Positions 1 through 64,000 of a stretch of 64,000 nt of DNA are shown one piece after another. This DNA is from Oscillospiraceae bacterium (GTDB lineage: Bacteria; Bacillota; Clostridia; Oscillospirales; Acutalibacteraceae). Where the stretch lies: the NCBI GenBank assembly GCA_015065935.1, contig SVPI01000003.1, positions 30,563 through 94,562 on the forward strand, given 5' to 3'. The translations under genes were made by a program, and so were the position numbers. Positions within the stretch are counted from its first letter, which is position 1, and each line of letters starts with the position of its first letter. The notes beneath the pieces were generated by a model. It was not told where the DNA came from. It saw only the letters and a list, made by a program, of their open reading frames with translations, and made no database searches.

Positions 1-487
1 TTTTTTGGGAAATAGTGTGGTGAATATCCCTTTTAGATACCGTTAAATAATTTTCAAGCTTTATGAGTAGTGCACTCATTAGGGTTGAACAAAGCTTTGC
101 GTTTTTTTGGCTTTTAATAATTTCAAAAAGAATTGATTCAATAAATGTCGCATCTTCTTCGTTTATTTCTATAGCCTTAGGCGCACCTATGGCGGTGTAA
201 GGCGATAAGATATCGGGGGAAACCATATCTGTGGAAAACATTATATTTATAACTGTGGAATCGTCGGTTTTAACGCTGTGTAAATCAACAGGTGTCATAA
301 AGAAAAGTGTTCCGTTATGCAAGGGGTAGGTTTGTTCGTTAATGGAGCAGGTGCCCTCACCCTCTAAAACATATTCCATTTCGTAAAATTCGTGCCAATG
401 AACCTGGCAATCGCAGTCAAGGTGCTTTTTTGATGCCGAAATATTGCCAATGCCCAGTTCCTTTTCCTTCGTTAGTTTGCTAATCAA
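1..487 (-). CDS. AraC-family transcriptional regulator, N-terminal cupin sensor part (partial; the C-terminal HTH lies beyond position 1)
   Basis: Not in the ORF track because it runs off the window. My reverse translation from TTG at 487 gives ISKLTKEKELGIGNISASKKHLDCDCQVHWHEFYEMEYVLEGEGTCSINEQTYPLHNGTLFFMTPVDLHSV, an AraC-type cupin ligand-binding fold. GGGTGAT lies upstream as an RBS. The gene is divergent from a glycosidase gene, as is usual for AraC regulators. Confidence 0.7.
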   Translation of the reverse strand, partial: MISKLTKEKELGIGNISASKKHLDCDCQVHWHEFYEMEYVLEGEGTCSINEQTYPLHNGTLFFMTPVDLHSVKTDDSTVINIMFSTDMVSPDILSPYTAIGAPKAIEINEEDATFIESILFEIIKSQKNAKLCSTLMSALLIKLENYLTVSKRDIHHTISQK

Positions 488-612
488 TTATATCACCCAA
501 ATAACGATACCATAAATATTAAAAAAAGACAATAATTTTTTGATAAAAAGCAGAGAAAATTTAAAGGAAGCAAATTATAATGTAATTAGATTTTAAAAGG
601 AGGCGGTTTCTT

Positions 613-3069
613 TTGAAAAAGGATAAACTTTATCTTGTAGGCAACGCTCATTTAGACCCTGTTTGGCAGTGGCGCTGGCAGGAGGGAAGTATGGAGGCAA
701 AGGCCACCATTCGTTCGGCGCTTGATAGAATGAAGGAGTTCCCCGAATTTAGGTTTGTTTGCTCCTCTGCTTCGGTTTATAAATGGATAGAGGAATTCGC
801 CCCCGAAATGTTTGAAGAGGTAAGAGAGCGCATAAACGAGGGCAGATTTATAATTGTGGGCGGTTGGTTTGTTCAGCCCGATTGCAATATGCCCTCAGGC
901 GAGGCCTTTGCAAGACAAAGCCTTTATTCCCAGCGCTATTTTAAAGAAAACTTTGGCAAAACGGCAACGGTGGGTTATAATGTGGACAGCTTTGGCCACT
1001 GCGCAACCCTTCCGAAAATTTTAAAGAAAAGCGGAATGAATAGTTATATTTTTATGCGCCCCTCTCCGAAAGAAAAGAATATGGAAAGCGATGTTTTCGG
1101 TTGGATTTCCGATGACGGCTCAAAGGTTACAACATATAGAATTTTAGACCCCTATTGCGCCCAATTTGAAAATGTAGAGGCTTTAGAAGAGCGTGTTACT
1201 TATTTAGAGGAAAATTCTAAAGCCGATTTTAGCGCGCTTCCTCTTTTTTATGGCGTAGGCAACCACGGCGGCGGGCCGACCATAAGACATCTTGAGGTTT
1301 TGCGGGAATATGCGAAAAAACACCCCGAAAAGGAAATGATTTATTCCGATATATCAGATTTTTTTGAGGATATTTCTAAAGAAAACATTCCTCAGTATCA
1401 GGGAGATTTACAGCATCACGCCAGCGGCTGTTATTCGGCGGTGGGCAAAATTAAAAACGATGTTCGCCGTGCCGAAACAAGCCTTGTTGCCGCCGAAAGC
1501 TATAACGCCCTTGCGGCAAAGCTCTGCGGTAAGAAATATAAAAACGCCTCGTTTAAAGAGGGCTTTGAGAATGTGTGCTTTTGCCATTTTCACGATAGCC
1601 TTGATGGCTGCTCTATAAAAGAGGTTTATGATGATGCCGCTGATATGCTGGGCTTCGCTAAACACATTGCCGCAGTTGAGGAAAATAACGCTTTGCAGGC
1701 AATTTCCTGGAAAATAAACACAAAAGATAATACTTTGGGTCAGCCCGTTGTTGTTTTCAACCCCCATCCCTTTGATGCCGAGCAAATCGTTCAAATTAAT
1801 GGTCAGTTCAATGTGGTTAAGGACTCTGATGGAAACATTGTGCCTTCACAGCTGGTTTATTCCACCGTTAATGAGTGCTATAACCGCAAGGACACCATTT
1901 TCAGCGCAAGGGTTAAGGCGCTGGGTTATTCGGTTTATTATATAAGCGATGGCTTTACAGTAACCTGGAATAATCGCGCCGAGGAACCAAAGAGTGAAAA
2001 CAGTACCGTTTGCGCCTTTTTACCAAACAGCCTTGAAAGCGCTAATAATCACGACTGTGTTACCCTGGAAAATGAACTTTTAACGGTTAAATTTGAGCGC
2101 TATAGCGGTTATATTACCGAGATTTACGATAAGGAAAATGAGAAAAATCTTATAACTGACCGTGCCGCAGTGCCTATTGTTATTGATGAATATTATCACG
2201 ATGCCTGGAGCCACGATAAAAACTTTTTTACCGATGAAATGGCACGCTTTTCCGATGCTAAGGTAACGGTGCTTGAAAGCGGCCCTATAAGGGCAACCGT
2301 AAAGGTGGAAAGCCGTTATAATGGCTCTACCTTAACGCAGTATTTTTCCCTTGCTTCGGGCGGCAAAAAGTTAGTGGTAAGAGCCTATGTTAACTGGCAG
2401 GAGAAGCATAAAATGCTTAAAATAAAGTGGCCTATGGCGGTAGAAAATCCAAAAGCCTACTATGAAATTCCCTTTGGAATTATAGAGCGCCCTGCCGATG
2501 GCGAGGAGGAGCCTGGCATTAACTGGACTGCAGTTAAAGGCACAAACGGCGGCTTTGCTCTTGTAAATAATAACACCTACAGTTCAAGTGTTAAGGATGG
2601 TACGATTTATCACACCGTTGTTCGCAGCCCCATTTATGGCGACCACGGTGGACCGAGAACTGAGGAGAGCGATTTTTCGGGCCAGGGCAGATTTGATTTC
2701 AGCTATGAAATTATGCCTATAGGTGATAACTGGTCCTCGGTTATAAAGGAAGGAAAGCTTTTAAATAAGGGCTTTACCAATATAATGGACACCTGGCACG
2801 ATGGCGTTTTAGACTGCAAGCCTTATTCGGCAATGAGCACCGATTGCGAAAACATTTTTGTAAGTGCGGTTAAACGCAGCGAGGATAACACAGGCCTTAT
2901 CCTTCGCGTTTATGAGGCCGAGGGCAAGGAAACCAAATTTACTGTAAGCGGCGATTTGTTGCCCCTGCCGATTTGTGATACAATCACTCCCTGGTCGGTT
3001 GAAACCTATTATCTGAGTGACGGCGCCAAGAATTGGCAAAAGGTACTGTTTACCGAATATGCAGAATAA
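613..3069 (+). CDS. GH38 alpha-mannosidase
   Basis: 818 aa. The N-terminal GNAHLDPVWQWRW motif, the HFHD motif and the overall length fit class II (GH38) alpha-mannosidases. TTG start lies about 8 nt after AGGAGG. Confidence 0.85.
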   Translation: MKKDKLYLVGNAHLDPVWQWRWQEGSMEAKATIRSALDRMKEFPEFRFVCSSASVYKWIEEFAPEMFEEVRERINEGRFIIVGGWFVQPDCNMPSGEAFARQSLYSQRYFKENFGKTATVGYNVDSFGHCATLPKILKKSGMNSYIFMRPSPKEKNMESDVFGWISDDGSKVTTYRILDPYCAQFENVEALEERVTYLEENSKADFSALPLFYGVGNHGGGPTIRHLEVLREYAKKHPEKEMIYSDISDFFEDISKENIPQYQGDLQHHASGCYSAVGKIKNDVRRAETSLVAAESYNALAAKLCGKKYKNASFKEGFENVCFCHFHDSLDGCSIKEVYDDAADMLGFAKHIAAVEENNALQAISWKINTKDNTLGQPVVVFNPHPFDAEQIVQINGQFNVVKDSDGNIVPSQLVYSTVNECYNRKDTIFSARVKALGYSVYYISDGFTVTWNNRAEEPKSENSTVCAFLPNSLESANNHDCVTLENELLTVKFERYSGYITEIYDKENEKNLITDRAAVPIVIDEYYHDAWSHDKNFFTDEMARFSDAKVTVLESGPIRATVKVESRYNGSTLTQYFSLASGGKKLVVRAYVNWQEKHKMLKIKWPMAVENPKAYYEIPFGIIERPADGEEEPGINWTAVKGTNGGFALVNNNTYSSSVKDGTIYHTVVRSPIYGDHGGPRTEESDFSGQGRFDFSYEIMPIGDNWSSVIKEGKLLNKGFTNIMDTWHDGVLDCKPYSAMSTDCENIFVSAVKRSEDNTGLILRVYEAEGKETKFTVSGDLLPLPICDTITPWSVETYYLSDGAKNWQKVLFTEYAE

Positions 3070-3071
3070 TT

Positions 3072-3110
3072 AAAACACGGTAGAAACAATTTGTTTCTAC
3101 CGTGTTTTTT
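3072..3110. terminator. Bidirectional intrinsic terminator shared by the GH38 gene and the convergent 288-aa gene
   Basis: Perfect 16-bp stem aaaacacggtagaaac / gtttctaccgtgtttt with a short loop. A T-run follows on the plus strand and TTTTAATT follows on the minus strand. Confidence 0.8.
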
Positions 3111-3975
3111 AATGCAAAAATTTGTTGTTAGATTCATAAAGTTCATTTTTTGCTCTTGCAAATTCTTTTAAAAGTTTTTTAAAGGCAAGAAACGTTTCTT
3201 CAGAATAGTTTGGATAACAGATTGTTACTTGGCTTTTAGTCATGGCGATTATTTCGGGTGAAAATTTCGATAGTTCATAAAGACTTTTAATATCTTCTAT
3301 CATTTTATAATCTAAAGCCAAATCTCCATAATTTGTGAAAAAAGATAAGTGTTTTCTCTTCTTAAATTCGTTTTCATTAGCATCCGTTAATTTTATAAAA
3401 GGGATATAAAGAAAATGTTGATAGATTTCTTTTGTACTACGAACCAAATAAGCTAAACATTCTAAAATTTTTTGAACATCAACGCCTTCGGAAGTTTTGA
3501 AAATTGTTTTCAAGACATCGTTGCATGTTTCTAATCGCGACAAATTTTCTATTAAGTCGACCAATTCTTTGTAACTCGCTTTTTTTAAAAAATCTCGTAA
3601 TGGTTGAAAGTTATCGCCATCTAATATTTCTTTGTGTAATTTTAAAAATGTTGCAAACTCTTCTTTAAGCTGTTCATCAGTGTTTTCGTTAGGTGAATCA
3701 GTAATAGTTTCAAGGAGTAAATAATAATTATAATGGATTATTTTTAAAAAGCTACATTTATATATTTTTGATTCTGGATTAAAATCAAAAAAAATAGGCA
3801 AATTAGCGATTGAAAAAGTGTTTAAGAAAAAGTTGAAATCTTTACCAGCTAAATATGAAATAGCGGAAGGGTAATCTTCTTTTACTATATTTACAGGTTT
3901 AAGGTTTTCGGATTTTCTTATTTTATTAATTTGCTTTTTAAGATTAGTAAAATTCTGGTTAAAAAGGTTGTCCAT
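3109..3975 (-). CDS. Hypothetical protein, 288 aa, no recognisable motif (third gene of the AT-rich island)
   Basis: Long uninterrupted ORF in very AT-rich DNA. It lies 24 nt downstream of the XRE gene. The protein is Lys/Glu/Asn/Phe-rich and looks mostly helical. I recognise no catalytic or binding signature. Confidence 0.6.
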   Translation of the reverse strand: MDNLFNQNFTNLKKQINKIRKSENLKPVNIVKEDYPSAISYLAGKDFNFFLNTFSIANLPIFFDFNPESKIYKCSFLKIIHYNYYLLLETITDSPNENTDEQLKEEFATFLKLHKEILDGDNFQPLRDFLKKASYKELVDLIENLSRLETCNDVLKTIFKTSEGVDVQKILECLAYLVRSTKEIYQHFLYIPFIKLTDANENEFKKRKHLSFFTNYGDLALDYKMIEDIKSLYELSKFSPEIIAMTKSQVTICYPNYSEETFLAFKKLLKEFARAKNELYESNNKFLH

Positions 3976-3999
3976 TTTGTTACCTCGTATTATAGTCTG

Positions 4000-4215
4000 T
4001 TAATCTTCTTCAAAATAGAATAATTCTTCAAATCTGCAGTTAAGCGCAATGCATAGCAATGCTGCAAGATAAGCAGTAGGACAGAATTGCCCAGTTTCTA
4101 TAGAACTAATAGTGTTTTTAGAAGAACCAATTTTTTCAGCAAGTTGTGTTTGCGTTAAGCATGCTTGCTGCCGAAATTCTTTCAATTTGTTTTTTAATTT
4201 AAGGTGTGAATTCAT
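4000..4215 (-). CDS. XRE/Cro-family helix-turn-helix transcriptional regulator (about 71 aa)
   Basis: LTQTQLAEKIGSSKNTISSIETGQFCPTAYLAALLCIAL is a classic HTH_3 motif. I moved the start to the internal ATG at 4215 (MNSHLKLKN...), which overlaps the stop of the upstream gene as ATGA. Confidence 0.85.
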   Translation of the reverse strand: MNSHLKLKNKLKEFRQQACLTQTQLAEKIGSSKNTISSIETGQFCPTAYLAALLCIALNCRFEELFYFEED

Positions 4216-4535
4216 GGAAATACCACCTGCCCAACAAATACTAAAATAGCCAAAAGTGCAATAAGGCATTGAATTATTCCTATAACAATCATATATGTCT
4301 TTTTAATTTTAATGCCTTCGTAAAGGTGTTGAACACCCGATGCGGTCATTCCGACAGCAATAAGACCTGTATTAACCGAAGATTTAACAAAATATTCTAA
4401 TAAAAGTAGCGCTAAAGCAACAAGAAATGCTACAAGTGAGCCTAGTAAGCTGCTTCGCGCGGCAGATTCTTTTTCGTATTCTTTTCCAATATCTTTGTTA
4501 TTTTGAGCAGATTCTAAAATTTTTTCGTTTTCCAT
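4212..4535 (-). CDS. Small integral membrane protein (about 107 aa, 3 predicted TM helices)
   Basis: Hydrophobic stretches are LLGSLVAFLVALALLLLEYF, GLIAVGMTASGV and MIVIGIIQCLIALLAILVFVGQVV. ATG at 4535 is preceded by GGAAAGGTG. It is translationally coupled (ATGA) to the XRE gene. Confidence 0.7.
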   Translation of the reverse strand: MENEKILESAQNNKDIGKEYEKESAARSSLLGSLVAFLVALALLLLEYFVKSSVNTGLIAVGMTASGVQHLYEGIKIKKTYMIVIGIIQCLIALLAILVFVGQVVFP

Positions 4536-4546
4536 AGCGAACACCT

Positions 4547-4593
4547 TTCCAAGTTTTATGGGAATCTAATGACATTATATAATTCCAAGTTTT
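4547..4593 (-). promoter_or_regulatory. Two identical 11-nt direct repeats (AAAACTTGGAA on the minus strand), candidate operator sites
   Basis: ttccaagtttt occurs at 4547-4557 and again at 4583-4593, 36 bp apart. One copy sits inside the promoter spacer. The other abuts the RBS of the first island gene. Confidence 0.4.
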
Positions 4594-4602
4594 CTTTGTC
4601 AA
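4574..4602 (-). promoter_or_regulatory. Consensus sigma-A type promoter of the island operon
   Basis: The minus strand reads TTGACA, then a 17-nt spacer (aagaaaacttggaatta), then TATAAT. Both hexamers match the consensus exactly. The promoter is about 38 nt upstream of the ATG at 4535. Confidence 0.7.
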
Positions 4603-4622
4603 GAACTTTTTTAAAATTTTCT

Positions 4623-4670
4623 TAAAAATTAAAAGCACAACCAATAGATTTTTAATCTAGAGGTCGTGCT
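4623..4670 (-). terminator. Intrinsic terminator after the GH13 gene
   Basis: The minus strand forms agcacgacc...ggttgtgct with an inner tagatt/aatcta extension. It is followed by TTTTAATTTTT. Confidence 0.6.
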
Positions 4671-4692
4671 CTTTGTATGTTTAATAATAGTT

Positions 4693-6525
4693 TTATTTAA
4701 TCTTTCCGCTAAAAAGGCAAAAATCATTTGGGCCGATTTTGATTTTTTCATTCGACAAATTTTTGGGGATTTCAATTTCTCTTTCTGCGTCACTTGTGTT
4801 AACGCCTACAAAAACGAAATCCTTGTCCCGCTTTCTTAAATAAGCCATGCAGCCGTTTTCAAAATGAAGGGGGATAAACTCGCCATCCTTAAAAACGCTG
4901 TTTTCTCGGCGGAATTTGCCTAGTTTTTTATAAAACTCGGTGAGCGCTTTATCTCCGTTTTCCCAATCAAAAAAGCCGCGGCAGAACGGGTCGCCAAAGC
5001 CTTCAGTGCCGATTTCATCGCCATAATAAAGAGAGGGCACACCGGGCAGGGTATACTGCAAAACTGCGGCAAGCTTAAGCCTTTTTTTGCCGATTTCCTG
5101 CTGTTCCTTTGAAAGTCTTTGCTCCGCCTGCCAATTTCGGTCGGCTAAAACCTGCCCCTCAAAGCCCAGGCGGGTTAGAATTCGGGCGGTGTCGTGGGTG
5201 CCGATGTGGTTCATAAGGGTGTGAAGGGAGCAGGGGGGATAGTTTTCAATTATATCAAGAATACTCGAAATAAAAGCCTCTCCGTTACCGCCCATAACAA
5301 AATCAACAATAGAATTTGCAAAGGGGTAATTCATAACCGAATCAAGCTGTTTGCCCCTTAAAAAGCGGCGGCGGGCGTTGTAGCTTACCTTGTTTGTGGC
5401 ATCCTCCCAAACTTCGCCCAGTAAAAAGGCATCCTTTTTCTCCTGCTTTATGGCAGTTCTCACGCTATCAAGGAATACATCGGGCAGTTCATCGGCAACA
5501 TCAAGGCGCCAGCCATCGGCACCAAGCCTTAACCAGTGCCGTATAACGCCGTTTTTGCTCGTTATAAATTCGAGAAAATTCTCATTTTCCTCCACCGTTT
5601 CGGGCAATGTAGGAACACCCCACCAGGCCTCATAATCATCGGGCCAATTTTTAAATTTAAACCAGCCGTGATATTTTGAATTTTCACTGTTGTAGGCGCC
5701 GATTCCGCTATAACGGTTTTTCTTGTTAAAATAGATGCTGTCATCCCCCGTGTGGGAGAAAACGCCGTCTAAAATAATATGAATGCCCTGCTTTTTAGCA
5801 TCTTTGCAAAGCCTTATAAAATCCTTTTCATCCCCTAAAAGAGGGTCAATTTTCATATAATCCGCCGTATTGTAACGGTGGTTTGAGTGTGCCTCAAAAA
5901 TAGGATTTAAATAAATGCAGTTAACCCCAAGGCCTTTAAGGTAGGGAAGTTTTAACCGTACACCCTCAAGGTCACCGCAGTAATAATCATTGCCGAGGAA
6001 ATCGTTTGTGCTGAAATCCTGTGTAAATGTGGGCTGTTTTTTCTTATCCTTAACAATAAATCGGTCGCTTGGAACATTCTTTTTTGCCTTTCCCGAATCA
6101 TAAAAGCGGTCGGGGAAAATCTGATAGATAATGCCGCCCTTAATCCAGTCAGGGGTGGTAAAATCACTGTCATAAACGGTTAACTGCCAGGAGGCGCCAA
6201 TGGGCTCAAGGTTAACAATGCCAACGCCGTTTACCTTGGTAACAAAATAATTCCCAAAGGGGCTTGTGTAGAAAAAGCGATACCAGTAAAGCCCGCCGGA
6301 AGGGGAAATTTCGGTATCATAAAAGATATAATCCTCAAGGCTTTCTCTTTGTGTGAGGGGGATTTTTTGTTCATCCTCGCCATCCTTTGATAAAAGCAAA
6401 AAGGCCTCATCTGCCTTTGCATCCTTATGCAGAAGTAGCCGTAAAGTCAGGCTTTCGCCTGATTTTACGGCTGAGAATTTAGACTTATAAAGACTTTTTC
6501 TTGAATCAAAAGGATAATATTGCAT
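4693..6525 (-). CDS. GH13 alpha-glucosidase/neopullulanase-like enzyme
   Basis: All four GH13 regions are present: DGVFSHTG, GADGWRLDVADELP, LLGEVWEDA and MNHIGTHDTARI. It has an N-terminal beta-domain and lies directly downstream of glgP. Confidence 0.85.
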   Translation of the reverse strand: MQYYPFDSRKSLYKSKFSAVKSGESLTLRLLLHKDAKADEAFLLLSKDGEDEQKIPLTQRESLEDYIFYDTEISPSGGLYWYRFFYTSPFGNYFVTKVNGVGIVNLEPIGASWQLTVYDSDFTTPDWIKGGIIYQIFPDRFYDSGKAKKNVPSDRFIVKDKKKQPTFTQDFSTNDFLGNDYYCGDLEGVRLKLPYLKGLGVNCIYLNPIFEAHSNHRYNTADYMKIDPLLGDEKDFIRLCKDAKKQGIHIILDGVFSHTGDDSIYFNKKNRYSGIGAYNSENSKYHGWFKFKNWPDDYEAWWGVPTLPETVEENENFLEFITSKNGVIRHWLRLGADGWRLDVADELPDVFLDSVRTAIKQEKKDAFLLGEVWEDATNKVSYNARRRFLRGKQLDSVMNYPFANSIVDFVMGGNGEAFISSILDIIENYPPCSLHTLMNHIGTHDTARILTRLGFEGQVLADRNWQAEQRLSKEQQEIGKKRLKLAAVLQYTLPGVPSLYYGDEIGTEGFGDPFCRGFFDWENGDKALTEFYKKLGKFRRENSVFKDGEFIPLHFENGCMAYLRKRDKDFVFVGVNTSDAEREIEIPKNLSNEKIKIGPNDFCLFSGKIK

Positions 6526-6527
6526 AA

Positions 6528-8930
6528 CTATTTTAAAGGTGTTGTGTGCCAGATATCGCGGGCGTAATCCTCAATGGAACGGTCGGCGGCAAAAATGCCC
6601 GACTCGGCAATGTTAACAAGGGACATCTTGTTCCATTTTAATGTGTCGGCATAGGTTTCGCCGGCGATTTTCTGTGCATTGCAGTAGTCCTTGAAATCGG
6701 CAGCGGCCATATAATGGTCAATATTTGTTAAAATGTGGTGAATGCTTTCAAAGGATTGACCGTTAATACCCTTGCCAATGAAATCAAGGGCGGCCTTTAA
6801 TTCCTCATTATTGTTATAGTAGTTAGAGGGGTGGTAGCCGTTCTTGCGAAGGCGGTTAACCTCAGGTGTGTGCATACCGAAGATAAAGATGTTATCATCC
6901 CCAACAGCAGAGTGAATTTCAACGTTTGCGCCATCCTCAGTACCAATGGTAACTGCGCCGTTCATCATAAATTTCATATTTCCCGTTCCGCTGGCCTCGG
7001 TAGAAGCCAAAGAAATCTGCTCGCTGATTTCGGCCGCAGGAATCATAAGCTCAGCCAGAGTTACTCTGTAATCCTCAAGGAAAACAATTTTAAGCTTATC
7101 GCGAACAGCGGGGTCGTTTTCAATAACGCGGCTTAAATTATAAATCATATGAATGATTTGCTTTGCAAGGAGATATCCGGGTGCCGCTTTTGCACCGAAA
7201 ATATAGGTTTTGGGTGTAAAGGGAGCATTGGGGTTTTCCTTAATAAATAAATATTCGCTGATAATGTGCAGGGCATTAAGGTGCTGGCGCTTATACTCGT
7301 GGAGGCGCTTAACCTGCATATCAAAAATAGAATCGGGATTTAAAATAATGCCGTTTTTATCGCTGAGATAGTTTGCAAGGCGCTCCTTGTTTTGGCGCTT
7401 GATTTTGGCAAGCTTTTTAAGAACTGCCGCATCATCCTCAAATTTTCTAAGCTCTGAAAGCTTTGCGGCGTCCATAACAAAACCGTCGCCGATAAGCTCG
7501 GTAATAAATTTCGAAAGCTCAGGGTTTGCCTGGCAAAGCCAACGCCTGTGTGCAATGCCATTGGTAACGTTTGTAAACTTCTCGGGGGTTAAACGATAAT
7601 AATCGCTAAACAGCGAATCCTTTAAAATGTCGCTGTGAAGCTTGGAAACGCCGTTAACACAGTGGCAAGCGGCAACGCAAAGATTTGCCATTCTGACAAC
7701 GCCGCCCTGAATAATATGGGTGCGTTCAGCAAGACCCCAATCATCGGTTTCGGCTAAAACCTGCGCATAATAGCGGCGGTCAATTTCCTTAACAATTTGG
7801 TAAATTCTGGGCAATCTGTCCTTGAATAAGCCTTCGGGCCAGCACTCAAGCGCCTCGCTCATAACGGTGTGGTTGGTGTAGGCAATGGTCTTTGTAACAA
7901 TGCCCCAGGCCTTATCCCATTCATAGCCGCACTCATCAAGCAAAAATCTCATAAGCTCGGGAACGCCGAGCGCCGGGTGGGTGTCGTTAACGTGAATTGC
8001 AACCTTGTCGGCAAGGTTATCAAGGGTGCCGTAGGTACGAAGGTGGCGGTTTAAAATATCCTGAATAGATGCGCTTACAAGGAAATACTGCTGGCGAAGG
8101 CGAAGTGATTTACCCTCAATGTGATTATCCTCGGGGTAGAGCACTTTACTGATTGCCTCAGCCGTTGCCTTTGCCTCCATCGCGCGAACATAGTCGCCCT
8201 GGTTAAAGGCAGACATATTTATATCCTGGCATTCCGCGGTCCAAAGGCGCAAAGCATTAACGGTTTTACCATCCTTACCTGCAACCATAAGGTCATAAGG
8301 CATGGCGCGAACGGTGCTGTAGTTTTCGTGCTTAATGCTGTGGTAGTTGCCATCCCAGGTTTCGTTAACATAGCCATCAAAATGAACATCAACTGCGCTT
8401 GCAGGGCGGGGCTCAAGCCACACACTGCCACCAGGAAGCCAGAAATCGGGCATTTCGGTCTGCCAGCCTTCAATAAGCTTTTGGCGGAAAATACCGAATT
8501 CATACTTAATGCAGTAGCCCATTGCAGGGTAACCGCCGGTTGAAAGACCATCTAGGAAGCAGGCGGCAAGGCGACCAAGACCTCCGTTTCCGAGACCTGC
8601 ATCGGGCTCTAATTCATAAAGGCTATCAAGCTTAACCTTAAACTTAGAAAGTGCCTTTGCCATTGTCTTTTCAAGGTCCATATTAAAAAGGTTATTTTTA
8701 AGGGATCTACCCATTAAGAATTCCATACTAAGGTAGTAAACGGTTTTTGCCTGCTTTTCGGCGGTTTCCTTTTTAAAGGCAGTGCGCCTTTGGCGCATAA
8801 TGTCAAGAAGAACCAGCACTGTTGCCTTATAAAAAAGGTCATCAGAGGCTTCCTCGGGCATAACGCCGAAATTATGGGAAAGCTTTTTCTCAATTAAATT
8901 TGCAAGAGCAGTAGAGGTATATTTTTCCAT
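6528..8930 (-). CDS. glgP: Glycogen/maltodextrin phosphorylase (GT35)
   Basis: EASGTGNMKFMMNGA is the pyridoxal-phosphate lysine motif. About 800 aa. I moved the start to ATG at 8930 (MEKYTST...), which has AAGGATGG upstream. Confidence 0.9.
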   Translation of the reverse strand: MEKYTSTALANLIEKKLSHNFGVMPEEASDDLFYKATVLVLLDIMRQRRTAFKKETAEKQAKTVYYLSMEFLMGRSLKNNLFNMDLEKTMAKALSKFKVKLDSLYELEPDAGLGNGGLGRLAACFLDGLSTGGYPAMGYCIKYEFGIFRQKLIEGWQTEMPDFWLPGGSVWLEPRPASAVDVHFDGYVNETWDGNYHSIKHENYSTVRAMPYDLMVAGKDGKTVNALRLWTAECQDINMSAFNQGDYVRAMEAKATAEAISKVLYPEDNHIEGKSLRLRQQYFLVSASIQDILNRHLRTYGTLDNLADKVAIHVNDTHPALGVPELMRFLLDECGYEWDKAWGIVTKTIAYTNHTVMSEALECWPEGLFKDRLPRIYQIVKEIDRRYYAQVLAETDDWGLAERTHIIQGGVVRMANLCVAACHCVNGVSKLHSDILKDSLFSDYYRLTPEKFTNVTNGIAHRRWLCQANPELSKFITELIGDGFVMDAAKLSELRKFEDDAAVLKKLAKIKRQNKERLANYLSDKNGIILNPDSIFDMQVKRLHEYKRQHLNALHIISEYLFIKENPNAPFTPKTYIFGAKAAPGYLLAKQIIHMIYNLSRVIENDPAVRDKLKIVFLEDYRVTLAELMIPAAEISEQISLASTEASGTGNMKFMMNGAVTIGTEDGANVEIHSAVGDDNIFIFGMHTPEVNRLRKNGYHPSNYYNNNEELKAALDFIGKGINGQSFESIHHILTNIDHYMAAADFKDYCNAQKIAGETYADTLKWNKMSLVNIAESGIFAADRSIEDYARDIWHTTPLK

Positions 8931-9001
8931 TTGGTACCATCCTTGTAAAAAAATAAAGTTAAACAATATTATTATCTACTTTATATGATAACTTATTCCA
9001 C

Positions 9002-9035
9002 AAAAAAATTCAAGCATATTATAATATGCTTGAAT
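9002..9035 (-). terminator. Intrinsic terminator downstream of cls and the small ORF
   Basis: A perfect 28-nt palindrome, attcaagcatattataatatgcttgaat, is followed on the minus strand by TTTTTTT. Confidence 0.75.
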
Positions 9036-9142
9036 AGGGTATTTTTTATTCAATTTGTACAAAAAACATTCAAAAACAAAGAATTTCACTAAAACGATTT
9101 GTGTTTTTCCATAAAAAATACAAAAATTCAGCACCGTGTAAA

Positions 9143-9301
9143 CTATTCAGCCTCTACAGTGGTAATTTCGCAAGGGAGATATTCTTTTTTAATCAGTTCC
9201 TTTTTCTTTAAAAGGCTGTCAATAATATAAACAGCGCCTGCGATAGCGGCAACCACTGCCAAAATGATTAAAACAACGTATAAAAACTTTTTAAGCTTCA
9301 T
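9143..9301 (-). CDS. Small single-pass membrane protein (52 aa)
   Basis: Below the ORF-track size cut-off. My translation is MKLKKFLYVVLIILAVVAAIAGAVYIIDSLLKKKELIKKEYLPCEITTVEAE. AAAGAGGTG lies 7 nt upstream of the ATG. The terminator at 9002-9035 follows. Confidence 0.5.
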   Translation of the reverse strand: MKLKKFLYVVLIILAVVAAIAGAVYIIDSLLKKKELIKKEYLPCEITTVEAE

Positions 9302-9353
9302 TTTAAACACCTCTTTAAGTTATTATATATTAAAAATTTTTTCTTGTCAATGT

Positions 9354-10880
9354 TTACATAAAGGGTGAAAAAATATGGAGAACCATCTGTTTTATTTTTT
9401 GAAAAAGAGGTCGGTTTTTCCATTCTTTTTCGGTTATTTCCTTTGATTTTTCAAACAGCTCATTGAACTGATTTTTAATCGCTGAATTGCAGCAGGAACC
9501 GCTTTCCCACACGCCGCACTCAAAGTGAAAATAAAAGCTGCGATAGTCCATATTTACGCTGCCTATGGTGGCAATTTTATCATCGCTTAAAAACACCTTT
9601 GAATGAATGAAACCGGGGGTATATTCGTAAATTTTGACCCCCGATGAGAGCAGTTCGCCGTAGCTTTGCTGCGTTACGGGATGAACGTACCATTTATCGG
9701 GGTGAGAGGGCGTTATAATCCTTACATCAATTCCCGATTTTGCCGCTAATTTCAGGGCACTTTTCATATTGGAATCAAGGATTAAATAGGGGGACATAAT
9801 ATAAACATATTTTTGCGCTGTATTTATTATTTGCATATAAATTCCCTCAGCGGGATTTTTGCCGTTGAGCGGGTCATCGCAATAGGGCAAAATGTGCCCA
9901 TCATCTTCAAAGGATACGCTCGCGAAATAATTTTCGATTTTTGTTTTTTCGCCCGTTGTGAACTCCCACATTGAGCAAAACATAGCGACAAAGCTATCGG
10001 TTGCTCTTCCTTTAAGCATAATGCCGCAGTCCTGCCAGTGGCCGAAGCGAGGAAGTCGGTTTATATATTCATCGCCAATGTTTATACCGCCTGTGAAGGT
10101 GGTAATGCCGTCAATGATAACAATTTTTCTGTGATTTCGGTTGTTCATAAAAATATCAACCGAGGGTCTTAACGGATTAAAAACAGAAACCTTTATTCCT
10201 GAATTTTTCAGCTCTTTAACGAAGTTCTTTCCCTGCCTTCCTATTGAACCGAAATCATCAAAAATAATGCGCACCTCTACACCGCTTTTGGCCTTTTGGA
10301 CTAAAATTTCTTTGATTGAATCCCACATAAAGCCATCGGCCAGAATAAAAAATTCAATAAAAATATATTTTTCGGCACTTTTTAGTTCAAACAGCAGATG
10401 GTCAAAAAAACTTTCTCCGCTTTCAAGATATTCGGTTTTTGTTCCCGAATAAATGGGTAAACCCGTTTCGCGGCTTAAGTAATCCGCTTGGCGAGCGTGG
10501 AAAAGGTCGCTGCTGAAAAGCTTTTCTTTCTCACTATCATCCGTTTTAAGCTTTGAAAAATATTCTTTTTCGCAGTTAGCCATTTTTCTTTTCAAATGCG
10601 GGAAAACTCGGCCGCCTCCGAAAAGCAAAAAAACGCATATTCCAAGGATAGGGAAGAGCAAAATGAGAACAACCCAGGCCATTTTGTAGCTGGGATTTCC
10701 TTCGCGACTGATAATGTAAATTGAAAAAACAGCGGCAATAACGCCGCAAAGCTCATAAAACCACAATGCTGATTTCCATAAGTAAATCAGAGGAAAAACA
10801 ATAAGGCAGAATTGAACTAGAATTAAGATTGCGATTATAATTGATTTAAGTGGTATTGGCAGTCCTCTTTTTTTCAACAT
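9354..10880 (-). CDS. cls: Cardiolipin synthase
   Basis: Two HKD motifs (HRKIVIIDG and HSKVFLSDD) and two N-terminal TM helices. I moved the start to ATG at 10880 (MLKKRGLPI...), which follows GGAGTG. Confidence 0.9.
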   Translation of the reverse strand: MLKKRGLPIPLKSIIIAILILVQFCLIVFPLIYLWKSALWFYELCGVIAAVFSIYIISREGNPSYKMAWVVLILLFPILGICVFLLFGGGRVFPHLKRKMANCEKEYFSKLKTDDSEKEKLFSSDLFHARQADYLSRETGLPIYSGTKTEYLESGESFFDHLLFELKSAEKYIFIEFFILADGFMWDSIKEILVQKAKSGVEVRIIFDDFGSIGRQGKNFVKELKNSGIKVSVFNPLRPSVDIFMNNRNHRKIVIIDGITTFTGGINIGDEYINRLPRFGHWQDCGIMLKGRATDSFVAMFCSMWEFTTGEKTKIENYFASVSFEDDGHILPYCDDPLNGKNPAEGIYMQIINTAQKYVYIMSPYLILDSNMKSALKLAAKSGIDVRIITPSHPDKWYVHPVTQQSYGELLSSGVKIYEYTPGFIHSKVFLSDDKIATIGSVNMDYRSFYFHFECGVWESGSCCNSAIKNQFNELFEKSKEITEKEWKNRPLFQKIKQMVLHIFSPFM

Positions 10881-11037
10881 TTTCACACTCCATATTGAAA
10901 TTTTAGCACCAAAAATGCTATGATTCAAATTTTTGCGAGATTTGTAACAAAAAATTTACATTTTTTTGTGGTATAACAGGAGAGTTTATGTTATACTGTA
11001 TAAGTAATATTTTATCTACTGCTCGGAGGGATAGTTT

Positions 11038-12315
11038 TTGAACAGCAACAGTGCTATTAAAATAGCCGATGGTGTGGAAGGTATTTTTATTAAAAACACC
11101 CGCTTTAACACCACCCTTATCTCCCTTAATTTCTATATGCCCTTAAAAAACGAAACCGTGTCTATAAATGCAATGCTAACCTATGTTCTTAGCACCTGTT
11201 CGGGTCGTTTTGGCGGCTTTAAGGAAATGAACCGCCATTTGAATATGCTTTACGGCGCCGATGTTGCCGTTTCGGCAATGCCTGTGGGTAACACCCAGCT
11301 TATTCGTTTTGTTATTACCGCAATTAATGATAAATACACTATCGGCGGCGAGAAAAATGTAAGCGCCGCGGCCGATTATCTCCTTTCCTTGCTCTTTGAG
11401 CCAAGGCTTGAAAACGGTGTTTTCTGCCAGGCTGATTTATTAAGAGAAAGGCGTAAAATGCTTGAGGACCTTGAGGCCGAGCTTAACGAGAAAAGAAACT
11501 TTGCAAGAAAGCGCCTTAAGGAGGAAATGTTTGAAAACGACCCCTTTGGCCTTAACAAGCTTGGCACAAGTCAGGCAATTTCAAAAATTACCGAGGCAGG
11601 TCTTAAAAAAGCCCTCGATGATATGCTCAAAAGCGCCTTTATTAGCGTGCACGCCGTTGGCGAAACCTTGCCCGAAGGGCTGTTCGAAAAAATCGGTGAA
11701 AGGTTCAGTGCGCTTAAAAGGGAAAATATAACAAACTGCAAAACCCTGCCGGCACCCAAGATGCGCGATACGGTTAAAGAGGTTACCGATAGAATGGATG
11801 TTGTCCAGGGTAAGCTGGTTATGGGCTTTACATCATCGGTTTATGGTGATGACAATGTGTCACTGCCCCTAATGGTTGCCGTTGATATTTTCGGCGGTGG
11901 ACCCTATTCAAGGCTGTTTAGCGTTGTTAGAGAAAAAATGAGCCTTTGTTATTATTGCTCGGCATCAAGCGTTAGAAGTCGCGGCTTTGTTATGGTTGAT
12001 TCAGGTCTGGAGGCCGAAAATGCCGAAAAGGCGAAAAATGAAATTTTAAATCAGCTGGAAATTGTTAAAAACGGCGAGTTTTCCGATTTTGAGTTTAATT
12101 CCTCAATTAAAAGCATTTGCGGCTCGCTTAAAAGCTATAACGATTCACTTTCCTCGGTTGATTTGTGGTACGCTCTTAAAATTTATAACGAAAACCTCAC
12201 ATCACCTGAGGAAATGTGTGAGGCAGTAAGAAAAATAACCAGGGAAGATGTTATTGCCGCGGCAAAGGGCATTTCCCTTAACACCGTTTATATGCTTTTA
12301 CCGGAGGCCAAGTAA
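11038..12315 (+). CDS. M16-family (pitrilysin-like) peptidase, non-catalytic partner subunit
   Basis: 425 aa with M16 fold-like length and a partner gene immediately downstream. It lacks an HxxEH motif. TTG start follows GGAGGG. Confidence 0.65.
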   Translation: MNSNSAIKIADGVEGIFIKNTRFNTTLISLNFYMPLKNETVSINAMLTYVLSTCSGRFGGFKEMNRHLNMLYGADVAVSAMPVGNTQLIRFVITAINDKYTIGGEKNVSAAADYLLSLLFEPRLENGVFCQADLLRERRKMLEDLEAELNEKRNFARKRLKEEMFENDPFGLNKLGTSQAISKITEAGLKKALDDMLKSAFISVHAVGETLPEGLFEKIGERFSALKRENITNCKTLPAPKMRDTVKEVTDRMDVVQGKLVMGFTSSVYGDDNVSLPLMVAVDIFGGGPYSRLFSVVREKMSLCYYCSASSVRSRGFVMVDSGLEAENAEKAKNEILNQLEIVKNGEFSDFEFNSSIKSICGSLKSYNDSLSSVDLWYALKIYNENLTSPEEMCEAVRKITREDVIAAAKGISLNTVYMLLPEAK

Positions 12316-13581
12316 ATGAAAAAAGAAATAATCAGTTCACCTGTTGGCGTCTGCTGTGTTAAAGCAACCCTTGATAGCGGGCTTCAGGTTTTTATTGTTG
12401 AAAAAAAGGATTACGATTCGGCCTACGCTCTTTTTGGAACAAAATATGGCTCTATTGATACCGTTTTCAGCCGTGATGGAGAAAATTTTACTCAGGTTCC
12501 CGAGGGTATTGCCCATTTTTTAGAGCACAAGCTTTTCGAGAGTGAGGATGGCGATGCCTTTACTCGCTATGCCGAAACAGGCGCCTATGCCAATGCCTTT
12601 ACATCCTTTGACAGAACCTGCTATCTCTTCTCCTGCTCTGATAACTTTGAGAAAAATTTAGAAATTCTGCTTGATTTTGTGCAAAGCCCCTATTTCACCG
12701 CCGAAACGGTTAAAAAGGAGCAGGGAATAATCGGTCAGGAAATAAGAATGTATGAGGATAGCCCTTCATGGCGCGTTCTTTTTAATATGCTTCTTGCAAT
12801 GTATCAAAATCATCCTGTGAGAATTGATATTGCAGGCACCACCGATTCCATTGCAAAAATTGATGATAAACTGCTTTACGAGTGCTATAACACCTTTTAT
12901 CACCCTTCAAATATGTTCATTTGCATTGCAGGCAAGGTTGATGCAAATGCCGTTTTAGAGCAAATTGAAAAGGGTATTAAGAAAAACGATAAAGCAATTA
13001 TAATTCGCGGTGAACACCCGGAAAGTGACAGCGTTTTAAGCACCTATACCGAGCAGAATTTGCAGGTGGCACAGCCCCTGTTCTGCTATGGCTTTAAGCT
13101 TAAAACCCAGGGTATTATGCCTTTATTTGACCGAGTTTGCTTCCAGGCTGCCCTTGATATTTTAGCAGGGGATAATTCTGATTTATTTGAGGATTTAATG
13201 AATAAATCCCTCATTAATGATGAGTTTGACACCGAGGTTTTCTGCGGCAATGGCTATGCCTCGGTAATCTTTTCAGGTGAATCTAAAGAGCCCGAGGCGG
13301 TAAAAAACGCCATAAACCGTGAGATTGCAAGGCTAATTGAAAATGGAATTGATGACAAAATTTTTGAGGCGGTAAAGCGCGGAATGTACGGTGATGCCGT
13401 TAAACGCTTTAACTCGGTTCAGTCAATAGGAATGCAGCTTTGTGAGGCGGCGGTAAGCGGTGATGAGGTGTTTGGTGATTTAGAGAAGCTTAGCAAAATC
13501 ACAAAACAGGATGTAACCCGTTGCCTAAAGCAATTAAAGGAAGAAACCTCCGTTTTATCGGTGGTTAAAAGTAAGGAGTAA
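12316..13581 (+). CDS. M16-family zinc peptidase (catalytic subunit)
   Basis: HFLEH matches the inverted zinc motif HxxEH near the N-terminus. The ATG abuts the stop of the upstream gene. Confidence 0.8.
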   Translation: MKKEIISSPVGVCCVKATLDSGLQVFIVEKKDYDSAYALFGTKYGSIDTVFSRDGENFTQVPEGIAHFLEHKLFESEDGDAFTRYAETGAYANAFTSFDRTCYLFSCSDNFEKNLEILLDFVQSPYFTAETVKKEQGIIGQEIRMYEDSPSWRVLFNMLLAMYQNHPVRIDIAGTTDSIAKIDDKLLYECYNTFYHPSNMFICIAGKVDANAVLEQIEKGIKKNDKAIIIRGEHPESDSVLSTYTEQNLQVAQPLFCYGFKLKTQGIMPLFDRVCFQAALDILAGDNSDLFEDLMNKSLINDEFDTEVFCGNGYASVIFSGESKEPEAVKNAINREIARLIENGIDDKIFEAVKRGMYGDAVKRFNSVQSIGMQLCEAAVSGDEVFGDLEKLSKITKQDVTRCLKQLKEETSVLSVVKSKE

Positions 13582-13586
13582 GCAAA

Positions 13587-14468
13587 ATGGAAGTAACAAT
13601 TTTTGGAATTCACTTAACCCTTAACCCCATTGCATTCACCATTCCCATAGGGGATGGTTGGAATGTTTATTGGTATGGTATTTTAATTGCAACAGGCTTT
13701 CTGCTTGCCATTATTTACGGCCTTAAAAATGCAAAACGCTTTGAAATTAACATTGATAGAATGCTTGATGTTGTTCTTGTAACCACACCTGTTGCCATTC
13801 TTTGTGCAAGGGCATATTATGTGATTTTTGACCCCAATGGCAGCATCTCCTCCTTTGGAGAATTCTTCGGCTTTGGTGATTCCTCGGGCTTTGCAGGTCT
13901 TGCAATTTACGGTGGTGTTATTGGCGCCGCCATTTGCGGTGTGCTTATGTGCAAGCTTCGTAAGATTAATGTTACCGATATGCTTGATTTAGCGGCTTTA
14001 GGCTTCCTTATCGGTCAGTCGGTGGGTCGCTGGGGCAACTTTATAAATCAGGAGGCCTTTGGCACCCTTACAGGCAGCACCTGGTGGGGAATGGAAAGTG
14101 TTAATACAAATGCCGTTTGCGGCGAGGGTCTTGTTCACCCCTGCTTCCTTTATGAATCAATTTGGTGCGCTGTGGGCTTTGTGCTTTTACATATCCTCTC
14201 TAAAAAGCGCCATTTCAGCGGCGAAATAGCCCTCCATTATTGCGCTTGGTACGGGCTTGGCAGAATGTTTATAGAAATGCTCAGAACCGATTCTTTAATG
14301 ATTGGACCCTTCCGTGTTTCGGTGCTTGTATCTTTTGCACTTTGCGTTCTTGGCATTACACTTATTGTTGTTATAAGAAACAAACAAAAAACAGCAGTTT
14401 CCGATGCTACCTATTCCTCACAGTTTGTTGAAAACGAAGAGGAAACAAAAGAAGAAACCGAGGAATAA
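13587..14468 (+). CDS. lgt: Prolipoprotein diacylglyceryl transferase
   Basis: GRWGNFINQEAFG signature, a multi-pass membrane profile, and AAGGAG as RBS. Confidence 0.9.
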   Translation: MEVTIFGIHLTLNPIAFTIPIGDGWNVYWYGILIATGFLLAIIYGLKNAKRFEINIDRMLDVVLVTTPVAILCARAYYVIFDPNGSISSFGEFFGFGDSSGFAGLAIYGGVIGAAICGVLMCKLRKINVTDMLDLAALGFLIGQSVGRWGNFINQEAFGTLTGSTWWGMESVNTNAVCGEGLVHPCFLYESIWCAVGFVLLHILSKKRHFSGEIALHYCAWYGLGRMFIEMLRTDSLMIGPFRVSVLVSFALCVLGITLIVVIRNKQKTAVSDATYSSQFVENEEETKEETEE

Positions 14469-14470
14469 AA

Positions 14471-15325
14471 ATGGCTTATAAAATTATAAACGGCAAGGAA
14501 ATTTCTGCCGCCGTTAAGGAAAGAATAAAAAAAGAGGTTGAGACCCTTAAAAATAAGGGAATAGGTGTAGGCCTCGCAGTTATTTTGGTGGGCGAAAACC
14601 CTGCTTCAAAGGTTTATGTTGCCAACAAGAAAAAGGCCTGTGAGGAGCTTGGAATTAAATCCTTTGAATTTAAACTCCCTGAACAAACAACCGAAGAAGA
14701 GCTTATTTCTCTTATTAAAAAACTTAATGAGGATAGCGAGGTAAACGGCATTTTGTGTCAATTGCCATTGCCCGCTCACCTTGATGAAGGCACCGTTATA
14801 AACACCATTGTTCCCGAAAAGGATGTGGATGCATTCCACCCTGTTAATGTGGGCAAAATTATGATTGGCGATTTTGACTTTTTGCCCTGCACCCCTGCGG
14901 GGATTATGGAAATGCTAGCATATATGAACATTGATGTTTGCGGCAAGGAATGTGTTGTAATCGGCCGTTCTAACATTGTTGGTAAACCTATGGCAATGTT
15001 ACTGCTGCACAAAAACGCAACGGTTACCGTTTGCCACTCAAAAACCAAGGATTTAAAGGCGGTTACCTCCCGTGCCGATGTGCTTGTAAGCGCCGTTGGC
15101 AGGGCAGGCTTTGTAACCGCTGATATGGTTAAAGAGGGCGCAGTTGTAATTGATGTCGGAATGAACCGAAATGCAGAAAATAAGCTTTGCGGTGATGTTG
15201 ATTTTGAGGCTGTTGCCGAAAAGTGCAGTGCTATTACCCCCGTTCCCGGTGGTGTTGGCCCCATGACCATTGCAATGCTTATGCAAAACACCCTCACCGC
15301 CGCAAAGAAACAAAATAACATTTAG
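14471..15325 (+). CDS. folD: Bifunctional methylenetetrahydrofolate dehydrogenase/cyclohydrolase
   Basis: Signatures VGENPASKVYV, IGRSNIVGKPMAMLL and PVPGGVGPMTIAML. Confidence 0.95.
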   Translation: MAYKIINGKEISAAVKERIKKEVETLKNKGIGVGLAVILVGENPASKVYVANKKKACEELGIKSFEFKLPEQTTEEELISLIKKLNEDSEVNGILCQLPLPAHLDEGTVINTIVPEKDVDAFHPVNVGKIMIGDFDFLPCTPAGIMEMLAYMNIDVCGKECVVIGRSNIVGKPMAMLLLHKNATVTVCHSKTKDLKAVTSRADVLVSAVGRAGFVTADMVKEGAVVIDVGMNRNAENKLCGDVDFEAVAEKCSAITPVPGGVGPMTIAMLMQNTLTAAKKQNNI

Positions 15326-15336
15326 GATGAATTAGA

Positions 15337-16065
15337 TTGAAAACAAAAGCATTTGCTTTATTTTTGGCCCTTATGTGCCTTTTTAGTGTAACGGCATTTG
15401 CCGCTACCCCAACTGACGTGGATATTTCCCTTAATCTCGGTGAAGAGTTTTTTATCATCACCGAGGATTCGGTGTCGAAAAATGAAGAAATCGTTGAAAA
15501 TTTAGGCTACACAAAAAGCTCCTTTAAGGCGCTTTTTAGGGAAGGTACGCTGGTTGCATTTATTCTTCACGCCGACACGAAAACTCAAATTCAAATAAGG
15601 GCTGAGGAAACCCAGTTTTCTAAGAAGCTTGAGGATTTATCCCTTTTATCAGAGGATAATCTTTTGTCGGTTGCAAAGGAACTTTCCTCCGGCGCAAAGG
15701 GTGTTGTAAACATTGAGGATACAGCCTTTGTTCACAGCGTTTCGCAAATAACCGACGATGCGGGAAGCTACACGGTTTCACAGTATATAACCATAAAAAA
15801 CGGCAGGCTTTACACCTTTAATTTTTATTCGAATTCTCCAAGTGAAAGCTTTGAACATCAGGTGCTCTCCGCCGCCCAAATTAAAACAATTAAAAAGAAG
15901 GCAACCGTAACCGAAACGGTTATGCTCATTTTAATGTCTGTATTAATATTAGGCTTTGTTGTTGCAATGGGATTTTTAATCTTTTCAATTATCTCACAAA
16001 TAAGGAAAAACCGCGAGGACAACGATGTAAGAGAGTTTGTTCGAATAAAGCGTAGAAAATTTTAA
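15337..16065 (+). CDS. Hypothetical exported protein with signal peptide and C-terminal TM anchor
   Basis: The N-terminus is MKTKAFALFLALMCLFSVTAFAA. The C-terminal helix VMLILMSVLILGFVVAMGFLIFSII is followed by a basic tail. No family recognised. Confidence 0.6.
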   Translation: MKTKAFALFLALMCLFSVTAFAATPTDVDISLNLGEEFFIITEDSVSKNEEIVENLGYTKSSFKALFREGTLVAFILHADTKTQIQIRAEETQFSKKLEDLSLLSEDNLLSVAKELSSGAKGVVNIEDTAFVHSVSQITDDAGSYTVSQYITIKNGRLYTFNFYSNSPSESFEHQVLSAAQIKTIKKKATVTETVMLILMSVLILGFVVAMGFLIFSIISQIRKNREDNDVREFVRIKRRKF

Positions 16066-16154
16066 AATTCACTAAAAATTAACATTTTTGTTCAAAAAAT
16101 GTCATAAAATCTCAGTATTATTAGAGTGCAAAAAAAGAAAAAGCAGGTGTTTTA

Positions 16155-17381
16155 ATGGATAACAATTTCTCCTTCGATTTAAACGATAACGGCTATGAGC
16201 AGCCGCCCATAGAAAGCAAGCCTAAAGTAAACAATTCAAGGGTTATCACCATCATTGTTTCGGTTGCTTTATCTCTAATTGTAGGTGCGGCTTCAGGCTT
16301 TGGTGCCGCATTTGTGGGAATGAATTATTTTAAGCAACCCACCACACAAAATGAGGGCAGTTCAAACACGGTAAGTTCCAGCGATAATATGGGCATTGTT
16401 AACATTAATGTTGATAAAACCGTTGAATCGGTTGTTGAGGCTGTTGCCGAAAAGGTAAAGCCCAGCGTTGTGGGAATCAGAACCCTTTCCTCCTATAACA
16501 GCTTTTTTGGCTCCGGTGAGGAGGCAACAGGCGAGGGCTCGGGTATTATTTACACAAATGATGGCTATATTATCACAAACTATCACGTTATTGAAAATGC
16601 CATCGGCAACTCAAAAAGCCGCATTGAGGTTTTCCTTGAAGGCGATGTTGAAAACGGAATTGAAGCAACGGTTGTAGGCTATAACATTTCCTATGACCTT
16701 GCTGTTGTAAAAATTAAAACCAGCAAAAAATTAAACGCCATTGAGCTTTCCACCTCTGAGAATTTAAAGGTTGGTCAGTTTGTTGCCGCAGTTGGTAACC
16801 CCGGCGGAATTGAGTTTATGGGCTCGGTAACCTATGGAATTATAAGCGGTCTTAACCGTACCATTTCCGATGGCAGCACAAACGATGCCGTACCGCTTAT
16901 TCAAACCGATGCTGCCATTAACCCCGGTAATTCCGGCGGTGCCCTTGTAAATACAAAGGGTCAGCTTATTGGTGTTAACAGCTCTAAAATTGTTTCCGAA
17001 AGCTATGAGGGAATGGGCTTTGCAATTCCTGTTGATGAGGTTAAGGAAATCTGCAACAAGATTATCGATAGGGAATATGCACCTGCTCCTTATATCGGTA
17101 TAACAATAAGTGAGCGCTATGATGCCGCAACCCTTAAATATTTAGGTTACCCTGCAGGTGCCGTTGTTCAAAATGTTGTTGATGGCGGTCCCGCAAGTGA
17201 TGCAGGCATTAAACGCGGTCATATTATAACCGAGTTTAACGGAATTAAGATTACCGACTACACCGTGCTTACAAAAGCAATAAGCGAATGCACCCCCAAC
17301 GAGGTTATAACCGTTGTGGTTTACGAGAGCGGAAAGTACTATTCCACCTCACTAACCGTTGGCTCAAATAACCAGCAATAA
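16155..17381 (+). CDS. htrA: HtrA/DegP-family serine protease with PDZ domain
   Basis: Contains TNYHV, an SYDLAVVK context, GNSGGALVN (catalytic Ser), a C-terminal PDZ-like segment and an N-terminal TM helix. Confidence 0.85.
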   Translation: MDNNFSFDLNDNGYEQPPIESKPKVNNSRVITIIVSVALSLIVGAASGFGAAFVGMNYFKQPTTQNEGSSNTVSSSDNMGIVNINVDKTVESVVEAVAEKVKPSVVGIRTLSSYNSFFGSGEEATGEGSGIIYTNDGYIITNYHVIENAIGNSKSRIEVFLEGDVENGIEATVVGYNISYDLAVVKIKTSKKLNAIELSTSENLKVGQFVAAVGNPGGIEFMGSVTYGIISGLNRTISDGSTNDAVPLIQTDAAINPGNSGGALVNTKGQLIGVNSSKIVSESYEGMGFAIPVDEVKEICNKIIDREYAPAPYIGITISERYDAATLKYLGYPAGAVVQNVVDGGPASDAGIKRGHIITEFNGIKITDYTVLTKAISECTPNEVITVVVYESGKYYSTSLTVGSNNQQ

Positions 17382-17396
17382 TCTAAAAAACAAAGA

Positions 17397-17433
17397 AAGC
17401 AGGCGAAAATCACTGATTTTCGCCTGCTTTTTG
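17397..17433 (+). terminator. Intrinsic terminator after htrA
   Basis: A 15-bp stem, aagcaggcgaaaatc / gattttcgcctgctt, is followed by TTTGCTATTTT. Confidence 0.8.
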
Positions 17434-17485
17434 CTATTTTTGACCCAAATAAAAGGTTAAAAATGGTTACAAACTGCGATATGAG

Positions 17486-17515
17486 TTGACAAAGGTATTA
17501 TATATTTGATAAAAT
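17486..17515 (+). promoter_or_regulatory. Sigma-A type promoter of the yloC-remA-gmk block
   Basis: TTGACA, an 18-nt spacer, then an extended -10 TGaTAAAAT. Confidence 0.5.
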
Positions 17516-17565
17516 ATTATTATCTATATTGGGTGCTTATGTCCCAAAAACAGAGAGGTAATAAA

Positions 17566-18444
17566 ATGGTTAGAAGTATGACAGGCTTCGGAAGAGCCGA
17601 ACAGGATTTTGACGGACTTAATGTAACGGTGGAAATTAAATCGGTTAATCACCGTTATTTTGAGTTTTCCTCCCGCCTTCCAAGGTCTTATCAATATCTT
17701 GAGGAAAAGCTTAAAAACTTTTGCCAGGGTCGCATTGCCCGAGGCAAGGTTGAGGTCTCGGTTTTAATTGATGACACAAGGCCGGGCGGCACAAAGGTGG
17801 AAATTAATGGGGAATATTGCGATTCCTATTTAAACGCCCTTAAAACCCTTAAAACCTGCTATGATTTAAAGGATGACATTTCGGTTATGACGGTGGCAAG
17901 AAACCCCGAGGTTTTCAAAGTTACTAAAAGCGACCTTGATGCCGACCTTTTAACCGAAAGCGTTTTATCCGTTGCCTCTGCCGCGGCAGATGCCTTTGTT
18001 GCAATGAGAGAAACCGAGGGCCAGCGCCTTAAAGCAGATGTTGAAAACCGTGTGGGTATAATTTTAAACAGGGTGGAGCTTATTGAAAAAAGGTCACCCG
18101 AAACGGTTAAAATTTACCGCGAGAAAATTGAGCAAAAAATGCTGGAGCTACTTGGTAATGTTCAGGTAGATGAGCAAAGGCTGCTCACCGAAACCGCAAT
18201 TTTTGCCGATAAGGTGGCGGTTGCCGAGGAAACAGTAAGGCTTAGAAGCCACATGCAGCAGCTGTGTGCTTTAATGGAGGATAACGAGGCAATCGGCCGA
18301 AAGCTTGACTTTGTTGTTCAGGAAATGAACCGAGAGGCAAACACCATCGGCTCCAAGGCACAGGATATTGAAATTGCCCGAGCAGTTATTGATATTAAGG
18401 CCGAAATTGAAAAAATCCGTGAGCAAATTCAAAACATTGAATAA
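17566..18444 (+). CDS. yloC: YicC/YloC-family stress-induced protein (endoribonuclease family)
   Basis: MTGFGRAE at the N-terminus and the C-terminal LDFVVQEMNREANTIGSKA motif. I moved the start to ATG at 17566, which follows AGAGAGG. Confidence 0.85.
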   Translation: MVRSMTGFGRAEQDFDGLNVTVEIKSVNHRYFEFSSRLPRSYQYLEEKLKNFCQGRIARGKVEVSVLIDDTRPGGTKVEINGEYCDSYLNALKTLKTCYDLKDDISVMTVARNPEVFKVTKSDLDADLLTESVLSVASAAADAFVAMRETEGQRLKADVENRVGIILNRVELIEKRSPETVKIYREKIEQKMLELLGNVQVDEQRLLTETAIFADKVAVAEETVRLRSHMQQLCALMEDNEAIGRKLDFVVQEMNREANTIGSKAQDIEIARAVIDIKAEIEKIREQIQNIE

Positions 18445-18472
18445 GTCTTTTTAGGAAATTGAGGAATAAAAA

Positions 18473-18742
18473 ATGAAGCTTGTTAACATTGGTTTCGGCA
18501 ATATGGTTGCCGCAAATAGAATGATTGCAATAGTAAGCCCTGAATCGGCTCCCATAAAGCGCATTATTCAGGATGCTAAGGAACGCGGCACACTTATTGA
18601 TGCCACCCACGGCCGCAGAACAAGGGCTGTTATTATTACCGATAGCGACCATATAATTTTAACCTACCTGCAGTCGGAAACCGTTGCAAACCGAATTGTT
18701 GATGAAAACGCAATGGATGATGAGGAGGAAGAGGATGAATAA
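18473..18742 (+). CDS. remA: RemA/DUF370-family regulator
   Basis: [58 protein letters not shown] resembles RemA and sits in the conserved position before gmk. Confidence 0.85.
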
Positions 18743-19343
18743 AGGCAGTCTTTTTATCATTTCGGGTCCCTCAGGTTCAGGCAAGGATACCGTTTTAAAG
18801 GAGGTCTTTAAGCTCCTTCCAAATGTTGCCTTTTCCATTTCTACCATCACCCGCCCTATGCGACCGGGGGAAATTGAAGGGGAAAAATACAACTTCGTTT
18901 CAAAGGAAAAATTCCTTTCAATGCTGGAAAATAATGAGCTTTTAGAGTTTAATGAGTATATCGGTAATTTCTACGGAACTCCCAGAAAGCCTGTTGATAA
19001 GGCGTTGGCAGAGGGCCGAGATATGATTTTAGAGGTTGACGTTAACGGCGCCTTTAAGGTTAAAGAAAAAATGAAGGATGCCGTGAGCATTTTCATAATG
19101 CCGCCCTCCTTTACCGAGCTTAAAAGAAGGCTCAGCTCCCGTGGAACCGATGATGAAGCGGTAATAAACAAGCGTATGAATGAGGCGCTCCGCGAAATTG
19201 AAAACGCAGTAAACTATGATTATATCGTAGTTAACGACAACATTCTTGCCGCCGCGCAGGATGTTGAACATATAATTTTAAGCAGCCGTTTAAGGACTGC
19301 AAGAAAAAAAGAAATAATTAATGAGGTGCTTGAAAAATGTTAG
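18735..19343 (+). CDS. gmk: Guanylate kinase
   Basis: [11 protein letters not shown]-loop and [10 protein letters not shown] moved the start to ATG at 18735, which overlaps the end of remA. Confidence 0.9.
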
Positions 19344-19519
19344 ACCCCGCAATCGGAAAACTTATTGAAAATTACGAAAATCGTTACAGACTTGTTATTG
19401 ATGTTGCCAAAGAGGCAAGAGAGATTGCAAAGAAGGCTGAGGAAAGAGGAGAAATCATCATTGAGAAAACCGTAAGCCTTGCAATAGACAAGCTTGCAAA
19501 GGAAAAAGAGCTTATCTAA
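19337..19519 (+). CDS. rpoZ: DNA-directed RNA polymerase subunit omega
   Basis: 60 aa with an NRYRLVIDVAKEAREI core. It sits in the conserved gmk-rpoZ position, and its ATG overlaps the gmk stop. Confidence 0.8.
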   Translation: MLDPAIGKLIENYENRYRLVIDVAKEAREIAKKAEERGEIIIEKTVSLAIDKLAKEKELI

Positions 19520-19552
19520 TTCTTTTAAAAAATGCTTTGGGGGTGAGGGAAA

Positions 19553-21967
19553 TTGAATAAAACACAGGTGGCACAGGTTGTGCTTGAAAGCACTGCGTTT
19601 GATTTTGATAAGCCCTACAGCTATGCTGTTCCCCCACAGTTTTCTTTAAGAGCGGGCTGTCGCGTTGTGGTGCCCTTTGGCCGCGGTAACTCATTAAGGC
19701 AGGGCGTTGTTTTGGAAATTGAAGAGTCAAATGCCGAAAATTTAAAGAGCATTTGCGCTGTTATTGATGAAACTCCCATTTTAAATGACGAAATGCTGAA
19801 ACTCTGCGTATGGCTCCACGAAAATACCTTTTGCACCTATTTTGATGCGGTGCGAACGGTTTTGCCTGTGGGAATAAACCTTAAAACCGATGAAACCTAC
19901 GCGGTTTTAGGGGATAACAATGGTTTAAGTGATGATGAAAATGCGGTTTTAACCATTATTAAAACCCGCTCCACCATTACAAAAAGTCAAATTTTAAGCA
20001 ATAATCCTGCCCATCTTGCCGCCATTAACTCCCTTGTTAAAAAGGGTGTTATTGAGCCGCAAAATTCCCTTACCCGCCAGGTGAGTGAGGCAAAACTTAA
20101 AAGTGCAAGGCTAACTGCCGATGAAGCACAGCTTTCCTCATTTAAGCTTACCCAAAAGCAAAATGAGGTTGTAGAGCTCCTTTTAAAGGAAGGCCCTTTA
20201 AGCATTAAGGAAATCGCCTATTTCACAGGTGTGTCCTTAAGCGTTGTTGAGGCGCTTGAGAGGAAAAAGGTGCTTGAAACCTTTCAAAAGGATGTCTACA
20301 GAACACCCTACCGTTTTGAGGGTACAGGGCAGGCGACCGAAATTAACCTTACTAATGAGCAAAATGAGGCCTTTTGCCGCATTGTTCAATCACAAAAAGA
20401 GGAAAGACAAAAGCCTTGGCTTATTTATGGCATTACAGGTAGTGGCAAAACCCAGGTTTATTTAAAACTTGTTGATTATGCCTTAGAGCAGGGAAAGGGC
20501 GTTATTATAATGGTGCCCGAAATTTCCCTTACTCCGCAAACCATTGAAATTTTCGGCAACCGCTACGGCAGTAAAATCGCCGTCTTCCATTCGGCAATGT
20601 CAATGGGACAAAGAATGGATGAGTGGCGCCGTGTAAATTCGGGTGAGGCCGTTATTGCCATTGGCACACGTTCGGCAGTTTTTGCCCCCATTAAAAATCT
20701 TGGCCTCATTATAATGGATGAGGAGCAGGAGCACACCTATAAATCGGAATCGGCACCCCGCTTTCATGCAAGGGATGTTGCCCGCTTCCGCGCCGCCTAT
20801 AATAGGGCAGGGCTTGTGCTGGCATCGGCCACGCCATCCCTTGAAACCTTTGCAGCGGCCAGAGCAGGGTTTTATAACCTTGCGACCCTTAAAAATCGTT
20901 TTGGAAACGCTGTTTTGCCCGAGGTTATAACTGTTGATATGCGAAGTCAAATTCTAAACGGCAATACCTCAGCACTGAGCACCGAGCTTAAAAACGCGCT
21001 AACCGACACCATAAGCAAAGGTAAGCAGGCAATTTTACTGCTTAACCGCAGGGGACACAACACGGTTATTTCCTGTTCCTCCTGTGGTGAGGTTGTAACC
21101 TGTCCCAACTGCAGCATTTCAATGACCTACCATTCGGCAAATAATCGTCTTATGTGTCATTATTGCGGGCACTCCATTCCTGCTGATTCCACCTGCCCGA
21201 AATGCTCGGGTAAACACCTTAAATTTATGGGCGTTGGTACCCAAAAGGTTGAGCAGGAGCTTGAGGAAATTTTTGAAAACGTGAGTATTTTGCGTCTTGA
21301 TGCCGATACCACCGCCGCAAGAAATTCCTTTGATGAAAAGCTTGCCGCCTTCAGCCGCGGGGAATACCAAATTATGCTTGGCACCCAAATGGTTGCAAAG
21401 GGTCTTAATTTTCCAAATGTAACCCTTGTTGGCGTTTTGGGTATTGATTCGGCAATGTATAGTGAGGATTTCCGAAGCTTCGAGCGTACCTTTTCACTGC
21501 TCACCCAGGTTGTGGGCAGGGCAGGCAGGGGAAATGATAAGGGCACCGCTATTATCCAAACCCTTCACCCCGAGGCAAATGTTATAAGGCTTGCCGCCGC
21601 TCAGGATTACGAGGCGTTTTACGGTGAGGAAATTTTAACCCGAAAGCTTATGATTTACCCGCCCTATTGCGATATTGTTCTTGTGGGCACATCAGCAGCT
21701 ACCCGTGAAAATGCGGCGCAGGCAATAGGCAATGTTTTTGATAACATAAAAAATTTATTAAGTAACGGTTATGAGGATATTAAGCTTGTAATTCTTGGCC
21801 CCGCACCTGCAATGGTTTCGAGAATTAACAACCGCTACCGTTACCGAATGATTATAAAAACAAAAAACTCAAAGAAATTCAGAGAAATGTTGCACAAAGC
21901 AGTTAATGTTAAAAAAAGTTCCGATACCTCGGTGTTTGTGGATATAAACCCTGAGAGTATCATTTAA
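19553..21967 (+). CDS. priA: Primosomal replication-restart helicase PriA
   Basis: GITGSGKTQVY Walker A, MDEEQE Walker B, and the Cys-rich zinc module CSSCGEVVTCPNCSISMTYH...CHYCG...CPKCSG. Confidence 0.95.
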   Translation: MNKTQVAQVVLESTAFDFDKPYSYAVPPQFSLRAGCRVVVPFGRGNSLRQGVVLEIEESNAENLKSICAVIDETPILNDEMLKLCVWLHENTFCTYFDAVRTVLPVGINLKTDETYAVLGDNNGLSDDENAVLTIIKTRSTITKSQILSNNPAHLAAINSLVKKGVIEPQNSLTRQVSEAKLKSARLTADEAQLSSFKLTQKQNEVVELLLKEGPLSIKEIAYFTGVSLSVVEALERKKVLETFQKDVYRTPYRFEGTGQATEINLTNEQNEAFCRIVQSQKEERQKPWLIYGITGSGKTQVYLKLVDYALEQGKGVIIMVPEISLTPQTIEIFGNRYGSKIAVFHSAMSMGQRMDEWRRVNSGEAVIAIGTRSAVFAPIKNLGLIIMDEEQEHTYKSESAPRFHARDVARFRAAYNRAGLVLASATPSLETFAAARAGFYNLATLKNRFGNAVLPEVITVDMRSQILNGNTSALSTELKNALTDTISKGKQAILLLNRRGHNTVISCSSCGEVVTCPNCSISMTYHSANNRLMCHYCGHSIPADSTCPKCSGKHLKFMGVGTQKVEQELEEIFENVSILRLDADTTAARNSFDEKLAAFSRGEYQIMLGTQMVAKGLNFPNVTLVGVLGIDSAMYSEDFRSFERTFSLLTQVVGRAGRGNDKGTAIIQTLHPEANVIRLAAAQDYEAFYGEEILTRKLMIYPPYCDIVLVGTSAATRENAAQAIGNVFDNIKNLLSNGYEDIKLVILGPAPAMVSRINNRYRYRMIIKTKNSKKFREMLHKAVNVKKSSDTSVFVDINPESII

Positions 21968-21980
21968 TACGGAGGAAAAA

Positions 21981-22424
21981 ATGGCAATTCGTAACATTGT
22001 TAAAATCGGCGATGAAATTCTTCACAAGGTCTGCCGCACACAGCTTAATTTTGATGAAAAGTTGGCTACAATTCTTGATGATATGAAGGAAACTATGTAT
22101 GCCGCCGAGGGAGTGGGTCTTGCCGCACCCCAAATTGGCATTTTAAGGCGCTACTGCATTGTTGATGTTGGTGATGGCCTTGTTGAACTTATTAACCCTG
22201 TTATTATAGAGGAAAGCGGCGTTCAAACCGAGGTTGAGGGCTGTTTATCACTCCCGGGGGAAAGTGGCGTTACCAAAAGACCTATGCAGGTTACCGTTCG
22301 CGCTCAGGATAGATTTGGAAACACCTTCACTGTTTCCGGCGAGGGACTAAAGGCAAGGGCATTTTGCCACGAAATTGACCATTTGAACGGAATAATCTAC
22401 AAGGAAAGGTTAATTCGCAAATGA
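21981..22424 (+). CDS. def: Peptide deformylase
   Basis: GVGLAAPQIG, EGCLSLPG and HEIDHLNG motifs. Confidence 0.95.
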   Translation: MAIRNIVKIGDEILHKVCRTQLNFDEKLATILDDMKETMYAAEGVGLAAPQIGILRRYCIVDVGDGLVELINPVIIEESGVQTEVEGCLSLPGESGVTKRPMQVTVRAQDRFGNTFTVSGEGLKARAFCHEIDHLNGIIYKERLIRK

Positions 22425-23341
22425 GGATAGTTTTTATGGGCACACCCGATTTTGCGGTGCCCACCCTTAAGGCTCTAATTTCCGCGGGTCACAGCGTTGT
22501 GGGTGTTTTCACACAACCCGATAAGCCTGTTGGAAGAAAACAGATTTTAACCCCTCCACCTGTTAAGGTTGAGGCAGAAAAAAACGGCATTCGTGTTTTT
22601 CAGCCCACAACCCTTAGAGATGGTGCAGCTTATGAAATTTTAAAAGAGCTTAACCCCGAAATAATTGTTGTTGTGGCGTATGGTAAGATTTTACCTAAAG
22701 AAATCCTTGATTTGCCAAAATATAAATGTGTTAACGGCCACGCATCCCTTTTGCCGCGGCACAGGGGCGCCTCACCCATTCAGTGGTCCATTGTTTGCGG
22801 AGACAAGGTTACAGGTGTTACCACAATGCTTATGGACGAGGGAATGGACACGGGCGATATGCTTGAGACCGTTACCACCGAAATTTCAGATACCGATACC
22901 GCCGAAACCCTGCACGATAGGCTATCCATTCTCGGAGCAGAGCTTATGTGTTCAACCCTTGAAAAAATTGAAAAGGGAAGTATTACCCCAAAACCCCAGG
23001 GTGAAAACGGCGTAACCTATGCCCCCATAATAAAAAAAGAAATGGGCATTTTGGATTTTAGTAAAAACGCTAAAGAGCTGCACTGCCTTATCCGCGCCTT
23101 TTCAGGCTGGCCTGTGGCATATTTCAGCCTTAACGGCAAGCGTGTTAAGGTTTACAGTGCCGAGGTAGCTGTGGGCGATGGCAGCGTGGCAACAGTTTTA
23201 AGCAGTAAAAACGAATTTGTTGTTTCCTGCGGTGAGAACACTGCATTAAAGCTTACAAGGCTTCAAATTGAGGGCTCAAAGCCAATGGATGCAAAGGCAT
23301 TTCTTTGTGGTAATGCTATCCCGGTCGGCACAAAGCTTTAA
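22421..23341 (+). CDS. fmt: Methionyl-tRNA formyltransferase
   Basis: NGHASLLPRHRGASPIQ motif. The start overlaps the def stop (ATGA). Confidence 0.95.
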   Translation: MRIVFMGTPDFAVPTLKALISAGHSVVGVFTQPDKPVGRKQILTPPPVKVEAEKNGIRVFQPTTLRDGAAYEILKELNPEIIVVVAYGKILPKEILDLPKYKCVNGHASLLPRHRGASPIQWSIVCGDKVTGVTTMLMDEGMDTGDMLETVTTEISDTDTAETLHDRLSILGAELMCSTLEKIEKGSITPKPQGENGVTYAPIIKKEMGILDFSKNAKELHCLIRAFSGWPVAYFSLNGKRVKVYSAEVAVGDGSVATVLSSKNEFVVSCGENTALKLTRLQIEGSKPMDAKAFLCGNAIPVGTKL

Positions 23342-23355
23342 AGGATTTTAAAATT

Positions 23356-24630
23356 ATGGCTAATGCAAGAAAAATTGCGGTAAAGGCGCTTTTAGAGGTT
23401 GAAAAGGAAAAATCCTATTCCAATTTAACCCTTGCCGCTCTCTTTAAAGAATACCCCGATTTAAGCAGTCAGGATAAAGCCCTTATAAGCAATATTTTTT
23501 ACGGTGTTTTAGACCGAAAGATAACCCTTGATTATTTTCTTTCAAAGCTAATTAAAACACCGGTAAACAAAATTAAGCCCTTCACCCTTTGTGTGCTTAG
23601 AAGTGCCCTTTATCAAATTGCTTATCTTGATAAAATTCCCGATTCCGCCGCAGTTAACGAGGCAGTTAAGCTTATGAAAAACTCTAAAGAGTCTTACATG
23701 AGCGGCTTTGTTAACGCTGTGCTGAGAAATTTTTTGCGAAATCCTGTTGAACTGCCGGAAGGGGATACGGTAGATGACCTTTCGGTTAAATATTCCTGCC
23801 CTAAATGGATTGTGGAAAACTTTATTAAGGATTATTCCCTTAATGATGCAAAGGAGCTTTTAGAGGCTTCTCTCAAAGCGGCACCCCTTTATTTAAGGGT
23901 GAACACCCTTAAAACCCATCGCGATGCTTTAATTTCAAAGCTAACCGAGCAGGGGAACGATGCAAAACCCGCAGAACTGGAAAACGCCGTGGAAATTTGC
24001 GGCGGTATGACCTTTAATGATAACGAGCTTTTTAAAGAAGGACTTTTCCATGTTCAGGATTTATCAAGTCAAAAATGTGCCGCGCTTTTAGAGCCTAGGG
24101 AAAACGAGCGCATTTTGGACCTTTGCGCCGCCCCGGGCGGAAAATCCTTTTTGGTAGCACAGCTTATGAATAATAAAGGCACACTTTTTTCCTGTGACCT
24201 TTATGAGCATAGAACACGGCTTATAGCCGAGGGCGCAAAAAGGCTTGGTATTAACATTATCACCGCCAAAACCCTTGATGCCACAAAGCCACTAAGTTTT
24301 AGCGAACCCTTTGATGCCGTTTTATGCGATGTTCCGTGTTCAGGCCTTGGCATATTAAGGCGAAAGCCCGACATAAAGTATAACGCACAGAGTGACCTTG
24401 AAGAGCTTGAGAAAATTCAGGGCCAAATTTTAAGAAATGCCGCAAAGTTGGTTAAAAAGGGCGGCAGAATTCTTTACTCCACCTGCACAATAAGAAAGGC
24501 CGAAAACGAGGAAATTGTAAGGGCCTTTTTAACCGAAAATAAAAATGCGGTTTTAAGGTATGAGCATACCTTTTTACCCCATAAGGAAACAGCCGATGGC
24601 TTTTACACGGCACTAATTGATATTAACTAG
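23356..24630 (+). CDS. rsmB: 16S rRNA (cytosine967-C5)-methyltransferase
   Basis: An N-terminal NusB-like domain, then DLCAAPGGKS, DVPCSGLG and YSTCT motifs. Confidence 0.9.
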   Translation: MANARKIAVKALLEVEKEKSYSNLTLAALFKEYPDLSSQDKALISNIFYGVLDRKITLDYFLSKLIKTPVNKIKPFTLCVLRSALYQIAYLDKIPDSAAVNEAVKLMKNSKESYMSGFVNAVLRNFLRNPVELPEGDTVDDLSVKYSCPKWIVENFIKDYSLNDAKELLEASLKAAPLYLRVNTLKTHRDALISKLTEQGNDAKPAELENAVEICGGMTFNDNELFKEGLFHVQDLSSQKCAALLEPRENERILDLCAAPGGKSFLVAQLMNNKGTLFSCDLYEHRTRLIAEGAKRLGINIITAKTLDATKPLSFSEPFDAVLCDVPCSGLGILRRKPDIKYNAQSDLEELEKIQGQILRNAAKLVKKGGRILYSTCTIRKAENEEIVRAFLTENKNAVLRYEHTFLPHKETADGFYTALIDIN

Positions 24631-24645
24631 CAAAGAGGTGAACCC

Positions 24646-25680
24646 TTGGATAAGGTAGATATTAAGTCCCTTTATTTAGAGGAGCTTGAAGCCCTTTTAA
24701 AGGAAATGGGCGAGCCAAAATTCCGCGCCGCACAAATTTTTAAGTGGCTGCATTCAGGGGCAACCACCTTTGAGGAAATGACCAACCTTTCAAAGGCGCT
24801 TAGAATAAAACTCAGTGAAAAATGCTACATTGCAAATGTGGAAATTGTCCGCCGCCTTGAAAGTAAACTTGATGGCACCGTAAAATATCTTTACCGCCTT
24901 TTTGATGGTCAGCTTATTGAATCGGTTTTAATGAAGTATAACCACGGCTACACCGTGTGCATATCAACCCAGGTGGGTTGCCGAATGGGCTGCAGCTTTT
25001 GCGCATCGGGCATAAACGGTCTTGCAAGGAATTTAACCGCCTCCGAAATGATAGCACAGCTGCTTTTCCCCCAAAGGGACAATGACATTCGTGTTAGCAA
25101 TGTTGTTATGATGGGAATGGGCGAGCCCCTTGATAACTTTGATAATTCCGTACGATTTTTAAAGCTTGTATCGGATGAAAAGGGAATGAACATTGGGCTT
25201 CGACATATATCTCTTTCAACCTCGGGTGTAGTCAGCGGCATTTTAAAGCTTGCCGAATATAAATTTCCCATAACCCTTTCCATTTCGCTTCACGCGCCAA
25301 GCGATGAAATAAGGGATAAAATTATGCGGGTTAATAAAAAGTGGAATGTTGAAGCTTTACTTGATGCCTGCAAAAAATATCAAAGCGCAACAGGGCGCCG
25401 AATTTCCTTTGAATATGCGTTAATGCACGGCATTAACGATACTGAGGAATGCGCCGAAATGCTGGCTAAAAAGCTTAAAGGAATAATGTGCCATGTTAAC
25501 CTTATTCCTGCAAACCCTGTTGCAGAAACACAGTTTAAAAAACCCGATAAAAAACAAATTATGTTTTTTTGCGAGTTATTAAATAAAAAAGGATTAAATT
25601 CAACAATTCGCCGAACCCTGGGTGCTGATATTGAGGCCTCTTGCGGACAACTGCGGCGGAAAGAAGGGTGTGAAACTTAA
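24646..25680 (+). CDS. rlmN: 23S rRNA/tRNA (adenine-C2)-methyltransferase, radical SAM
   Basis: CRMGCSFCASG (CxxxCxxC), GMGEPLDN, and a C-terminal catalytic Cys context. TTG start follows AGAGGTGA. Confidence 0.95.
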   Translation: MDKVDIKSLYLEELEALLKEMGEPKFRAAQIFKWLHSGATTFEEMTNLSKALRIKLSEKCYIANVEIVRRLESKLDGTVKYLYRLFDGQLIESVLMKYNHGYTVCISTQVGCRMGCSFCASGINGLARNLTASEMIAQLLFPQRDNDIRVSNVVMMGMGEPLDNFDNSVRFLKLVSDEKGMNIGLRHISLSTSGVVSGILKLAEYKFPITLSISLHAPSDEIRDKIMRVNKKWNVEALLDACKKYQSATGRRISFEYALMHGINDTEECAEMLAKKLKGIMCHVNLIPANPVAETQFKKPDKKQIMFFCELLNKKGLNSTIRRTLGADIEASCGQLRRKEGCET

Positions 25681-25681
25681 A

Positions 25682-26413
25682 GTGAGAATTTTTTGTGAAA
25701 CCGATGTGGGCAAATCACGGGAAATTAATCAAGATGCCTACATTGCCCGCGTTTTAGAGGGCGGTGCGGCACTTGCCGTTGTTTGTGACGGTATGGGCGG
25801 TGCAAATGCAGGTAATGTTGCAAGCGCACAGGCCACCAAGACAGTTTATGATTATGTGTTGCGCTCCTGGCAGCCCAGTATGAGCGCTTCCCAAATTAAA
25901 AATTTGCTCTGCTCAGCGGTTATGTCGGCAAATCTTGAGGTTTTTGATGCCGCATCAAAAAATGAAGAACTTAAGGGAATGGGAACAACGGTGGTTGCGG
26001 TAATAGCCACAAAAACGGTATCCCACATTGTTCACGTGGGGGATAGCCGCGCCTATCTTATAAGGGATAATACACTTTCCCAAATTACAACCGACCATTC
26101 TATGGTGCAGCGTATGATAGAAAGCGGTCAGCTTACTGCCGATGAAGCCAAAAGCGACCCCAGAAAAAATATTATTACCAGAGCATTGGGCGTTGAAGAA
26201 GACCTTAACATTGATTATAACGAGCTTGATTTATGCGATAAGGATATGCTGCTTATATGCACCGATGGACTTTCAAATATGCTAAGCTCCGAGGAAATTT
26301 TAAAAATTGTCAGCCAGTCACCACAAGAAAATGCCACGGCGCAGCTGATATCTGCGGCAAACGAGGTTGGCGGCAGTGACAACATAACAACGGTTCTTAT
26401 TTTCAATGACTAA
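25682..26413 (+). CDS. stp: PP2C-family Ser/Thr protein phosphatase
   Basis: ETDVGKSREINQDAY, VCDGMGG, CTDGLSN and GGSDNITTVL motifs. I chose GTG at 25682, just after the rlmN stop; the exact start is uncertain. Confidence 0.85.
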   Translation: MRIFCETDVGKSREINQDAYIARVLEGGAALAVVCDGMGGANAGNVASAQATKTVYDYVLRSWQPSMSASQIKNLLCSAVMSANLEVFDAASKNEELKGMGTTVVAVIATKTVSHIVHVGDSRAYLIRDNTLSQITTDHSMVQRMIESGQLTADEAKSDPRKNIITRALGVEEDLNIDYNELDLCDKDMLLICTDGLSNMLSSEEILKIVSQSPQENATAQLISAANEVGGSDNITTVLIFND

Positions 26414-26436
26414 ACTGTGTGATAGGAGAAAGAAGT

Positions 26437-28404
26437 ATGGATAGATTTGTAGGAAAGCGCCTTGATGGTCGCTATGAAATTAAAGAAATAATCGGCGTAG
26501 GCGGTATGGCGGTTGTTTATAAGGCATACGACAACATTGAAGACAGAATCGTTGCCGTTAAAATCTTAAAGGAGGAGTTTGTTTCCAACGAGGAATTTAC
26601 CCGCCGCTTTAAGAACGAATCCAAGGCCATTGCCGTTTTATCCCACCCCAACATTGTAAAGGTTTTCGATGTTAGCTTTGGTGATTTAATTCAGTATATT
26701 GTTATGGAGTATATCGATGGTATCACCCTTAAAGAGCTTATTGAAAAGGAAGGAAGCCTCCGTTGGAAGGATGCCCTTTATTTCACCGTTCAAATTTTAA
26801 AGGGACTTCAGCACGCTCACGATAAGGGTATTGTTCACCGTGATATTAAACCCCAAAACATTATGGTTTTATCTGATGGCACTATTAAGGTTACCGATTT
26901 CGGCATTGCTCGTTTTGCAAGAAGTGAGCAAAGAACAATTACCGATAAGGCAATCGGCTCGGTTCATTATATCAGCCCTGAGCAGGCAAGGGGAGATGCT
27001 ACCGATGAAAAGGCAGACATTTACTCTGTTGGTGTAATGCTTTATGAAATGCTTACAGGTCAGCTTCCCTTTGAGGCAGACAGTGCCGTTTCGGTTGCTA
27101 TTATGCAGCTTCAAAGAGAGCCTAAAATGCCAAGGGATATAAATGGCTCAATTCCTGAAGGCCTTGAACAAATTACAATGCACGCAATGCAGAAAAACAG
27201 CGAGCGCCGCTATAAATCGGCAGCCGAAATGCTTTGCGATTTAGAGGAGTTTAAAAAGGACCCCTCTGCAACCTTCAGCTATAACTATTTTGTAGATAAT
27301 TCACCCACAAAATATATTTCCGATGCAAATGTAAATACCGAAGAGGATACCGAGGATGAGGGCGAGGAAAAATCACCCATCATTCCTGTTCTTGCAGGAA
27401 TTGCGGTTACCTTTGTTATCGGCGTTATCGTTATTCTTTCAATTTTCCTGCCTAGGCTTTTTGGTGGCACAGGCGGCGAGATTTCCTGTCCTAAGCTTGT
27501 TGGCCAGCACTGGGAAACTGTTGATAATAACGAGGAATATGATGAAATTTTCAGCAAAATTGATTTTGTTTGGAAAAATAACAGTGAGTATGAGTTCGGC
27601 TACATTTACCAGCAGTCAAAGCCTGAGGGTAAAAAGATAAAGGCCGGCAACACAATTACCGCCTATGTAAGTATGGGTAAAAAGACAGTTATTGTCCCCG
27701 ATGTTTATGAGTACACCGATGCTTCGGCCATAACAGTGCTTGAAAACCTTGGCTTTAAGTGCAATGTTGTTAAGGTTAACGATGAAAAAATTGATAAGGA
27801 TATGGTAATAAAAACCCAACCCGAGCGTGGCTTTAGCGCCTATGAGGGTGATGAAATCACAATTTATGTGAGCCTTGGCAAACCTACCGTTTATGTTGAA
27901 CTGCCTAATGTTATCGGCCTTACCGAGGAGGATGCCAAAAAGCGCCTCGAGAAGGATGGACTTAAGGTTGGCGTTGTAACCTATGTTTACAATTCACCCG
28001 CTCCGAAGGGCGTTGTTGTAGGTCAAAATCCCTCGGCCGGACAGGAGGAGCAGGTTGGTGAAGGAACCGCGGTTGACCTTGAGGTTAGCAACGGCGAAAC
28101 ACAGTACACCATTAAGTTCGATGTTCAGCTTCCCACCGATTTTATTTATGATATAGGTAAGGTTTCGGTTTGGGTTGGCGGAGAAATGGTTTACGAAACC
28201 CCCAACAAAATTGAAATCAACAAAAAGGGAACCTGCTCGGTTGAGTTCACCTCAAAAGTAAAAGAAGAAAGCGTTACCGTTAAGCTTTCCGATGGTGCCG
28301 AAAACCCCACCTATAAGGATTATAAGGATTACAGGGTTAACTGTGAAAACAACACAATTATTGGTGAAGAAACCCACCAATATCCTAAAAAACCTAATCA
28401 GTAA
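26437..28404 (+). CDS. prkC: Ser/Thr protein kinase with extracellular PASTA repeats
   Basis: GVGGMAVVYKA, HRDIKPQN, TDFGIAR and YISPEQ motifs, one TM helix (IIPVLAGIAVTFVIGVIVILSIFL), then three PASTA-like repeats and a C-terminal beta domain. Start is ATG at 26437, after AGGAGAAAG. Confidence 0.9.
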   Translation: MDRFVGKRLDGRYEIKEIIGVGGMAVVYKAYDNIEDRIVAVKILKEEFVSNEEFTRRFKNESKAIAVLSHPNIVKVFDVSFGDLIQYIVMEYIDGITLKELIEKEGSLRWKDALYFTVQILKGLQHAHDKGIVHRDIKPQNIMVLSDGTIKVTDFGIARFARSEQRTITDKAIGSVHYISPEQARGDATDEKADIYSVGVMLYEMLTGQLPFEADSAVSVAIMQLQREPKMPRDINGSIPEGLEQITMHAMQKNSERRYKSAAEMLCDLEEFKKDPSATFSYNYFVDNSPTKYISDANVNTEEDTEDEGEEKSPIIPVLAGIAVTFVIGVIVILSIFLPRLFGGTGGEISCPKLVGQHWETVDNNEEYDEIFSKIDFVWKNNSEYEFGYIYQQSKPEGKKIKAGNTITAYVSMGKKTVIVPDVYEYTDASAITVLENLGFKCNVVKVNDEKIDKDMVIKTQPERGFSAYEGDEITIYVSLGKPTVYVELPNVIGLTEEDAKKRLEKDGLKVGVVTYVYNSPAPKGVVVGQNPSAGQEEQVGEGTAVDLEVSNGETQYTIKFDVQLPTDFIYDIGKVSVWVGGEMVYETPNKIEINKKGTCSVEFTSKVKEESVTVKLSDGAENPTYKDYKDYRVNCENNTIIGEETHQYPKKPNQ

Positions 28405-28415
28405 AGGAACATTTA

Positions 28416-29303
28416 ATGGAAGGTATTATAATTAAAGCAATTTCAGGCTTTTATTATGTAAAAACCGAAACAGGTATATTTGAATGTAAGGCAAGAGGTG
28501 TTTTCCGCAAGGAAAACATCTCTCCCATTGTGGGAGATAGGGTGCTGTTTTCTAAAACAAGCGAGAAAAGTGGCGTTGTAGAGGAAATTTTACCCCGCAA
28601 AAACTGCCTTGTAAGACCGCTTATTGCAAATCTGGATAAGCTGTTTATAGTGTCTGCCTACGAAAACCCCGCCCCAAACGCCCTGCTTATTGACCGACTT
28701 ATTGCCATTTGCGAAATGGCTGAAATTGAGCCTGTTCTCATTTTTAACAAAAGCGATTTAGGCGATTTTTCCAGCTGGGCTTCTATTTACGAAAAGGCGG
28801 GCTTTAAGGTCTACACCGTTTCCTGCAAAAATGGTGACGGTATTGAGGAGATTATACCTGAGTTTAAAAACTGCACCTGTGCTTTTGCGGGAAATTCAGG
28901 TGTTGGTAAATCCAGTATTTTATCCCAACTTTTGCCCGAAATTACCTTTGCTACAGGTGAGGTAAGTAAAAAGCTGGGTCGCGGCCGCCACACAACGAGA
29001 ACGGTTGAGCTTTTTGTAAACTCACACGGCGGTCTTGTTGCCGATACCCCCGGCTTTGCCTCGGTAGAGAATGACAAATTTGATTTAAGCTTTAAAGAAA
29101 ATCTGCCGTTTTTATTCAGAGAGTTTGAGCCTTTTTTAAACGATTGCCGTTTTACAGGCTGCTCACACACAGCGGAAAAGGGCTGTGCCGTTATTGAGGC
29201 CGTTGAAAAAGGCGAAATTTCAAAAAGCCGATTTGAAAGCTATGTTGCCCTTTATAACGAGGTTAAGGATTTAAAGCCTTGGGAAGCAAAAAGAAAAAAT
29301 TAG
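28416..29303 (+). CDS. rsgA: Ribosome small-subunit-dependent GTPase A
   Basis: FNKSDL, GNSGVGKSS and the C-terminal zinc motif CRFTGCSHTAEKGCAV. Confidence 0.95.
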   Translation: MEGIIIKAISGFYYVKTETGIFECKARGVFRKENISPIVGDRVLFSKTSEKSGVVEEILPRKNCLVRPLIANLDKLFIVSAYENPAPNALLIDRLIAICEMAEIEPVLIFNKSDLGDFSSWASIYEKAGFKVYTVSCKNGDGIEEIIPEFKNCTCAFAGNSGVGKSSILSQLLPEITFATGEVSKKLGRGRHTTRTVELFVNSHGGLVADTPGFASVENDKFDLSFKENLPFLFREFEPFLNDCRFTGCSHTAEKGCAVIEAVEKGEISKSRFESYVALYNEVKDLKPWEAKRKN

Positions 29304-29369
29304 TGTAACAAATTGCCCCCTGCCTGCTTATACTGTTAGTGTAAGAATTATTTAAACGGTGGTGACAGG

Positions 29370-29519
29370 GTGCGTAGGAGAAACTGCACTAATAAAGGAA
29401 TTTTAGCAATAGCCTTTGCGGTAGGCATTGCGCTTGCCTGCATTTGTCCGTCGGATTTTTTGGTGGGCGTTCTCGCCATTGCCGTAATAATTCTTGGAAT
29501 TAGCTGTGCATTTAAATAG
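29370..29519 (+). CDS. Possible small membrane protein (49 aa)
   Basis: Below the ORF-track cut-off. GTG start follows GGTGGTGA. My translation is VRRRNCTNKGILAIAFAVGIALACICPSDFLVGVLAIAVIILGISCAFK, with two hydrophobic helices. Support is only ORF, RBS and position upstream of spoVM. Confidence 0.35.
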   Translation: MRRRNCTNKGILAIAFAVGIALACICPSDFLVGVLAIAVIILGISCAFK

Positions 29520-29541
29520 GCACTGACGGAGGTTTGCTTTA

Positions 29542-29628
29542 ATGAAGGTTGTTTTGGTTAAAAGTCCTAAGTTTTTAAGCGGAATACTCAGAATGTTCTT
29601 CGGCATTAAAAAAAGACAAGATAATTAA
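29542..29628 (+). CDS. spoVM: Stage V sporulation protein M (28 aa amphipathic peptide)
   Basis: Missed by the ORF track. My translation is MKVVLVKSPKFLSGILRMFFGIKKRQDN, compared with B. subtilis SpoVM MKFYTIKLPKFLGGIVRAMLGSFRKD as I recall it. GGAGG lies 9 nt upstream and a terminator follows. The position after prkC-rsgA matches Bacillus. Confidence 0.8.
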   Translation: MKVVLVKSPKFLSGILRMFFGIKKRQDN

Positions 29629-29637
29629 AAATACATA

Positions 29638-29670
29638 AAGCGGTCGCATTAAAAAGATGCGGCCGCTTTT
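29638..29670 (+). terminator. Intrinsic terminator after spoVM
   Basis: The stem aaagcggtcgcat / atgcggccgcttt contains one G-T wobble. It ends in TTTT. Confidence 0.75.
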
Positions 29671-29729
29671 ATCATATCTTAACCTTCTTCAAAATATATT
29701 TATATAAAAAAGAAGGGAACGAGAATGTT

Positions 29730-30425
29730 ATGGAAAAATTATTAAAAGACCCCAAGTTTGCAATAATACTTCTCCAGTGCACCGCCGTTTTTTTAATAAT
29801 CCTTTCGGTGCTTACCGTTAAGGCGTTTGGCGGTAGTGTCTACGGTGAATTTGGAAATTGGTACAGGGCAAATTTTGAAACCAACACCACAACCGATGAG
29901 GTTTTAAAAAATAACAATTCCGAAAGCGAAACTGAAAAAAACGAGCCGCAGGTTGTAATAACCAATACTGCTCCCCAAGGTTTGGATACAAAACTAGATA
30001 AAACCGAAGAAAAAAGTGTAAAAACCGAGGTATTAAACACAATGCCGTGGCCTGTAGAGGGCTTTATTACATCGGAGTTTGGCGGCAGGGCAGACCCCTT
30101 TACAAACGCCCCTGCAACCCATCAGGGTCTTGACATTGCGGCAAACAGCGGAACCGATGTTTTATCGGTTATGGCAGGGGTTGTAGAGGAGGTTGGCTAC
30201 GAAGAAGGCGGCTATGGAAATTTTGTTAAAATTCGCCATTCTGAGGAATTTTACACCCTTTATGCACACTGCAGTAAGATAACGGTTAATAAAGGCGAAA
30301 AGGTTGAAGCAGGGGAGTGTGTGGCAAAGGTTGGCAGTACAGGTAGGTCAACAGGACCGCACCTGCATTTTGAAATTATAGTGGGCGGAGCGCGTCTTGA
30401 CCCACAGTGGTTTTTAAGCAAATGA
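29730..30425 (+). CDS. M23 (LytM-domain) metallopeptidase with N-terminal TM anchor; SpoIVFA-position homolog
   Basis: HQGLDIA (HxxxD) and GPHLHFEI (HxH) motifs are intact, and there is an N-terminal helix. It is coupled by ATGA to the downstream M50 protease gene. Confidence 0.75.
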   Translation: MEKLLKDPKFAIILLQCTAVFLIILSVLTVKAFGGSVYGEFGNWYRANFETNTTTDEVLKNNNSESETEKNEPQVVITNTAPQGLDTKLDKTEEKSVKTEVLNTMPWPVEGFITSEFGGRADPFTNAPATHQGLDIAANSGTDVLSVMAGVVEEVGYEEGGYGNFVKIRHSEEFYTLYAHCSKITVNKGEKVEAGECVAKVGSTGRSTGPHLHFEIIVGGARLDPQWFLSK

Positions 30426-31015
30426 AATTTAAAATTTTTTCAACCGAAATAAATGTTTCTTTTTTCTTTATGGCAGTTTTAACCCTTGCACTGATTATTG
30501 ATAAGACAGGCTTTATTTTGCCTGTTTTTTTGGCTACCGCTTTTCACGAGGCAGGTCACCTTGCGGCAATGTTTGTACTGCACTGCCAGCCTAAAAAAAT
30601 TAACCTTATTCCCGGCAGTATACAAATTGTAAGAGGGTTTGGGGTAAAGGCGCAGGGGGAACTTTTTATTCTCCTTTCAGGTCCCCTTTCTAATCTGCTT
30701 TTTGCGGCGCTCAGTTTTATGCTTTATTATTTTTCAAAGGTGCCGTTTTTTATCAGTTTTTCGGCAGTTAACCTGCTTATTTTTGCCTTTAATTTGCTTC
30801 CCGTTCGCGGTCTTGATGGGGGTAGCATTCTTTGCTTCTTACTTTCAAAAATCGTTACAGGCTCAAAATGTGAGGTTATTCTCGATATTTTATCCCTTCT
30901 TTGCGGCGCAGTTGCGGTTTTCCTAGGCGTTTCGGGCATTTTAATGGGGAAAATTAACCTCTCTTTAGCCGTTTTAGGGCTTTATGTAATTATAGGTGTA
31001 ATAATTAAAATGTAG
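30422..31015 (+). CDS. spoIVFB: M50 site-2 protease, SpoIVFB-like
   Basis: HEAGH (HExxH) sits in a TM helix, with NLLPVRGLDGG (the NxxPxxxLDG motif) and a multi-pass profile. ATG at 30422 overlaps the upstream stop. Confidence 0.7.
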   Translation: MKFKIFSTEINVSFFFMAVLTLALIIDKTGFILPVFLATAFHEAGHLAAMFVLHCQPKKINLIPGSIQIVRGFGVKAQGELFILLSGPLSNLLFAALSFMLYYFSKVPFFISFSAVNLLIFAFNLLPVRGLDGGSILCFLLSKIVTGSKCEVILDILSLLCGAVAVFLGVSGILMGKINLSLAVLGLYVIIGVIIKM

Positions 31016-31044
31016 TTGTTTTAAAGGGCTTTTTGTGGTAGAAT
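31016..31044 (+). promoter_or_regulatory. Sigma-A type promoter upstream of the radical-SAM pair
   Basis: TTGTTT, a 17-nt spacer, then an extended -10 TGgTAGAAT. Confidence 0.45.
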
Positions 31045-31077
31045 GGGTAGAGTAAACAATTCTTTAAGGAGCCCTTT

Positions 31078-32922
31078 ATGGAACAAAAACAACTTGAATC
31101 ACTGCTGCTGACGGTTCAAAAACCGGGAAGATATTCAGGCGGTGAAATTAACAGCGTAATAAAGGATAAAACTAAAGTAGATGTTAGGTTTGCCTTTTGC
31201 TTTCCCGATATCTATGAAATTGGTATGTCCCACCTTGGTATGAAAATTCTTTATTCACAGTTTAATGCCCGCGATGATATTTGGTGTGAAAGGGTTTTTG
31301 CCCCCTGGACCGATTTTGAGCAGGTAATGCGCCAAAAGGATATTCCTCTTTTTGCGCTGGAGAGCCGTGACCCTGTTTGTGATTTTGACATTGTGGGCTT
31401 TACCCTTCAGTATGAGCTTTCCTATACTAATGTTCTTAATATGTTAGACCTTGCAAAAATTCCCTTAAAGGCAGAGGATAGAAAGGACCTTTCCCCACTG
31501 GTTGTGGCAGGTGGACCCTGTACCTGCAACTGCGAACCCCTTGCCGATTTTGTTGACCTTTTCTTTTTAGGTGAGGGCGAAGAGGTGGATTTGGAGCTTA
31601 TCGACCTTTATAAAATCCACAAGGCAAAGGGCTCAACAAAGCAGGAATTTTTGAGGCAAGCGGCACAAATTAAGGGTGTTTATGTGCCTAGCCTTTATGA
31701 TTTTGAATATAACGCCGATGGCACCATTAAAAGCATTACCCCAAGGGAAAATGCACCTGCCGTTATTGAAAAAAGAATTATTAAGGATATGGACAAGGTG
31801 TTTTACCCCGAAAGCTTTGTTGTGCCTTACATAGAAATTGTTCACGACCGCGCCGTTCAGGAAATTTACCGCGGCTGTATTAGAGGCTGTCGTTTTTGTC
31901 AGGCAGGCTTTATCTACCGCCCTGTAAGAGAAAAAAGCGCCGATACCATTAATAATCAGGCAAAGACACTTTGTGAGTCGACAGGTTATGATGAAATTTC
32001 CCTTTCATCGCTAAGCACCAGTGATTATAGGGAAATTGAGCCACTGCTTAATAAAATGCTTGACTGGACACAGGAAAGAAATATAAGTTTATCCCTTCCA
32101 AGCCTTAGAATTGACAACTTCTCTGAGGAGCTGCTGGAAAAAATTCAGTATGTTAGAAAAAGCGGCTTAACCTTTGCTCCCGAGGCAGGCACACAGCGCC
32201 TTCGTGATGTTATTAATAAAAATGTTACCGAGGAGGAAATTCTTTCCACCTGCAAAATGGCTTTTAAGGGCGGCTACACAAATGTTAAGCTTTATTTTAT
32301 GCTTGGCCTGCCCACCGAAACCGATGAGGATTTAAAGGGTATTGCCGACCTTGCTCAAAGGGTGGTTAATGAATTTTACCGCCTTGAGGATAGACCTAAG
32401 GGAAAAAGCGTTAATGTTAGCGTTAGCGTTTCCACCTTTGTGCCAAAACCCTTTACTCCTTTCCAGTTTGAGCCACAAATAACCCGTGATGAAATAAGGC
32501 GCCGCCAGGAATATTTAAAATCCTGTATCACAACCAAAAAGGTGACCCTAAGCTATCACGATTCCCCCACAAGCTTTTTAGAGGGCGTTTTTGCCCGAGG
32601 CGATAGAAGGCTTGGTCAGGTTATTTTGAGCGCCTTCAAAAAGGGCTGCAGGCTTGATGGCTGGAGCGAGTGCTTCGAAATTGAAAAATGGCTTGAGGCA
32701 TTTAGCGAGTGCGGTGTGGATACCGCATTTTATGCCAACCGTGCAAGGGAATATAATGAGATTTTTCCCTGGGAGCATTTTGATTATGGCGTTACCAAGG
32801 AGTTTTTTATAAGGCAAAATGAGCTTGCAAAGAAAGCCGTAACAACACCCAACTGCCGCATTTCCTGCGCGGCCTGCGGTGCAAATTGCTACAAAGAGGG
32901 CGTGTGTTATGAAAAACGTTAG
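31078..32922 (+). CDS. Radical SAM protein, TIGR03960-like (B12-binding-like N-domain)
   Basis: CIRGCRFCQAG (CxxxCxxC). 614 aa. Followed by its usual DUF2344/TIGR03936-like partner. AAGGAG as RBS. Confidence 0.8.
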   Translation: MEQKQLESLLLTVQKPGRYSGGEINSVIKDKTKVDVRFAFCFPDIYEIGMSHLGMKILYSQFNARDDIWCERVFAPWTDFEQVMRQKDIPLFALESRDPVCDFDIVGFTLQYELSYTNVLNMLDLAKIPLKAEDRKDLSPLVVAGGPCTCNCEPLADFVDLFFLGEGEEVDLELIDLYKIHKAKGSTKQEFLRQAAQIKGVYVPSLYDFEYNADGTIKSITPRENAPAVIEKRIIKDMDKVFYPESFVVPYIEIVHDRAVQEIYRGCIRGCRFCQAGFIYRPVREKSADTINNQAKTLCESTGYDEISLSSLSTSDYREIEPLLNKMLDWTQERNISLSLPSLRIDNFSEELLEKIQYVRKSGLTFAPEAGTQRLRDVINKNVTEEEILSTCKMAFKGGYTNVKLYFMLGLPTETDEDLKGIADLAQRVVNEFYRLEDRPKGKSVNVSVSVSTFVPKPFTPFQFEPQITRDEIRRRQEYLKSCITTKKVTLSYHDSPTSFLEGVFARGDRRLGQVILSAFKKGCRLDGWSECFEIEKWLEAFSECGVDTAFYANRAREYNEIFPWEHFDYGVTKEFFIRQNELAKKAVTTPNCRISCAACGANCYKEGVCYEKR

Positions 32923-33550
32923 ACTTATTTACGAGAAAAAAGACCGAATGCGTTTTGTTTCTCACCTTGATATGACTCGTTTTATGTCCCGAATGATTCA
33001 AAAATCAAAAATTCCTGTTTGGTATACCGAGGGCTTTAACAAGCACATTTATGTAACCTTCGCCCTGCCGCTTTCTTTAGGCTTTGAAAGCAATTATGAG
33101 GTTATGGATTTCCGTTTTGATGATGATAATTATCCATTATCTTTAGCTTTGCAGGCGCTTAAAGGCGTTTTCCCGCCCTACATAAGGATTGTCGATTTAA
33201 TTGAGCCCCAAATGAAAGCAGGGGAGATAGCCTTTGCGGATTTTGAAATAACCTTCGATACTTCCGATAAGGGATTTGAGAAGAAACTTGAAGACTTTTT
33301 GAACCTAGCGGAAATCAAGGTTTCCAAAAAAAGCAAAAAGGGCGCAATATCCGAAGTGGATATTGCACCCAAAATTAAGGCATTTTCCATAACCCAAGGG
33401 GAAAACACGGTTTTAAAAATAACCCTTCCTGCAGGGGGTAAGGATAATGTTAATCCCCAGCTTGTTTTATCGGCAATGGGGGAGGCCCTTCCCGAGTACA
33501 AAATTTGTCGCGGCAAGCTTTATAATGAGAAAATGGAAGTTTTCAAATAA
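32909..33550 (+). CDS. TIGR03936/DUF2344-family radical-SAM-associated protein
   Basis: MRFVSHLDMTRFMSRMIQKSKIPVWYTEGFNKH at the N-terminus is typical of the family. ATG at 32909 follows AGAGGG and overlaps the upstream gene. Confidence 0.75.
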   Translation: MKNVRLIYEKKDRMRFVSHLDMTRFMSRMIQKSKIPVWYTEGFNKHIYVTFALPLSLGFESNYEVMDFRFDDDNYPLSLALQALKGVFPPYIRIVDLIEPQMKAGEIAFADFEITFDTSDKGFEKKLEDFLNLAEIKVSKKSKKGAISEVDIAPKIKAFSITQGENTVLKITLPAGGKDNVNPQLVLSAMGEALPEYKICRGKLYNEKMEVFK

Positions 33551-34574
33551 CAATAATGTTTGTGTCCCACGCAGGGAGATAGGTGTGGTGGCGCATAAAA
33601 ATTTTATAGGTTGGGCACAGCGTGTGGATTTTTAAGGGAATTTCAAAAATATCCTCACTCCTGTGATAAACCGCAATGTGCATTTTCGGTTTTAAAGCGG
33701 AAACGGTGCCTTTGCCACCATCAAGAACAGCTGATTCAGCACCCTCGACGTCGATTTTAATAAACGTCGGGGGATTTTTCTTACTTAAAGCATCAATTGT
33801 AAAGGTGTTAATTTGGGTGTTTCCCACACCAAGGTTTACCCCGCGACCGTGCTGTGTAGAAACGGTTGCTTTTCCGCAAAATTCACCTGCCGCGCCGTTA
33901 ATGCAAAGTATATTTTTTAGAGAGCTTGTGTTTTCACACAGCTTTCTAAAATTCCTGCTGTCGGGCTCAAGGGCCGTAATGGCGGAATAGCCATTTACAT
34001 TTTGGGTAAACTCAATAACCGTGTCCCCATTATATGCGCCAAGGTCAAGGAAGCTTTCATTATTCTTTAAATTCAGTAGGGAAAAGACCTCGCTCCTTGG
34101 TGATTCAATCTCAAATAGGTAGTTTGGGTTTCCTGTGATTTTAAAAAGTACTGTATTTTCGAAAACCTTTTTTGAAGGCTCATCACTTAAAAGGGAGTGT
34201 GTTGCTCTAATTTTTTTGGCATTTTGCCTTGCAAAGGCAAGGTCAAAGACTGTGTTACCGTAAACCGGAACGTCGGCAACAAAAACGGTGTGCTTTTGCA
34301 TTAAACGCTTTACGTTGTCAATAACCTCGCTCCTGCTTGAGCCAAAGCACATAACAACGACCATTTCAGGGTATCTTTCGGCAAGCTCACTGTAGGAGGA
34401 AACGGTAAAGCCTCTGAATATTTTGCCTTTTTTAAAGCCATCACTTGCAAAAATTCCGCTTATTTTTGTTCCATCGGCATTTAAACGGTCAATAACCTTA
34501 TCGGCACCGTTGCCGGTTCCATAAAGAACAATGGGCTTTTTGCAGTTTTTAAGATAACTCCATAAATCGGTCAA
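33543..34574 (-). CDS. FkbM-family SAM-dependent methyltransferase with N-terminal Rossmann-like extension
   Basis: FLDLGAYNGDT (SAM motif I-like) and FIKIDVEGAE (FkbM signature). TTG start at 34574 lies 7 nt after GAGGTGA. The 3' end overlaps the convergent gene by 8 nt. Confidence 0.8.
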   Translation of the reverse strand: MTDLWSYLKNCKKPIVLYGTGNGADKVIDRLNADGTKISGIFASDGFKKGKIFRGFTVSSYSELAERYPEMVVVMCFGSSRSEVIDNVKRLMQKHTVFVADVPVYGNTVFDLAFARQNAKKIRATHSLLSDEPSKKVFENTVLFKITGNPNYLFEIESPRSEVFSLLNLKNNESFLDLGAYNGDTVIEFTQNVNGYSAITALEPDSRNFRKLCENTSSLKNILCINGAAGEFCGKATVSTQHGRGVNLGVGNTQINTFTIDALSKKNPPTFIKIDVEGAESAVLDGGKGTVSALKPKMHIAVYHRSEDIFEIPLKIHTLCPTYKIFMRHHTYLPAWDTNIIVI

Positions 34575-34615
34575 ATGGGTTCACCTCACTTTAAGTTGGT
34601 TCGACTCTCGCCAAC

Positions 34616-34892
34616 TTAAGCAAACACGAATAATCCGAACCTGATTTTAAAGGCTCAATTTTTGTCTTTGCATTGTTAAAATACTCGTTAATCCGTCAGG
34701 ATTAACTGCGTTTTGTGCCTCGCACAGCCAAAAATTCAACTCTTTAAAATTCTGCGACCTAAAACGGGCAGAATTTTGAGTGATTTTTGGTGCGGAAGAA
34801 TCCGTCAGGCTAACGCCTACGGGTGATGACAAACCGAAAAGAGCCGAAAGAATGCCGTTTTAGGCAGGTTCGGATTATTCGTGTTTGCTTAA
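34616..34892. other. 277-bp non-coding element bounded by perfect 28-bp inverted repeats (MITE-like element or large structured leader RNA)
   Basis: 34616-34643 (ttaagcaaacacgaataatccgaacctg) is the exact reverse complement of 34865-34892. The interior holds several hairpins and a 10-nt loop-to-flank complement. No ORF with an RBS. It begins at the predicted transcription start of the fkbM-like gene. Confidence 0.6.
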
Positions 34893-34895
34893 AAT

Positions 34896-34923
34896 ATTTT
34901 AACATATTATAAACAATTTGCAA
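34896..34923 (-). promoter_or_regulatory. Sigma-A type promoter reading into the element and the fkbM-like gene
   Basis: The minus strand reads TTGCAA, a 16-nt spacer, then an extended -10 TGTTAAAAT. The predicted start falls at about 34889-34892, which is the first bases of the inverted repeat. Confidence 0.55.
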
Positions 34924-34930
34924 AGGGTAA

Positions 34931-34959
34931 TTGATATTTTTGTGAACTTGGAGTATAAT
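34931..34959 (+). promoter_or_regulatory. Sigma-A type promoter of pcrA
   Basis: TTGATA, a 17-nt spacer, then TATAAT, 27 nt before the pcrA ATG. It is back-to-back with the minus-strand promoter, the two -35 boxes being 7 nt apart. Confidence 0.6.
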
Positions 34960-34986
34960 TGATATATTATTAGTAGGAGAGTACAA

Positions 34987-37362
34987 ATGACCGACCTTGA
35001 GTTTCTGAATTTGCGAAAAAAGGTCATACGGAAAGATTTTTCTCGTATGAATGATATGCAGTTTTTGGCCGTTACTAAAACAGACGGTCCTGTTCTTGTT
35101 TTGGCCGGGGCAGGAAGCGGCAAAACCACCGTGCTTGTTAATAGAATTGCCTGCCTTGTAAAGTATGGCAATGCCTATAACAGCACCGATGTTCCCTTTT
35201 TTTCGGAAAGTGATGTTGAGCAGGCAGAGGCTTTTATTAAAAACGATGAACCCATAGGTGACATGTACGCCTTTAGTGAAAACCCTGCAAAGCCCTGGGA
35301 AATTCTTGCCATTACCTTTACAAATAAAGCGGCAGGGGAACTCAAAGAGAGAATTAGCCTTCGCCTAGGAGATACGGCAAAGGATATTTGGGCAGGTACC
35401 TTCCACAGTGTGTGCGGAAAAATTTTGCGCCGCTTTGCCGATAGAATAGGCTATACTTCGCATTTTACAATTTATGATACCGATGACCAAAAGAAAATAA
35501 TGAAGGAGCTAATGAAGCAGTGCCGTGTGGATGAAAAGTTTATTCCTGTTAAAACGGTACTTTCCCACATTTCCTCCGCAAAGGACAAGCTGATTTCTCC
35601 TGAGGAATTTGCAGCCACCGTGGGCTCCGATTTACGCCTTCGCTCTATTGCCACGCTTTATGAGGCTTATAACAAAAACCTTCGCGATAACAATGCGATG
35701 GATTTTGATGATATGATTGTAAACACCGTGAAGCTCTTTAAAGAGAATGAGGATGTTCTTGATTACTATTCAAGAAAATTCCGTTACATAATGGTGGATG
35801 AGTATCAGGATACAAACCACGCGCAGTATATGCTTGTTAAACTGCTATCTACGGTGCACGGCAACATTTGCGTTGTGGGTGATGATGACCAAAGTATTTA
35901 CAAATTCCGCGGTGCTACCATTGAAAATATTTTAAGCTTTGAAAAGCATTATAAAAACGCTACGGTAATCCGTCTTGAGCAAAACTATCGCTCCACCTCA
36001 AATATTCTTGATGCCGCCAATGCCGTTATTAAAAATAACGCAGGCCGAAAGGGCAAAAACCTTTGGACAAATAGCGGCGAGGGTGAAAAAATCACGGTTA
36101 ACTACTCAGAGGATGAGCAGTCAGAAGCGCATTATGTTGCCAACGGAATTTTAACACGTGTAAGTCAAAACGGTAAATTTGGAGATAACGCCATTCTTTA
36201 CCGAATGAATGCACAGTCCAGAGCGTTTGAAAATATTTTTGCAAGAAGCGGTATTCCTTACCGCATCATTGGCGGTCTTAAGTTCTATGACCGCAAGGAA
36301 ATTAAAGATGTTTTGGCTTACCTAAATGTTATAAACAACCCTGCCGATGATTTGCGCCTGAAAAGAATTGTAAACGAGCCAAAACGCGCAATTGGCGACA
36401 CAACGGTGCAAAATGCCGAGCTTATTGCTATGCAGACAGGTAATACTCTATTTAACATTTTCAAAAATGCCGATGAGTACGCTCAGCTTTCCCGAAGCGC
36501 CGCAAAGCTTATGAACTTTGCGAATATGATTGAGCAGCTGCGCGAAATTGCCGAAACCGAGCCCCTTGATAGGCTCCTTGAAGAGGTGCTGGAAAAAACA
36601 GGCTATCGTGCCGCACTGCAGCTTGCAGGCAGTGAGGAGCAGGAAAGGCTTGATAACATAGGCGAACTTGCCACAGGCATTATTCAGTATGTTGCCTCAA
36701 GTGATGAGCCCACCCTTTCGGGATACCTTGAGGATATTGCCCTTATAACCGACCTTGATAATTTTGATTCCTCCCTTGATGCCGTTGTTATGATGACGGT
36801 GCATTCGGCAAAGGGTCTTGAATTTAATAATGTTTACATTGTTGGAATGGAGGAGGGAATTTTCCCCGGTAATCAGTCCATTTTCGGCGGTCCCGATGAA
36901 ATTGAGGAGGAACGCCGCCTTGCCTATGTTGCCATAACAAGGGCAAAAAAGGAGCTTACCGTTTCAACCGCCTATACGAGAATGATGTTCGGAATGACAA
37001 ATCGCAACCTACCCTCCCGCTTTTTAAAGGAAATTCCCGAGGAGCTTTGTGTTATTACAGGCACAAGGGCTTTCACCCCCACACAAAGGGCATCATCCTT
37101 TGGCGAGGAGTATGAGGCTTTTGGCAGGCCTCAAAGAGAGCGTTCTACACAGTCCTTTAAATCCTCCTTTGCACCTTCCCCCGCAAGCAAAAGTACAGAG
37201 TGTGCATTCACTGTGGGTCAACAGGTTAAGCACTCGGTGTTTGGCGTGGGAATGGTAATAAAGGCGGTGCCTATGGCAGGGGATACCATGCTGGAAATTG
37301 CATTTGACAGTGTTGGAACAAAGAAGCTTATGGCAAATTTCGCAAAGCTCACTGTAATTTAA
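34987..37362 (+). CDS. pcrA: ATP-dependent DNA helicase PcrA (UvrD family)
   Basis: AGAGSGKTTVL Walker A, MVDEYQDTN, VGDDDQSIYKFRGA, QNYRST and VHSAKGLEF motifs. Confidence 0.95.
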   Translation: MTDLEFLNLRKKVIRKDFSRMNDMQFLAVTKTDGPVLVLAGAGSGKTTVLVNRIACLVKYGNAYNSTDVPFFSESDVEQAEAFIKNDEPIGDMYAFSENPAKPWEILAITFTNKAAGELKERISLRLGDTAKDIWAGTFHSVCGKILRRFADRIGYTSHFTIYDTDDQKKIMKELMKQCRVDEKFIPVKTVLSHISSAKDKLISPEEFAATVGSDLRLRSIATLYEAYNKNLRDNNAMDFDDMIVNTVKLFKENEDVLDYYSRKFRYIMVDEYQDTNHAQYMLVKLLSTVHGNICVVGDDDQSIYKFRGATIENILSFEKHYKNATVIRLEQNYRSTSNILDAANAVIKNNAGRKGKNLWTNSGEGEKITVNYSEDEQSEAHYVANGILTRVSQNGKFGDNAILYRMNAQSRAFENIFARSGIPYRIIGGLKFYDRKEIKDVLAYLNVINNPADDLRLKRIVNEPKRAIGDTTVQNAELIAMQTGNTLFNIFKNADEYAQLSRSAAKLMNFANMIEQLREIAETEPLDRLLEEVLEKTGYRAALQLAGSEEQERLDNIGELATGIIQYVASSDEPTLSGYLEDIALITDLDNFDSSLDAVVMMTVHSAKGLEFNNVYIVGMEEGIFPGNQSIFGGPDEIEEERRLAYVAITRAKKELTVSTAYTRMMFGMTNRNLPSRFLKEIPEELCVITGTRAFTPTQRASSFGEEYEAFGRPQRERSTQSFKSSFAPSPASKSTECAFTVGQQVKHSVFGVGMVIKAVPMAGDTMLEIAFDSVGTKKLMANFAKLTVI

Positions 37363-37381
37363 AAATTTAGAGGTTTTGTTT

Positions 37382-38170
37382 ATGCTATCACAAAGTAAGA
37401 TTTCAAAGCTTACTGCAAAATCCGCTTTCCGGGGTAAAAAGGTTAAAATGCTGGCTATTGGCTCGGTTCTTACCTTCGGCCTTTTAATGCTTTATCCTTT
37501 TTATATTTTGAGTGCTTCATTTTTTCCGTTTCCTGTAACGGTTGGCTTTCTTGCGGCCATTTGCATCCTTTTTGAAGCACCCCTACTGCTTGGTGTTATG
37601 AAAACATTGTGGCAGGAACTGTCTTCCGGGCAATGTGAAGTCACTGAAATTTTTTATTATTTTTCAGGCTACCGCCGTTTTAAGCAGGCGCTAAAATTCG
37701 TGTGTGTGCTTTTCTTTAGGGTTGCGGTCACCTCTGCCATTTGCCTTGCGCCCGCAATTGTTATTTCGGTTATAACCGATTTAAATGTTCAAAATGCCAT
37801 TGGCTTTTCGCTGCCGGTTTGGCTTTCGGGGCTTCAAATTTTAGGTTCCCTCTTAACCTTTGTGGGCAGTGCCGTTGCCTTCTTTATTTCTTTAAAATTC
37901 TTTGCGGCACCCTTCCTTTTTATAACCGATGATGAGGGTATACTCGACGGTCTTTTCTACAAATCAACAAGGCTTTCTAAAATAGGCTATATTGAATTTA
38001 TTAGCCTGTTGGCATCCTTTATCGGATGGTTTGTTTTGGGCGTTTTTATATTTCCTTTGCCCTTTATACTGCCGTATTTTCTCTCTTCCGCAGTTTCTCT
38101 TTGCAGATTTACGGTTTATCAGTATAATAAAAAGATAAGTGCTAATTCTTTTAGTGAGGTGCAAATCTAA
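37382..38170 (+). CDS. Integral membrane protein, DUF975-like
   Basis: The N-terminal KLTAKSAFRGKK motif is followed by about 6 TM segments. ATG at 37382 follows AGAGGT. The family call is tentative. Confidence 0.5.
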   Translation: MLSQSKISKLTAKSAFRGKKVKMLAIGSVLTFGLLMLYPFYILSASFFPFPVTVGFLAAICILFEAPLLLGVMKTLWQELSSGQCEVTEIFYYFSGYRRFKQALKFVCVLFFRVAVTSAICLAPAIVISVITDLNVQNAIGFSLPVWLSGLQILGSLLTFVGSAVAFFISLKFFAAPFLFITDDEGILDGLFYKSTRLSKIGYIEFISLLASFIGWFVLGVFIFPLPFILPYFLSSAVSLCRFTVYQYNKKISANSFSEVQI

Positions 38171-38554
38171 ATGAAAAAAATTTGTGTTATTTTAGTGGTT
38201 ATTACCTTTATCATAACCGCCGTTAATTTAGTTTTTTCCTTTGGTGATACCTTCTTTTACGGTATTGAAGATTTACCCGAGGGCGAGTTTCTTTATTCCT
38301 CGCTTTCCCCTTCAGGTGAAAAAACCCTTAAAATTTACAGGGTTAAATCAAACCTTGGAAATGGGGTAAGAGGCGAGCTTGTTACCCTAAAGGAAAACGG
38401 TGAAATGGAAGAAAGTAATATCTTCTGGTGCACCGGCATAGAAAATGCGGTAACAGGCTGGATTAACGATTCGGTTGTTAAAATTAACAACACCGAAATT
38501 GACACCGCCAAAAACGAAATTTTTGATAGCAGACATATGATGGAAAATGAGTAA
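38171..38554 (+). CDS. Hypothetical membrane-anchored protein (127 aa)
   Basis: N-terminal TM helix ICVILVVITFIITAVNLVF followed by a soluble beta-rich domain. The ATG abuts the upstream stop (TAAATG). Confidence 0.55.
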   Translation: MKKICVILVVITFIITAVNLVFSFGDTFFYGIEDLPEGEFLYSSLSPSGEKTLKIYRVKSNLGNGVRGELVTLKENGEMEESNIFWCTGIENAVTGWINDSVVKINNTEIDTAKNEIFDSRHMMENE

Positions 38555-38561
38555 AAAAATA

Positions 38562-38594
38562 AAAGCGGAAGTTAAACTTCCGCTTTGTTTTTTG
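38562..38594. terminator. Bidirectional intrinsic terminator
   Basis: The stem aaagcggaagtt / aacttccgcttt is followed by GTTTTTT on the plus strand and preceded by an A-run, so it also serves the convergent minus-strand gene. Confidence 0.8.
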
Positions 38595-38598
38595 CCTC

Positions 38599-39972
38599 TT
38601 ATTTATTTGTAATGCAGTCGGCAACATAAATTCCCATAGCGCCCGACTGTGAAAGGCCGCGGCAAATTCCGCTTCCGTCACCAATAATATAAATGTTATC
38701 GGTAAGTTCAAACTTGTTGTTCATAAATACAGGGCGAATGGAGTAATATTTACTCTCACAGCCGTAAAGCAGTGTATCATCGTTTGCGGTACCGGGAGCC
38801 ACCTTATCAAGGGCGTAAATTGTTTCGATAATGTTGGTTAAAATGCGGTGGGGGAGAACGAGGGATAAATCACCTGCTGTTGCCTTAAGGGTGGGAATAA
38901 CGGTGTTTTGCGAAAGGCGGTGCTCGTTTGTTCTGCGACCTCTTATCAGGTCACCAAAGCGCTGAACCAAAACTGAATCCTTACCAATCATATTAGCAAG
39001 GCGGGAAATGCTTTCGGCGTATTCCGTGGGTTGGTCAAAGGGCTCGGTGAAGCGAATGCTTGAGAGAATTGCAAAGTTGCAGTTCTCGGTTTTCTTATCA
39101 GCCTGTGCAAATGAGTGTCCGTTTGCCGTGATAATTCCATGGTTATTTTCAGCCGATACAAGACCGCCCTTATTAAAGCAGAACATTCTGCAGCGGTCCT
39201 CAAAGGTCTTTGTTTTGTAAAGAATTTTAGGCTCGTAAATCTTATCCGAAAATTCTTTCCAGATAATGTCCTTCATTTCCACTCTGACACCAATATCAAT
39301 GTGGTTTGAACGCATATGAACACCGAAGGAGCGGCAGAGGTTTGATACAAAATTTGCACCGCCGCGGCCTGTTGCAATAATTATTTTTTGTGCAAAAATT
39401 TCCTCGCCGTTCGTGTAGGAAAGAATGTAACCGCCATCGGTTTTTGAAACGCTCTTGCAGTCATAGAAGGTGAGTAAATCGGTGCCTTCATCACTAATAG
39501 CGTTAATAAGGTTTTGCATTGTTTTATAGTTATTATCGGTGCCCAGGTGCTTAACATTCATATCAAGGAGTCGCAGGTTATTTTGCAGGCACTTAAGTTT
39601 TAAATCCTCATTTGAAAGGTAAACCTTTGCCGAGCCCGAATCACAGTAGGTATCAAGAATTTTGTCAACCTCGTTTATATACTGGTTGGCAACATCATCG
39701 CCAAGCTCCTCACCCAAGGTGCCGCCGTAGGCTGTACCAAGATTAAATTTACCATCGGAAAAGGCACCTGCTCCTGCATAACCGCTTGTAATGCTGCAGT
39801 TTTTGCAGTGCACGCAGGGGCTATTTTTACCGGCGGGGCAGTGCCTTTTTTCCAGCTTGTCCCCACGCTCGGTTATAACAATCTTTAAATCCTTATCATT
39901 TTTCTTTAAGCGGTAGGCCGCCATAAGGCCGCCAATGCCGCCGCCGATAATGGCTACATCATACTTACGCAT
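38599..39972 (-). CDS. FAD-dependent oxidoreductase (COG2509-like, function unknown)
   Basis: KYDVAIIGGGIGGLMAAY dinucleotide-binding motif and a C-terminal IIGDGSG. A CPAGKNSPCVHCKNC cysteine cluster follows the first beta-alpha-beta unit. Confidence 0.75.
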   Translation of the reverse strand: MRKYDVAIIGGGIGGLMAAYRLKKNDKDLKIVITERGDKLEKRHCPAGKNSPCVHCKNCSITSGYAGAGAFSDGKFNLGTAYGGTLGEELGDDVANQYINEVDKILDTYCDSGSAKVYLSNEDLKLKCLQNNLRLLDMNVKHLGTDNNYKTMQNLINAISDEGTDLLTFYDCKSVSKTDGGYILSYTNGEEIFAQKIIIATGRGGANFVSNLCRSFGVHMRSNHIDIGVRVEMKDIIWKEFSDKIYEPKILYKTKTFEDRCRMFCFNKGGLVSAENNHGIITANGHSFAQADKKTENCNFAILSSIRFTEPFDQPTEYAESISRLANMIGKDSVLVQRFGDLIRGRRTNEHRLSQNTVIPTLKATAGDLSLVLPHRILTNIIETIYALDKVAPGTANDDTLLYGCESKYYSIRPVFMNNKFELTDNIYIIGDGSGICRGLSQSGAMGIYVADCITNK

Positions 39973-40005
39973 AGAAATCTTATCCTTTCTTAATGAGAAT
40001 TAGTT

Positions 40006-42231
40006 TTAAATGAAATCTTTAAAGTTTTCATGGCAGGTGAAAAGAAGCACCTGGTTTTTGTTGGAAAATTCCTTTAAAAACTCAATGGCAAGTTTTGCCC
40101 TTTTGTCATCGTAACGCTCAAAGGAATCATCAAGGAAAATAGGGAAGGGATTGTTTTTGCCGAAAATCAGCTCGCAAAGTGCAAGGCGAAGGGCAAAGTA
40201 GGATTGGTCCTTTGTGCCGGCACTGAGTGCTTCAATATCCTTTTGACCAAAGGAGCCTTTTTCTTCAGCCGAAAGGCTAAGCGCCTTGCTTACCAGAACA
40301 TTGCTGTATTTTTCGCCTGTAATCTGAGAGAAAATTTCCGAAACCCTGTCGTTTAACTCGCCACCCCAGCTGCTTTGCATTTCATCTGAGGCTTCCTCTA
40401 AAACTGCCAAGGCTAAATCGAGGGCTGCACAAAATTCTTCCTGCCTTGAAATTTCCTCTAGCAGTTCAGTTATTTCACGTTCAATTGTTGCGGGAACGTG
40501 CAAACCGTGAAATTTTACCGCAATTGAATTTTCAAGTCTGAAAAATTCTTCATTTGCCTTTTCAATTCGGCTTTGCAAGGCTTCAAGGCGGATTTTTAAT
40601 TCACCTGTATGGGCGGTGTTTTCAGCATCTTCATTAACCGAAGAAACAATCCTTTCGGCCTCTTCGAAGCTTAAACCGCCAACGGCATCTTTTAAAACCG
40701 AAACCTTGCTATCAATAGAAGCGGAATCTTTTAAAAGCTTTGAAAGACTTTCAATTTTTTCCTCTGCCGTTAAGCCGCCTGTTTTTGGCAAAGCAAGGAA
40801 AAGTTTTTCAAGTTGCTCTTCTGCTTTTGCAAGTTCCGTTTTCAGCTCATAAATTTCCTTGTGCTGTTGTTGTGAGCTCTTTGAAAGTTCCAAAAGCTGT
40901 TGCCTTTTTTTATCAAGAATATTTAATTCATCGTTTGTTTTATTAAGCGCCGTTTTATAATCTAAAATTTCCTCGCGCGCTTTAAGCGAGGCTTTTTGCT
41001 CCTTTTTCGAGGCAACAATTTGCAAAACAAACAATAAAACAAGCCAAAAGGCAGCGCCAACGAATAAAGTAACTGCAAATTTCTCGCCTAAAACCACACC
41101 TAATATTGCAAAAACTGCCGCAAGACAACCAAGTAAAACCGAAGTTAGAATCGGTTTTACTTTCGAAACGTTTTTAGCGCCAAAAACAACCGATTCTTTT
41201 TCGTGAATTTCTTTTTCAAGTTCCGCTTTCTTTGCCAAAGCGGCTGTGATTTTCTCATTTACGGCATTAAACTCTTGTTCGTCGAAAGGGGCATTTTGCG
41301 TATTAACGGCATTTTTTTGCAACAAAGAATTTTTAATGCGACCTATGTCGGCGCAAAGCTGCCTTAAAATAATAATGTGATTTTCGTTTAAAAAAGAGCC
41401 ATCCTCTAAAGTAAGTTTGCTTTTTAAAACCATTTGGTTTTTAAAATAAGAAACGTATTCTTTAATTGCCGAAAGCTTTTCAATTTCCGTATTGCGCTCA
41501 ATTTGAGTTTTAAGTTCTTTTTCATCCCTTTTTAAGTTGTCAACAAGGGTTTTAATTTCATCGAGCTTATATAAGTTTTGCTCTCTTTCGGCGTAGGCTT
41601 GCTTTTCACTTAAAAGGGTGTTTTGAAGCTCGTCTGCTTTAATTTTTGCCTTGTCGCACACACCAATTTTTCCGCCTCTTGACAGCAGGTGGTGCTTTGC
41701 ATCAAGCAAATTTTTTGAAACGGCAGTTACCGAAATATCCTCATCACCGCTTGTCACAATGTTGGCAAGCTTTTTGTTTATTTCACCAAGCACTGTGCTT
41801 TCGGTCTCACTGTCGCTGAGCGCGCCAATGAAAAGCGTGCGCTCAAAGCAGGCAAGAGAGCACCCAAAAAGCTTTTCTCCAAGGCTTTCTTTAGGAGAAA
41901 CCTCTAAAACAGATGAACTGTTAAGATTTATTATTTTAATTTTATCGTGAGAGTTTGTGGCGGCAAATTCCCTTTCAATGCGGTAGGGCACACCATCTTT
42001 TGTAAACTCAATGCTACCGGCATATTTTTCGCCACTCCAGGGAATGTATTTCTTTCGGTCAACACCTGCTTTGCCGCCGGCTGTGCCAAAGAAAATCATT
42101 TTAATAAAGGCCATTAGCGTTGTTTTGCCAAACTCATTTTCACCGTAAATAAGGTTTAACCCATCATTTAAAGTGAGGTCAAAGTTTGTAAGCTTTCCAA
42201 AGGCATTAATGTGGATTTTGTTAATTTTCAT
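40006..42231 (-). CDS. yhaN: SMC/Rad50-like AAA ATPase, SbcE/YhaN-like
   Basis: N-terminal INAFGKL...GENEFGKTT Walker A, long coiled-coil-like Glu/Lys-rich arms, and C-terminal LSAGTKDQ (signature) and IFLDDSF (Walker B). ATG at 42231 overlaps the upstream nuclease gene by 11 nt. Confidence 0.8.
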   Translation of the reverse strand: MKINKIHINAFGKLTNFDLTLNDGLNLIYGENEFGKTTLMAFIKMIFFGTAGGKAGVDRKKYIPWSGEKYAGSIEFTKDGVPYRIEREFAATNSHDKIKIINLNSSSVLEVSPKESLGEKLFGCSLACFERTLFIGALSDSETESTVLGEINKKLANIVTSGDEDISVTAVSKNLLDAKHHLLSRGGKIGVCDKAKIKADELQNTLLSEKQAYAEREQNLYKLDEIKTLVDNLKRDEKELKTQIERNTEIEKLSAIKEYVSYFKNQMVLKSKLTLEDGSFLNENHIIILRQLCADIGRIKNSLLQKNAVNTQNAPFDEQEFNAVNEKITAALAKKAELEKEIHEKESVVFGAKNVSKVKPILTSVLLGCLAAVFAILGVVLGEKFAVTLFVGAAFWLVLLFVLQIVASKKEQKASLKAREEILDYKTALNKTNDELNILDKKRQQLLELSKSSQQQHKEIYELKTELAKAEEQLEKLFLALPKTGGLTAEEKIESLSKLLKDSASIDSKVSVLKDAVGGLSFEEAERIVSSVNEDAENTAHTGELKIRLEALQSRIEKANEEFFRLENSIAVKFHGLHVPATIEREITELLEEISRQEEFCAALDLALAVLEEASDEMQSSWGGELNDRVSEIFSQITGEKYSNVLVSKALSLSAEEKGSFGQKDIEALSAGTKDQSYFALRLALCELIFGKNNPFPIFLDDSFERYDDKRAKLAIEFLKEFSNKNQVLLFTCHENFKDFI

Positions 42232-43348
42232 CGTAATCCACCTCGCTTTCGAAAGCGTTAAGGCCAAGGGTTAAAGCCTTTTTTAAAAGCGCAGCTTCAT
42301 CGCCTTTGGCAGTGTCAATTCGGTTGAGCATTTTTTTAACAAAAATGCCCCGCAGGGTGTGCTCCCTGGCAATAAGAGCGTAATCAATTTCCTTTTCGGT
42401 GCTGTTTTTAAGCTTAACAAAGAAAAGCAGGGGAGAAAGGCCTGCAAGCACCGAGTGAATTTGCAGGGTGAAATCGGAAGGCAATTTGCCGACTAGTTCA
42501 ATTTTATAAAGATTATTGCTAAAAGCCTCGCCATAGTTTTCCTTAAGGTAGTTAAGTACTTTTGAAATTACCATTTCGGTGGTAACGGCACCCGAAATGT
42601 CAATACGGCAAAGCAGGTGCTGCCTTACGGCAAAGGGAACGAACTTAGATTTTAAAACGCCATCTGTAATCTGAATTTCCCAGGCGCCCTTTTCACCCAG
42701 CTCATCAAAGCCTTGTCCCTCAGGGCAACCGGAGTAGGCATAAGCGGTGTTACCTGCTTTTTTAATGGGGGAAGCCAGGTGAACATGGCCAAGCGCAATG
42801 TAATCCATACCGCTGTTTTGAATTTTTTCGGTATCAATAAAACGGTAATCGCTTGCGCAGTTTTGCAGCTCACCGTGTAAAACAGCAATGTTAAAGGTAT
42901 CCTTTGTAACGCCGGCATTAAAGCCCTTAAAAGCACCCTCAAAAACACTTTTGAAGGAGCAACCGTAAATTTTTGCATTCAGGTCTTCTAAAAAAAGGCA
43001 GTCGTTATCAGTGGATAAAACAAAAACATTTTCGGGAAGCTTTTCGTTTAAAAATGGGGAATCGGAGGAAAGAGGGTCGTGGTTTCCTGCGGCAAATATA
43101 AATTTAACCGAGGAATATTCACTGAAAATGCCAAAAACCTCACTAACAAGCGAGGTGTCAATTTTATTCGAATCGAAAAGGTCGCCTGCAATAAGCATAA
43201 GAGGAATGGAGTTTATGTGGCAGTGCTGTGCCATTCTCCTAAAGGTGGCAACGGTTTCCCTTTGCCTGCGCGATGCCAGGTGACCGAGATAGCCGTTGGC
43301 GGCGCCAATGTGCACATCGGCAGTATGTAAAAATTTAAGGCTTGGCAT
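42221..43348 (-). CDS. yhaO: Calcineurin-like metallophosphoesterase, SbcD/Mre11-like nuclease (SbcF/YhaO-like)
   Basis: LHTADVHIG, IAGDLFD, GNHD and LGHVH motifs. I moved the start to ATG at 43348 (MPSLKFLH...); the annotated upstream extension would overlap alr. Confidence 0.8.
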   Translation of the reverse strand: MPSLKFLHTADVHIGAANGYLGHLASRRQRETVATFRRMAQHCHINSIPLMLIAGDLFDSNKIDTSLVSEVFGIFSEYSSVKFIFAAGNHDPLSSDSPFLNEKLPENVFVLSTDNDCLFLEDLNAKIYGCSFKSVFEGAFKGFNAGVTKDTFNIAVLHGELQNCASDYRFIDTEKIQNSGMDYIALGHVHLASPIKKAGNTAYAYSGCPEGQGFDELGEKGAWEIQITDGVLKSKFVPFAVRQHLLCRIDISGAVTTEMVISKVLNYLKENYGEAFSNNLYKIELVGKLPSDFTLQIHSVLAGLSPLLFFVKLKNSTEKEIDYALIAREHTLRGIFVKKMLNRIDTAKGDEAALLKKALTLGLNAFESEVDYDEN

Positions 43349-43355
43349 TTTTAAC

Positions 43356-44477
43356 CTATCCTTTTTTAATAATTCTCGGCACTCTTTTAGAAATGCCGCA
43401 AATAATTTCATAGTGAATTGTGCCCGAAAGGCGCGCAAGCTCGCCGGCTGAAAGCTCCTTGCCGAAAAGAATAACCTCATCGCCCTCTGAGACACCATCA
43501 ATTTCGCTTATATCAACACAAAATTGGTCCATACAAACTCTGCCCACAATGGGAGCCCTTTTGCCGTTTATTAAAACACAACCCTTGCCCGAAAGGTGCC
43601 TTGGATAACCATCGCCATAGCCCGCGGGTATGGTTGCAATCTTCATATCATTTTGCGCCTTAAAGGTTCTGCCGTAGCTTACGGTTTCACCCTTTTTAAT
43701 GTTTTTAACAAGGGATATAACCGATTTAAGGGTCATAACAGGAACAAGGCCATTGTCCGTATTAGTTGGGCTTAGTCCATAAAGCACAATACCGGGGCGG
43801 CAGGCATCAAAACGGTTGTTTTCATCTAAAAACATTGCCGCAGAGTTACAGCAGTGGCAAATGTTAATTTTATATCCTGCGTTTTTAATAATATCGGTGG
43901 TTTTTGTAAAACGGCTAAGCTGTGCCTTTGTGAATGATAAGTCGGGGTCACCATCGCCATCACTTGAGGCAAAGTGGGTGAATACACCATCAAAAATAAG
44001 ATTAGAAAGTTTTAGGGTTTCGAGAATTTGTTTAATTTCAGGAAGCTCATCACTGCGGCAGTCAAAACCAATTCTACCCATACCTGTATCAAGCTTTAAA
44101 TGGAATTTAACAAAAACACCCTGCTTTTTTGCATTTTCCGAAAGCCTTTTTGCAAAGGTAAGGGAATAAACCGCTTGAATAATATTATTTTCGGCAAGAA
44201 TCTTTGCCTGGGTTTCAGGGGTGTATCCTAAAATAAGAATGGGGATTTCACGGTCAATTTTTCTAATTTCTAAAGCTTCATCAATGTTGGAAACGGCAAA
44301 GGCATCGGTTTTCTCATCAAGAAGAACCTTAACAACATTATCCAGACCGTGACCGTAGGCATCGGCTTTAACAACGCTGAAAATTTTTGCTCCCTTTGCA
44401 TTTTTCCTAACAAGATTAAAATTATGTACAAGGGCATCTATGTCAATTTCAGCCCAGGTGCGATGTAAAAATTCCAT
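43356..44477 (-). CDS. alr: Alanine racemase
   Basis: VVKADAYGHG (PLP lysine motif) and the C-terminal YEIICGISKRVPR. Confidence 0.95.
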   Translation of the reverse strand: MEFLHRTWAEIDIDALVHNFNLVRKNAKGAKIFSVVKADAYGHGLDNVVKVLLDEKTDAFAVSNIDEALEIRKIDREIPILILGYTPETQAKILAENNIIQAVYSLTFAKRLSENAKKQGVFVKFHLKLDTGMGRIGFDCRSDELPEIKQILETLKLSNLIFDGVFTHFASSDGDGDPDLSFTKAQLSRFTKTTDIIKNAGYKINICHCCNSAAMFLDENNRFDACRPGIVLYGLSPTNTDNGLVPVMTLKSVISLVKNIKKGETVSYGRTFKAQNDMKIATIPAGYGDGYPRHLSGKGCVLINGKRAPIVGRVCMDQFCVDISEIDGVSEGDEVILFGKELSAGELARLSGTIHYEIICGISKRVPRIIKKG

Positions 44478-44497
44478 AAGAATCCCTCCGACTAATC

Positions 44498-44526
44498 ATT
44501 ATACTATATTTCTTTTATTATTGCAA
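44498..44526 (-). promoter_or_regulatory. Sigma-A type promoter of alr
   Basis: The minus strand reads TTGCAA, a 17-nt spacer, then TATAAT, about 20 nt before the alr RBS GGAGGG. Confidence 0.6.
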
Positions 44527-44531
44527 ATATA

Positions 44532-44918
44532 TTATTTACTAAGTCTTTTGTGAATTTTTGCCGAAAATGGAATGGCAAAAAGGCTCAAAAGTCCCCAAAG
44601 AAGGGTGAAAACAGGGCAAATCTGACCCAAAATATTAAGGGGCATTTTGCTGTAGTCCCAAACCTTCTTTTTAAGCCATAAATTTACAATGCACCCTGTT
44701 ATAAATTCAACCGCAGTTACCATTAATGCACCAATGGCAGCAAGAAAAAACGGTTTATGATTTTTCGAATTTTTGCCTATTGCGGCAAAGGCGTTAAAGC
44801 AAATTCCACCTGCAAAAAACATTGAAACGTGGGTGTAGCCCCGCCATAGAATTTCAATAAGGTTGTAGCCTATTCCGCCAATAAGAAACATCAGGGAAAA
44901 GCATTTGATTTTTCGCAT
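44532..44918 (-). CDS. Small multi-pass membrane protein (ABC_trans_CmpB/DUF1113-like)
   Basis: Four hydrophobic helices with an IEILWRG...W motif near the N-terminus. I moved the start to ATG at 44918 (MRKIKCF...); the longer ORF would run through the ychF terminator. Confidence 0.55.
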   Translation of the reverse strand: MRKIKCFSLMFLIGGIGYNLIEILWRGYTHVSMFFAGGICFNAFAAIGKNSKNHKPFFLAAIGALMVTAVEFITGCIVNLWLKKKVWDYSKMPLNILGQICPVFTLLWGLLSLFAIPFSAKIHKRLSK

Positions 44919-44943
44919 AATATCACCCAAGCTTATTATGCGC

Positions 44944-44976
44944 AAAAAAATACCCGACATCACTTGATGTCGGGTA
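44944..44976 (-). terminator. Intrinsic terminator after ychF
   Basis: The minus strand forms acccgacatca / tgatgtcgggt. It is followed by ATTTTTTTG. Confidence 0.8.
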
Positions 44977-44982
44977 AAAATA

Positions 44983-46077
44983 TTAAACATTAAAGCGGAA
45001 CAGAACAACATCGCCATCCTGCATAACATATTCCTTGCCCTCGCTTCGAACAAGGCCTTTTTCGCGGGCGGCTACCATACTGCCGCATTCCATAAGCTTT
45101 TCAAAGGCGATAACCTCGGCTCTGATAAAGCCACGCTCAAAATCCGAGTGAATTTTACCTGCGGCCTGGGGCGCCTTTGTGCCCTCCTTAATGGTCCAGG
45201 CTCTAACCTCGGGCTGACCTGCTGTAAGATAGGAAATAAGACCCAAAAGGGAATAGCAGGTTTTAATAAGGCGGTCAAGGCCGGATTGTGCGAGGCCCAA
45301 ATCCTCAAGGAAAAGGATTTTTTCTTCATAATCAAGCCCCGCGATTTCTGATTCAAGGGAGGCGCAAATGGGAAGGGTTTGGGCATTTTCCTTTGCGGCA
45401 ATTTCTTTTACTTTTTTAAAGCGGACATTTTCCTCAATGTTATTTTTGAAATCATCCTCGCTCATATTGCAGGCGTAAATAACAGGCTTTGAGGAAAGCA
45501 GTGCAGTTGTGTTTAAAATCTCCTGCTCGGTTTCATCTGCCTCCACGGCGCGGGCGGGAATGCCTTGTTCTAAGGAGGCGAGCAGACGTTTCAAAAAGTC
45601 AACCTCTGCCTGCATTCCTTTGTCACCTTTAAGTGCCTTGGTGGCACGGTCAAGGCGGCGCTGAACCATTTCCATATCGGAGAAAATAAGCTCAAGGTTA
45701 ATGATTTCAATATCCCTTTCAGGGTCAACACTGCCCTCAACGTGAATAATATCATCGTTTTCAAAACAGCGAACAACGTGAACAACGGCATCAACCTCCC
45801 TTATGTGGGAGAGGAATTTGTTGCCAAGGCCCTCACCCTTCGAGGCACCCTTTACAAGGCCTGCAATGTCAACAAATTCAATAACAGCGGGGGTGAATTT
45901 TTCGGGGTTATAAAGTTTTGCCAGGGCATCCATTCTTTCATCCGGCACACAAACCATACCAACGTTTGGCTCAATAGTACAAAAGGGGTAGTTTGCCGAC
46001 TGCGCGCCCGCATTTGTAATAGCATTAAAAAGTGTTGATTTGCCAACGTTGGGCAAACCCACAATACCAAGTTTCAT
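44983..46077 (-). CDS. ychF: Redox-regulated ribosome-binding ATPase YchF
   Basis: [20 protein letters not shown]-loop and a C-terminal TGS-like [21 protein letters not shown] at 46077 follows AAGGAG. Confidence 0.95.
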
Positions 46078-46223
46078 AAAATAGACTCCTTCAACTGTAA
46101 AACATTCATTTTCTACAATTATACAGCGAAAATTTTGTAATATCAAGAGAAATAAATATCTTTTCTTTTTTATCAATATGGGTTATAATAAATCTAATGA
46201 TATTTATTAGTGAGGTGCTTGGT

Positions 46224-47186
46224 ATGAATTCAGGCTTTTCTGTTACGCTGAAAAGAATTATGGATGAGTTTTCTCTTGAAATACTATATCTGCCCAAAGA
46301 GCCACAGGATATAGTAATTGAAAATACCGAGATAAATCGTCCCGGACTTCAGCTTGCAGGCTACTATGAGTTTTTTGATGCAGATAGAATTCAGATTATC
46401 GGTAAAAGTGAAGAGGCCTACATAACCAAATTTTCCGAATCTGACAGGGAAAAGAGGGTTGAAGCCTTCTTTGAAAAGAAGCCCTGTGCTGTTATTGTTA
46501 CAAGGAACCTTCCCTTGCAGGAAATTTATAAGGCTTCGGCTGAAAAATATGGTGTTCCGCTTCTTCGTACGAAGGATTCCACATCGGAATTTACCTCTGC
46601 GCTCATTGCCTTTTTAAATGTCCAGCTGGCTCCGAGGGTTACCCGCCACGGTGTTTTGGTTGAGGTTTACGGTGAAGGTATTTTGCTTCTCGGCGAAAGT
46701 GGTGTTGGTAAAAGTGAAACAGCCATTGAGCTTGTTAAGCGCGGCCACCGCCTTATTGCCGATGATGCGGTTGAAATCAGGCGTGTTTCCAGCAAATCCC
46801 TTGTTGGTACAGCCCCCGATAATATTCGCCACTTTATTGAGCTTCGCGGTATAGGCATTATAAATGCCAGCCGAATTTTCGGTGTGGGCGCGGTAAAACT
46901 CACCGAGAAAATTGATATGATTGTTAATCTCGAGCCCTGGGATGTTAACAAGGTTTATGATAGAATGGGTCTTGAAAACAAAACCACCAATATTCTGGAT
47001 TTGGAAATTCCCTCGGTTACAATTCCTGTAAAGCCCGGTCGAAACCTTGCCGTTATTATTGAGGTTGCGGCAATGAACAATCGCCAGAAAAAGCTTGGCT
47101 ACAACGCGGCAGAGGACCTGCTCTCTCGCCTCGGTATGTCTGATGATATGAAGCCTGCAGGAGAAACACAGGTTAAAGCGTTCTAA
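46224..47186 (+). CDS. hprK: HPr kinase/phosphorylase
   Basis: LLGESGVGKSETAIELVKRGHRLIADDAVEI P-loop segment and LEIPSVTIPVKPGRN. ATG at 46224 follows GTGAGGTG. Confidence 0.95.
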   Translation: MNSGFSVTLKRIMDEFSLEILYLPKEPQDIVIENTEINRPGLQLAGYYEFFDADRIQIIGKSEEAYITKFSESDREKRVEAFFEKKPCAVIVTRNLPLQEIYKASAEKYGVPLLRTKDSTSEFTSALIAFLNVQLAPRVTRHGVLVEVYGEGILLLGESGVGKSETAIELVKRGHRLIADDAVEIRRVSSKSLVGTAPDNIRHFIELRGIGIINASRIFGVGAVKLTEKIDMIVNLEPWDVNKVYDRMGLENKTTNILDLEIPSVTIPVKPGRNLAVIIEVAAMNNRQKKLGYNAAEDLLSRLGMSDDMKPAGETQVKAF

Positions 47187-47200
47187 AAGGAGAAATTAAA

Positions 47201-48157
47201 ATGTACAGATTAGGAATAGATTTAGGCGGCACCAATATTGCGGCAGGTGTTGTTGATGAGGATTATAAAATTATCGGCACAGGAAAGGTAAAAACAGGTG
47301 CCCACCGTTCAAACGATGAAATTGCCGATGATATGGCAAATGCTGCTCGCATGGCAATTAAGGATGCAGGTATTGACATTAGCGAAATTACGGCAATGGG
47401 AATAGGCTCCCCGGGTTCTGTAATTCCCTCAAAGGGTATTGTTGCAACCTCTAACAATTTAAAATTCAGCAACCTGCCTCTTTGCGCAATGATGAAGGAG
47501 CGCCTTGGCGTTGATTTTTACATTGAAAACGATGCTAACGCTGCTGCCTATGGCGAGCTTTTAGCAGGCGCAGGCAAGGGCTGCAAGAATTTTGTTGCCA
47601 TTACACTTGGTACAGGTGTTGGCAGTGGAATTATTATTGATGGTAAAATTTTCTCCGGCTCAAATAATGCAGGCGGTGAGCTTGGCCATACCGTTATTGT
47701 TGTTGATGGGGAAGCTTGTACCTGCGGTAGAAAGGGCTGCTGGGAAACCTATGCTTCGGCAACGGCACTTATCCGCCAAACCAAGGCCGAAATGAAGGCT
47801 AATAAGGAAAGTGTAATGTGGAAGCTTTGTGACGGCGATATTGACCGTGTAAACGGAAAAACCGCCTTTGATGCAATGCGTGAAAATGATGAATCGGGTA
47901 TAAAGGTTGTGAAGGAGTACCTTCGCTATGTTGCCATTGGCATTACAAATGTAATAAACATTTTCCAGCCCGAAGTATTATGTATTGGTGGCGGCATTTC
48001 AAAAGAGGGCGATGTTCTTACAAAGCCTATTACCCAACTTGTTACAAATGAACGCTATTCCAAGAATATTGAAAAACAAACCGTTGTTAAAGTTGCCGCT
48101 TTAGGCAACGATGCAGGCATTATTGGCGCCGCATTCCTCGATAAACTTTACAGGTAG
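47201..48157 (+). CDS. glcK: ROK-family glucokinase
   Basis: IDLGGTNIAAG, GELGH, and the CTCGRKGCWE zinc motif of ROK kinases. Confidence 0.85.
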   Translation: MYRLGIDLGGTNIAAGVVDEDYKIIGTGKVKTGAHRSNDEIADDMANAARMAIKDAGIDISEITAMGIGSPGSVIPSKGIVATSNNLKFSNLPLCAMMKERLGVDFYIENDANAAAYGELLAGAGKGCKNFVAITLGTGVGSGIIIDGKIFSGSNNAGGELGHTVIVVDGEACTCGRKGCWETYASATALIRQTKAEMKANKESVMWKLCDGDIDRVNGKTAFDAMRENDESGIKVVKEYLRYVAIGITNVINIFQPEVLCIGGGISKEGDVLTKPITQLVTNERYSKNIEKQTVVKVAALGNDAGIIGAAFLDKLYR

Positions 48158-48164
48158 TGATTTT

Positions 48165-49076
48165 TTGATTTACGATTTAAACCATTTAAAAAGTGAGTTT
48201 AAAAAGGCAAACATAAATTTCCTCGAGAATGAGCCTATGCACCGCCACACAAGCTTTAAAATCGGCGGTGCGGCTGATGTTTTTGTAAACATTGGCAGTA
48301 CTGAGGAATTCACTAGAGTCTTTGACCTTTGCAAGGCGGAAAATGCCCCCATTACCATTCTCGGCAAGGGAAGCAATCTGCTGGTTTCCGATAAGGGCAT
48401 TGAGGGTGTTGTGATTTGCCTTGAAGATTTAAATAAAATGACCGTTTCCGGCGAAAAGATAACTGTAGGTGCAGGCGCAAACCTTGCCACCCTTTGCACA
48501 TTTGCCGCAAACGAGGGGCTATCGGGTCTTGAATTTGCCTTTGGAATTCCCGGCAGTGTGGGCGGCGCAGTTTTTATGAACGCAGGCGCCTACGGCGGTG
48601 AAATGAAGGATGTTCTCGAAAGCGTTACGGCGGTAAGCCGAAATGGTGAAATTTTCACCCTTTTCGGCAATGAACTTTGCCTTTCCTACAGAAGCAGTGC
48701 TTTTCAGAAAAACGGTGCCACCGTTTTAGAAGCGGTGTTTAAACTTAAAAAGGGAAGCACCGAGGAAATAAAGGCTTCAATGACCGAAATTATGAAGCGC
48801 CGAAAGGATAAGCAACCCCTTGAATTTCCCAGTGCAGGCAGTACCTTTAAGCGCCCCGAGGGTCACTTTGCAGGAACCCTTATTGAGCAGTGTGGGCTAA
48901 AAGGCTTTTCGGTTGGCGGTGCCCAGGTTAGCGTTAAGCACGCAGGCTTTGTTATAAACAAGGGCGGTGCTACCGCAAGCGATGTGCTTTGCCTTATTAA
49001 AAAGGTTCAGGAAACCGTTTTTCAGAAAACAGGTGTCACCCTTGAACCCGAAGTAATTTTTATTGGTAGGGAATAG
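48165..49076 (+). CDS. murB: UDP-N-acetylenolpyruvoylglucosamine reductase
   Basis: HTSFKIGGAAD, ILGKGSNLL, AGSTFKRP and SVKHAGFVIN motifs. I chose TTG at 48165, just after the glcK stop; the start is uncertain. Confidence 0.9.
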   Translation: MIYDLNHLKSEFKKANINFLENEPMHRHTSFKIGGAADVFVNIGSTEEFTRVFDLCKAENAPITILGKGSNLLVSDKGIEGVVICLEDLNKMTVSGEKITVGAGANLATLCTFAANEGLSGLEFAFGIPGSVGGAVFMNAGAYGGEMKDVLESVTAVSRNGEIFTLFGNELCLSYRSSAFQKNGATVLEAVFKLKKGSTEEIKASMTEIMKRRKDKQPLEFPSAGSTFKRPEGHFAGTLIEQCGLKGFSVGGAQVSVKHAGFVINKGGATASDVLCLIKKVQETVFQKTGVTLEPEVIFIGRE

Positions 49077-49080
49077 ACAA

Positions 49081-49977
49081 ATGTCATTTTCTGTTGATGT
49101 AAAAAACGAACTGTGTGAATTAAGGCAATCAGGCTGCTGTGCACTTGCAGAGTGTTACGGTATGCTGCTTTTTTCACGCAGTTTCGGTTTAGAAAAGATA
49201 AATTTTCAAACCACAAACGAGGCTGTTTGCCACCGTTTTGCCGCCAGAATTAAAAAGTTTTTTGATATTTATTCCGTAATTAGCAGTGGCGGCGAAAAAA
49301 AGGTTAACTATAAAATCTGCTATAAAAATAGCGAGGAAACCGAAAAAATTGTTTCCTATTTTGGATATAGAGCGGATATTGATTTTATCAGCGGCGAAAT
49401 TCTAAAAAAGGAATGCTGTGTTCACGCCTTTTTGCGCGGCGTTTTTTTGGCGGCAGGTCAGGTTAGCGACCCTGAAAAGGATTATAGACTTGAAATAGGC
49501 CTTAAAAACCCGCTTATTTGTAAAGAATTTTTAGACCTTTGCACCGATTTAGGTATTGATTTTAAAATTTCAAGCAGGGCAGGCGCCACGGTGCTTTACC
49601 TTAAGGACAGCAATGTTATTGAGGAATTTCTAACCGTAATTGGCGCCACAAATGCCGCAATTCTTATAATGCAGTCAAAAATTTATAAGGATATGCGTAA
49701 TAAAATCAACCGCATAAGTAATAGAGAAACGGCTAACATTTTTAAGGCGGTTGATGCCGCAATTCAGCAGCGTGCCGCCATTGAAATTCTTGAAAAAAAG
49801 GGTATTGCCGAATCCCTTGAGCCCGAGCTTGTTTCGGCAATAAAGCTTAGAAAAGAAAACCCTGAGGCATCGCTAACCGAGCTTTGCCGAATTTCATCCG
49901 AGCCCATAACCCGTTCAGGTCTTAACCATCGTTTTAGAAGAATTATAGAAATTGCACAGGAGAAAAATAAAGACTAA
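49081..49977 (+). CDS. whiA: DNA-binding sporulation/cell-division regulator WhiA
   Basis: MSFSVDVKNEL at the N-terminus, LAGLIDADG-like repeats (FLRGVFLAAG) and a C-terminal HTH (SLTELCRI...SGLNHRFRRI). Confidence 0.9.
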   Translation: MSFSVDVKNELCELRQSGCCALAECYGMLLFSRSFGLEKINFQTTNEAVCHRFAARIKKFFDIYSVISSGGEKKVNYKICYKNSEETEKIVSYFGYRADIDFISGEILKKECCVHAFLRGVFLAAGQVSDPEKDYRLEIGLKNPLICKEFLDLCTDLGIDFKISSRAGATVLYLKDSNVIEEFLTVIGATNAAILIMQSKIYKDMRNKINRISNRETANIFKAVDAAIQQRAAIEILEKKGIAESLEPELVSAIKLRKENPEASLTELCRISSEPITRSGLNHRFRRIIEIAQEKNKD

Positions 49978-52900
49978 TGGATTTTGTACACCTTCATCTC
50001 CATACCGAATATAGTCTGCTTGACGGCTGTTGCCGCTCGGGTAGGCTTTTTGCGGCTTTAAAGGAGAAAAACCAAAGTGCGGTTGCCATAACCGACCACG
50101 GTGTAATGTACGGTGTAATTGATTATTATAAGGCGGCAAAGAAGGCGGGAGTTAAGCTTATTGTGGGCTGTGAGGTCTATGTAGCGCCCAGAAGCAGAAC
50201 TCAAAAAGAAAAACTCCTTGACAGCGAATACACCCACCTTGTGCTTCTTTGCGAAAACCAAAAGGGATACGAAAATTTAATTAAAATGGTGTCCCTTGGC
50301 TTTACCGAGGGCTTTTACTCAAAACCCCGCGTAGATAGAGAGCTTTTAGAGCAGTATCACGAGGGAATTATTGCACTTTCAGCCTGCCTTGCAGGAGAAA
50401 TTCCCCGCGCCCTTTCAAAGGGGAATTATGAGGCGGCAAAGCAAAGTGCACTGTGGTTTAAAAATGTTTTCGGTCAAAACAACTTCTTTTTAGAACTGCA
50501 GGACCACGGTCTTGCCGAACAACAAAGAATTAACCCTCAAATTATTCGCATTGCACGGGAAACAGGAATAGGCCTTGTTGCCACAAATGATGTTCACTAT
50601 GTGGACAAGGAAGATAGCCAAATGCAAAAGGTGCTTATTTGCGTGCAAACCGGCAAGAAATTAAGCGAGGAAAACGGTCTTTCCTTTGAAACTGACGAGT
50701 TTTATCTTAAATCTGCTGAAGAAATGGGGCAGATTTTCGGTAATGTACCCGAAGCAATGGAGAATACTGTAAAAATTGCCCAGCGCTGCAATGTGGAATT
50801 TGAGTTTGGAAAAATAAAGCTTCCTGTTTTTGATATTGGAAATGTTGACCACAAGGAGTATTTTAAGAATAAATGCTACGAGGGTCTTTATAAAATTTAT
50901 GGTGATAGCCCCGAACAAACGGTAATTGACCGCCTAAATTATGAAATTGAAGTCATTTCCAAAATGGGCTATGTGGATTATTATCTTATTGTTCAGGATT
51001 TTGTTAATTTCGCTAAGAAAAAGGGTATTCCTGTGGGTCCCGGCAGAGGCTCGGGCGCAGGTAGCCTTGCGGCTTACTGCATTGGCATTACAGGTGTTGA
51101 CCCTGTTAAATATGACCTGCTTTTTGAGCGTTTTTTAAACCCTGAGCGCGTTTCAATGCCCGATTTTGACATTGATTTTTGCTATGTAAGGCGCCAAGAG
51201 GTTATAGATTATGTAATTGAAAAGTACGGTGCCGACCATGTAGCACAAATTGTAACCTTTGGAACAATGGCGGCAAAGGCGGCTGTTCGTGATGTGGGCA
51301 GGGTTATGGATGTGCCCTATAGCGTTTGCGATAAGGTTGCAAAGCTTATTCCCTACAGCATTGGAATGACCATTGCAAAGGCTCTTGAAATTTCCAAAGA
51401 GCTTAAAAATCTTTATGATTTTGATGAACAGGTTAAAACCCTCCTTAATATGGCTATGAAAGTGGAAGGAATGCCTCGCCATGCTTCAACCCACGCCGCA
51501 GGTGTTGTTATATGCGATAAAAGGGTAAGCGAGTATGTCCCCCTTTCTAAAAATGACGATTCGGTTGTAACACAGTTTACAATGACCGCCCTTGATGAAC
51601 TCGGTCTTCTTAAAATGGACTTTTTAGGTCTTCGCAACCTGACCGTTATTGATGACACCCTAAAAGCCCTCGGTGAAAGGGGTGTGCACCTTGATATTGA
51701 AAAAATTCCTATGGATGATAAGGCAACGTTGGAGCTTTTCGGAAAGGGCCTTACCGATGGGGTTTTTCAGTTTGAATCAGGCGGAATGAAGAGCACGCTG
51801 CGCTCCTTTAAGCCTCAGAATATTGAGGATTTAATCGCTATTATTTCCCTTTATCGACCGGGTCCTATGGATTCAATTCCAAAATACATTCACAACCGCT
51901 ATAACAGTGACGATGTAACCTATTTAACCCCGCTGTTAGAGCCAATTTTGCGGGTTACCTATGGCTGTATTGTTTACCAGGAGCAGGTTATGCAAATTTG
52001 CGTTAATCTTGCGGGTTATTCAATGGCAAGGGCTGATATTGTTCGCCGTGCTATGTCCAAAAAAAAGCACGATGTAATGGAAAAGGAACGAAAGGCCTTT
52101 ATTTACGGCGAAAAGGATGAAAACGGCAATGTTCTGTGCGAGGGCGCAATAAACCGCGGGGTAAGTGAAAATGCCGCAAGGCAAATTTTTGAGGATATGT
52201 CGGCATTTTCTTCCTATGCCTTTAATAAATCCCACGCTGCCGCCTATGCTGTGGTTGCCTATAGAACGGCATATCTTAAATGCCACTATCCCAAGGAATA
52301 TATGGCGGCTCTTTTAACAAGCGTGCTTGAAAATGCCGATAAGGTTGCGGAATACACTGCCGAATGCAAGCGTATGGGCATTAGGATTTTGCCGCCCAGT
52401 GTAAATGAAAGCAATGAATCCTTTACAGCCACAAGCGATGGCATTCGCTTTGGCCTTTTAGCCGTTAAAAACCTGGGTCGAGCAGTTATTGAAAATCTTA
52501 TAGCCGAGAGAAAGACAGGCGGAAAATATGTTTCACCTTACGATTTTTGCGTTCGCAATTCATCGCGGGAATTTAACCGCCGCGCCCTTGAAGGTCTTAT
52601 AAAAAGCGGTTCACTTGATAATCTTGGCGCCAACCGCCGACAAATGCTTTTTGCTATGGATGCAATTATCGAAGCGGTGGATAATGAGCGGCGCTTTACT
52701 TCAGGCGGTCAAATGGATTTGTTTGCTGATACAGAAGGCGGGGTCGGCGAATTTGAGTTTCCGGTTTTAGAGGAACTTCCAACTGCTGAGCTGCTTATGA
52801 TGGAAAAGGAGGCCACAGGGCTTTATCTCACAGGCCACCCAATGGCAAGGTTTGAGGGTGTTTCTAAAAAAATTGGAACTCTCACCGTTAGCGAGATTAT

Positions 52901-53432
52901 CGGTGATGAAAATGCAGATAATAAAAGGGTGAGAGCACTTGTAATGCTTTCATCAATTAAGGTTAGAACCCTTAAAAATAAAAACATTCTCGCCTCTGCC
53001 ACGGCTGAAGATATAACAGGCAGTATTTCGGTAACCTGTTTTTCAAAGGTTTATAACGAATTCAGACCCCTTTTAGTTGAGCAAAAGCCTGTTATTTTAA
53101 CGGCAAAGGTCAGCGATTCCGATGAAAGGGTCAGAGAGCTTATTTGTGAAAAACTTGAGCCTGTTCCCGAAAATCTTGGTAAAATTAATGCTGAAAAAAA
53201 GCAGATTAAAAGAGGCATTTATATAAGGGTTTTGGATATGAATTGCGAGCCGCTTCAAAAAATTAAGGCTTTGTTGCAGGGCTCAAACGGAAATATGCCC
53301 GTTTATATCTGTACAATGTCGGATAATAAGCGTTTTTGCGCTCCACAAAATATGTGGCTTTCCGAAAAAGACCCGAAAATAGAAAAAATTGCCGAAATTA
53401 TTGGAAAAAATAACGTAAAATCAGTTGAATAA
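49977..53432 (+). CDS. dnaE: DNA polymerase III alpha subunit (DnaE type)
   Basis: N-terminal PHP domain (FVHLHLHTEYSLLDG), GPGRGSGAGSLAAYCIGIT, PDFDIDF, and an OB-fold C-terminus. The ATG overlaps the whiA stop (TAATG). Confidence 0.95.
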   Translation: MDFVHLHLHTEYSLLDGCCRSGRLFAALKEKNQSAVAITDHGVMYGVIDYYKAAKKAGVKLIVGCEVYVAPRSRTQKEKLLDSEYTHLVLLCENQKGYENLIKMVSLGFTEGFYSKPRVDRELLEQYHEGIIALSACLAGEIPRALSKGNYEAAKQSALWFKNVFGQNNFFLELQDHGLAEQQRINPQIIRIARETGIGLVATNDVHYVDKEDSQMQKVLICVQTGKKLSEENGLSFETDEFYLKSAEEMGQIFGNVPEAMENTVKIAQRCNVEFEFGKIKLPVFDIGNVDHKEYFKNKCYEGLYKIYGDSPEQTVIDRLNYEIEVISKMGYVDYYLIVQDFVNFAKKKGIPVGPGRGSGAGSLAAYCIGITGVDPVKYDLLFERFLNPERVSMPDFDIDFCYVRRQEVIDYVIEKYGADHVAQIVTFGTMAAKAAVRDVGRVMDVPYSVCDKVAKLIPYSIGMTIAKALEISKELKNLYDFDEQVKTLLNMAMKVEGMPRHASTHAAGVVICDKRVSEYVPLSKNDDSVVTQFTMTALDELGLLKMDFLGLRNLTVIDDTLKALGERGVHLDIEKIPMDDKATLELFGKGLTDGVFQFESGGMKSTLRSFKPQNIEDLIAIISLYRPGPMDSIPKYIHNRYNSDDVTYLTPLLEPILRVTYGCIVYQEQVMQICVNLAGYSMARADIVRRAMSKKKHDVMEKERKAFIYGEKDENGNVLCEGAINRGVSENAARQIFEDMSAFSSYAFNKSHAAAYAVVAYRTAYLKCHYPKEYMAALLTSVLENADKVAEYTAECKRMGIRILPPSVNESNESFTATSDGIRFGLLAVKNLGRAVIENLIAERKTGGKYVSPYDFCVRNSSREFNRRALEGLIKSGSLDNLGANRRQMLFAMDAIIEAVDNERRFTSGGQMDLFADTEGGVGEFEFPVLEELPTAELLMMEKEATGLYLTGHPMARFEGVSKKIGTLTVSEIIGDENADNKRVRALVMLSSIKVRTLKNKNILASATAEDITGSISVTCFSKVYNEFRPLLVEQKPVILTAKVSDSDERVRELICEKLEPVPENLGKINAEKKQIKRGIYIRVLDMNCEPLQKIKALLQGSNGNMPVYICTMSDNKRFCAPQNMWLSEKDPKIEKIAEIIGKNNVKSVE

Positions 53433-53453
53433 TTTAAAGTTATAGTATATAAT
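53425..53453 (+). promoter_or_regulatory. Sigma-A type promoter of pfkA
   Basis: TTGAAT, a 17-nt spacer, then TATAAT. The -35 box overlaps the dnaE stop codon. Confidence 0.5.
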
Positions 53454-53487
53454 ATTTTTATTGCAATTTCCTTGGAGTGATTATTAA

Positions 53488-54453
53488 ATGGGTATTAAAA
53501 AAATTGGTGTTTTAACAAGCGGCGGCGACGCCCCGGGTATGAATGCGGCTGTTCGTGCCGTTGTTCGTACTGCTCTTAATAAGGGCGTTGAGGTCGTTGG
53601 TATTGTAGGTGGCTACACCGGCCTTATAAACGGTGAAATTGTTGATTTCAACCTTCGTTCCGTTTCTGAAATTATTCATAGAGGCGGCACAGTTCTTTAC
53701 AGCTCACGTTGCCCCGAATTCAAAACCGAAGAAGGTATTATGAAGGCTGTTGAAACCTGTAAAAAACACGGTATTGATGGCATTGTTACCATTGGTGGTG
53801 ACGGAACCTTCCGCGGCGCTCGCGATTTATCCTTACATGGCGTTCCCTGTGTTGGCATTCCTGCAACCATTGATAATGATATTGCCTCAACCGATTACAC
53901 TATTGGCTTTGATACCGCAATGAATACCGTAATGGAAATGGTTGACCGCCTGCGTGATACTGCACAGTCCCACGCTCGTTGCAGTGTTGTTGAGGTTATG
54001 GGCCGCGGTGCAGGTTACCTGGCGCTTAGAACAGGTATTGCCGTTGGTGCAGTTTCGATTCTCGTGCCTGAGGTTGAATACAATGTAGATGAAATCGTTG
54101 AAAGAATGCTGAAAACCAAGAAAACCGGTAAAAAGCATTTTATCATTGTTGTTGCTGAGGGTATTGGCAAGGTAAAATACATTGCTAAAGAAATTGAGGA
54201 TAAAACCGGTATTGAAACCCGCGCAACAGTTCTTGGCCACGTTCAGCGTGGTGGACGTCCCACCGTTCGCGACCGTGTTATGGCAAGCCGAATGGGTTAT
54301 GCCGCAGTTGAACTGCTTGTTCAGGGTGTTGGTAACCGTGTTATCTCCTTTACTGATAACAAAATTGTTGACTTCGATATTTACGAAGCCCTTTCAATGG
54401 AAAGAAAATTTGATTACGATTTATACCGTATCGCTCATGAAATTTCCATCTAA
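53488..54453 (+). CDS. pfkA: ATP-dependent 6-phosphofructokinase
   Basis: IGVLTSGGDAPGMNAA, IGGDGT, PATIDNDI and LGHVQRGG motifs. Confidence 0.95.
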   Translation: MGIKKIGVLTSGGDAPGMNAAVRAVVRTALNKGVEVVGIVGGYTGLINGEIVDFNLRSVSEIIHRGGTVLYSSRCPEFKTEEGIMKAVETCKKHGIDGIVTIGGDGTFRGARDLSLHGVPCVGIPATIDNDIASTDYTIGFDTAMNTVMEMVDRLRDTAQSHARCSVVEVMGRGAGYLALRTGIAVGAVSILVPEVEYNVDEIVERMLKTKKTGKKHFIIVVAEGIGKVKYIAKEIEDKTGIETRATVLGHVQRGGRPTVRDRVMASRMGYAAVELLVQGVGNRVISFTDNKIVDFDIYEALSMERKFDYDLYRIAHEISI

Positions 54454-54462
54454 TAAAAAAGT

Positions 54463-54503
54463 AATGCGGCGACTTTGAAAATTTAGTTGCCGCATTTTGT
54501 TTT
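54463..54503 (+). terminator. Intrinsic terminator after pfkA
   Basis: The stem aatgcggcgact / agttgccgcatt contains one wobble pair. It is followed by TTTGTTTT. Confidence 0.75.
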
Positions 54504-54528
54504 ATAATATTTTTAGGAATGTAAACCG

Positions 54529-55248
54529 ATGAAAAGACTTAAAATTGCCGATTTGCAGGTTGACATTGAGGTTAAAAGCGAAAGGCTTTTAAAGCAATGT
54601 GCTGCCTATGAGGATTGTTCACAACTTAATAGTGCAGCCGATATTACCGTTAAGGTGACCGAAAGGGAAATCGCCGCATCCTTAAAGCGCTACCCGAATT
54701 TCACCGAGGAAACGGCAGAATATATCCGTGCAGGCGGCAATTTTTACAAGGGCCTTATTGATTTTGGCGGCATAATGCTACACGCCTCGGGTGTTGTTAA
54801 GGATGGTTATGCCTACCTCTTTTCTGCCGATTCGGGCACAGGCAAATCAACCCACACCCGCCTTTGGTGTGAGCATATTGAAGGCGCCTATATTATAAAT
54901 GATGATAAGCCGGCAATAAGGAAAATAAATAACGAGCTTTTTGTTTACGGTACCCCATTTAGCGGCAAGGAAGACCTTAGTGTTAATGAAAGAGTGAAGC
55001 TTGGCGGAATTTGCTTTCTTTACAGAAGTGAGGAAAATGTTATAGAAAAAATTTCAGCCGAGGAGGCAATTGTGCCTGTTTTGAGGCAAACAATTCATCA
55101 GTTAAGTGAAGAAAAGCTTGATAAGTTTTTAAAGCTTCTTGATGACATTCTCTCAAATGTTCCTGTTTATAAAATGGGCTGTAACATAAGTAGGCAGGCG
55201 GCACTGCTTTCCTACAACACAATGAAAAGGACAGGTGATTATGCCTAA
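54529..55248 (+). CDS. HPr-kinase C-terminal-domain-like P-loop protein (HprK-related kinase, substrate unknown)
   Basis: LFSADSGTGKSTHTRLWCEHIEGAYIINDDKPAIRKI lines up with [34 protein letters not shown] of the bona fide HprK in this same window. It lacks the HprK N-terminal domain. Confidence 0.65.
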   Translation: MKRLKIADLQVDIEVKSERLLKQCAAYEDCSQLNSAADITVKVTEREIAASLKRYPNFTEETAEYIRAGGNFYKGLIDFGGIMLHASGVVKDGYAYLFSADSGTGKSTHTRLWCEHIEGAYIINDDKPAIRKINNELFVYGTPFSGKEDLSVNERVKLGGICFLYRSEENVIEKISAEEAIVPVLRQTIHQLSEEKLDKFLKLLDDILSNVPVYKMGCNISRQAALLSYNTMKRTGDYA

Positions 55249-55723
55249 AGTTCATTTAAGCGAGATGCTGCCTGTTATTGAGGAAATGCTGAGTGTTGAT
55301 GGTAAGGTCTCCTTCATTCCCGAGGGAATAAGTATGCTGCCTATAATTGTCGGCGGAAGGGACAGCGTTACCATTAAAAAGCCCGCGGGCAGACTTCAAA
55401 AGTATGATGCCTGTCTTTATCGCAGGGAAAACGGCGGCTTTGTGCTCCATAGAGTTATAAAGGTTATGCCTCATAGCTATGTAATGTCTGGGGATAATCA
55501 GTATGGAAAAGAAAAGGGAATAAGTGATGAGCAAATCATTGGCGTTTTAGTTTCGGTTAATAAAAACGGAAAAGAAATCAGCTGTCAAAGCACGGCATAT
55601 AAATTTTACGTGTGGGTCCATTGCAATCCCTTTTCAAAATTTTTAAAAAAGAATTGGGCGAGGGTCAGAAATCGCCTTTCAAAAATAAAAAATAAATTTA
55701 TTGGAGATAAAAATGAAGATTGA
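55241..55723 (+). CDS. S24/S26-family (SipW/Sec11-like) serine peptidase without membrane anchor
   Basis: EGISMLPI (Ser box), FVLHRVIKV (His box, as in ER/archaeal-type signal peptidases) and SGDNQ. No hydrophobic N-terminal helix. ATG at 55241 lies 10 nt after AAAAGGA and overlaps the upstream gene by 8 nt. Confidence 0.6.
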   Translation: MPKVHLSEMLPVIEEMLSVDGKVSFIPEGISMLPIIVGGRDSVTIKKPAGRLQKYDACLYRRENGGFVLHRVIKVMPHSYVMSGDNQYGKEKGISDEQIIGVLVSVNKNGKEISCQSTAYKFYVWVHCNPFSKFLKKNWARVRNRLSKIKNKFIGDKNED

Positions 55724-56825
55724 TTGGAAAACTTGTTTTAGGGTTGGGGTTACCGCACTTATCTTTTATTTGTGCATTTCTTTTTTACCGGGGCTCGGTA
55801 GCCTTTTTGTTAAAATTTTAGGTGCCGCTTCACCGATTTTTATAGGTTGCGCCATTGCCTTTGTTCTTAACATATTAATGAACTTTTACGAACGACATAT
55901 TTTTAAAAACCCCAAAAAGAAGTTTTTTATAGCCATTAAAAGGCCTATTTCAATTTTACTTGCCTTTTTAACCCTTGCGGCAATTATAACCGTTGTTTTG
56001 TGGCTTATTCTGCCTCAGCTTATTTCGGCTATTGAAATGCTTATTCAGCAGCTTCCCACAGCCCTTCAAAACACCGTTGCCTGGTTTGATAAAACCGAAA
56101 TTCTTTCTGACGATGTTATTAATGTGCTATCAGGCATTGATTTTAAAACACAAATTGATAAAATTGTTTCGGCAGTTACAGGCGGCTTTGGTGATGTTTT
56201 AGGCGTTGCCGTTAACATTGTAACCTCGGTTTTCTCGGGTGTTGTTACCACATTTTTAAGCATTATTTTCTCGGTTTACATTCTTTTTTCAAAGGAAAAG
56301 CTTGGAGAGCAGATAAACCGCACCATGGGAATTTATCTTAAAAATACCTGGTATGACAAAATTAAGTACGTTCTGAGCATTGCCCAAAGGTGTTTTCATA
56401 ACTATATTTCAGGTCAGTGCATTGAAGCACTGATTCTGGGTGTTCTTTGTATGGTGGGTATGTTCATTTTAAGGCTTCCTTATGCTCCTATGATAAGCGC
56501 CCTTATTGCCTTTACAGCGCTTATTCCCATTGCAGGTGCATATATTGGCGCAATTGTTGGTGCGTTTCTAATCTTAATGGTGTCACCTGTAAAAGCACTG
56601 TTTTTCCTTATATTCATAATCGTTTTACAGCAAATTGAGGGTAACCTTATTTATCCCAAGGTTGTGGGCTCTAAAATGGGTCTTCCCGCAATTTGGGTTC
56701 TTGCCGCAGTTACCATTGGCGGTGGAATTATGGGCGTTCTGGGAATGTTGCTTGGCGTTCCCACGGCTGCAACAATTTATTACATTGTTCAGGAAGATGT
56801 GAGAAAGAAATCAAAAATACAATAA
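55713..56825 (+). CDS. AI-2E-family transporter (PerM/YhhT-like permease)
   Basis: About 8 TM segments with QQIEGNLIYPKVVG, the family signature. ATG at 55713 follows GGAG and overlaps the upstream gene by 11 nt. Confidence 0.8.
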   Translation: MKIDWKTCFRVGVTALIFYLCISFLPGLGSLFVKILGAASPIFIGCAIAFVLNILMNFYERHIFKNPKKKFFIAIKRPISILLAFLTLAAIITVVLWLILPQLISAIEMLIQQLPTALQNTVAWFDKTEILSDDVINVLSGIDFKTQIDKIVSAVTGGFGDVLGVAVNIVTSVFSGVVTTFLSIIFSVYILFSKEKLGEQINRTMGIYLKNTWYDKIKYVLSIAQRCFHNYISGQCIEALILGVLCMVGMFILRLPYAPMISALIAFTALIPIAGAYIGAIVGAFLILMVSPVKALFFLIFIIVLQQIEGNLIYPKVVGSKMGLPAIWVLAAVTIGGGIMGVLGMLLGVPTAATIYYIVQEDVRKKSKIQ

Positions 56826-56840
56826 AATAACAAAATTTAA

Positions 56841-56877
56841 CACCCTTTCATACCTTGGTATGAGAGGGTGTTTTTTT
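56841..56877 (+). terminator. Intrinsic terminator after the AI-2E gene
   Basis: The stem caccctttcata / tatgagagggtg contains one wobble pair. It is followed by TTTTTTT, which runs directly into the next ATG. Confidence 0.7.
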
Positions 56878-57366
56878 ATGATTAAAAAATCAATTGAGGA
56901 TTATAAAAATGAAATGCTTAAAATGTATTCAAAAAGTGTTATGGCATCCGCCCCTTTGCCCCAATATCCTACTGATGACAGTAGTTCAGGGCAGGGTAGC
57001 CTTATTGTGATTTTAACAACTGCAAGGGGTGCATTTCCCCTAAGCGGTGGCGAGGTAAGGGTTTATGAAAATGAAAGCGGTGCCCTTGTTTCGACACTTA
57101 GAACCGATGAAAACGGTCACACGGCCGTTTTGTCGCTTCCTGCTCCACGCCGTATTTTATCAGAGTCTCCAAGCCAGAGCGGTGCCGCCACCTTCAGCCT
57201 TTATGATATTGAGGCTGCAAGGTCGGGCTTTAAAACAACAAGAATAAAATCGGTGCCGATTTTTGATGGTGTAACCTCACTGCAAACGGTTGATATGCTG
57301 TCAAATTCGGCGGAAAATGGTAGCAGCGGTACGAATTACGACACACAAAACACATACGAGCTTTGA
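56878..57366 (+). CDS. Hypothetical protein with carboxypeptidase-regulatory-like beta domain (162 aa)
   Basis: GEVRVYENESGALVSTLRTDENGHTAVLSLPAP resembles the CarboxypepD_reg fold pattern. I moved the start to ATG at 56878. It is paired with the sleC-like gene downstream. Confidence 0.5.
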   Translation: MIKKSIEDYKNEMLKMYSKSVMASAPLPQYPTDDSSSGQGSLIVILTTARGAFPLSGGEVRVYENESGALVSTLRTDENGHTAVLSLPAPRRILSESPSQSGAATFSLYDIEAARSGFKTTRIKSVPIFDGVTSLQTVDMLSNSAENGSSGTNYDTQNTYEL

Positions 57367-57375
57367 GGTGATAAA

Positions 57376-58737
57376 ATGATTTTAAACCCTAAAATTCCCG
57401 AGGAGATAACGGTGCACCTAGGTCCTCCTTCCGCCGCCGCCGAAAACATTACCGTGCCCTTTACCGAGTATATAAAAAATGTGGCATCCAGTGAAATTTA
57501 TCCCACCTGGCCTGAAAATGCGCTAAGAGCAAACATTTATGCAATTATTTCCTTTGCCCTTAACCGAATTTACACCGAATGGTATCCTTCCCGCGGCTAT
57601 GATTTTGATATAACCAACACAACCGCCTTTGACCAGGCTTATGTTCGGGATAGAAGCGTTTTTGAGAACATATCCCAAATCGTTGATGAGATTTTTGATA
57701 GCTATGTGGTGCGCCAGGGCTCGGTTGAGCCGCTTTTTACACAGTTTTGCAACGGCACTACCTCAACCTGCGATGGCCTTTCACAATGGGGCACAGTTAC
57801 CCTTGCTGAGCAGGGCTTAACCCCTTATGCCATTTTGCAAAATTACTACGGCAACGATATTAACATTGTGGAAAATGTGCCTGTTGCCGATATTGATTCA
57901 TCCTACCCCGGTACCCCACTTCGCCTTGGAGATGCGGGAAACGATGTGAGCATTTTACAGGTGCAGTTAAACGCCATAGCAAGGAACTATCCCGCAATAC
58001 CGAGAATAAGTGAATTAAACGGAATTTTTAATGTGCAAACCGAAAACGCCGTACGAAAATTTCAGGAGGTCTTTTTTTTGCCTGTAACAGGTGTGGTTGA
58101 TTCTGCCACATGGTACAAAATAAAGCGGTATTATGTGGGTGTAAAACGCCTTGCTGAGCTTGATAGCCTTGGTGTTACCATTGATGAAGCCAGCGTTCCC
58201 TTTGGCAGTGATATTAAAACAGGGGATAGTGGCGTTGAGGTTACAACAGTTCAGTATTACCTTAATGTTATAGCATATTTTAATCCTTCACTTAATGTGT
58301 TTCCTATCGATTCGGTTTTTGGGGTTAATACCGAAAATGCCGTTCGCAATTTTCAAACCTTTTACGGACTTAATGTTACGGGCGTTGTTGATGAAGCAAC
58401 CTGGAATAAGTTGCGCTCGGTTTATAATGACACAAGAGCTTCGCTTCCTGCCGATTACAGCAGTGGCCTTGCCAAGGCGTATCCCGGTTACTTCTTGTCA
58501 GAGGGTTTGCAAAACGATGATGTGAGAGATTTGCAAACATATTTATCCTTCATTGCCGATAATATTCCGCAAATCCCCAAAATCTCGGTTGATGGTATTT
58601 TTGGTCCCGCAACGGCAGAGGCCGTCAGAACCTTTCAGAGCCTTTACGGCCTTGATCCTACAGGTGCTGTTGGGCCTGTTACCTGGTTTTACATTGGAAA
58701 TGAGTATGACTTTTTAAAAGGACAGCCGCAAGGATAA
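57376..58737 (+). CDS. Spore cortex-lytic enzyme SleC-like protein with three peptidoglycan-binding repeats
   Basis: The N-terminal ITVHLGPPSAAAENITVPFTEYIKNVASSEIYPTWPENALRANIYAIISFALNRIYTEWY matches my memory of the clostridial SleC catalytic region. Three PG_binding_1-like repeats follow (...VDGIFGPATAEAVRTFQSLYGLDPTG...). Confidence 0.7.
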   Translation: MILNPKIPEEITVHLGPPSAAAENITVPFTEYIKNVASSEIYPTWPENALRANIYAIISFALNRIYTEWYPSRGYDFDITNTTAFDQAYVRDRSVFENISQIVDEIFDSYVVRQGSVEPLFTQFCNGTTSTCDGLSQWGTVTLAEQGLTPYAILQNYYGNDINIVENVPVADIDSSYPGTPLRLGDAGNDVSILQVQLNAIARNYPAIPRISELNGIFNVQTENAVRKFQEVFFLPVTGVVDSATWYKIKRYYVGVKRLAELDSLGVTIDEASVPFGSDIKTGDSGVEVTTVQYYLNVIAYFNPSLNVFPIDSVFGVNTENAVRNFQTFYGLNVTGVVDEATWNKLRSVYNDTRASLPADYSSGLAKAYPGYFLSEGLQNDDVRDLQTYLSFIADNIPQIPKISVDGIFGPATAEAVRTFQSLYGLDPTGAVGPVTWFYIGNEYDFLKGQPQG

Positions 58738-59695
58738 ATATAAGGGCAAAAATGGTAATAACCCAATTTAAAAGGGCACCGAATTTTACAACGGTTTGGC
58801 TAAAAATTATTACTATAAAAAGAATTATCGAAAGAACAAGCGGCAGGTGCTTTATTTGTTTTTTAAATGCAAGGTTTAATATTTCCTTTGCACAAATAAG
58901 GCACACCGCACACTTAATAAGTGAGCCAAAAAAGAAAATTATATATGCAAGCCCCTCAAGGCGGCTGAATTTGAGCCCCAAAGAAACGGTATCTAAAACC
59001 GATAGAAAGGCAAAATCAAGGCTTGCGCTATAGGGGAAACCGAAAATTAAAATAACCTGCAAAAGGGGAAACAATATTAGTAAAAAGCCAAAAAGCATTC
59101 CAAGGGCAACACCCTTTGGGGTGCTTTTTTCCATTTTTATAATAAATGGTAAAAGCAGCATTGGTGCTATGCATTTCGCAAAGAAAAAAAGCAACCCCGA
59201 AAGGGTGCCAGAAAAACCAAGACCCTTTAAATTATTTAGGTTAAACTGATTTCCTGAAAGCAGGAAAAGCACCAGCTGTGAAAAAATTATCAGCACCAAA
59301 AAAATTAGGCTTATTTTAAAGATAACCTGCTTTTTCGCCCTTAAAAGAAAGAAGACAAGAGCGGAAAAAATGAGTGAAAAAATAAAATAATTTTCACTGC
59401 TTAAAATTTTTTTGTTTGCAACAAGGGAAAAATCGGCTGCTGAATTTGTGGCGCAAATTAGCGCAAAAAGGCACAAAAAAACGGCAACAATTTTCCCCGT
59501 CTTTTTAGAAAAAAGGTTTGTGTGGTTAAAATTTCTAAGAATAGGCAACAGTATAAAGCCAATTAAAAAGCTTAAAGCAAGTCCTAAAAAGGCACCGCCG
59601 CCACCGGCCTCCTTCGGTAAAAAAATGGTGGCGTTTCCAAGGGCAAAAAGGCCGACGAGAGCGCAGGTAAGTTTTGTGGGAACGGTCTTATTCAT
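58679..59695 (-). CDS. Spore germination receptor B-subunit-type permease (GerAB family)
   Basis: About 10 TM segments, the position in an A-C-B operon, and a start that overlaps the gerxC stop by 8 nt. Confidence 0.65.
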   Translation of the reverse strand: MNKTVPTKLTCALVGLFALGNATIFLPKEAGGGGAFLGLALSFLIGFILLPILRNFNHTNLFSKKTGKIVAVFLCLFALICATNSAADFSLVANKKILSSENYFIFSLIFSALVFFLLRAKKQVIFKISLIFLVLIIFSQLVLFLLSGNQFNLNNLKGLGFSGTLSGLLFFFAKCIAPMLLLPFIIKMEKSTPKGVALGMLFGFLLILFPLLQVILIFGFPYSASLDFAFLSVLDTVSLGLKFSRLEGLAYIIFFFGSLIKCAVCLICAKEILNLAFKKQIKHLPLVLSIILFIVIIFSQTVVKFGALLNWVITIFALIFILAAVLLKSHTHFQCKTR

Positions 59696-60293
59696 TGTAT
59701 TGCCCCCTTAAAAAATAATTATCATCCTCGGTTTCAAAAAAGGGAAGGGTTAAAGGAGCACCGCCGTGCAGTGCGCTTAAAACCGAATAAAGGTTGCATT
59801 TTAAAAGGTCGCTTTTGCTTTCCTGCATATTAAGAATTTTAACGGCATCGTAGCCTACAGCTTGGCCTGTTCGGCTTTTAAGCTGTAGCATTTTTCCACC
59901 ATTTTCATTTGAAACAATTTTTGTGTTTTGGCTTAAATTTTGCTCATCTCTTAGATATATAAGGGTTTCATAAAGCAATTCCTCACTTAGCCCCTTTCCC
60001 TTAATAACAAGGGCGCAGTGTTCGGCAGAAAGCCTGTTACCAAGGGATTTTTGAAGGGACAAAAATGCACTTTTGCAGTCCTTTTGGCTGGTTTTTAAAA
60101 TTTTTTTGGAATATTCCAGTCCGCCCTCAGGGGTAGAGGTGTCAACCGTTTCAAGGGTTAAAAGAATACCGCTTTCTGCAGGGTCAATGCCGATTGCCGA
60201 AATTATAATGGTTTGTTCGGGCTCGTAATAAGGTCTATTACAGCCACAAAGAAAGGTTAAAAGCAAAATTAAAATAAGCATTATTCTTTTCAT
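59688..60293 (-). CDS. Ger(x)C-family germination lipoprotein, unusually short (201 aa)
   Basis: Lipobox LLTFLCGC followed by IIISAIGIDPAE, a typical GerxC N-terminus. It is ATGA-coupled to the A-subunit gene. Only about half the usual length. Confidence 0.6.
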   Translation of the reverse strand: MKRIMLILILLLTFLCGCNRPYYEPEQTIIISAIGIDPAESGILLTLETVDTSTPEGGLEYSKKILKTSQKDCKSAFLSLQKSLGNRLSAEHCALVIKGKGLSEELLYETLIYLRDEQNLSQNTKIVSNENGGKMLQLKSRTGQAVGYDAVKILNMQESKSDLLKCNLYSVLSALHGGAPLTLPFFETEDDNYFLRGQYNE

Positions 60294-61783
60294 TTTTCAC
60301 TCTTCCTTATTTTGTTTTTGCTCAATTTCACAGGTCGGGTTAACATATTCCGCCAAGAAGTTCTTATCAGCGTATCCTTAAGGCTTTGGAGAGTGGGGTT
60401 TATAATGGATGAGGTGTAATCTACAGTAAAAGAGGAAAGGGATAAAATGTGAATAAGCAGTGCCGCAATGCCTGCAAAAAAGCCTAAAAGCCCTAAATAG
60501 TGGGAGAGAATAACAAGGCCCAGGCGAGAAAAGAAAATTACCCCACGAAGCCGTGGGAGCATTAATCCTGCAATGCCCGAAAGGGCAATGATAATAAGCA
60601 TTGGTGCACTTACAATTCTCGCTTCAACCGCCGCCTGCCCTACAACAAGTCCACCTACAATGCTTAGCGCATGCCCTACCCCTTGTGGCATTCTAAGCCC
60701 TGTTTCCTTTAAAATTTCAAAAATTAAAATAAGCAGTACACACTCAACTAGTGAAGAAAGGGGAACCGAGTTTCTGGCTGAACAAATGCTTATTAAAAAG
60801 GAGGTTGGAAGCAGGTCGGTGTGGTGGGTTATAAGGCTTAAAAATACGGCGGGCACACTTATTGCAAGAATAAAGCAAAGGTAGCGAAGTAGTCGACCTA
60901 AAGTGCCTAAAAAGTGATTTGTGTAGTAATCATCATCCGCCTGAAAATTTTCACTAAAAAGGTAGGGAAGGGTAAGCACCACAGGTGTGCCGTCCACCAT
61001 AACCACAATTCTACCCTCTAAAATTCTTGCAACGGCAACATCGGGGCGCTCGGTGCTACCCACGGTTTTAAGCAAGGAATTAGGATGCTCGTTTATCAGC
61101 TCGTTTATATAGTTACTATCCAAAACACCATCAATATTAATTTGTTTAAGTCTTTGTTTAAGTGCGCAAAGGGCACCTTTATTTACAACCGAATCAAGAT
61201 AACAAATAAAAACACCGGTGTCGGTGCGCCTCCCAACCGTTAGGGTTTCAACACAAAAATCGGGTGTTGGAAGCCTTCGGCGAAGCAGGGCAACATTAAG
61301 CATAACAGCTTCCTCAAAGCCTTCGCGGGGGCCCTGCAAAACCCGTTCGTTTTCGGGCTCGCTTATACCCCTTGTGCGCCAGCCCTTTGTGTTAATGCTA
61401 AGCCCTTCATTTGAGCCATCAAAAAGCACAATGGTGTCGCCGTAAAGCAGGTTTCGAAGTAAGGGAGCCAGGGCGTTATGCTTTTTAATCTCGGCAGCAA
61501 AAAGCACACGTCGAGTCACAAAATCGGTAATATTTTTTTCACTATCGCACTTGCAAAGAAGCAGTGGTTTAATAATTGACTCGTTTAAAACCAGGGTGTT
61601 TATCATTGAATCCATAAAGAAAACGGCGGCACGAATGGGATGAGCACCGCCTGTTTCAATTTCTCTTATGCGTAAAATGTCATCCTTTTTAAAAATTTCC
61701 TTAATGAGTGTAAGGTTTTCACTGAGCGTAGATTTTAAAAGTGTGTTTTCAAAATTTTCAAGTAATTTTTCCGTTTTAAGCAC
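60290..61783 (-). CDS. Spore germination receptor A subunit (GerAA/GerKA family)
   Basis: GWRTRGISEPENERVLQGPREGFEE and a C-terminal multi-TM region are typical of GerA A subunits. GTG start. Confidence 0.85.
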   Translation of the reverse strand: MLKTEKLLENFENTLLKSTLSENLTLIKEIFKKDDILRIREIETGGAHPIRAAVFFMDSMINTLVLNESIIKPLLLCKCDSEKNITDFVTRRVLFAAEIKKHNALAPLLRNLLYGDTIVLFDGSNEGLSINTKGWRTRGISEPENERVLQGPREGFEEAVMLNVALLRRRLPTPDFCVETLTVGRRTDTGVFICYLDSVVNKGALCALKQRLKQINIDGVLDSNYINELINEHPNSLLKTVGSTERPDVAVARILEGRIVVMVDGTPVVLTLPYLFSENFQADDDYYTNHFLGTLGRLLRYLCFILAISVPAVFLSLITHHTDLLPTSFLISICSARNSVPLSSLVECVLLILIFEILKETGLRMPQGVGHALSIVGGLVVGQAAVEARIVSAPMLIIIALSGIAGLMLPRLRGVIFFSRLGLVILSHYLGLLGFFAGIAALLIHILSLSSFTVDYTSSIINPTLQSLKDTLIRTSWRNMLTRPVKLSKNKIRKSEK

Positions 61784-61813
61784 CGCCTTTTTTGAGTTAT
61801 TATTTCCAAAAAG

Positions 61814-61847
61814 GCAAAAAATAACCCCGCAGCAACACTGCGGGGTT
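61814..61847 (-). terminator. Intrinsic terminator after the 153-aa coiled-coil gene
   Basis: The minus strand forms aaccccgcag / ctgcggggtt. It is followed by ATTTTTTGCCTTTTT. Confidence 0.75.
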
Positions 61848-61866
61848 TAAAAAATCAAGTTTTTAA

Positions 61867-62328
61867 TTAGTCGTTCTTAGAAACAGGCATTTGCTGTTTT
61901 AAAGCAGCGCGGGTCTTTCTAACCTCGCCGAGGTTTGCGGTAAGGCCTTCGTCTGCACGGCGCATAATGTCATCAACAAAATCCTGAGCAGCCTTTTTCA
62001 TTTCGCGGCTCTTTGCCTGAGCATTAGCAATAATTTCAGAAGCCTTTGCCTGAGCTAACTTTGTAATTTCTTCCTGTGCTACCATTGCCTTTGCGCGCTC
62101 CTCTGCGGCATTAATAATGCCATCGGCCTCACGTTTTGCATTGGTGATGATTTCAGCACGGTCGGCAACAATGCCACGTGCCTGCTTGATTTCGCTGGGG
62201 ATATTAAGACGGATGTCGTCGATAACTGCGCGGATTTGCTCAATGTCAACGATAGTCTTTTTGCCGGGAATTTTAACGCCGCTGTCAAGCACCTCGTCAA
62301 ACTGCTCTAATAATTCTTCTACGGTCAT
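61867..62328 (-). CDS. Hypothetical coiled-coil protein (ATP-synthase-b/V-type-G-like repeat pattern)
   Basis: Ala/Glu/Lys/Arg-rich heptad-like sequence (AKREADGIINAAEERAKAMVAQEEITKLAQAKASEIIANAQAKSRE). It sits downstream of coaD in the same orientation. Confidence 0.5.
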   Translation of the reverse strand: MTVEELLEQFDEVLDSGVKIPGKKTIVDIEQIRAVIDDIRLNIPSEIKQARGIVADRAEIITNAKREADGIINAAEERAKAMVAQEEITKLAQAKASEIIANAQAKSREMKKAAQDFVDDIMRRADEGLTANLGEVRKTRAALKQQMPVSKND

Positions 62329-62335
62329 TTTATAT

Positions 62336-62836
62336 TCATCCTTTCTTTTTACTTAGTCGCTCTAAAATGTCTTTATGTATAACACTCGGAACAAAGCCCG
62401 AAATGTCACCATCCATGCTTGCAATCTGCTTAACCATGCTGGAACTTAAATACATATTTTCCGCCGCAGTGGTTATGAAAACCGTTTCAATATCCGGGTT
62501 TAGTTTTTTATTGGCAAGTGCCATTTGAAATTCATATTCAAAGTCGGACATTGCCCTTAAACCCTTTAAAATGATTTTGGCACCGTGCTTTTTTGCATAG
62601 TCCGCCAAAAGGCCATCGTAAGCATCAACCTCAACATTGTTAAGGCCTGCATCTTTAATGGTTTTTTTTAGAAGCTGGGCGCGCTCCTCAGGGGAGAAGG
62701 AATAGGTTTTGTTGGCATTTTTTAAAATTACCACAATAACCTTTTCAAACATTCCCGAGGCGCGGGCAATAACATCAAGATGGCCAAGGGTTACAGGGTC
62801 AAAACTGCCCGGACAAATGGCTAAGGATTTATTCAT
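62336..62836 (-). CDS. coaD: Phosphopantetheine adenylyltransferase
   Basis: CPGSFDPVTLGHLD (the HxGH-type motif) and a SSSMVKQI end motif. ATG at 62836 overlaps the rsmD stop. Confidence 0.95.
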   Translation of the reverse strand: MNKSLAICPGSFDPVTLGHLDVIARASGMFEKVIVVILKNANKTYSFSPEERAQLLKKTIKDAGLNNVEVDAYDGLLADYAKKHGAKIILKGLRAMSDFEYEFQMALANKKLNPDIETVFITTAAENMYLSSSMVKQIASMDGDISGFVPSVIHKDILERLSKKKG

Positions 62837-63374
62837 TTTCCTTCCTCCTATAAGCCGATATAACAATTTTGCCATAATTATATTCTTTATAACAGTAAAA
62901 ATCGTTCACAGTGTCAGGTAATGTAATTTCCTTTGGATGCTCACAAAGAATTTTGCCAAAGGAACTCATAACCTGACAGGTTTTTAAAAGGGCATCGGTA
63001 ATCAGCCCTTCATAATAGGGTGGGTCTAAAAAAGCAATATCAAAGGTTTCAGAGCAGGTGGCAAGAAACGAAGCATAATCTGCACAAATCGCTTTTGCAC
63101 TGTTGGCCAGCCCTGTAATATTAAGGTTTTCCTTAACAACCTTCAAATGGGAAGCACAGTTATCAACAAAGGTTGCGCTTTTGGCGCCTCGGCTTAAAGC
63201 CTCAATCCCCATCTGTCCGCAGCCTGCGAACAAATCAAGAAAACGACGACCCTCTAAATCAAACTGAATAGAACTGAAAATTGCCTCTTTAACCTTTTCG
63301 GCAGTGGGGCGCACGTCAAGCCCCGGTAGGGTGCTGATTTTTCTGCCGCCCGCAATGCCAGCGATAACTCTCAC
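62829..63374 (-). CDS. rsmD: 16S rRNA (guanine966-N2)-methyltransferase
   Basis: MRVIAGIAGGRKI, LDLFAGCGQMGIEALSRGA and FLDPPY motifs. Confidence 0.9.
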   Translation of the reverse strand: MRVIAGIAGGRKISTLPGLDVRPTAEKVKEAIFSSIQFDLEGRRFLDLFAGCGQMGIEALSRGAKSATFVDNCASHLKVVKENLNITGLANSAKAICADYASFLATCSETFDIAFLDPPYYEGLITDALLKTCQVMSSFGKILCEHPKEITLPDTVNDFYCYKEYNYGKIVISAYRRKENE

Positions 63375-63435
63375 TTAAAATCACCTATTATCTATTATCC
63401 ATTATCCCATTAAACAGTGTGTTTTGTCAACACTT

Positions 63436-64000
63436 TTATTTAATGGCGTTTGTGGTGGTGTCCTTCTGAATAACATCGTGTGCGCCACCCTCAATGATAC
63501 TTGTTGCAGAAACAAGGGTTAATTTTGCTTTCTTTTGAAGCTCGGGAATGGTGAGCGCGCCGCAGTTGCACATTGTGGAACGTACCTTGCTTAAGGAAAG
63601 ACCTACATTGTCCTTAAGTGTTCCGGCGTAGGGAACATAGGAGTCAACACCCTCCTCGAAGGATAACTTCTTATCGCCTCCAAGGTCGTAACGCTGCCAG
63701 TTTCTGGCTCTGTTTGAGCCCTCGCCCCAGTATTCCTTGTAATAATTTCCGTTAATGGCAATTTTGCTTGTGGGGCTCTCATCAAATCTTGCAAAGTAGC
63801 GGCCAAGCATAAGGAAATCGGCGCCCATTGCAAGGGCTAAGGTCATATGATGGTCGTGAACAATACCGCCATCGGAGCAAACGGGAACATAAATGCCGGT
63901 TTTCTCATAATATTCGTCTCTTGCGGCGCAAACATCAATAAGGGCAGTAGCCTGTCCGCGGCCGATACCCTTGGTTTCGCGGGTAATACAAATGGAGCCA
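63436..64000 (-). CDS. IMP dehydrogenase/GMP reductase-family protein (partial, 5' end outside the window)
   Basis: The reading frame stays open upstream of the annotated Met to the window edge. My translation there includes [20 protein letters not shown], an IMPDH-type catalytic Cys loop, followed by [12 protein letters not shown]. Confidence 0.75.

Follow-up and report, generated by a model that had tools for sequence, protein, structure and literature searches.

Within the 64-kb stretch of DNA analysed here (the window), three genes are encoded on the minus strand between a GH38 mannosidase gene on one side and the genes for an alpha-amylase-family (GH13) enzyme and glycogen phosphorylase (GlgP) on the other. 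Each of the three is preceded by a ribosome-binding site (RBS). In the direction of transcription they encode a DUF6442 membrane protein, a small XRE-family regulator and an orphan protein (orf288). The preliminary description of this DNA had given them as a three-TM protein, ATGA-coupled to an XRE regulator and followed by an orphan, and this is borne out by the open reading frames (ORFs), by the matches to DUF6442 and HTH_3 and by the single relative found for orf288. The neighbours of the cassette in the window are glycan-catabolism genes, and no defence genes were found near it. The features are listed in Table 1.

Table 1 Features of the cassette and its borders (positions are those of the window)
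Feature	Positions	Strand	Description
Accessory cassette	3108-4690	-	1,582-1,583 bp (~1.6 kb); defined by the segment missing from empty-site alleles and by composition
Bidirectional intrinsic terminator	3072-3108	.	18-bp perfect inverted repeat, T-runs on both sides; z = -8.9 and -7.7 (two strands)
orf288	3109-3975	-	288 aa, 34 kDa, pI 6.3; soluble, without hydrophobic segment
XRE-family (HTH_3) protein	4000-4215	-	71 aa; Pfam HTH_3 (PF01381), E = 1.7e-13, 50.8 bits vs cut-off 23
DUF6442 protein	4212-4535	-	107 aa; Pfam PF20040, 35.2 bits vs gathering cut-off 25, E = 1.6e-8, residues 1-104 of 107
Proximal AAAACTTGGAA repeat	4547-4557	-	reaches into the RBS of the DUF6442 gene; direct repeat D2; candidate XRE operator
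Sigma-70-type promoter	4574-4602	-	TTGACA, 17 nt, TATAAT; 12/12 consensus positions
Second AAAACTTGGAA repeat	4583-4593	-	within the promoter spacer, between -35 and -10; candidate XRE operator
Degenerate palindrome TTTTAAGAAAATTTTAAAA	4609-4627	-	immediately upstream of the -35 element; alignment A2
Hairpin and U-rich tract UUUUAAUUUUU	4631-4673	-	-22.2 kcal/mol, z = -5.7; carried by the cassette

The cassette has a G+C content of 0.294, compared with 0.419 for the whole window. Counted in steps of 300 nt, G+C is 0.26-0.36 over positions 3001-4800 and 0.40-0.53 in the flanking genes; the three genes themselves have values of 0.269, 0.329 and 0.346. At third codon positions (GC3) they reach 0.221, 0.236 and 0.231, whereas the 52 other ORFs of the window have a mean of 0.417 (sd 0.037, minimum 0.356), which puts the cassette genes about 5 sd below that mean at synonymous sites.

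Contigs from four independent gut metagenome runs (X9, X10, X11 and X14) carry an empty-site allele, in which position 3107/3108 is joined straight to 4691, with an ambiguity of 2-3 T residues at the joint. In the contig from run X9 the flanks are ~98% identical to the window. The alleles without the cassette differ by exactly 1,583 bp; further genes of an element, attachment-site repeats and scars are all missing from them, and empty-site strains of the same species retain both flanking operons. No terminal direct or inverted repeats were found at the cassette ends in a repeat search of the locus, and no recombinase or mobility gene is present among the cassette ORFs. The host species belongs to the ruminant-gut Clostridia; some of its strains carry the cassette and others do not.

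A clearly more distant relative (L084), with amino-acid identities of 84% in GH38 and 76% in GH13, holds a diverged and equally AT-rich copy of all three genes at the same site. Between L084 and the window, synonymous divergence of the cassette is saturated to the same degree as that of the flanks. In a relative from run X8 that is ~90% identical, the cassette is likewise located between GH38 and the GH13-GlgP operon. Presence and absence of the cassette fail to follow phylogeny. The copy in L084, diverged but identically placed, thus points to an old polymorphism, repeatedly lost or exchanged, and not to a recent strain-specific arrival. In the closest species-level genomes (L004 and L005) synteny ends exactly at 4691; these have also lost the adjacency of GH13 and GH38 and are therefore not clean empty sites. 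A genome scan based on GH13 recovered 80 species-level relatives, none with the cassette, and the relatives recovered by a GH38-based metagenome scan are all ≤68% identical.

The AT-rich three-gene island had been placed at 3109-4692 in the preliminary description, within 1-2 nt of this natural indel. Its anomalous G+C content and its want of a recombinase hold, and close relatives do have the empty site between GH38 and GH13 that the description proposed to look for. The same is true of its autonomy as an accessory module, for which the locus offers a promoter and terminator of its own, the anomaly at synonymous sites and the empty sites in four metagenome runs. The proposed horizontal acquisition stands in part: the segment is accessory and relatives of its first two genes occur on phages, integrative elements and plasmids (see below), but L084 has the same trio at the same site and the acquisition was not recent. 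Occurrence of the same genes at the same locus, which, if seen in all relatives with matching codon usage, had been named as speaking against an accessory nature, is found in L084 and not in the close relatives with an empty site. The marks of a horizontal islet are divided, with a compositional shift at synonymous sites and a polymorphism with an intact empty site on one side and the absence of mobility genes and repeats on the other.

The DUF6442 protein begins with MENEK, as do its homologues. Its hydropathy profile shows a polar N-terminus of 28 residues, followed by hydrophobic segments at about residues 29-50, 56-71 and 82-104, which are predicted to form three membrane helices; a KIKK loop joins the second and third. 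From this a topology with the N-terminus inside and the C-terminus outside is inferred. E47, Y48, N55, Y72-E73-G74 and G86 are invariant in 20 homologues, and a precomputed PF20040 match is present in all but two of the homologues listed. One metatranscriptome contig exactly matches positions 4249-4394, which is weak evidence of expression. No mention of DUF6442 was found in the searchable literature, and a literature search on DUF2975/HTH returned nothing relevant.

The start codon of the XRE gene overlaps the stop codon of the DUF6442 gene (ATGA), an arrangement of translational coupling. The encoded protein is hardly more than a helix-turn-helix (HTH) domain. Over ten related loci it is 85-92% identical, with a saturated third-codon identity of merely 43-61%, and the conservation of protein and operator is therefore selective. 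Its nearest solved structures, aligned over the full length, are a PbsX-family regulator (9k3w) and CylR2 (2xiu, 1utx). Between the window and L084, dN/dS is 0.04 for XRE, 0.18 for DUF6442 and 0.27 for orf288.

The cassette promoter is the sole full consensus match in the region, and its 29-mer, spacer included, is matched exactly at nine loci with differing third genes. The 9-mer AAAACTTGG occurs twice in the whole 64 kb, both times at the cassette promoter region. In an alignment of six loci the proximal AAAACTTGGAA copy is almost invariant, and the layout with a repeat in the promoter spacer recurs in the Clostridioides difficile phage phiSemix9P1 and in IMG/VR contigs. At the position of the upstream palindrome, sister loci carry TTCCAAnAAAATTTGGAA; in the window both half-sites are without their G/C pairs. 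The proximal inverted repeat, too, is apparently degenerate in its left half in the window. Regulation at this locus may be partly decayed.

The hairpin at 4631-4673 is the GH13 terminator in this strain and insulates the cassette promoter. It is missing in empty-site alleles, and was missed by a simple terminator scan because of its long loop. On the other side, the bidirectional terminator serves GH38 and in this strain also orf288. Where the site is empty, it directly abuts the stop codon of GH13 and probably serves that gene too. The consensus promoter, the GH13 terminator just upstream of it and the shared terminator (given as 3072-3110) had all been recognised in the preliminary description. 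In Rfam, the cassette region gave sub-threshold terminator-like matches only; a match to RT-6 (E = 0.71) was taken as chance.

The third gene, orf288, has a GAGGT ribosome-binding site 8 nt upstream of its ATG and is separated from the XRE stop codon by 24 nt. Its product has no significant match in Pfam, NCBIfam, PADLOC or PHROGs, nor in a sequence profile search of the PDB. A word-indexed search of 5.8 billion clusters returned orf288 itself alone. An exhaustive HMMER search of 1.84 billion representative proteins yielded a single relative (P0008; 44-46% identity, dN/dS = 0.27), and a profile built from the two sequences found no further ones. Homology to a housekeeping family, which had been named in the preliminary description as speaking against an accessory reading, was not found in these searches. 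AlphaFold2 gave a mostly helical model of low confidence (pLDDT 43 with one sequence, 45 with two). Given a stop frequency taken as ~0.085 per codon, an open frame of 288 codons would arise by chance in DNA of 27% G+C with a probability of ~1e-11. The product is a fast-evolving, soluble, probably helical orphan.

The window cassette is a member of a family in gut Clostridia that combines a conserved head with an exchangeable cargo gene. Thirteen distinct related loci share the promoter, the AAAACTTGG repeats, DUF6442 (52-70% identity) and XRE (85-92%). The third gene begins 3-100 nt after the pair, mostly less than 25. It encodes CoiA_N + CoiA_nuc + UvrD fusions of 965-1006 aa, shorter CoiA-like proteins of 301-405 aa, a PLD/NgoFVII-like nuclease, a weakly IrrE-like HExxH protein, or proteins of 133 and 288/295 aa without identifiable family; the 13 loci of this cargo survey were selected by the length of their contigs and are not a statistical sample. 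The orf288 product showed no similarity to the other cargos; its comparison with three of them by hhalign gave probabilities below 1% each. Two of the loci, L120 and L121, are 97.9% identical across 897 bp, with the XRE stop codon as the exact limit, continue with unlike cargo and become homologous again downstream, which shows that the third-gene slot is exchangeable. The sibling loci have McrBC, a Macro/NADAR protein, HEPN/MNT and integrases among their neighbours. So far, the subfamily of the window (XRE 85-92% identical) is found only in metagenome assemblies and in genomes assembled from them. Together with the empty-site alleles, these loci make it highly probable that 3108-4690 is an accessory cassette with a swappable slot. 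The swappable nature of the slot went unnoticed in the preliminary description.

More remote relatives of the DUF6442-XRE pair are located on mobile elements. A DUF6442 gene paired with a 'helix-turn-helix transcriptional regulator' was found on the Bacillus thuringiensis plasmid pHS18-2 and on Clostridium botulinum plasmids, on an integrative element of Agathobacter rectalis and an ErmB-carrying Vescimonas element, and in the temperate phage phiSemix9P1 and IMG/VR contigs. In this wider family the gene next after the pair encodes a small membrane protein (DUF3784), or no gene follows; the pair is thus not tied to nucleases. A tblastn search of phage and plasmid collections with the DUF6442 protein of the window gave no match since the subfamily is too diverged, and the XRE query did recover the wider family. 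A pattern scan of IMG/VR returned no relative, a search of IMG/VR for the exact subfamily promoter was negative as well, and in PHROGs XRE gave generic repressor matches only.

The following mechanism is proposed for the cassette. XRE would bind the AAAACTTGG repeats and repress its own operon, and the expression of the cargo would then be set by this switch. Autorepression through the repeats is rather probable. DUF6442 would serve as a membrane partner that modulates the repressor on an envelope-associated cue, the role proposed for CylR1 with CylR2; by this analogy, a CylR1-like modulator function may tentatively be assigned to it. The cargo in the window would be an orphan whose role most likely lies in the conflict between host and mobile DNA, phages included, since most cargo of the sibling cassettes consists of DNA-targeting enzymes in the setting of defence islands or mobile elements. 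In E. coli, a CoiA-domain protein has been validated as active against phages (PMC9519451). That the orf288 product is itself a defence effector is conceivable by association with its siblings, if doubtful. Taken as a whole, we lean towards a strain-variable accessory operon in which a CylR-like switch forms the regulatory head and the cargo has a role in conflict. A bolder version, in which DUF6442 and XRE constitute an undescribed membrane-coupled switch with a partner unrelated to CylR1, gating swappable anti-phage or anti-plasmid effectors, and orf288 founds a new effector family without recognisable fold, is unlikely to be right in full.

A function in phage defence or abortive infection had been among the roles first suggested and did not find support in a search for known systems: PADLOC-DB v2 has no model for orf288 or DUF6442, and XRE gave generic HTH matches only (HTH_VI, the RmrA N-terminus, CapH and controller proteins), without partner genes. 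What points towards such a function is the association with nuclease/helicase siblings beside McrBC, HEPN/MNT and integrases. A retron, considered because of the HTH_VI match, was rejected, as no reverse transcriptase is encoded nearby.

Alternatively, the pair could be a toxin-antitoxin or addiction module, with DUF6442 as a holin-like membrane toxin, XRE as antitoxin and autorepressor, and the third gene as a passenger; the pair would then stabilise mobile elements or abort infection. A toxin-like module had likewise been one of the initial candidates. The two genes are indeed small and translationally coupled, and the pair is frequently found on plasmids, integrative elements and phages. 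It stands without a tightly linked third gene in phiSemix9P1 and apparently also in the B. thuringiensis plasmid, for which the PLSDB gene table may be incomplete. The phage DUF6442 protein is marginally similar to a holin family (E = 0.046). XRE has sub-threshold matches to the HipB, MqsA and HigA models, but with Y4mF these antitoxin models score 13-32 bits against cut-offs of 48-79, as the generic HTH fold would, and the 71-aa protein has no extra domain to neutralise a toxin. No known toxin family was matched in Pfam, NCBIfam, PADLOC or PHROGs. The invariant polar residues within the hydrophobic segments of DUF6442 and its conserved 28-residue head fit a specific partner or sensor better, and it would go unexplained why the third gene is so tightly linked within the operon and so precisely swapped. 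A toxin-antitoxin module is accordingly held to be distinctly unlikely.

Less probable still is the decay of a larger element, a prophage or integrative element between GH38 and GH13, down to three functionless survivors. The AT-rich composition, the relatives of the pair in phages and integrative elements, the degenerate distal operator and the fast evolution of orf288 would all suit a remnant, and a prophage remnant had been among the initial candidates. However, the empty-site alleles differ by exactly the length of the cassette, free of element genes, attachment-site repeats and scars, and these exact 1,583-bp boundaries, together with purifying selection on intact genes, argue against it. 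Two lineages separated by saturated synonymous divergence have kept all three ORFs intact, at dN/dS of 0.04-0.27; the promoter has a perfect consensus, the ribosome-binding sites and terminator are intact, and a frame as long as that of orf288 is not expected by chance. The window cassette contains no phage structural or replication genes and has no phage-genome matches, although remote members of the pair do occur in phages. Finally, a native regulator of the glycan genes, sensing a carbohydrate-related cue through XRE/DUF6442 and controlling GH13/GlgP or GH38, would agree with the position between these genes in the window, in L084 and in the relative from run X8, but is very improbable because strains of the same species without the cassette keep both flanking operons, the same head with its 85-92% identical XRE and the same operators is found in unrelated contexts, and AAAACTTGG is present nowhere else in the window, so that no other local promoter has the motif.

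In the family to which the favoured accessory operon belongs, promoter and operator are strongly conserved, the repressor keeps 85-92% identity from host to host, cargo has been swapped naturally, and natural strains exist both with the cassette and without it. Should the head gate nuclease-type cargo, it would be a compact, portable regulatory module, a genomic flag for new conflict genes in uncultured gut anaerobes and a handle on the function of orphans like the orf288 product. Otherwise, the AT-rich patch would be an ordinary strain-variable accessory operon and not part of the glycan-utilisation locus.

On the mobile elements of Gram-positive bacteria, pairs of a small XRE regulator and a tiny membrane protein abound. 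To our knowledge they have hardly been studied, CylR1/CylR2 being the single examined case. This pair, from the Enterococcus faecalis cytolysin operon, is the closest analogue of the genes in the window and was not named in the preliminary description. CylR1, for which three membrane helices are predicted, is needed for induction, CylR2 acts as a repressor that binds the promoter region, and the two may form a two-component system without phosphorelay (PMC3709268). In a phmmer comparison with the PDB, residues 8-69 of XRE align with residues 3-64 of the 66-residue CylR2 chain (2xiu, E = 6.5e-7; 1utx, E = 1.8e-5), which makes XRE a CylR2 homologue. The gene order is also shared: in E. faecalis, cylR1 (94 aa, 1210-1494) abuts cylR2 (1495-1695), and at both loci the gene for a protein of ~94-107 aa with three predicted helices lies directly upstream of one for an HTH-only XRE protein of 66-71 aa. 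Homology of DUF6442 to CylR1 was not detected (hhalign with a 20-sequence profile, probability 0.5%), and CylR1 matches no Pfam family; descent from a common ancestor was therefore dropped, and the analogy is one of architecture only. DUF6442 differs in its 28-residue cytoplasmic N-terminal head, whereas CylR1 opens straight into a hydrophobic stretch. Unlike the cytolysin locus, the window has no cytolysin operon, no adjacent lanthipeptide genes and no divergent target promoter; the regulated genes here appear to be the pair's own operon and the downstream cargo gene.

The controller (C) proteins of restriction-modification systems (C.PvuII-type) are small XRE-type HTH proteins that are co-transcribed upstream of a potentially dangerous nuclease and have operator repeats at their own promoter. 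XRE gave weak PADLOC 'Control_protein' matches (E = 8e-4 to 0.035), and its candidate operators are likewise conserved repeats at its own promoter. In contrast to C-protein systems, the window has no methyltransferase partner, an extra membrane protein and a cargo in which no nuclease can be recognised. Variable cargo slots or hotspots between conserved genes are known in prophages, satellites and defence islands. The cassettes share with them a sharply bounded, exchangeable cargo (L120/L121) enriched in nucleases and helicases; they differ in that the conserved flank is a dedicated two-gene regulatory head instead of phage structural or integration genes, and in that the whole three-gene unit is the indel in the window. 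With the pairs of PF20040 proteins and small HTH proteins on mobile elements of Bacillota, the window has in common the pairing itself and a protein above the Pfam threshold, and its subfamily is set apart from them by the third gene in the operon, which is highly variable and mostly of nuclease type.

The AT-rich island at positions 3108-4690 is a self-contained operon, composed of a conserved head (promoter, AAAACTTGG repeats, DUF6442 and XRE genes) and a variable, swappable third gene, and is carried by some strains and lacked by others. It is located between genes encoding a GH38 alpha-mannosidase on the orf288 side and an alpha-amylase-family (GH13) enzyme and glycogen phosphorylase (GlgP) on the promoter side. 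In 300-nt windows, the G+C content drops to 0.26-0.36 between approximately 3000 and 4800, compared to 0.40-0.53 in the flanking genes, and amounts to 0.294 for the island versus 0.419 for the full 64-kb window. The GC3 values of the three island genes are 0.221, 0.236 and 0.231, while the 52 window ORFs of at least 120 aa outside the island have a mean of 0.417 ± 0.037 (minimum 0.356). Since GC3 is low in all three genes, the AT-richness is more than an effect of amino-acid composition. The G+C profile and GC3 thus bear out the AT-rich three-gene island of the preliminary description, and its transcription signals and coupled ORFs were found as described there. As also stated there, no recombinase is present among the island ORFs; terminal repeats were not found at the island ends.

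Features of the cassette and of nearby regions of the window
Feature	Position	Strand	Description
DUF6442	4212-4535	minus	107 aa; ATG start agreeing with homologues; Shine-Dalgarno sequence
XRE	4000-4215	minus	71 aa; ATG overlapping the TGA of the upstream gene (ATGA); Shine-Dalgarno sequence
orf288	3109-3975	minus	288 aa; start 24 nt past the XRE stop; Shine-Dalgarno sequence
Promoter	4602-4574	minus	TTGACA, 17 nt, TATAAT; only 12/12 consensus match in the region
Hairpin	4631-4673	minus	-22.2 kcal/mol, z = -5.7; followed by a U-rich tract
Bidirectional terminator hairpin	3072-3108	both	perfect 18-bp inverted repeat
Upstream stretch	4595-4631	minus	34-37 bp upstream of and including the -35 element; TAATTTTTAAGAAAATTTTAAAAAAGTTCTTGACAAA
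Second AT-rich patch	8850-9450		0.27-0.33 G+C (300-nt windows); intergenic, upstream of the GlgP-GH13 operon
PLD gene	9354-10928		524 aa; two PLD domains; lowish G+C (0.389)

Alleles of the locus were surveyed by aligning public metagenome contigs to the window. In the goat-gut run X9, a contig of 4,028 bp joins 1500-3107 directly to 4691-6238 at ~98% identity to the window. The same joint, ambiguous in position by 2-3 T residues, is found in the gut runs X10, X11 and X14. These close relatives therefore lack exactly 3108-4690, which provides the empty site between GH38 and GH13 that had been suggested as a check and, together with the cassette's own promoter and terminator, supports its proposed status as an autonomous accessory module. 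In empty-site strains, the bidirectional terminator directly adjoins the GH13 stop codon. Hence, the cassette supplies the GH13 terminator, its own promoter and three genes, the last of which uses the resident terminator. Identical island copies in the same context are present in three other assemblies. The gut run X7 contains a third allele, in which the flanks at 3106 and 4697 are linked by the 26-nt filler AATTTTAAATTGTATTTAACCTAAAA; its depth of 33 is far above that of the island-bearing strain of the same sample. In L004 and L005, the two genomes nearest at species level (~91% DNA identity), synteny ends exactly at 4691 and other genes follow. The break in L004 indicates that this intergenic point is also a rearrangement junction. 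Overall, presence and absence of the cassette do not track relatedness; the locus is a long-lived polymorphism that was repeatedly lost or exchanged, and its movement would most simply be explained by recombination in the conserved flanks.

In L004 (11830-17804), which is the closest of these genomes, synteny with the window stops precisely at the GH13 stop codon, and GH38 gives way to genes for a 423-aa multi-helix membrane protein that lacks annotation and is apparently a permease, for a 207-aa protein and for a 452-aa protein. Close relatives differ by a second indel as well: the whole of 9355-10940 is missing from L004 and L005, while it is present at 53-65% identity in more distant relatives. 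The 524-aa protein encoded there looks like a cardiolipin synthase, judged by its domains.

The preliminary description had further considered a horizontal origin. The same three genes are found between the same flanking pair in L084, a contig of a clearly more distant relative whose GH38 and GH13 proteins share 84% and 76% amino-acid identity with those of the window, and the island is equally AT-rich there (0.26-0.36 G+C). Amino-acid identity to the window is 85-86% for XRE (dN/dS 0.04), 65% for DUF6442 (dN/dS 0.18) and 44-46% for the 295-aa homologue of orf288 (dN/dS 0.27); the dN/dS values of GH38 and GH13 are 0.06 and 0.09, so that all genes compared are below 1. At synonymous sites, the island and the flanks are both saturated (pS 0.64-0.73). 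Such a diverged trio at the same site counts against a simple recent acquisition: the accessory status holds, and a horizontal origin has to be qualified as to its recency. In a bovine-gut run (X8), the region corresponding to 2000-6000 includes the island in a relative, with flanks ~86-93%, the XRE/DUF6442 part 98.4-99.7% and the middle of orf288 92% identical to the window. Either a mosaic origin, with the cassette head exchanged between lineages, or a mixture of strains in the sample could account for this pattern. Judged by its GH13 relatives, the source of the window is an uncultured Clostridium of the Acutalibacteraceae type that lives in the gut of ruminants and other animals.

Sibling loci were defined as contigs of DUF6442 homologues at 51-70% identity, all of them from metagenomes or a metagenome-assembled genome. 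In every locus with downstream sequence, DUF6442 is followed by an XRE gene whose product is 85-92% identical to that of the window. In L111 (6324-6545) and L116 (6234-6457), this gene is uncalled in the source annotation because its frame opens with a valine codon, read as GTG, so that the pair is probably undercounted by automated annotation. The third gene is located close behind XRE and differs at nearly every locus. It encodes a 965-1006-aa fusion of CoiA_N, a CoiA nuclease-like domain and a UvrD helicase (L112-114, L119, L121), a shorter CoiA-like protein of 301-405 aa (L111, L115, L120, L122 and the partial L117), a PLD/NgoFVII-like nuclease (L125), a protein with a weak IrrE-like HExxH motif (L116), a 133-aa unknown protein (L126-128), or the 288/295-aa orphan of the window and L084. 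Nuclease-related domains are present in 9 of the 13 sibling cargos. The loci L120 (444-1339) and L121 (1-897) are 97.9% identical over 897 bp spanning DUF6442 and XRE, and this identity ends exactly at the XRE stop codon. Beyond it, L120 encodes a 350-aa CoiA-nuclease protein and L121 a 1006-aa CoiA/UvrD fusion, and homology returns after the cargo, which identifies the third position as an exchangeable slot. Third-codon identity among the XRE genes is only 43-61%; conservation of the protein and of the candidate operator is therefore attributed to selection and not to recent spread. Neighbors of the sibling loci include McrBC, a Macro/NADAR/ADP-ribosylglycohydrolase protein, HEPN/MNT pairs and integrases. 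In L112 (915-11069), the cassette lies within what resembles a defence island, with genes for a HipA_C-like protein, for a 720-aa ADP-ribosylglycohydrolase/Macro/NADAR protein and for McrB/McrC.

The promoter 29-mer TTGACAAAGAAAACTTGGAATTnTAyAAT is found exactly in nine loci. The locus alignment contains AAAACTTGGAA twice, once in the promoter spacer and once running into the ribosome-binding site, and the palindrome TTCCAAnAAAATTTGGAA further upstream, which is degenerate in the window. The 9-mer AAAACTTGG has only two copies in the 64-kb window, both at the cassette. The TAATTTTTAAGAAAATTTTAAAAAAGTTCTTGACAAA stretch occurs once in the window. Many gut metagenomes each contain several unrelated contigs that carry it with 0-3 mismatches. 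Its depth is well above that of the island, in X7 43 versus ~2-3. Some of its flanks, read by eye, resemble other TTGACA...TATAAT promoters with different spacers. Possibly, the stretch is a promoter or UP-element module of wide distribution.

The 107-aa protein scores above the Pfam threshold for DUF6442. Hydropathy indicates a polar 28-residue N-terminus followed by three hydrophobic segments, with a lysine-rich loop between segments 2 and 3 that fits a putative topology with the N-terminus inside the cell. Invariant polar residues in the hydrophobic parts are E47, Y48, N55 and Y72-E73-G74 (20 homologues). The 71-aa protein consists of an HTH_3 domain (Pfam) and little else. Its nearest relatives of solved structure are a regulator of the PbsX family and CylR2, which represses the cytolysin of Enterococcus faecalis; both align over the full length. 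orf288 has no match in the family libraries Pfam, NCBIfam, PADLOC and PHROGs, no similarity to PDB sequences or the other cargo proteins was found, and its only relative among 1.84 billion representative proteins and 5.8 billion clusters is the L084 protein. A 288-codon open frame in DNA of 27% G+C has a chance of ~1e-11 by our own arithmetic, and the L084 homologue matches orf288 over its entire length, with purifying selection acting on the gene; orf288 is therefore a real gene. Its product is soluble. Structure prediction is poor (AlphaFold2 pLDDT 43-45), and the low-confidence models are mostly helical.

More distant DUF6442-XRE pairs (XRE 59-68% identical to that of the window) are located on the temperate C. 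difficile phage phiSemix9P1 beside the phage's CRISPR array, on IMG/VR contigs, on plasmids of B. thuringiensis, B. mycoides and C. botulinum, and on integrative elements of Agathobacter rectalis and Vescimonas fastidiosa, the latter adjoining ErmB. The promoter layout with AAAACTTGG in the spacer recurs in phiSemix9P1 and the IMG/VR contigs, the elements checked for it. These pairs are followed by no third gene or by a small membrane protein (DUF3784), which indicates that the pair can stand alone. In phiSemix9P1 (L124 1447-3207, KX905163), the pair corresponds to phi51 and phi50, ~1 kb from the phage-borne CRISPR array, and a second regulator of the 'y4mF family' is encoded nearby. DUF6442 is unmentioned in the literature searched.

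A toxin-antitoxin system with DUF6442 as membrane toxin and XRE as antitoxin fits the gene coupling, the small sizes and the distribution on mobile elements, but family evidence for it is lacking and the cargo slot is left unexplained. A decaying remnant is at odds with boundaries this exact, with signals that are intact and with the purifying selection. A local regulator of the neighboring glycan genes conflicts with empty-site strains of the same species and with the identical head in unrelated contexts.

In the operon with an exchangeable third gene, XRE would bind the AAAACTTGG repeats overlapping the promoter spacer and the 5' leader and thereby repress the operon, with DUF6442 as its putative membrane partner. 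A role of orf288 in conflict with phages or plasmids is the single most likely function, if still a rather doubtful one; it is ranked first because of the nuclease-related domains among the sibling cargos and because anti-phage activity has been validated in E. coli for a protein with a CoiA domain (PMC9519451).

The best-studied parallel to the DUF6442-XRE pair is cylR1-cylR2. On an E. faecalis plasmid, the gene for a 94-aa membrane protein lies directly against the 66-aa cylR2, in the order seen here. According to the review PMC3709268, the promoter is bound by CylR2, induction requires CylR1, for which three membrane helices are predicted, and both may form a two-component system without phosphorelay. 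As DUF6442 is not homologous to CylR1, the membrane-partner analogy is architectural only. In the window, the pairing of a small XRE regulator with a membrane protein heads a swappable cargo slot.

Follow-up and report, generated by a model that had tools for sequence, protein, structure and literature searches.

The window, by which we mean the whole 64-kb stretch of DNA that was analysed, carries a gene for an FkbM-domain methyltransferase on the minus strand (33543–34574) and a gene for a PcrA/UvrD protein on the plus strand (34987–37362), and the two genes diverge from a common spacer. The spacer contains a non-coding element, and the Shine-Dalgarno (SD) sequence of fkbM, GAGGTG (34580–34586, minus strand), is found some 30 nt past its left end. 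Positions 34616–34643 are the exact reverse complement of positions 34865–34892, which bears out the perfect 28-bp inverted repeat claimed by an earlier reading of the same DNA made without database searches (the sequence-only reading), and complementarity at 87% reaches 39 nt. The 28-mer occurred at these two sites alone in the 64-kb window, where 0 sites were expected (100 shuffles), and searches with nhmmer, blastn and a pattern allowing 3 mismatches identified one copy of the element. A weak nhmmer match at 48267–48364 (E = 0.003) falls within a coding region and is probably due to chance.

Full copies in other genomes placed the borders of the element proper at 34619–34889 (271 bp, plus strand in the orientation of our alignment A1). 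The left terminal inverted repeat is the 25-bp sequence AGCAAACACGAATAATCCGAACCTG (34619–34643, plus strand), and the right one is its exact reverse complement (34865–34889, minus strand); both are near-invariant in the 45 aligned copies. The outermost T/A of the 28-bp repeat belongs to the flanking DNA, and the full unit of TA, 271 bp and TA runs from 34617 to 34891. The left TA (34617–34618) was assigned as duplicated target site from an empty site and two further filled/empty pairs, and the right TA (34890–34891) from the same kind of comparison.

The internal hairpins and the 11-nt direct repeat AATCCGTCAGG (34690–34700 and 34799–34809, plus strand) listed by the sequence-only reading are all present in the sequence, among them the 10-bp stem 34746–34755 with 34768–34777, and this direct repeat is not kept as a repeat in other subfamilies. 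The 61-aa open reading frame (ORF) noted in the same reading exists as well. Its frame is open in just 20 of the 45 aligned family members, the others being broken by indels, and for this reason the ORF is not coding.

Copies, distribution and decay products

Searches of other genomes and of metagenomes returned many copies with unrelated flanks. A 20-mer of the repeat matched 10 true copies in metagenome contigs, all in unrelated surroundings, and the full-length copies among these matches were 98.9%, 89.5% and 83% identical to the element. The same 20-mer matched a soil gene, by chance, and the 3′ trailers of tRNA-Pro and tmRNA. In contigs representing one genome per species, a 22-mer of the repeat was found at no fewer than 119 loci in at least 48 metagenome-assembled genomes (MAGs), the most loci-rich assembly being SVPZ01, with at least 14 loci in one MAG; as the genomes are fragmented MAGs, these copy numbers are lower bounds. 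Among the matches listed, the MAGs were labelled Acutalibacteraceae, Oscillospiraceae, Eubacteriales, Ruminococcus, Clostridia and, in one case, Lachnospiraceae, and the named hosts were the guts of goat, sheep and water buffalo. A MITE (miniature inverted-repeat transposable element) would be an unsuitable name for an element that is single-copy and always syntenic with fkbM homologs; this one occupies at least 119 dispersed loci.

At least 47 full copies with unique flanks were recovered (46 elsewhere plus that of the window), measuring 274–278 bp from TA to TA. Some of them, from other genomes and unrelated surroundings, shared 98–99% identity with the copy in the window. Across the 45 aligned copies the interiors were 78–99% identical to that of the window, and the terminal 27 nt were almost invariant. 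Copies with 97–99% identity were present in at least about nine different species-level assemblies, a degree of likeness that argues for recent activity or transfer. Activity, present or recent, extends over 48 or more species of uncultured Clostridia from ruminant and other guts.

Decay products were also seen. These comprised internally deleted forms measuring 158 and 166 bp, a mini form of 57 bp, half elements, and a variant of 432 bp whose interior is a different one. The 166-bp derivative in locus L151 joins model positions 1–84 to 184–275, a form that could have arisen through loss of the DNA between the 11-nt repeats.

The element fragments the assemblies of its hosts, and contigs break at its ends. 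All 7 of the 7 metagenome contigs that encode an identical FkbM or PcrA end within the element: both contigs with an identical PcrA stop inside it, and among the five independent contigs with an identical FkbM three break off no more than 1 nt from the inner edge of the repeat on the fkbM side. Breaks of this kind are to be expected of a repeat. The three ends at the repeat edge are also what mixed orientations would give if the locus were an inverton, in which the 28-bp repeats act as recombinase sites, the 221-bp interior flips and fkbM undergoes phase variation. However, a search of metagenome contigs for the inverted junction (flank, repeat and flipped interior) gave 0 matches, the contigs extending into the interior all show the window's orientation, and the contig breaks are explained by a multicopy element with TA duplications and empty sites. 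The inverton is effectively refuted, and we give it virtually no credence.

Filled and empty sites

A close relative, represented by locus L156 (FkbM 94% identical), has the same pcrA-fkbM arrangement with a spacer of 139 nt, compared to 412 nt in the window, a difference of 273. The empty site in L156 reads GCCAACT-TA-AAATATT, and the filled site of the window reads GCCAACT-TA-[AGCAAAC...GTTTGCT]-TA-AAATATT. L156 carries the ancestral empty allele, which serves for comparison. The spacer is likewise empty in L161, a relative whose FkbM is 77% identical. A hairpin formed by TTAAGTTGG and CCAACTTAA around the loop TTCGACTCTCG (34591–34619) flanks the insertion and is target DNA, outside the MITE; it is present in the empty L156 and missing from the more distant empty L161.

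Two further comparisons gave the same picture. In one, L042 and L048 are filled and L144 is empty; in the other, L144 is filled at another site and L067 is empty. The empty site has a single TA in both pairs, and TA is thereby duplicated at three independent filled/empty sites. No duplication longer than TA was found in the flanks of the full copies examined, and the target, (C)(T)-TA-(A)(G)(G), has a weak palindromic character. The sequence-only reading had offered, as one of two possibilities, a MITE that duplicates its TA target as IS630/mariner elements do, and this proposal proved right: the element is multicopy, dispersed, absent from the relative's spacer and flanked by duplicated TA at three sites.

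Insertion takes place at a TA dinucleotide, with its duplication, and members of the family populate the chromosomes of many uncultured Clostridia of the gut, most of them Acutalibacteraceae and Oscillospiraceae. Because it has terminal inverted repeats, a TA duplication and deletion derivatives and lacks a conserved ORF, we conclude with high confidence that the element is a non-autonomous DNA transposon (a MITE) of 271 bp, with perfect 25-bp terminal inverted repeats and encoding no protein. A transposase supplied in trans would bind the repeats, excise the element and paste it elsewhere. Duplication of TA points to a DDE transposase of the IS630/Tc1-mariner type, and from this feature alone an enzyme of that type would be expected to act here.

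We looked for an autonomous parent as pairs of repeats 0.6–4 kb apart and found none in about 1 Mb of fetched loci. Nor was a transposase found beside any arm among the fetched loci, which come from fragmented MAGs in which a parent insertion sequence (IS) may have been overlooked. Several candidates, with arms and a non-MITE interior, were dismissed on inspection. L149 sits inside a 659-aa gene; the solo arms in L060 and L103 adjoin housekeeping genes; and the half elements in L115 and L116 adjoin transporter genes.

The fkbM leader

A consensus scan located, as the best match, a promoter-like site for fkbM (TTGCAA, a 16-nt spacer and TAAAAT, with TG upstream; 34896–34923, minus strand), which adjoins the right end of the element from outside and is the same in the empty L156. 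Some 8 nt separate the predicted −10 box from the TA used for insertion, on the downstream side. With that box just outside the element, most of the fkbM 5′ leader at this locus is probably made up of the element. Transcription would start about 7 nt past the predicted −10 box, at the first bases of the MITE, placing the whole element within the fkbM 5′ UTR, and the predicted outcome is an mRNA leader of about 315 nt, heavily folded, in place of one of about 45 nt. The promoter-like site of pcrA (TTGATA, a 17-nt spacer and TATAAT; 34931–34959, plus strand), found by the same scan, is downstream of the element, identical in the empty allele and untouched by the insertion.

The position between a predicted fkbM promoter and its ribosome-binding site, together with a very strong fold, would suit a structured leader or non-coding RNA specific to fkbM, or a riboswitch-like element. 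However, the same spacer lacks the element in the relatives with FkbM 94% and 77% identical, by which this reading is refuted; the element adjoins dozens of unrelated genes, and Rfam gave no match. We therefore regard a locus-specific leader as highly improbable. The second possibility raised by the sequence-only reading, a structured leader or ncRNA, is not supported when taken as specific to fkbM, since the element is not tied to that gene. Two parts of it survive: the element probably makes up most of the fkbM leader here, and the compensatory changes that a functional structure would show are abundant (see below). With the MITE assignment the nature of the locus is settled, in that the structured element is a transposon insertion, the probable effect of which is a longer fkbM leader with an altered structure.

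The sequence-only reading could match the DNA to no known RNA family, and the Rfam check agreed with it. Rfam 15 returned 0 matches in the window at the gathering score. Four chance-level matches were obtained for the element region (34400–35100) at E values up to 10, the best scoring 17.8 bits against a cut-off of 51, and 0 matches at E up to 1 for loci L127, L145 and L156, which include three more copies. Collections of plasmids, phages and viral sequences were also without a match to the element. The family appears to be undescribed, and nothing in Rfam or among annotated plasmids, phages and viral contigs matches it; our literature search was not aimed at prior descriptions.

Fold and covariation

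The folding energy of the 277 nt was −120.3 kcal/mol on the plus strand and −114.7 kcal/mol on the minus strand, with z of about −11.7 relative to shuffles for both strands. We used alignment A1 (45 copies) and a curated interior structure of 68 pairs to examine covariation. The interior consists of two domains. The left domain (34644–34753, minus strand) has a closing helix, 34644–34664 with 34729–34750, and a covarying hairpin, 34687–34694 with 34699–34706. The right domain (34758–34864, plus strand) contains the helices 34758–34767 with 34855–34864 and 34774–34794 with 34830–34849, and a hairpin, 34797–34810 with 34815–34827.

Double-sided changes were seen in 5 and 6 pairs of helices 1 and 3 of the left domain and in 3, 3 and 8 pairs of helices 4–6 of the right domain. 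Covariation also extended over long range: columns 39 and 125 pair as UA in 15 copies, AU in 10, CG in 6 and GC in 6, that is, as all four Watson-Crick types. Standard pairs accounted for 92.9% of the cells (87.5% in shuffles and 36–54% in slid controls). Double-sided changes affected 25 of the 68 pairs, compared to 15.8 ± 1.7 in shuffles (0/500 reached the observed value) and 6–12 in slid controls, and 191 cells, compared to 53.5 in shuffles and 20–42 in slid controls, all of these statistics being computed on copies that are related to one another. Palindromes may gain seemingly compensatory changes through templated (quasipalindrome) mutation.

Among the pairings proposed by the sequence-only reading, covariation supported 34687–34706, 34802–34822 and the domain-closing helices. 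It did not exceed that of shuffles for 34714–34726, 34746–34777 and the pairing of 34725–34738 with 34781–34792, where the sequence is conserved. A search for purifying selection at orthologous filled sites was uninformative, the genomes being too close (element 98.6% and flanks 97% identical). Compensatory substitutions preserve the two-domain fold, closed by the terminal-repeat helix, across the family; their abundance runs counter to the scenario, named in the earlier reading as fatal to a functional structure, of dispersed copies devoid of such changes. We are thus dealing with a MITE that has a constrained fold.

Strand preference of the two halves

The two domains differed in the strand on which they fold better. 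The left domain was stabler as minus-strand RNA in 39 of the 45 copies, by 5.1 kcal/mol on average, and the right domain was stabler as plus-strand RNA in all 45 copies (45/45), by a mean of 9.8 kcal/mol. G.U intermediates predominate on the plus strand in the right domain, and the left half favours the minus strand. The better-folding strand runs outward in each half, from the centre to the terminus. The total energies from RNAalifold were nearly equal, −73.5 and −73.9 kcal/mol, each strand picking its own wobble pairs. Counts of G.U versus A.C did not point to one functional strand, the halves favouring opposite strands. That the halves are diverged inverted duplicates was also considered and is weakly supported (z = 2.0; 13/500 shuffles scored as high). 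A single read-through RNA does not account for the opposite strand preferences.

Covariation and a strand-specific fold exceed the needs of plain cut-and-paste transposition and hint at an added layer involving RNA or single-stranded DNA. An element moved as single-stranded DNA by an HUH enzyme, such as a REPIN/RAYT or an IS200/IS605-derived palindrome, would have conserved, covarying hairpins and would explain strand-specific conservation, with each half folding best on one strand, and the failure to find a DDE transposase is in keeping with it. However, perfect 25-bp terminal inverted repeats and the duplication of TA at three sites speak against such an origin; IS200/IS605 and REPIN elements are not known to have terminal inverted repeats or target duplication, and are marked by subterminal hairpins and a linked HUH transposase. 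The length of 271 bp and the branched fold are also unlike REP units of 20–35 nt, and no RAYT, TnpA or other HUH gene was present in the flanks examined. We consider an HUH-moved element very unlikely and retain the assignment as a MITE.

Orientation relative to genes and possible function

We compared the surroundings of the two ends of the element. In 30 flank clusters an SD sequence with a start codon was present no more than 40 nt from the left end, compared to 6 clusters for the right end (binomial p = 7e-5). Stop codons adjoin the two ends with about equal frequency. Many copies occupy precisely the junction of a stop codon and an SD sequence (TAAGGAG), for example the rimP-nusA junction in L127. 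At these junctions the target is the TA of TAA, and the first A of the element restores the stop codon. Because the ends are symmetric, the orientation bias must arise from selection on the action of the interior. A minus-strand TAAAAT lies directly inside the left repeat (columns 28–33) and is invariant. The bias might be caused by a weak outward promoter, for which this TAAAAT is the candidate, or by an orientation-dependent polarity. Either the propagation of the element or its tolerance by the host depends on structure and orientation.

One possibility, which we consider less likely than not, is that the MITE doubles as a mobile cassette with a host-level cis-acting RNA function. Such a cassette could drive outward transcription from a promoter at its left end, could serve through the 27-bp terminal helix as a stabiliser or as a site of RNase III processing, or could insulate cistrons from each other, and it would be retained where useful; this is compatible with mobility as a MITE and is a rival solely on the question of role. 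Strong covariation, in both long-range and local helices, favours it, as do the 5:1 orientation bias near ribosome-binding sites, which is unexpected from a transposase acting on symmetric ends, the precise residence in intra-operon stop/SD junctions such as that of rimP and nusA, and the invariant minus-strand TAAAAT inside the left repeat. Precedents exist in the promoters of Correia elements and in the RNA fold of bcr1, kept by compensatory changes (PMC3184786). However, the candidate outward promoter is weak, with about 3/6 matches in its −35 hexamer, the two domains prefer opposite strands, many copies have decayed, and the covariation may stem from templated mutation or from constraints on the transposition of a master copy.

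More speculatively, and with a lower expectation of being right, the family may go beyond selfish DNA and be a transposable module of structure-constrained RNA or single-stranded DNA, on account of its outward-folding domains, its termini resembling the 3′ ends of tRNAs with their trailers (see below) and its single orientation at stop/SD junctions. Such a module would be either a mobile intercistronic or 5′-UTR cassette (promoter, processing site, insulator) or an element whose transposition depends on its fold. The unusually clear covariation and orientation selection make the family a good natural system in which to study what constrains the structure of MITEs.

Comparison with known systems

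An element of this kind is in itself unsurprising, having precedents in Correia, bcr1, RUP and ERIC. Correia elements duplicate a TA target and are processed by RNase III, and a Neisseria-specific repeat consensus and an internal IHF site are the markers of their family. Also known as CREE or NEMIS, they are small non-coding MITEs of Neisseria with terminal repeats of about 26 bp and without a known transposase (PMC3184786). They are often located just upstream of genes or between cistrons, their repeats form a long hairpin in RNA, and promoters within them have been reported (PMC3184786). The element described here is alike in being a non-coding MITE with repeats of similar length (25 bp), a TA duplication, positions 5′ of genes and a transposase that has not been found. 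In contrast to Correia elements, which measure about 104–157 bp (PMC3184786) and occur in Neisseria, it is about twice as long (271 bp), occurs in Clostridia and has a branched two-domain interior with covariation. It works like a Correia element, yet is not a member of that family, from which size and host set it apart.

The bcr1 repeat (group A bcr) of the Bacillus cereus group is mobile, with target duplication and a variable genomic distribution, and is transcribed; at the RNA level, compensatory base changes preserve its cruciform-like fold (PMC3184786). As a mobile repeat of Firmicutes whose fold is maintained through compensatory changes, it resembles our element. However, bcr1 is about 155 bp long with a 5-bp duplication, whereas the element has 271 bp, a TA duplication, much longer perfect repeats and an unrelated sequence. 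RUP and other IS630-derived MITEs have TA insertion sites and terminal repeats, and mobilisation in trans by IS630-family transposases has been proposed for them. The candidate parent of RUP, IS630-Spn1, shares its ends, and RUP is 107 bp long. RUP has been described as a MITE of Streptococcus pneumoniae (PMC3184786). It thus differs from our element in size (107 versus 271 bp) and in having a parent candidate, none having been found in the loci fetched here. The enterobacterial repeats of the ERIC/IRU and YPAL type are imperfect palindromes with TA at both termini, occupy transcribed intergenic sites and can alter mRNA structure (PMC3184786). They belong to another lineage and are shorter, and their recent mobility is less evident than that documented by the filled/empty polymorphism of our element.

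The element lies outside the sequence families of Correia, bcr1 and RUP. An identified parent aside, it shows all the defining traits of a MITE that could be checked. Its covariation, orientation selection and tRNA-like ends make the family a better-than-average case for follow-up.

tRNA-like ends and flanks

A T-loop-like sequence, GGTTCRANTC, was observed exactly 24 nt before AAACACG in four independent copies (those of the window, L127, L145 and L154), where 0.075 would be expected by chance. In the window this motif is part of the target DNA, being present in the empty L156 and missing from L161. The same register occurs in genuine tRNA-Pro and tmRNA genes, in which AACACGAATAATCCGAACC and then a terminator hairpin come after ...A-CCA. 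A tRNA end of the form A-CCA-AACACG... is thereby matched to an element end of the form A-GCA-AACACG.... ARAGORN and Rfam, applied to the T-loop-like flank fragments, called no tRNA or family. The ends of the element may derive from the trailer and terminator of a tRNA, or sites of this kind may be its preferred targets.

Separately, L154 was seen to contain tandem hybrid units of about 160 nt, each consisting of a tRNA-like end and a right half of the element.

Deletion derivatives and variant interiors

Several shortened forms of the MITE were found among the metagenome contigs and MAG loci used for comparison (L-handles). A 166-bp derivative (L151 3507-3672) fits a deletion running from one AATCCGTCAGG direct repeat to the other, and a 158-bp deletion derivative (L094 4564-4721) and a 57-bp mini form (L063 1370-1426) were also recovered. 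Six loci (L041, L046, L078, L115, L116 and L136) carry only the left 76-79 nt of the MITE, and all of them stop within the 5' arm of its first hairpin, with the break point inside or just past the TTAAT of that hairpin (CAAAT in two subfamily variants). Two others (L100 and L142) retain only the right 77-81 nt. In a single MAG (JAZPYP01), we observed a 432-bp variant that keeps the MITE terminal repeats and has a different interior with additional hairpins (L069 2834-3265, L051 4244-4384 and L089 466-606).

Resemblance of the MITE ends to tRNA-Pro and tmRNA 3' regions

In genuine tRNA-Pro genes (L011 10719-10860, L018, L032, L035 and L017) and tmRNA genes (L016 530-990 and L033 788-1240), the CCA is followed at once by AACACGAATAATCCGAACC and a terminator hairpin whose 3' arm is similar to the MITE right repeat. 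Between the MITE end (A-GCA-AACACG...) and the tRNA end plus trailer (A-CCA-AACACG...), there is a single-base difference.

Four independent MITE copies have a T-loop-like motif, GGTTCGACTCTCGCCAAC or variants of it, immediately external to the MITE end (window 34591-34619, L127 107-125, L145 about 661-680 and L154 3096-3120). The motif precedes AAACACG by 24 nt in every one of the 4 copies; 0.075 such occurrences would be expected by chance. In the window, the motif folds as a 9-bp hairpin with arms TTAAGTTGG and CCAACTTAA; this hairpin was also found in the empty allele of the close relative L156 but was absent in the more distant L161. L154 additionally contains, at 2935-3250, 2 tandem units of ~160 nt, each a tRNA-3'-like module fused to a MITE right half, the second having a diverged end (AGCCAAAGCAATTAAACTTGAACCAGCC). 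These units look like a related repeat family, and ~70 nt of the tRNA-3'-like module is also present in L127 1-125.

Genomic neighbourhoods

In L127, rimP is bracketed by two MITE copies in the same orientation, one (126-403) immediately 5' of the rimP SD and the other (872-1148) separating the rimP stop codon from the nusA SD. A second MAG (L104 2741-3017) has the nusA-side insertion too, with the element 98.6% and the flanks 97% identical. In relatives with an FkbM 86-87% identical (L157, L159 and L160, about 2588-3000), a CmpB-like gene precedes fkbM in place of the divergent pcrA, and the fkbM neighbourhood has therefore been rearranged between close lineages.

Probably unrelated matches and assembly breaks

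A weak nhmmer match to element-model positions 31-97 (E = 0.003) at window 48267-48364 falls within a 321-aa ORF and is probably due to chance. The terminal-repeat 20-mer AAACACGAATAATCCGAACC also occurs in soil metagenome contigs (L009, L010, L012, L013, L015, L020, L023, L025, L026, L030 and L036), within an apparently conserved GC-rich gene; these contigs were rejected as MITE relatives because the similarity is confined to the 20-mer, with none beyond it.

Short-read assemblies were interrupted at the MITE, as seen at the contig ends of L001-L007, and the break often falls precisely where the terminal repeat meets the interior. Many of the listed matches to the terminal-repeat 22-mer lie at most about 130 nt from a contig end. 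Since short-read contigs break at the MITE, the family fragments the MAGs of these taxa.
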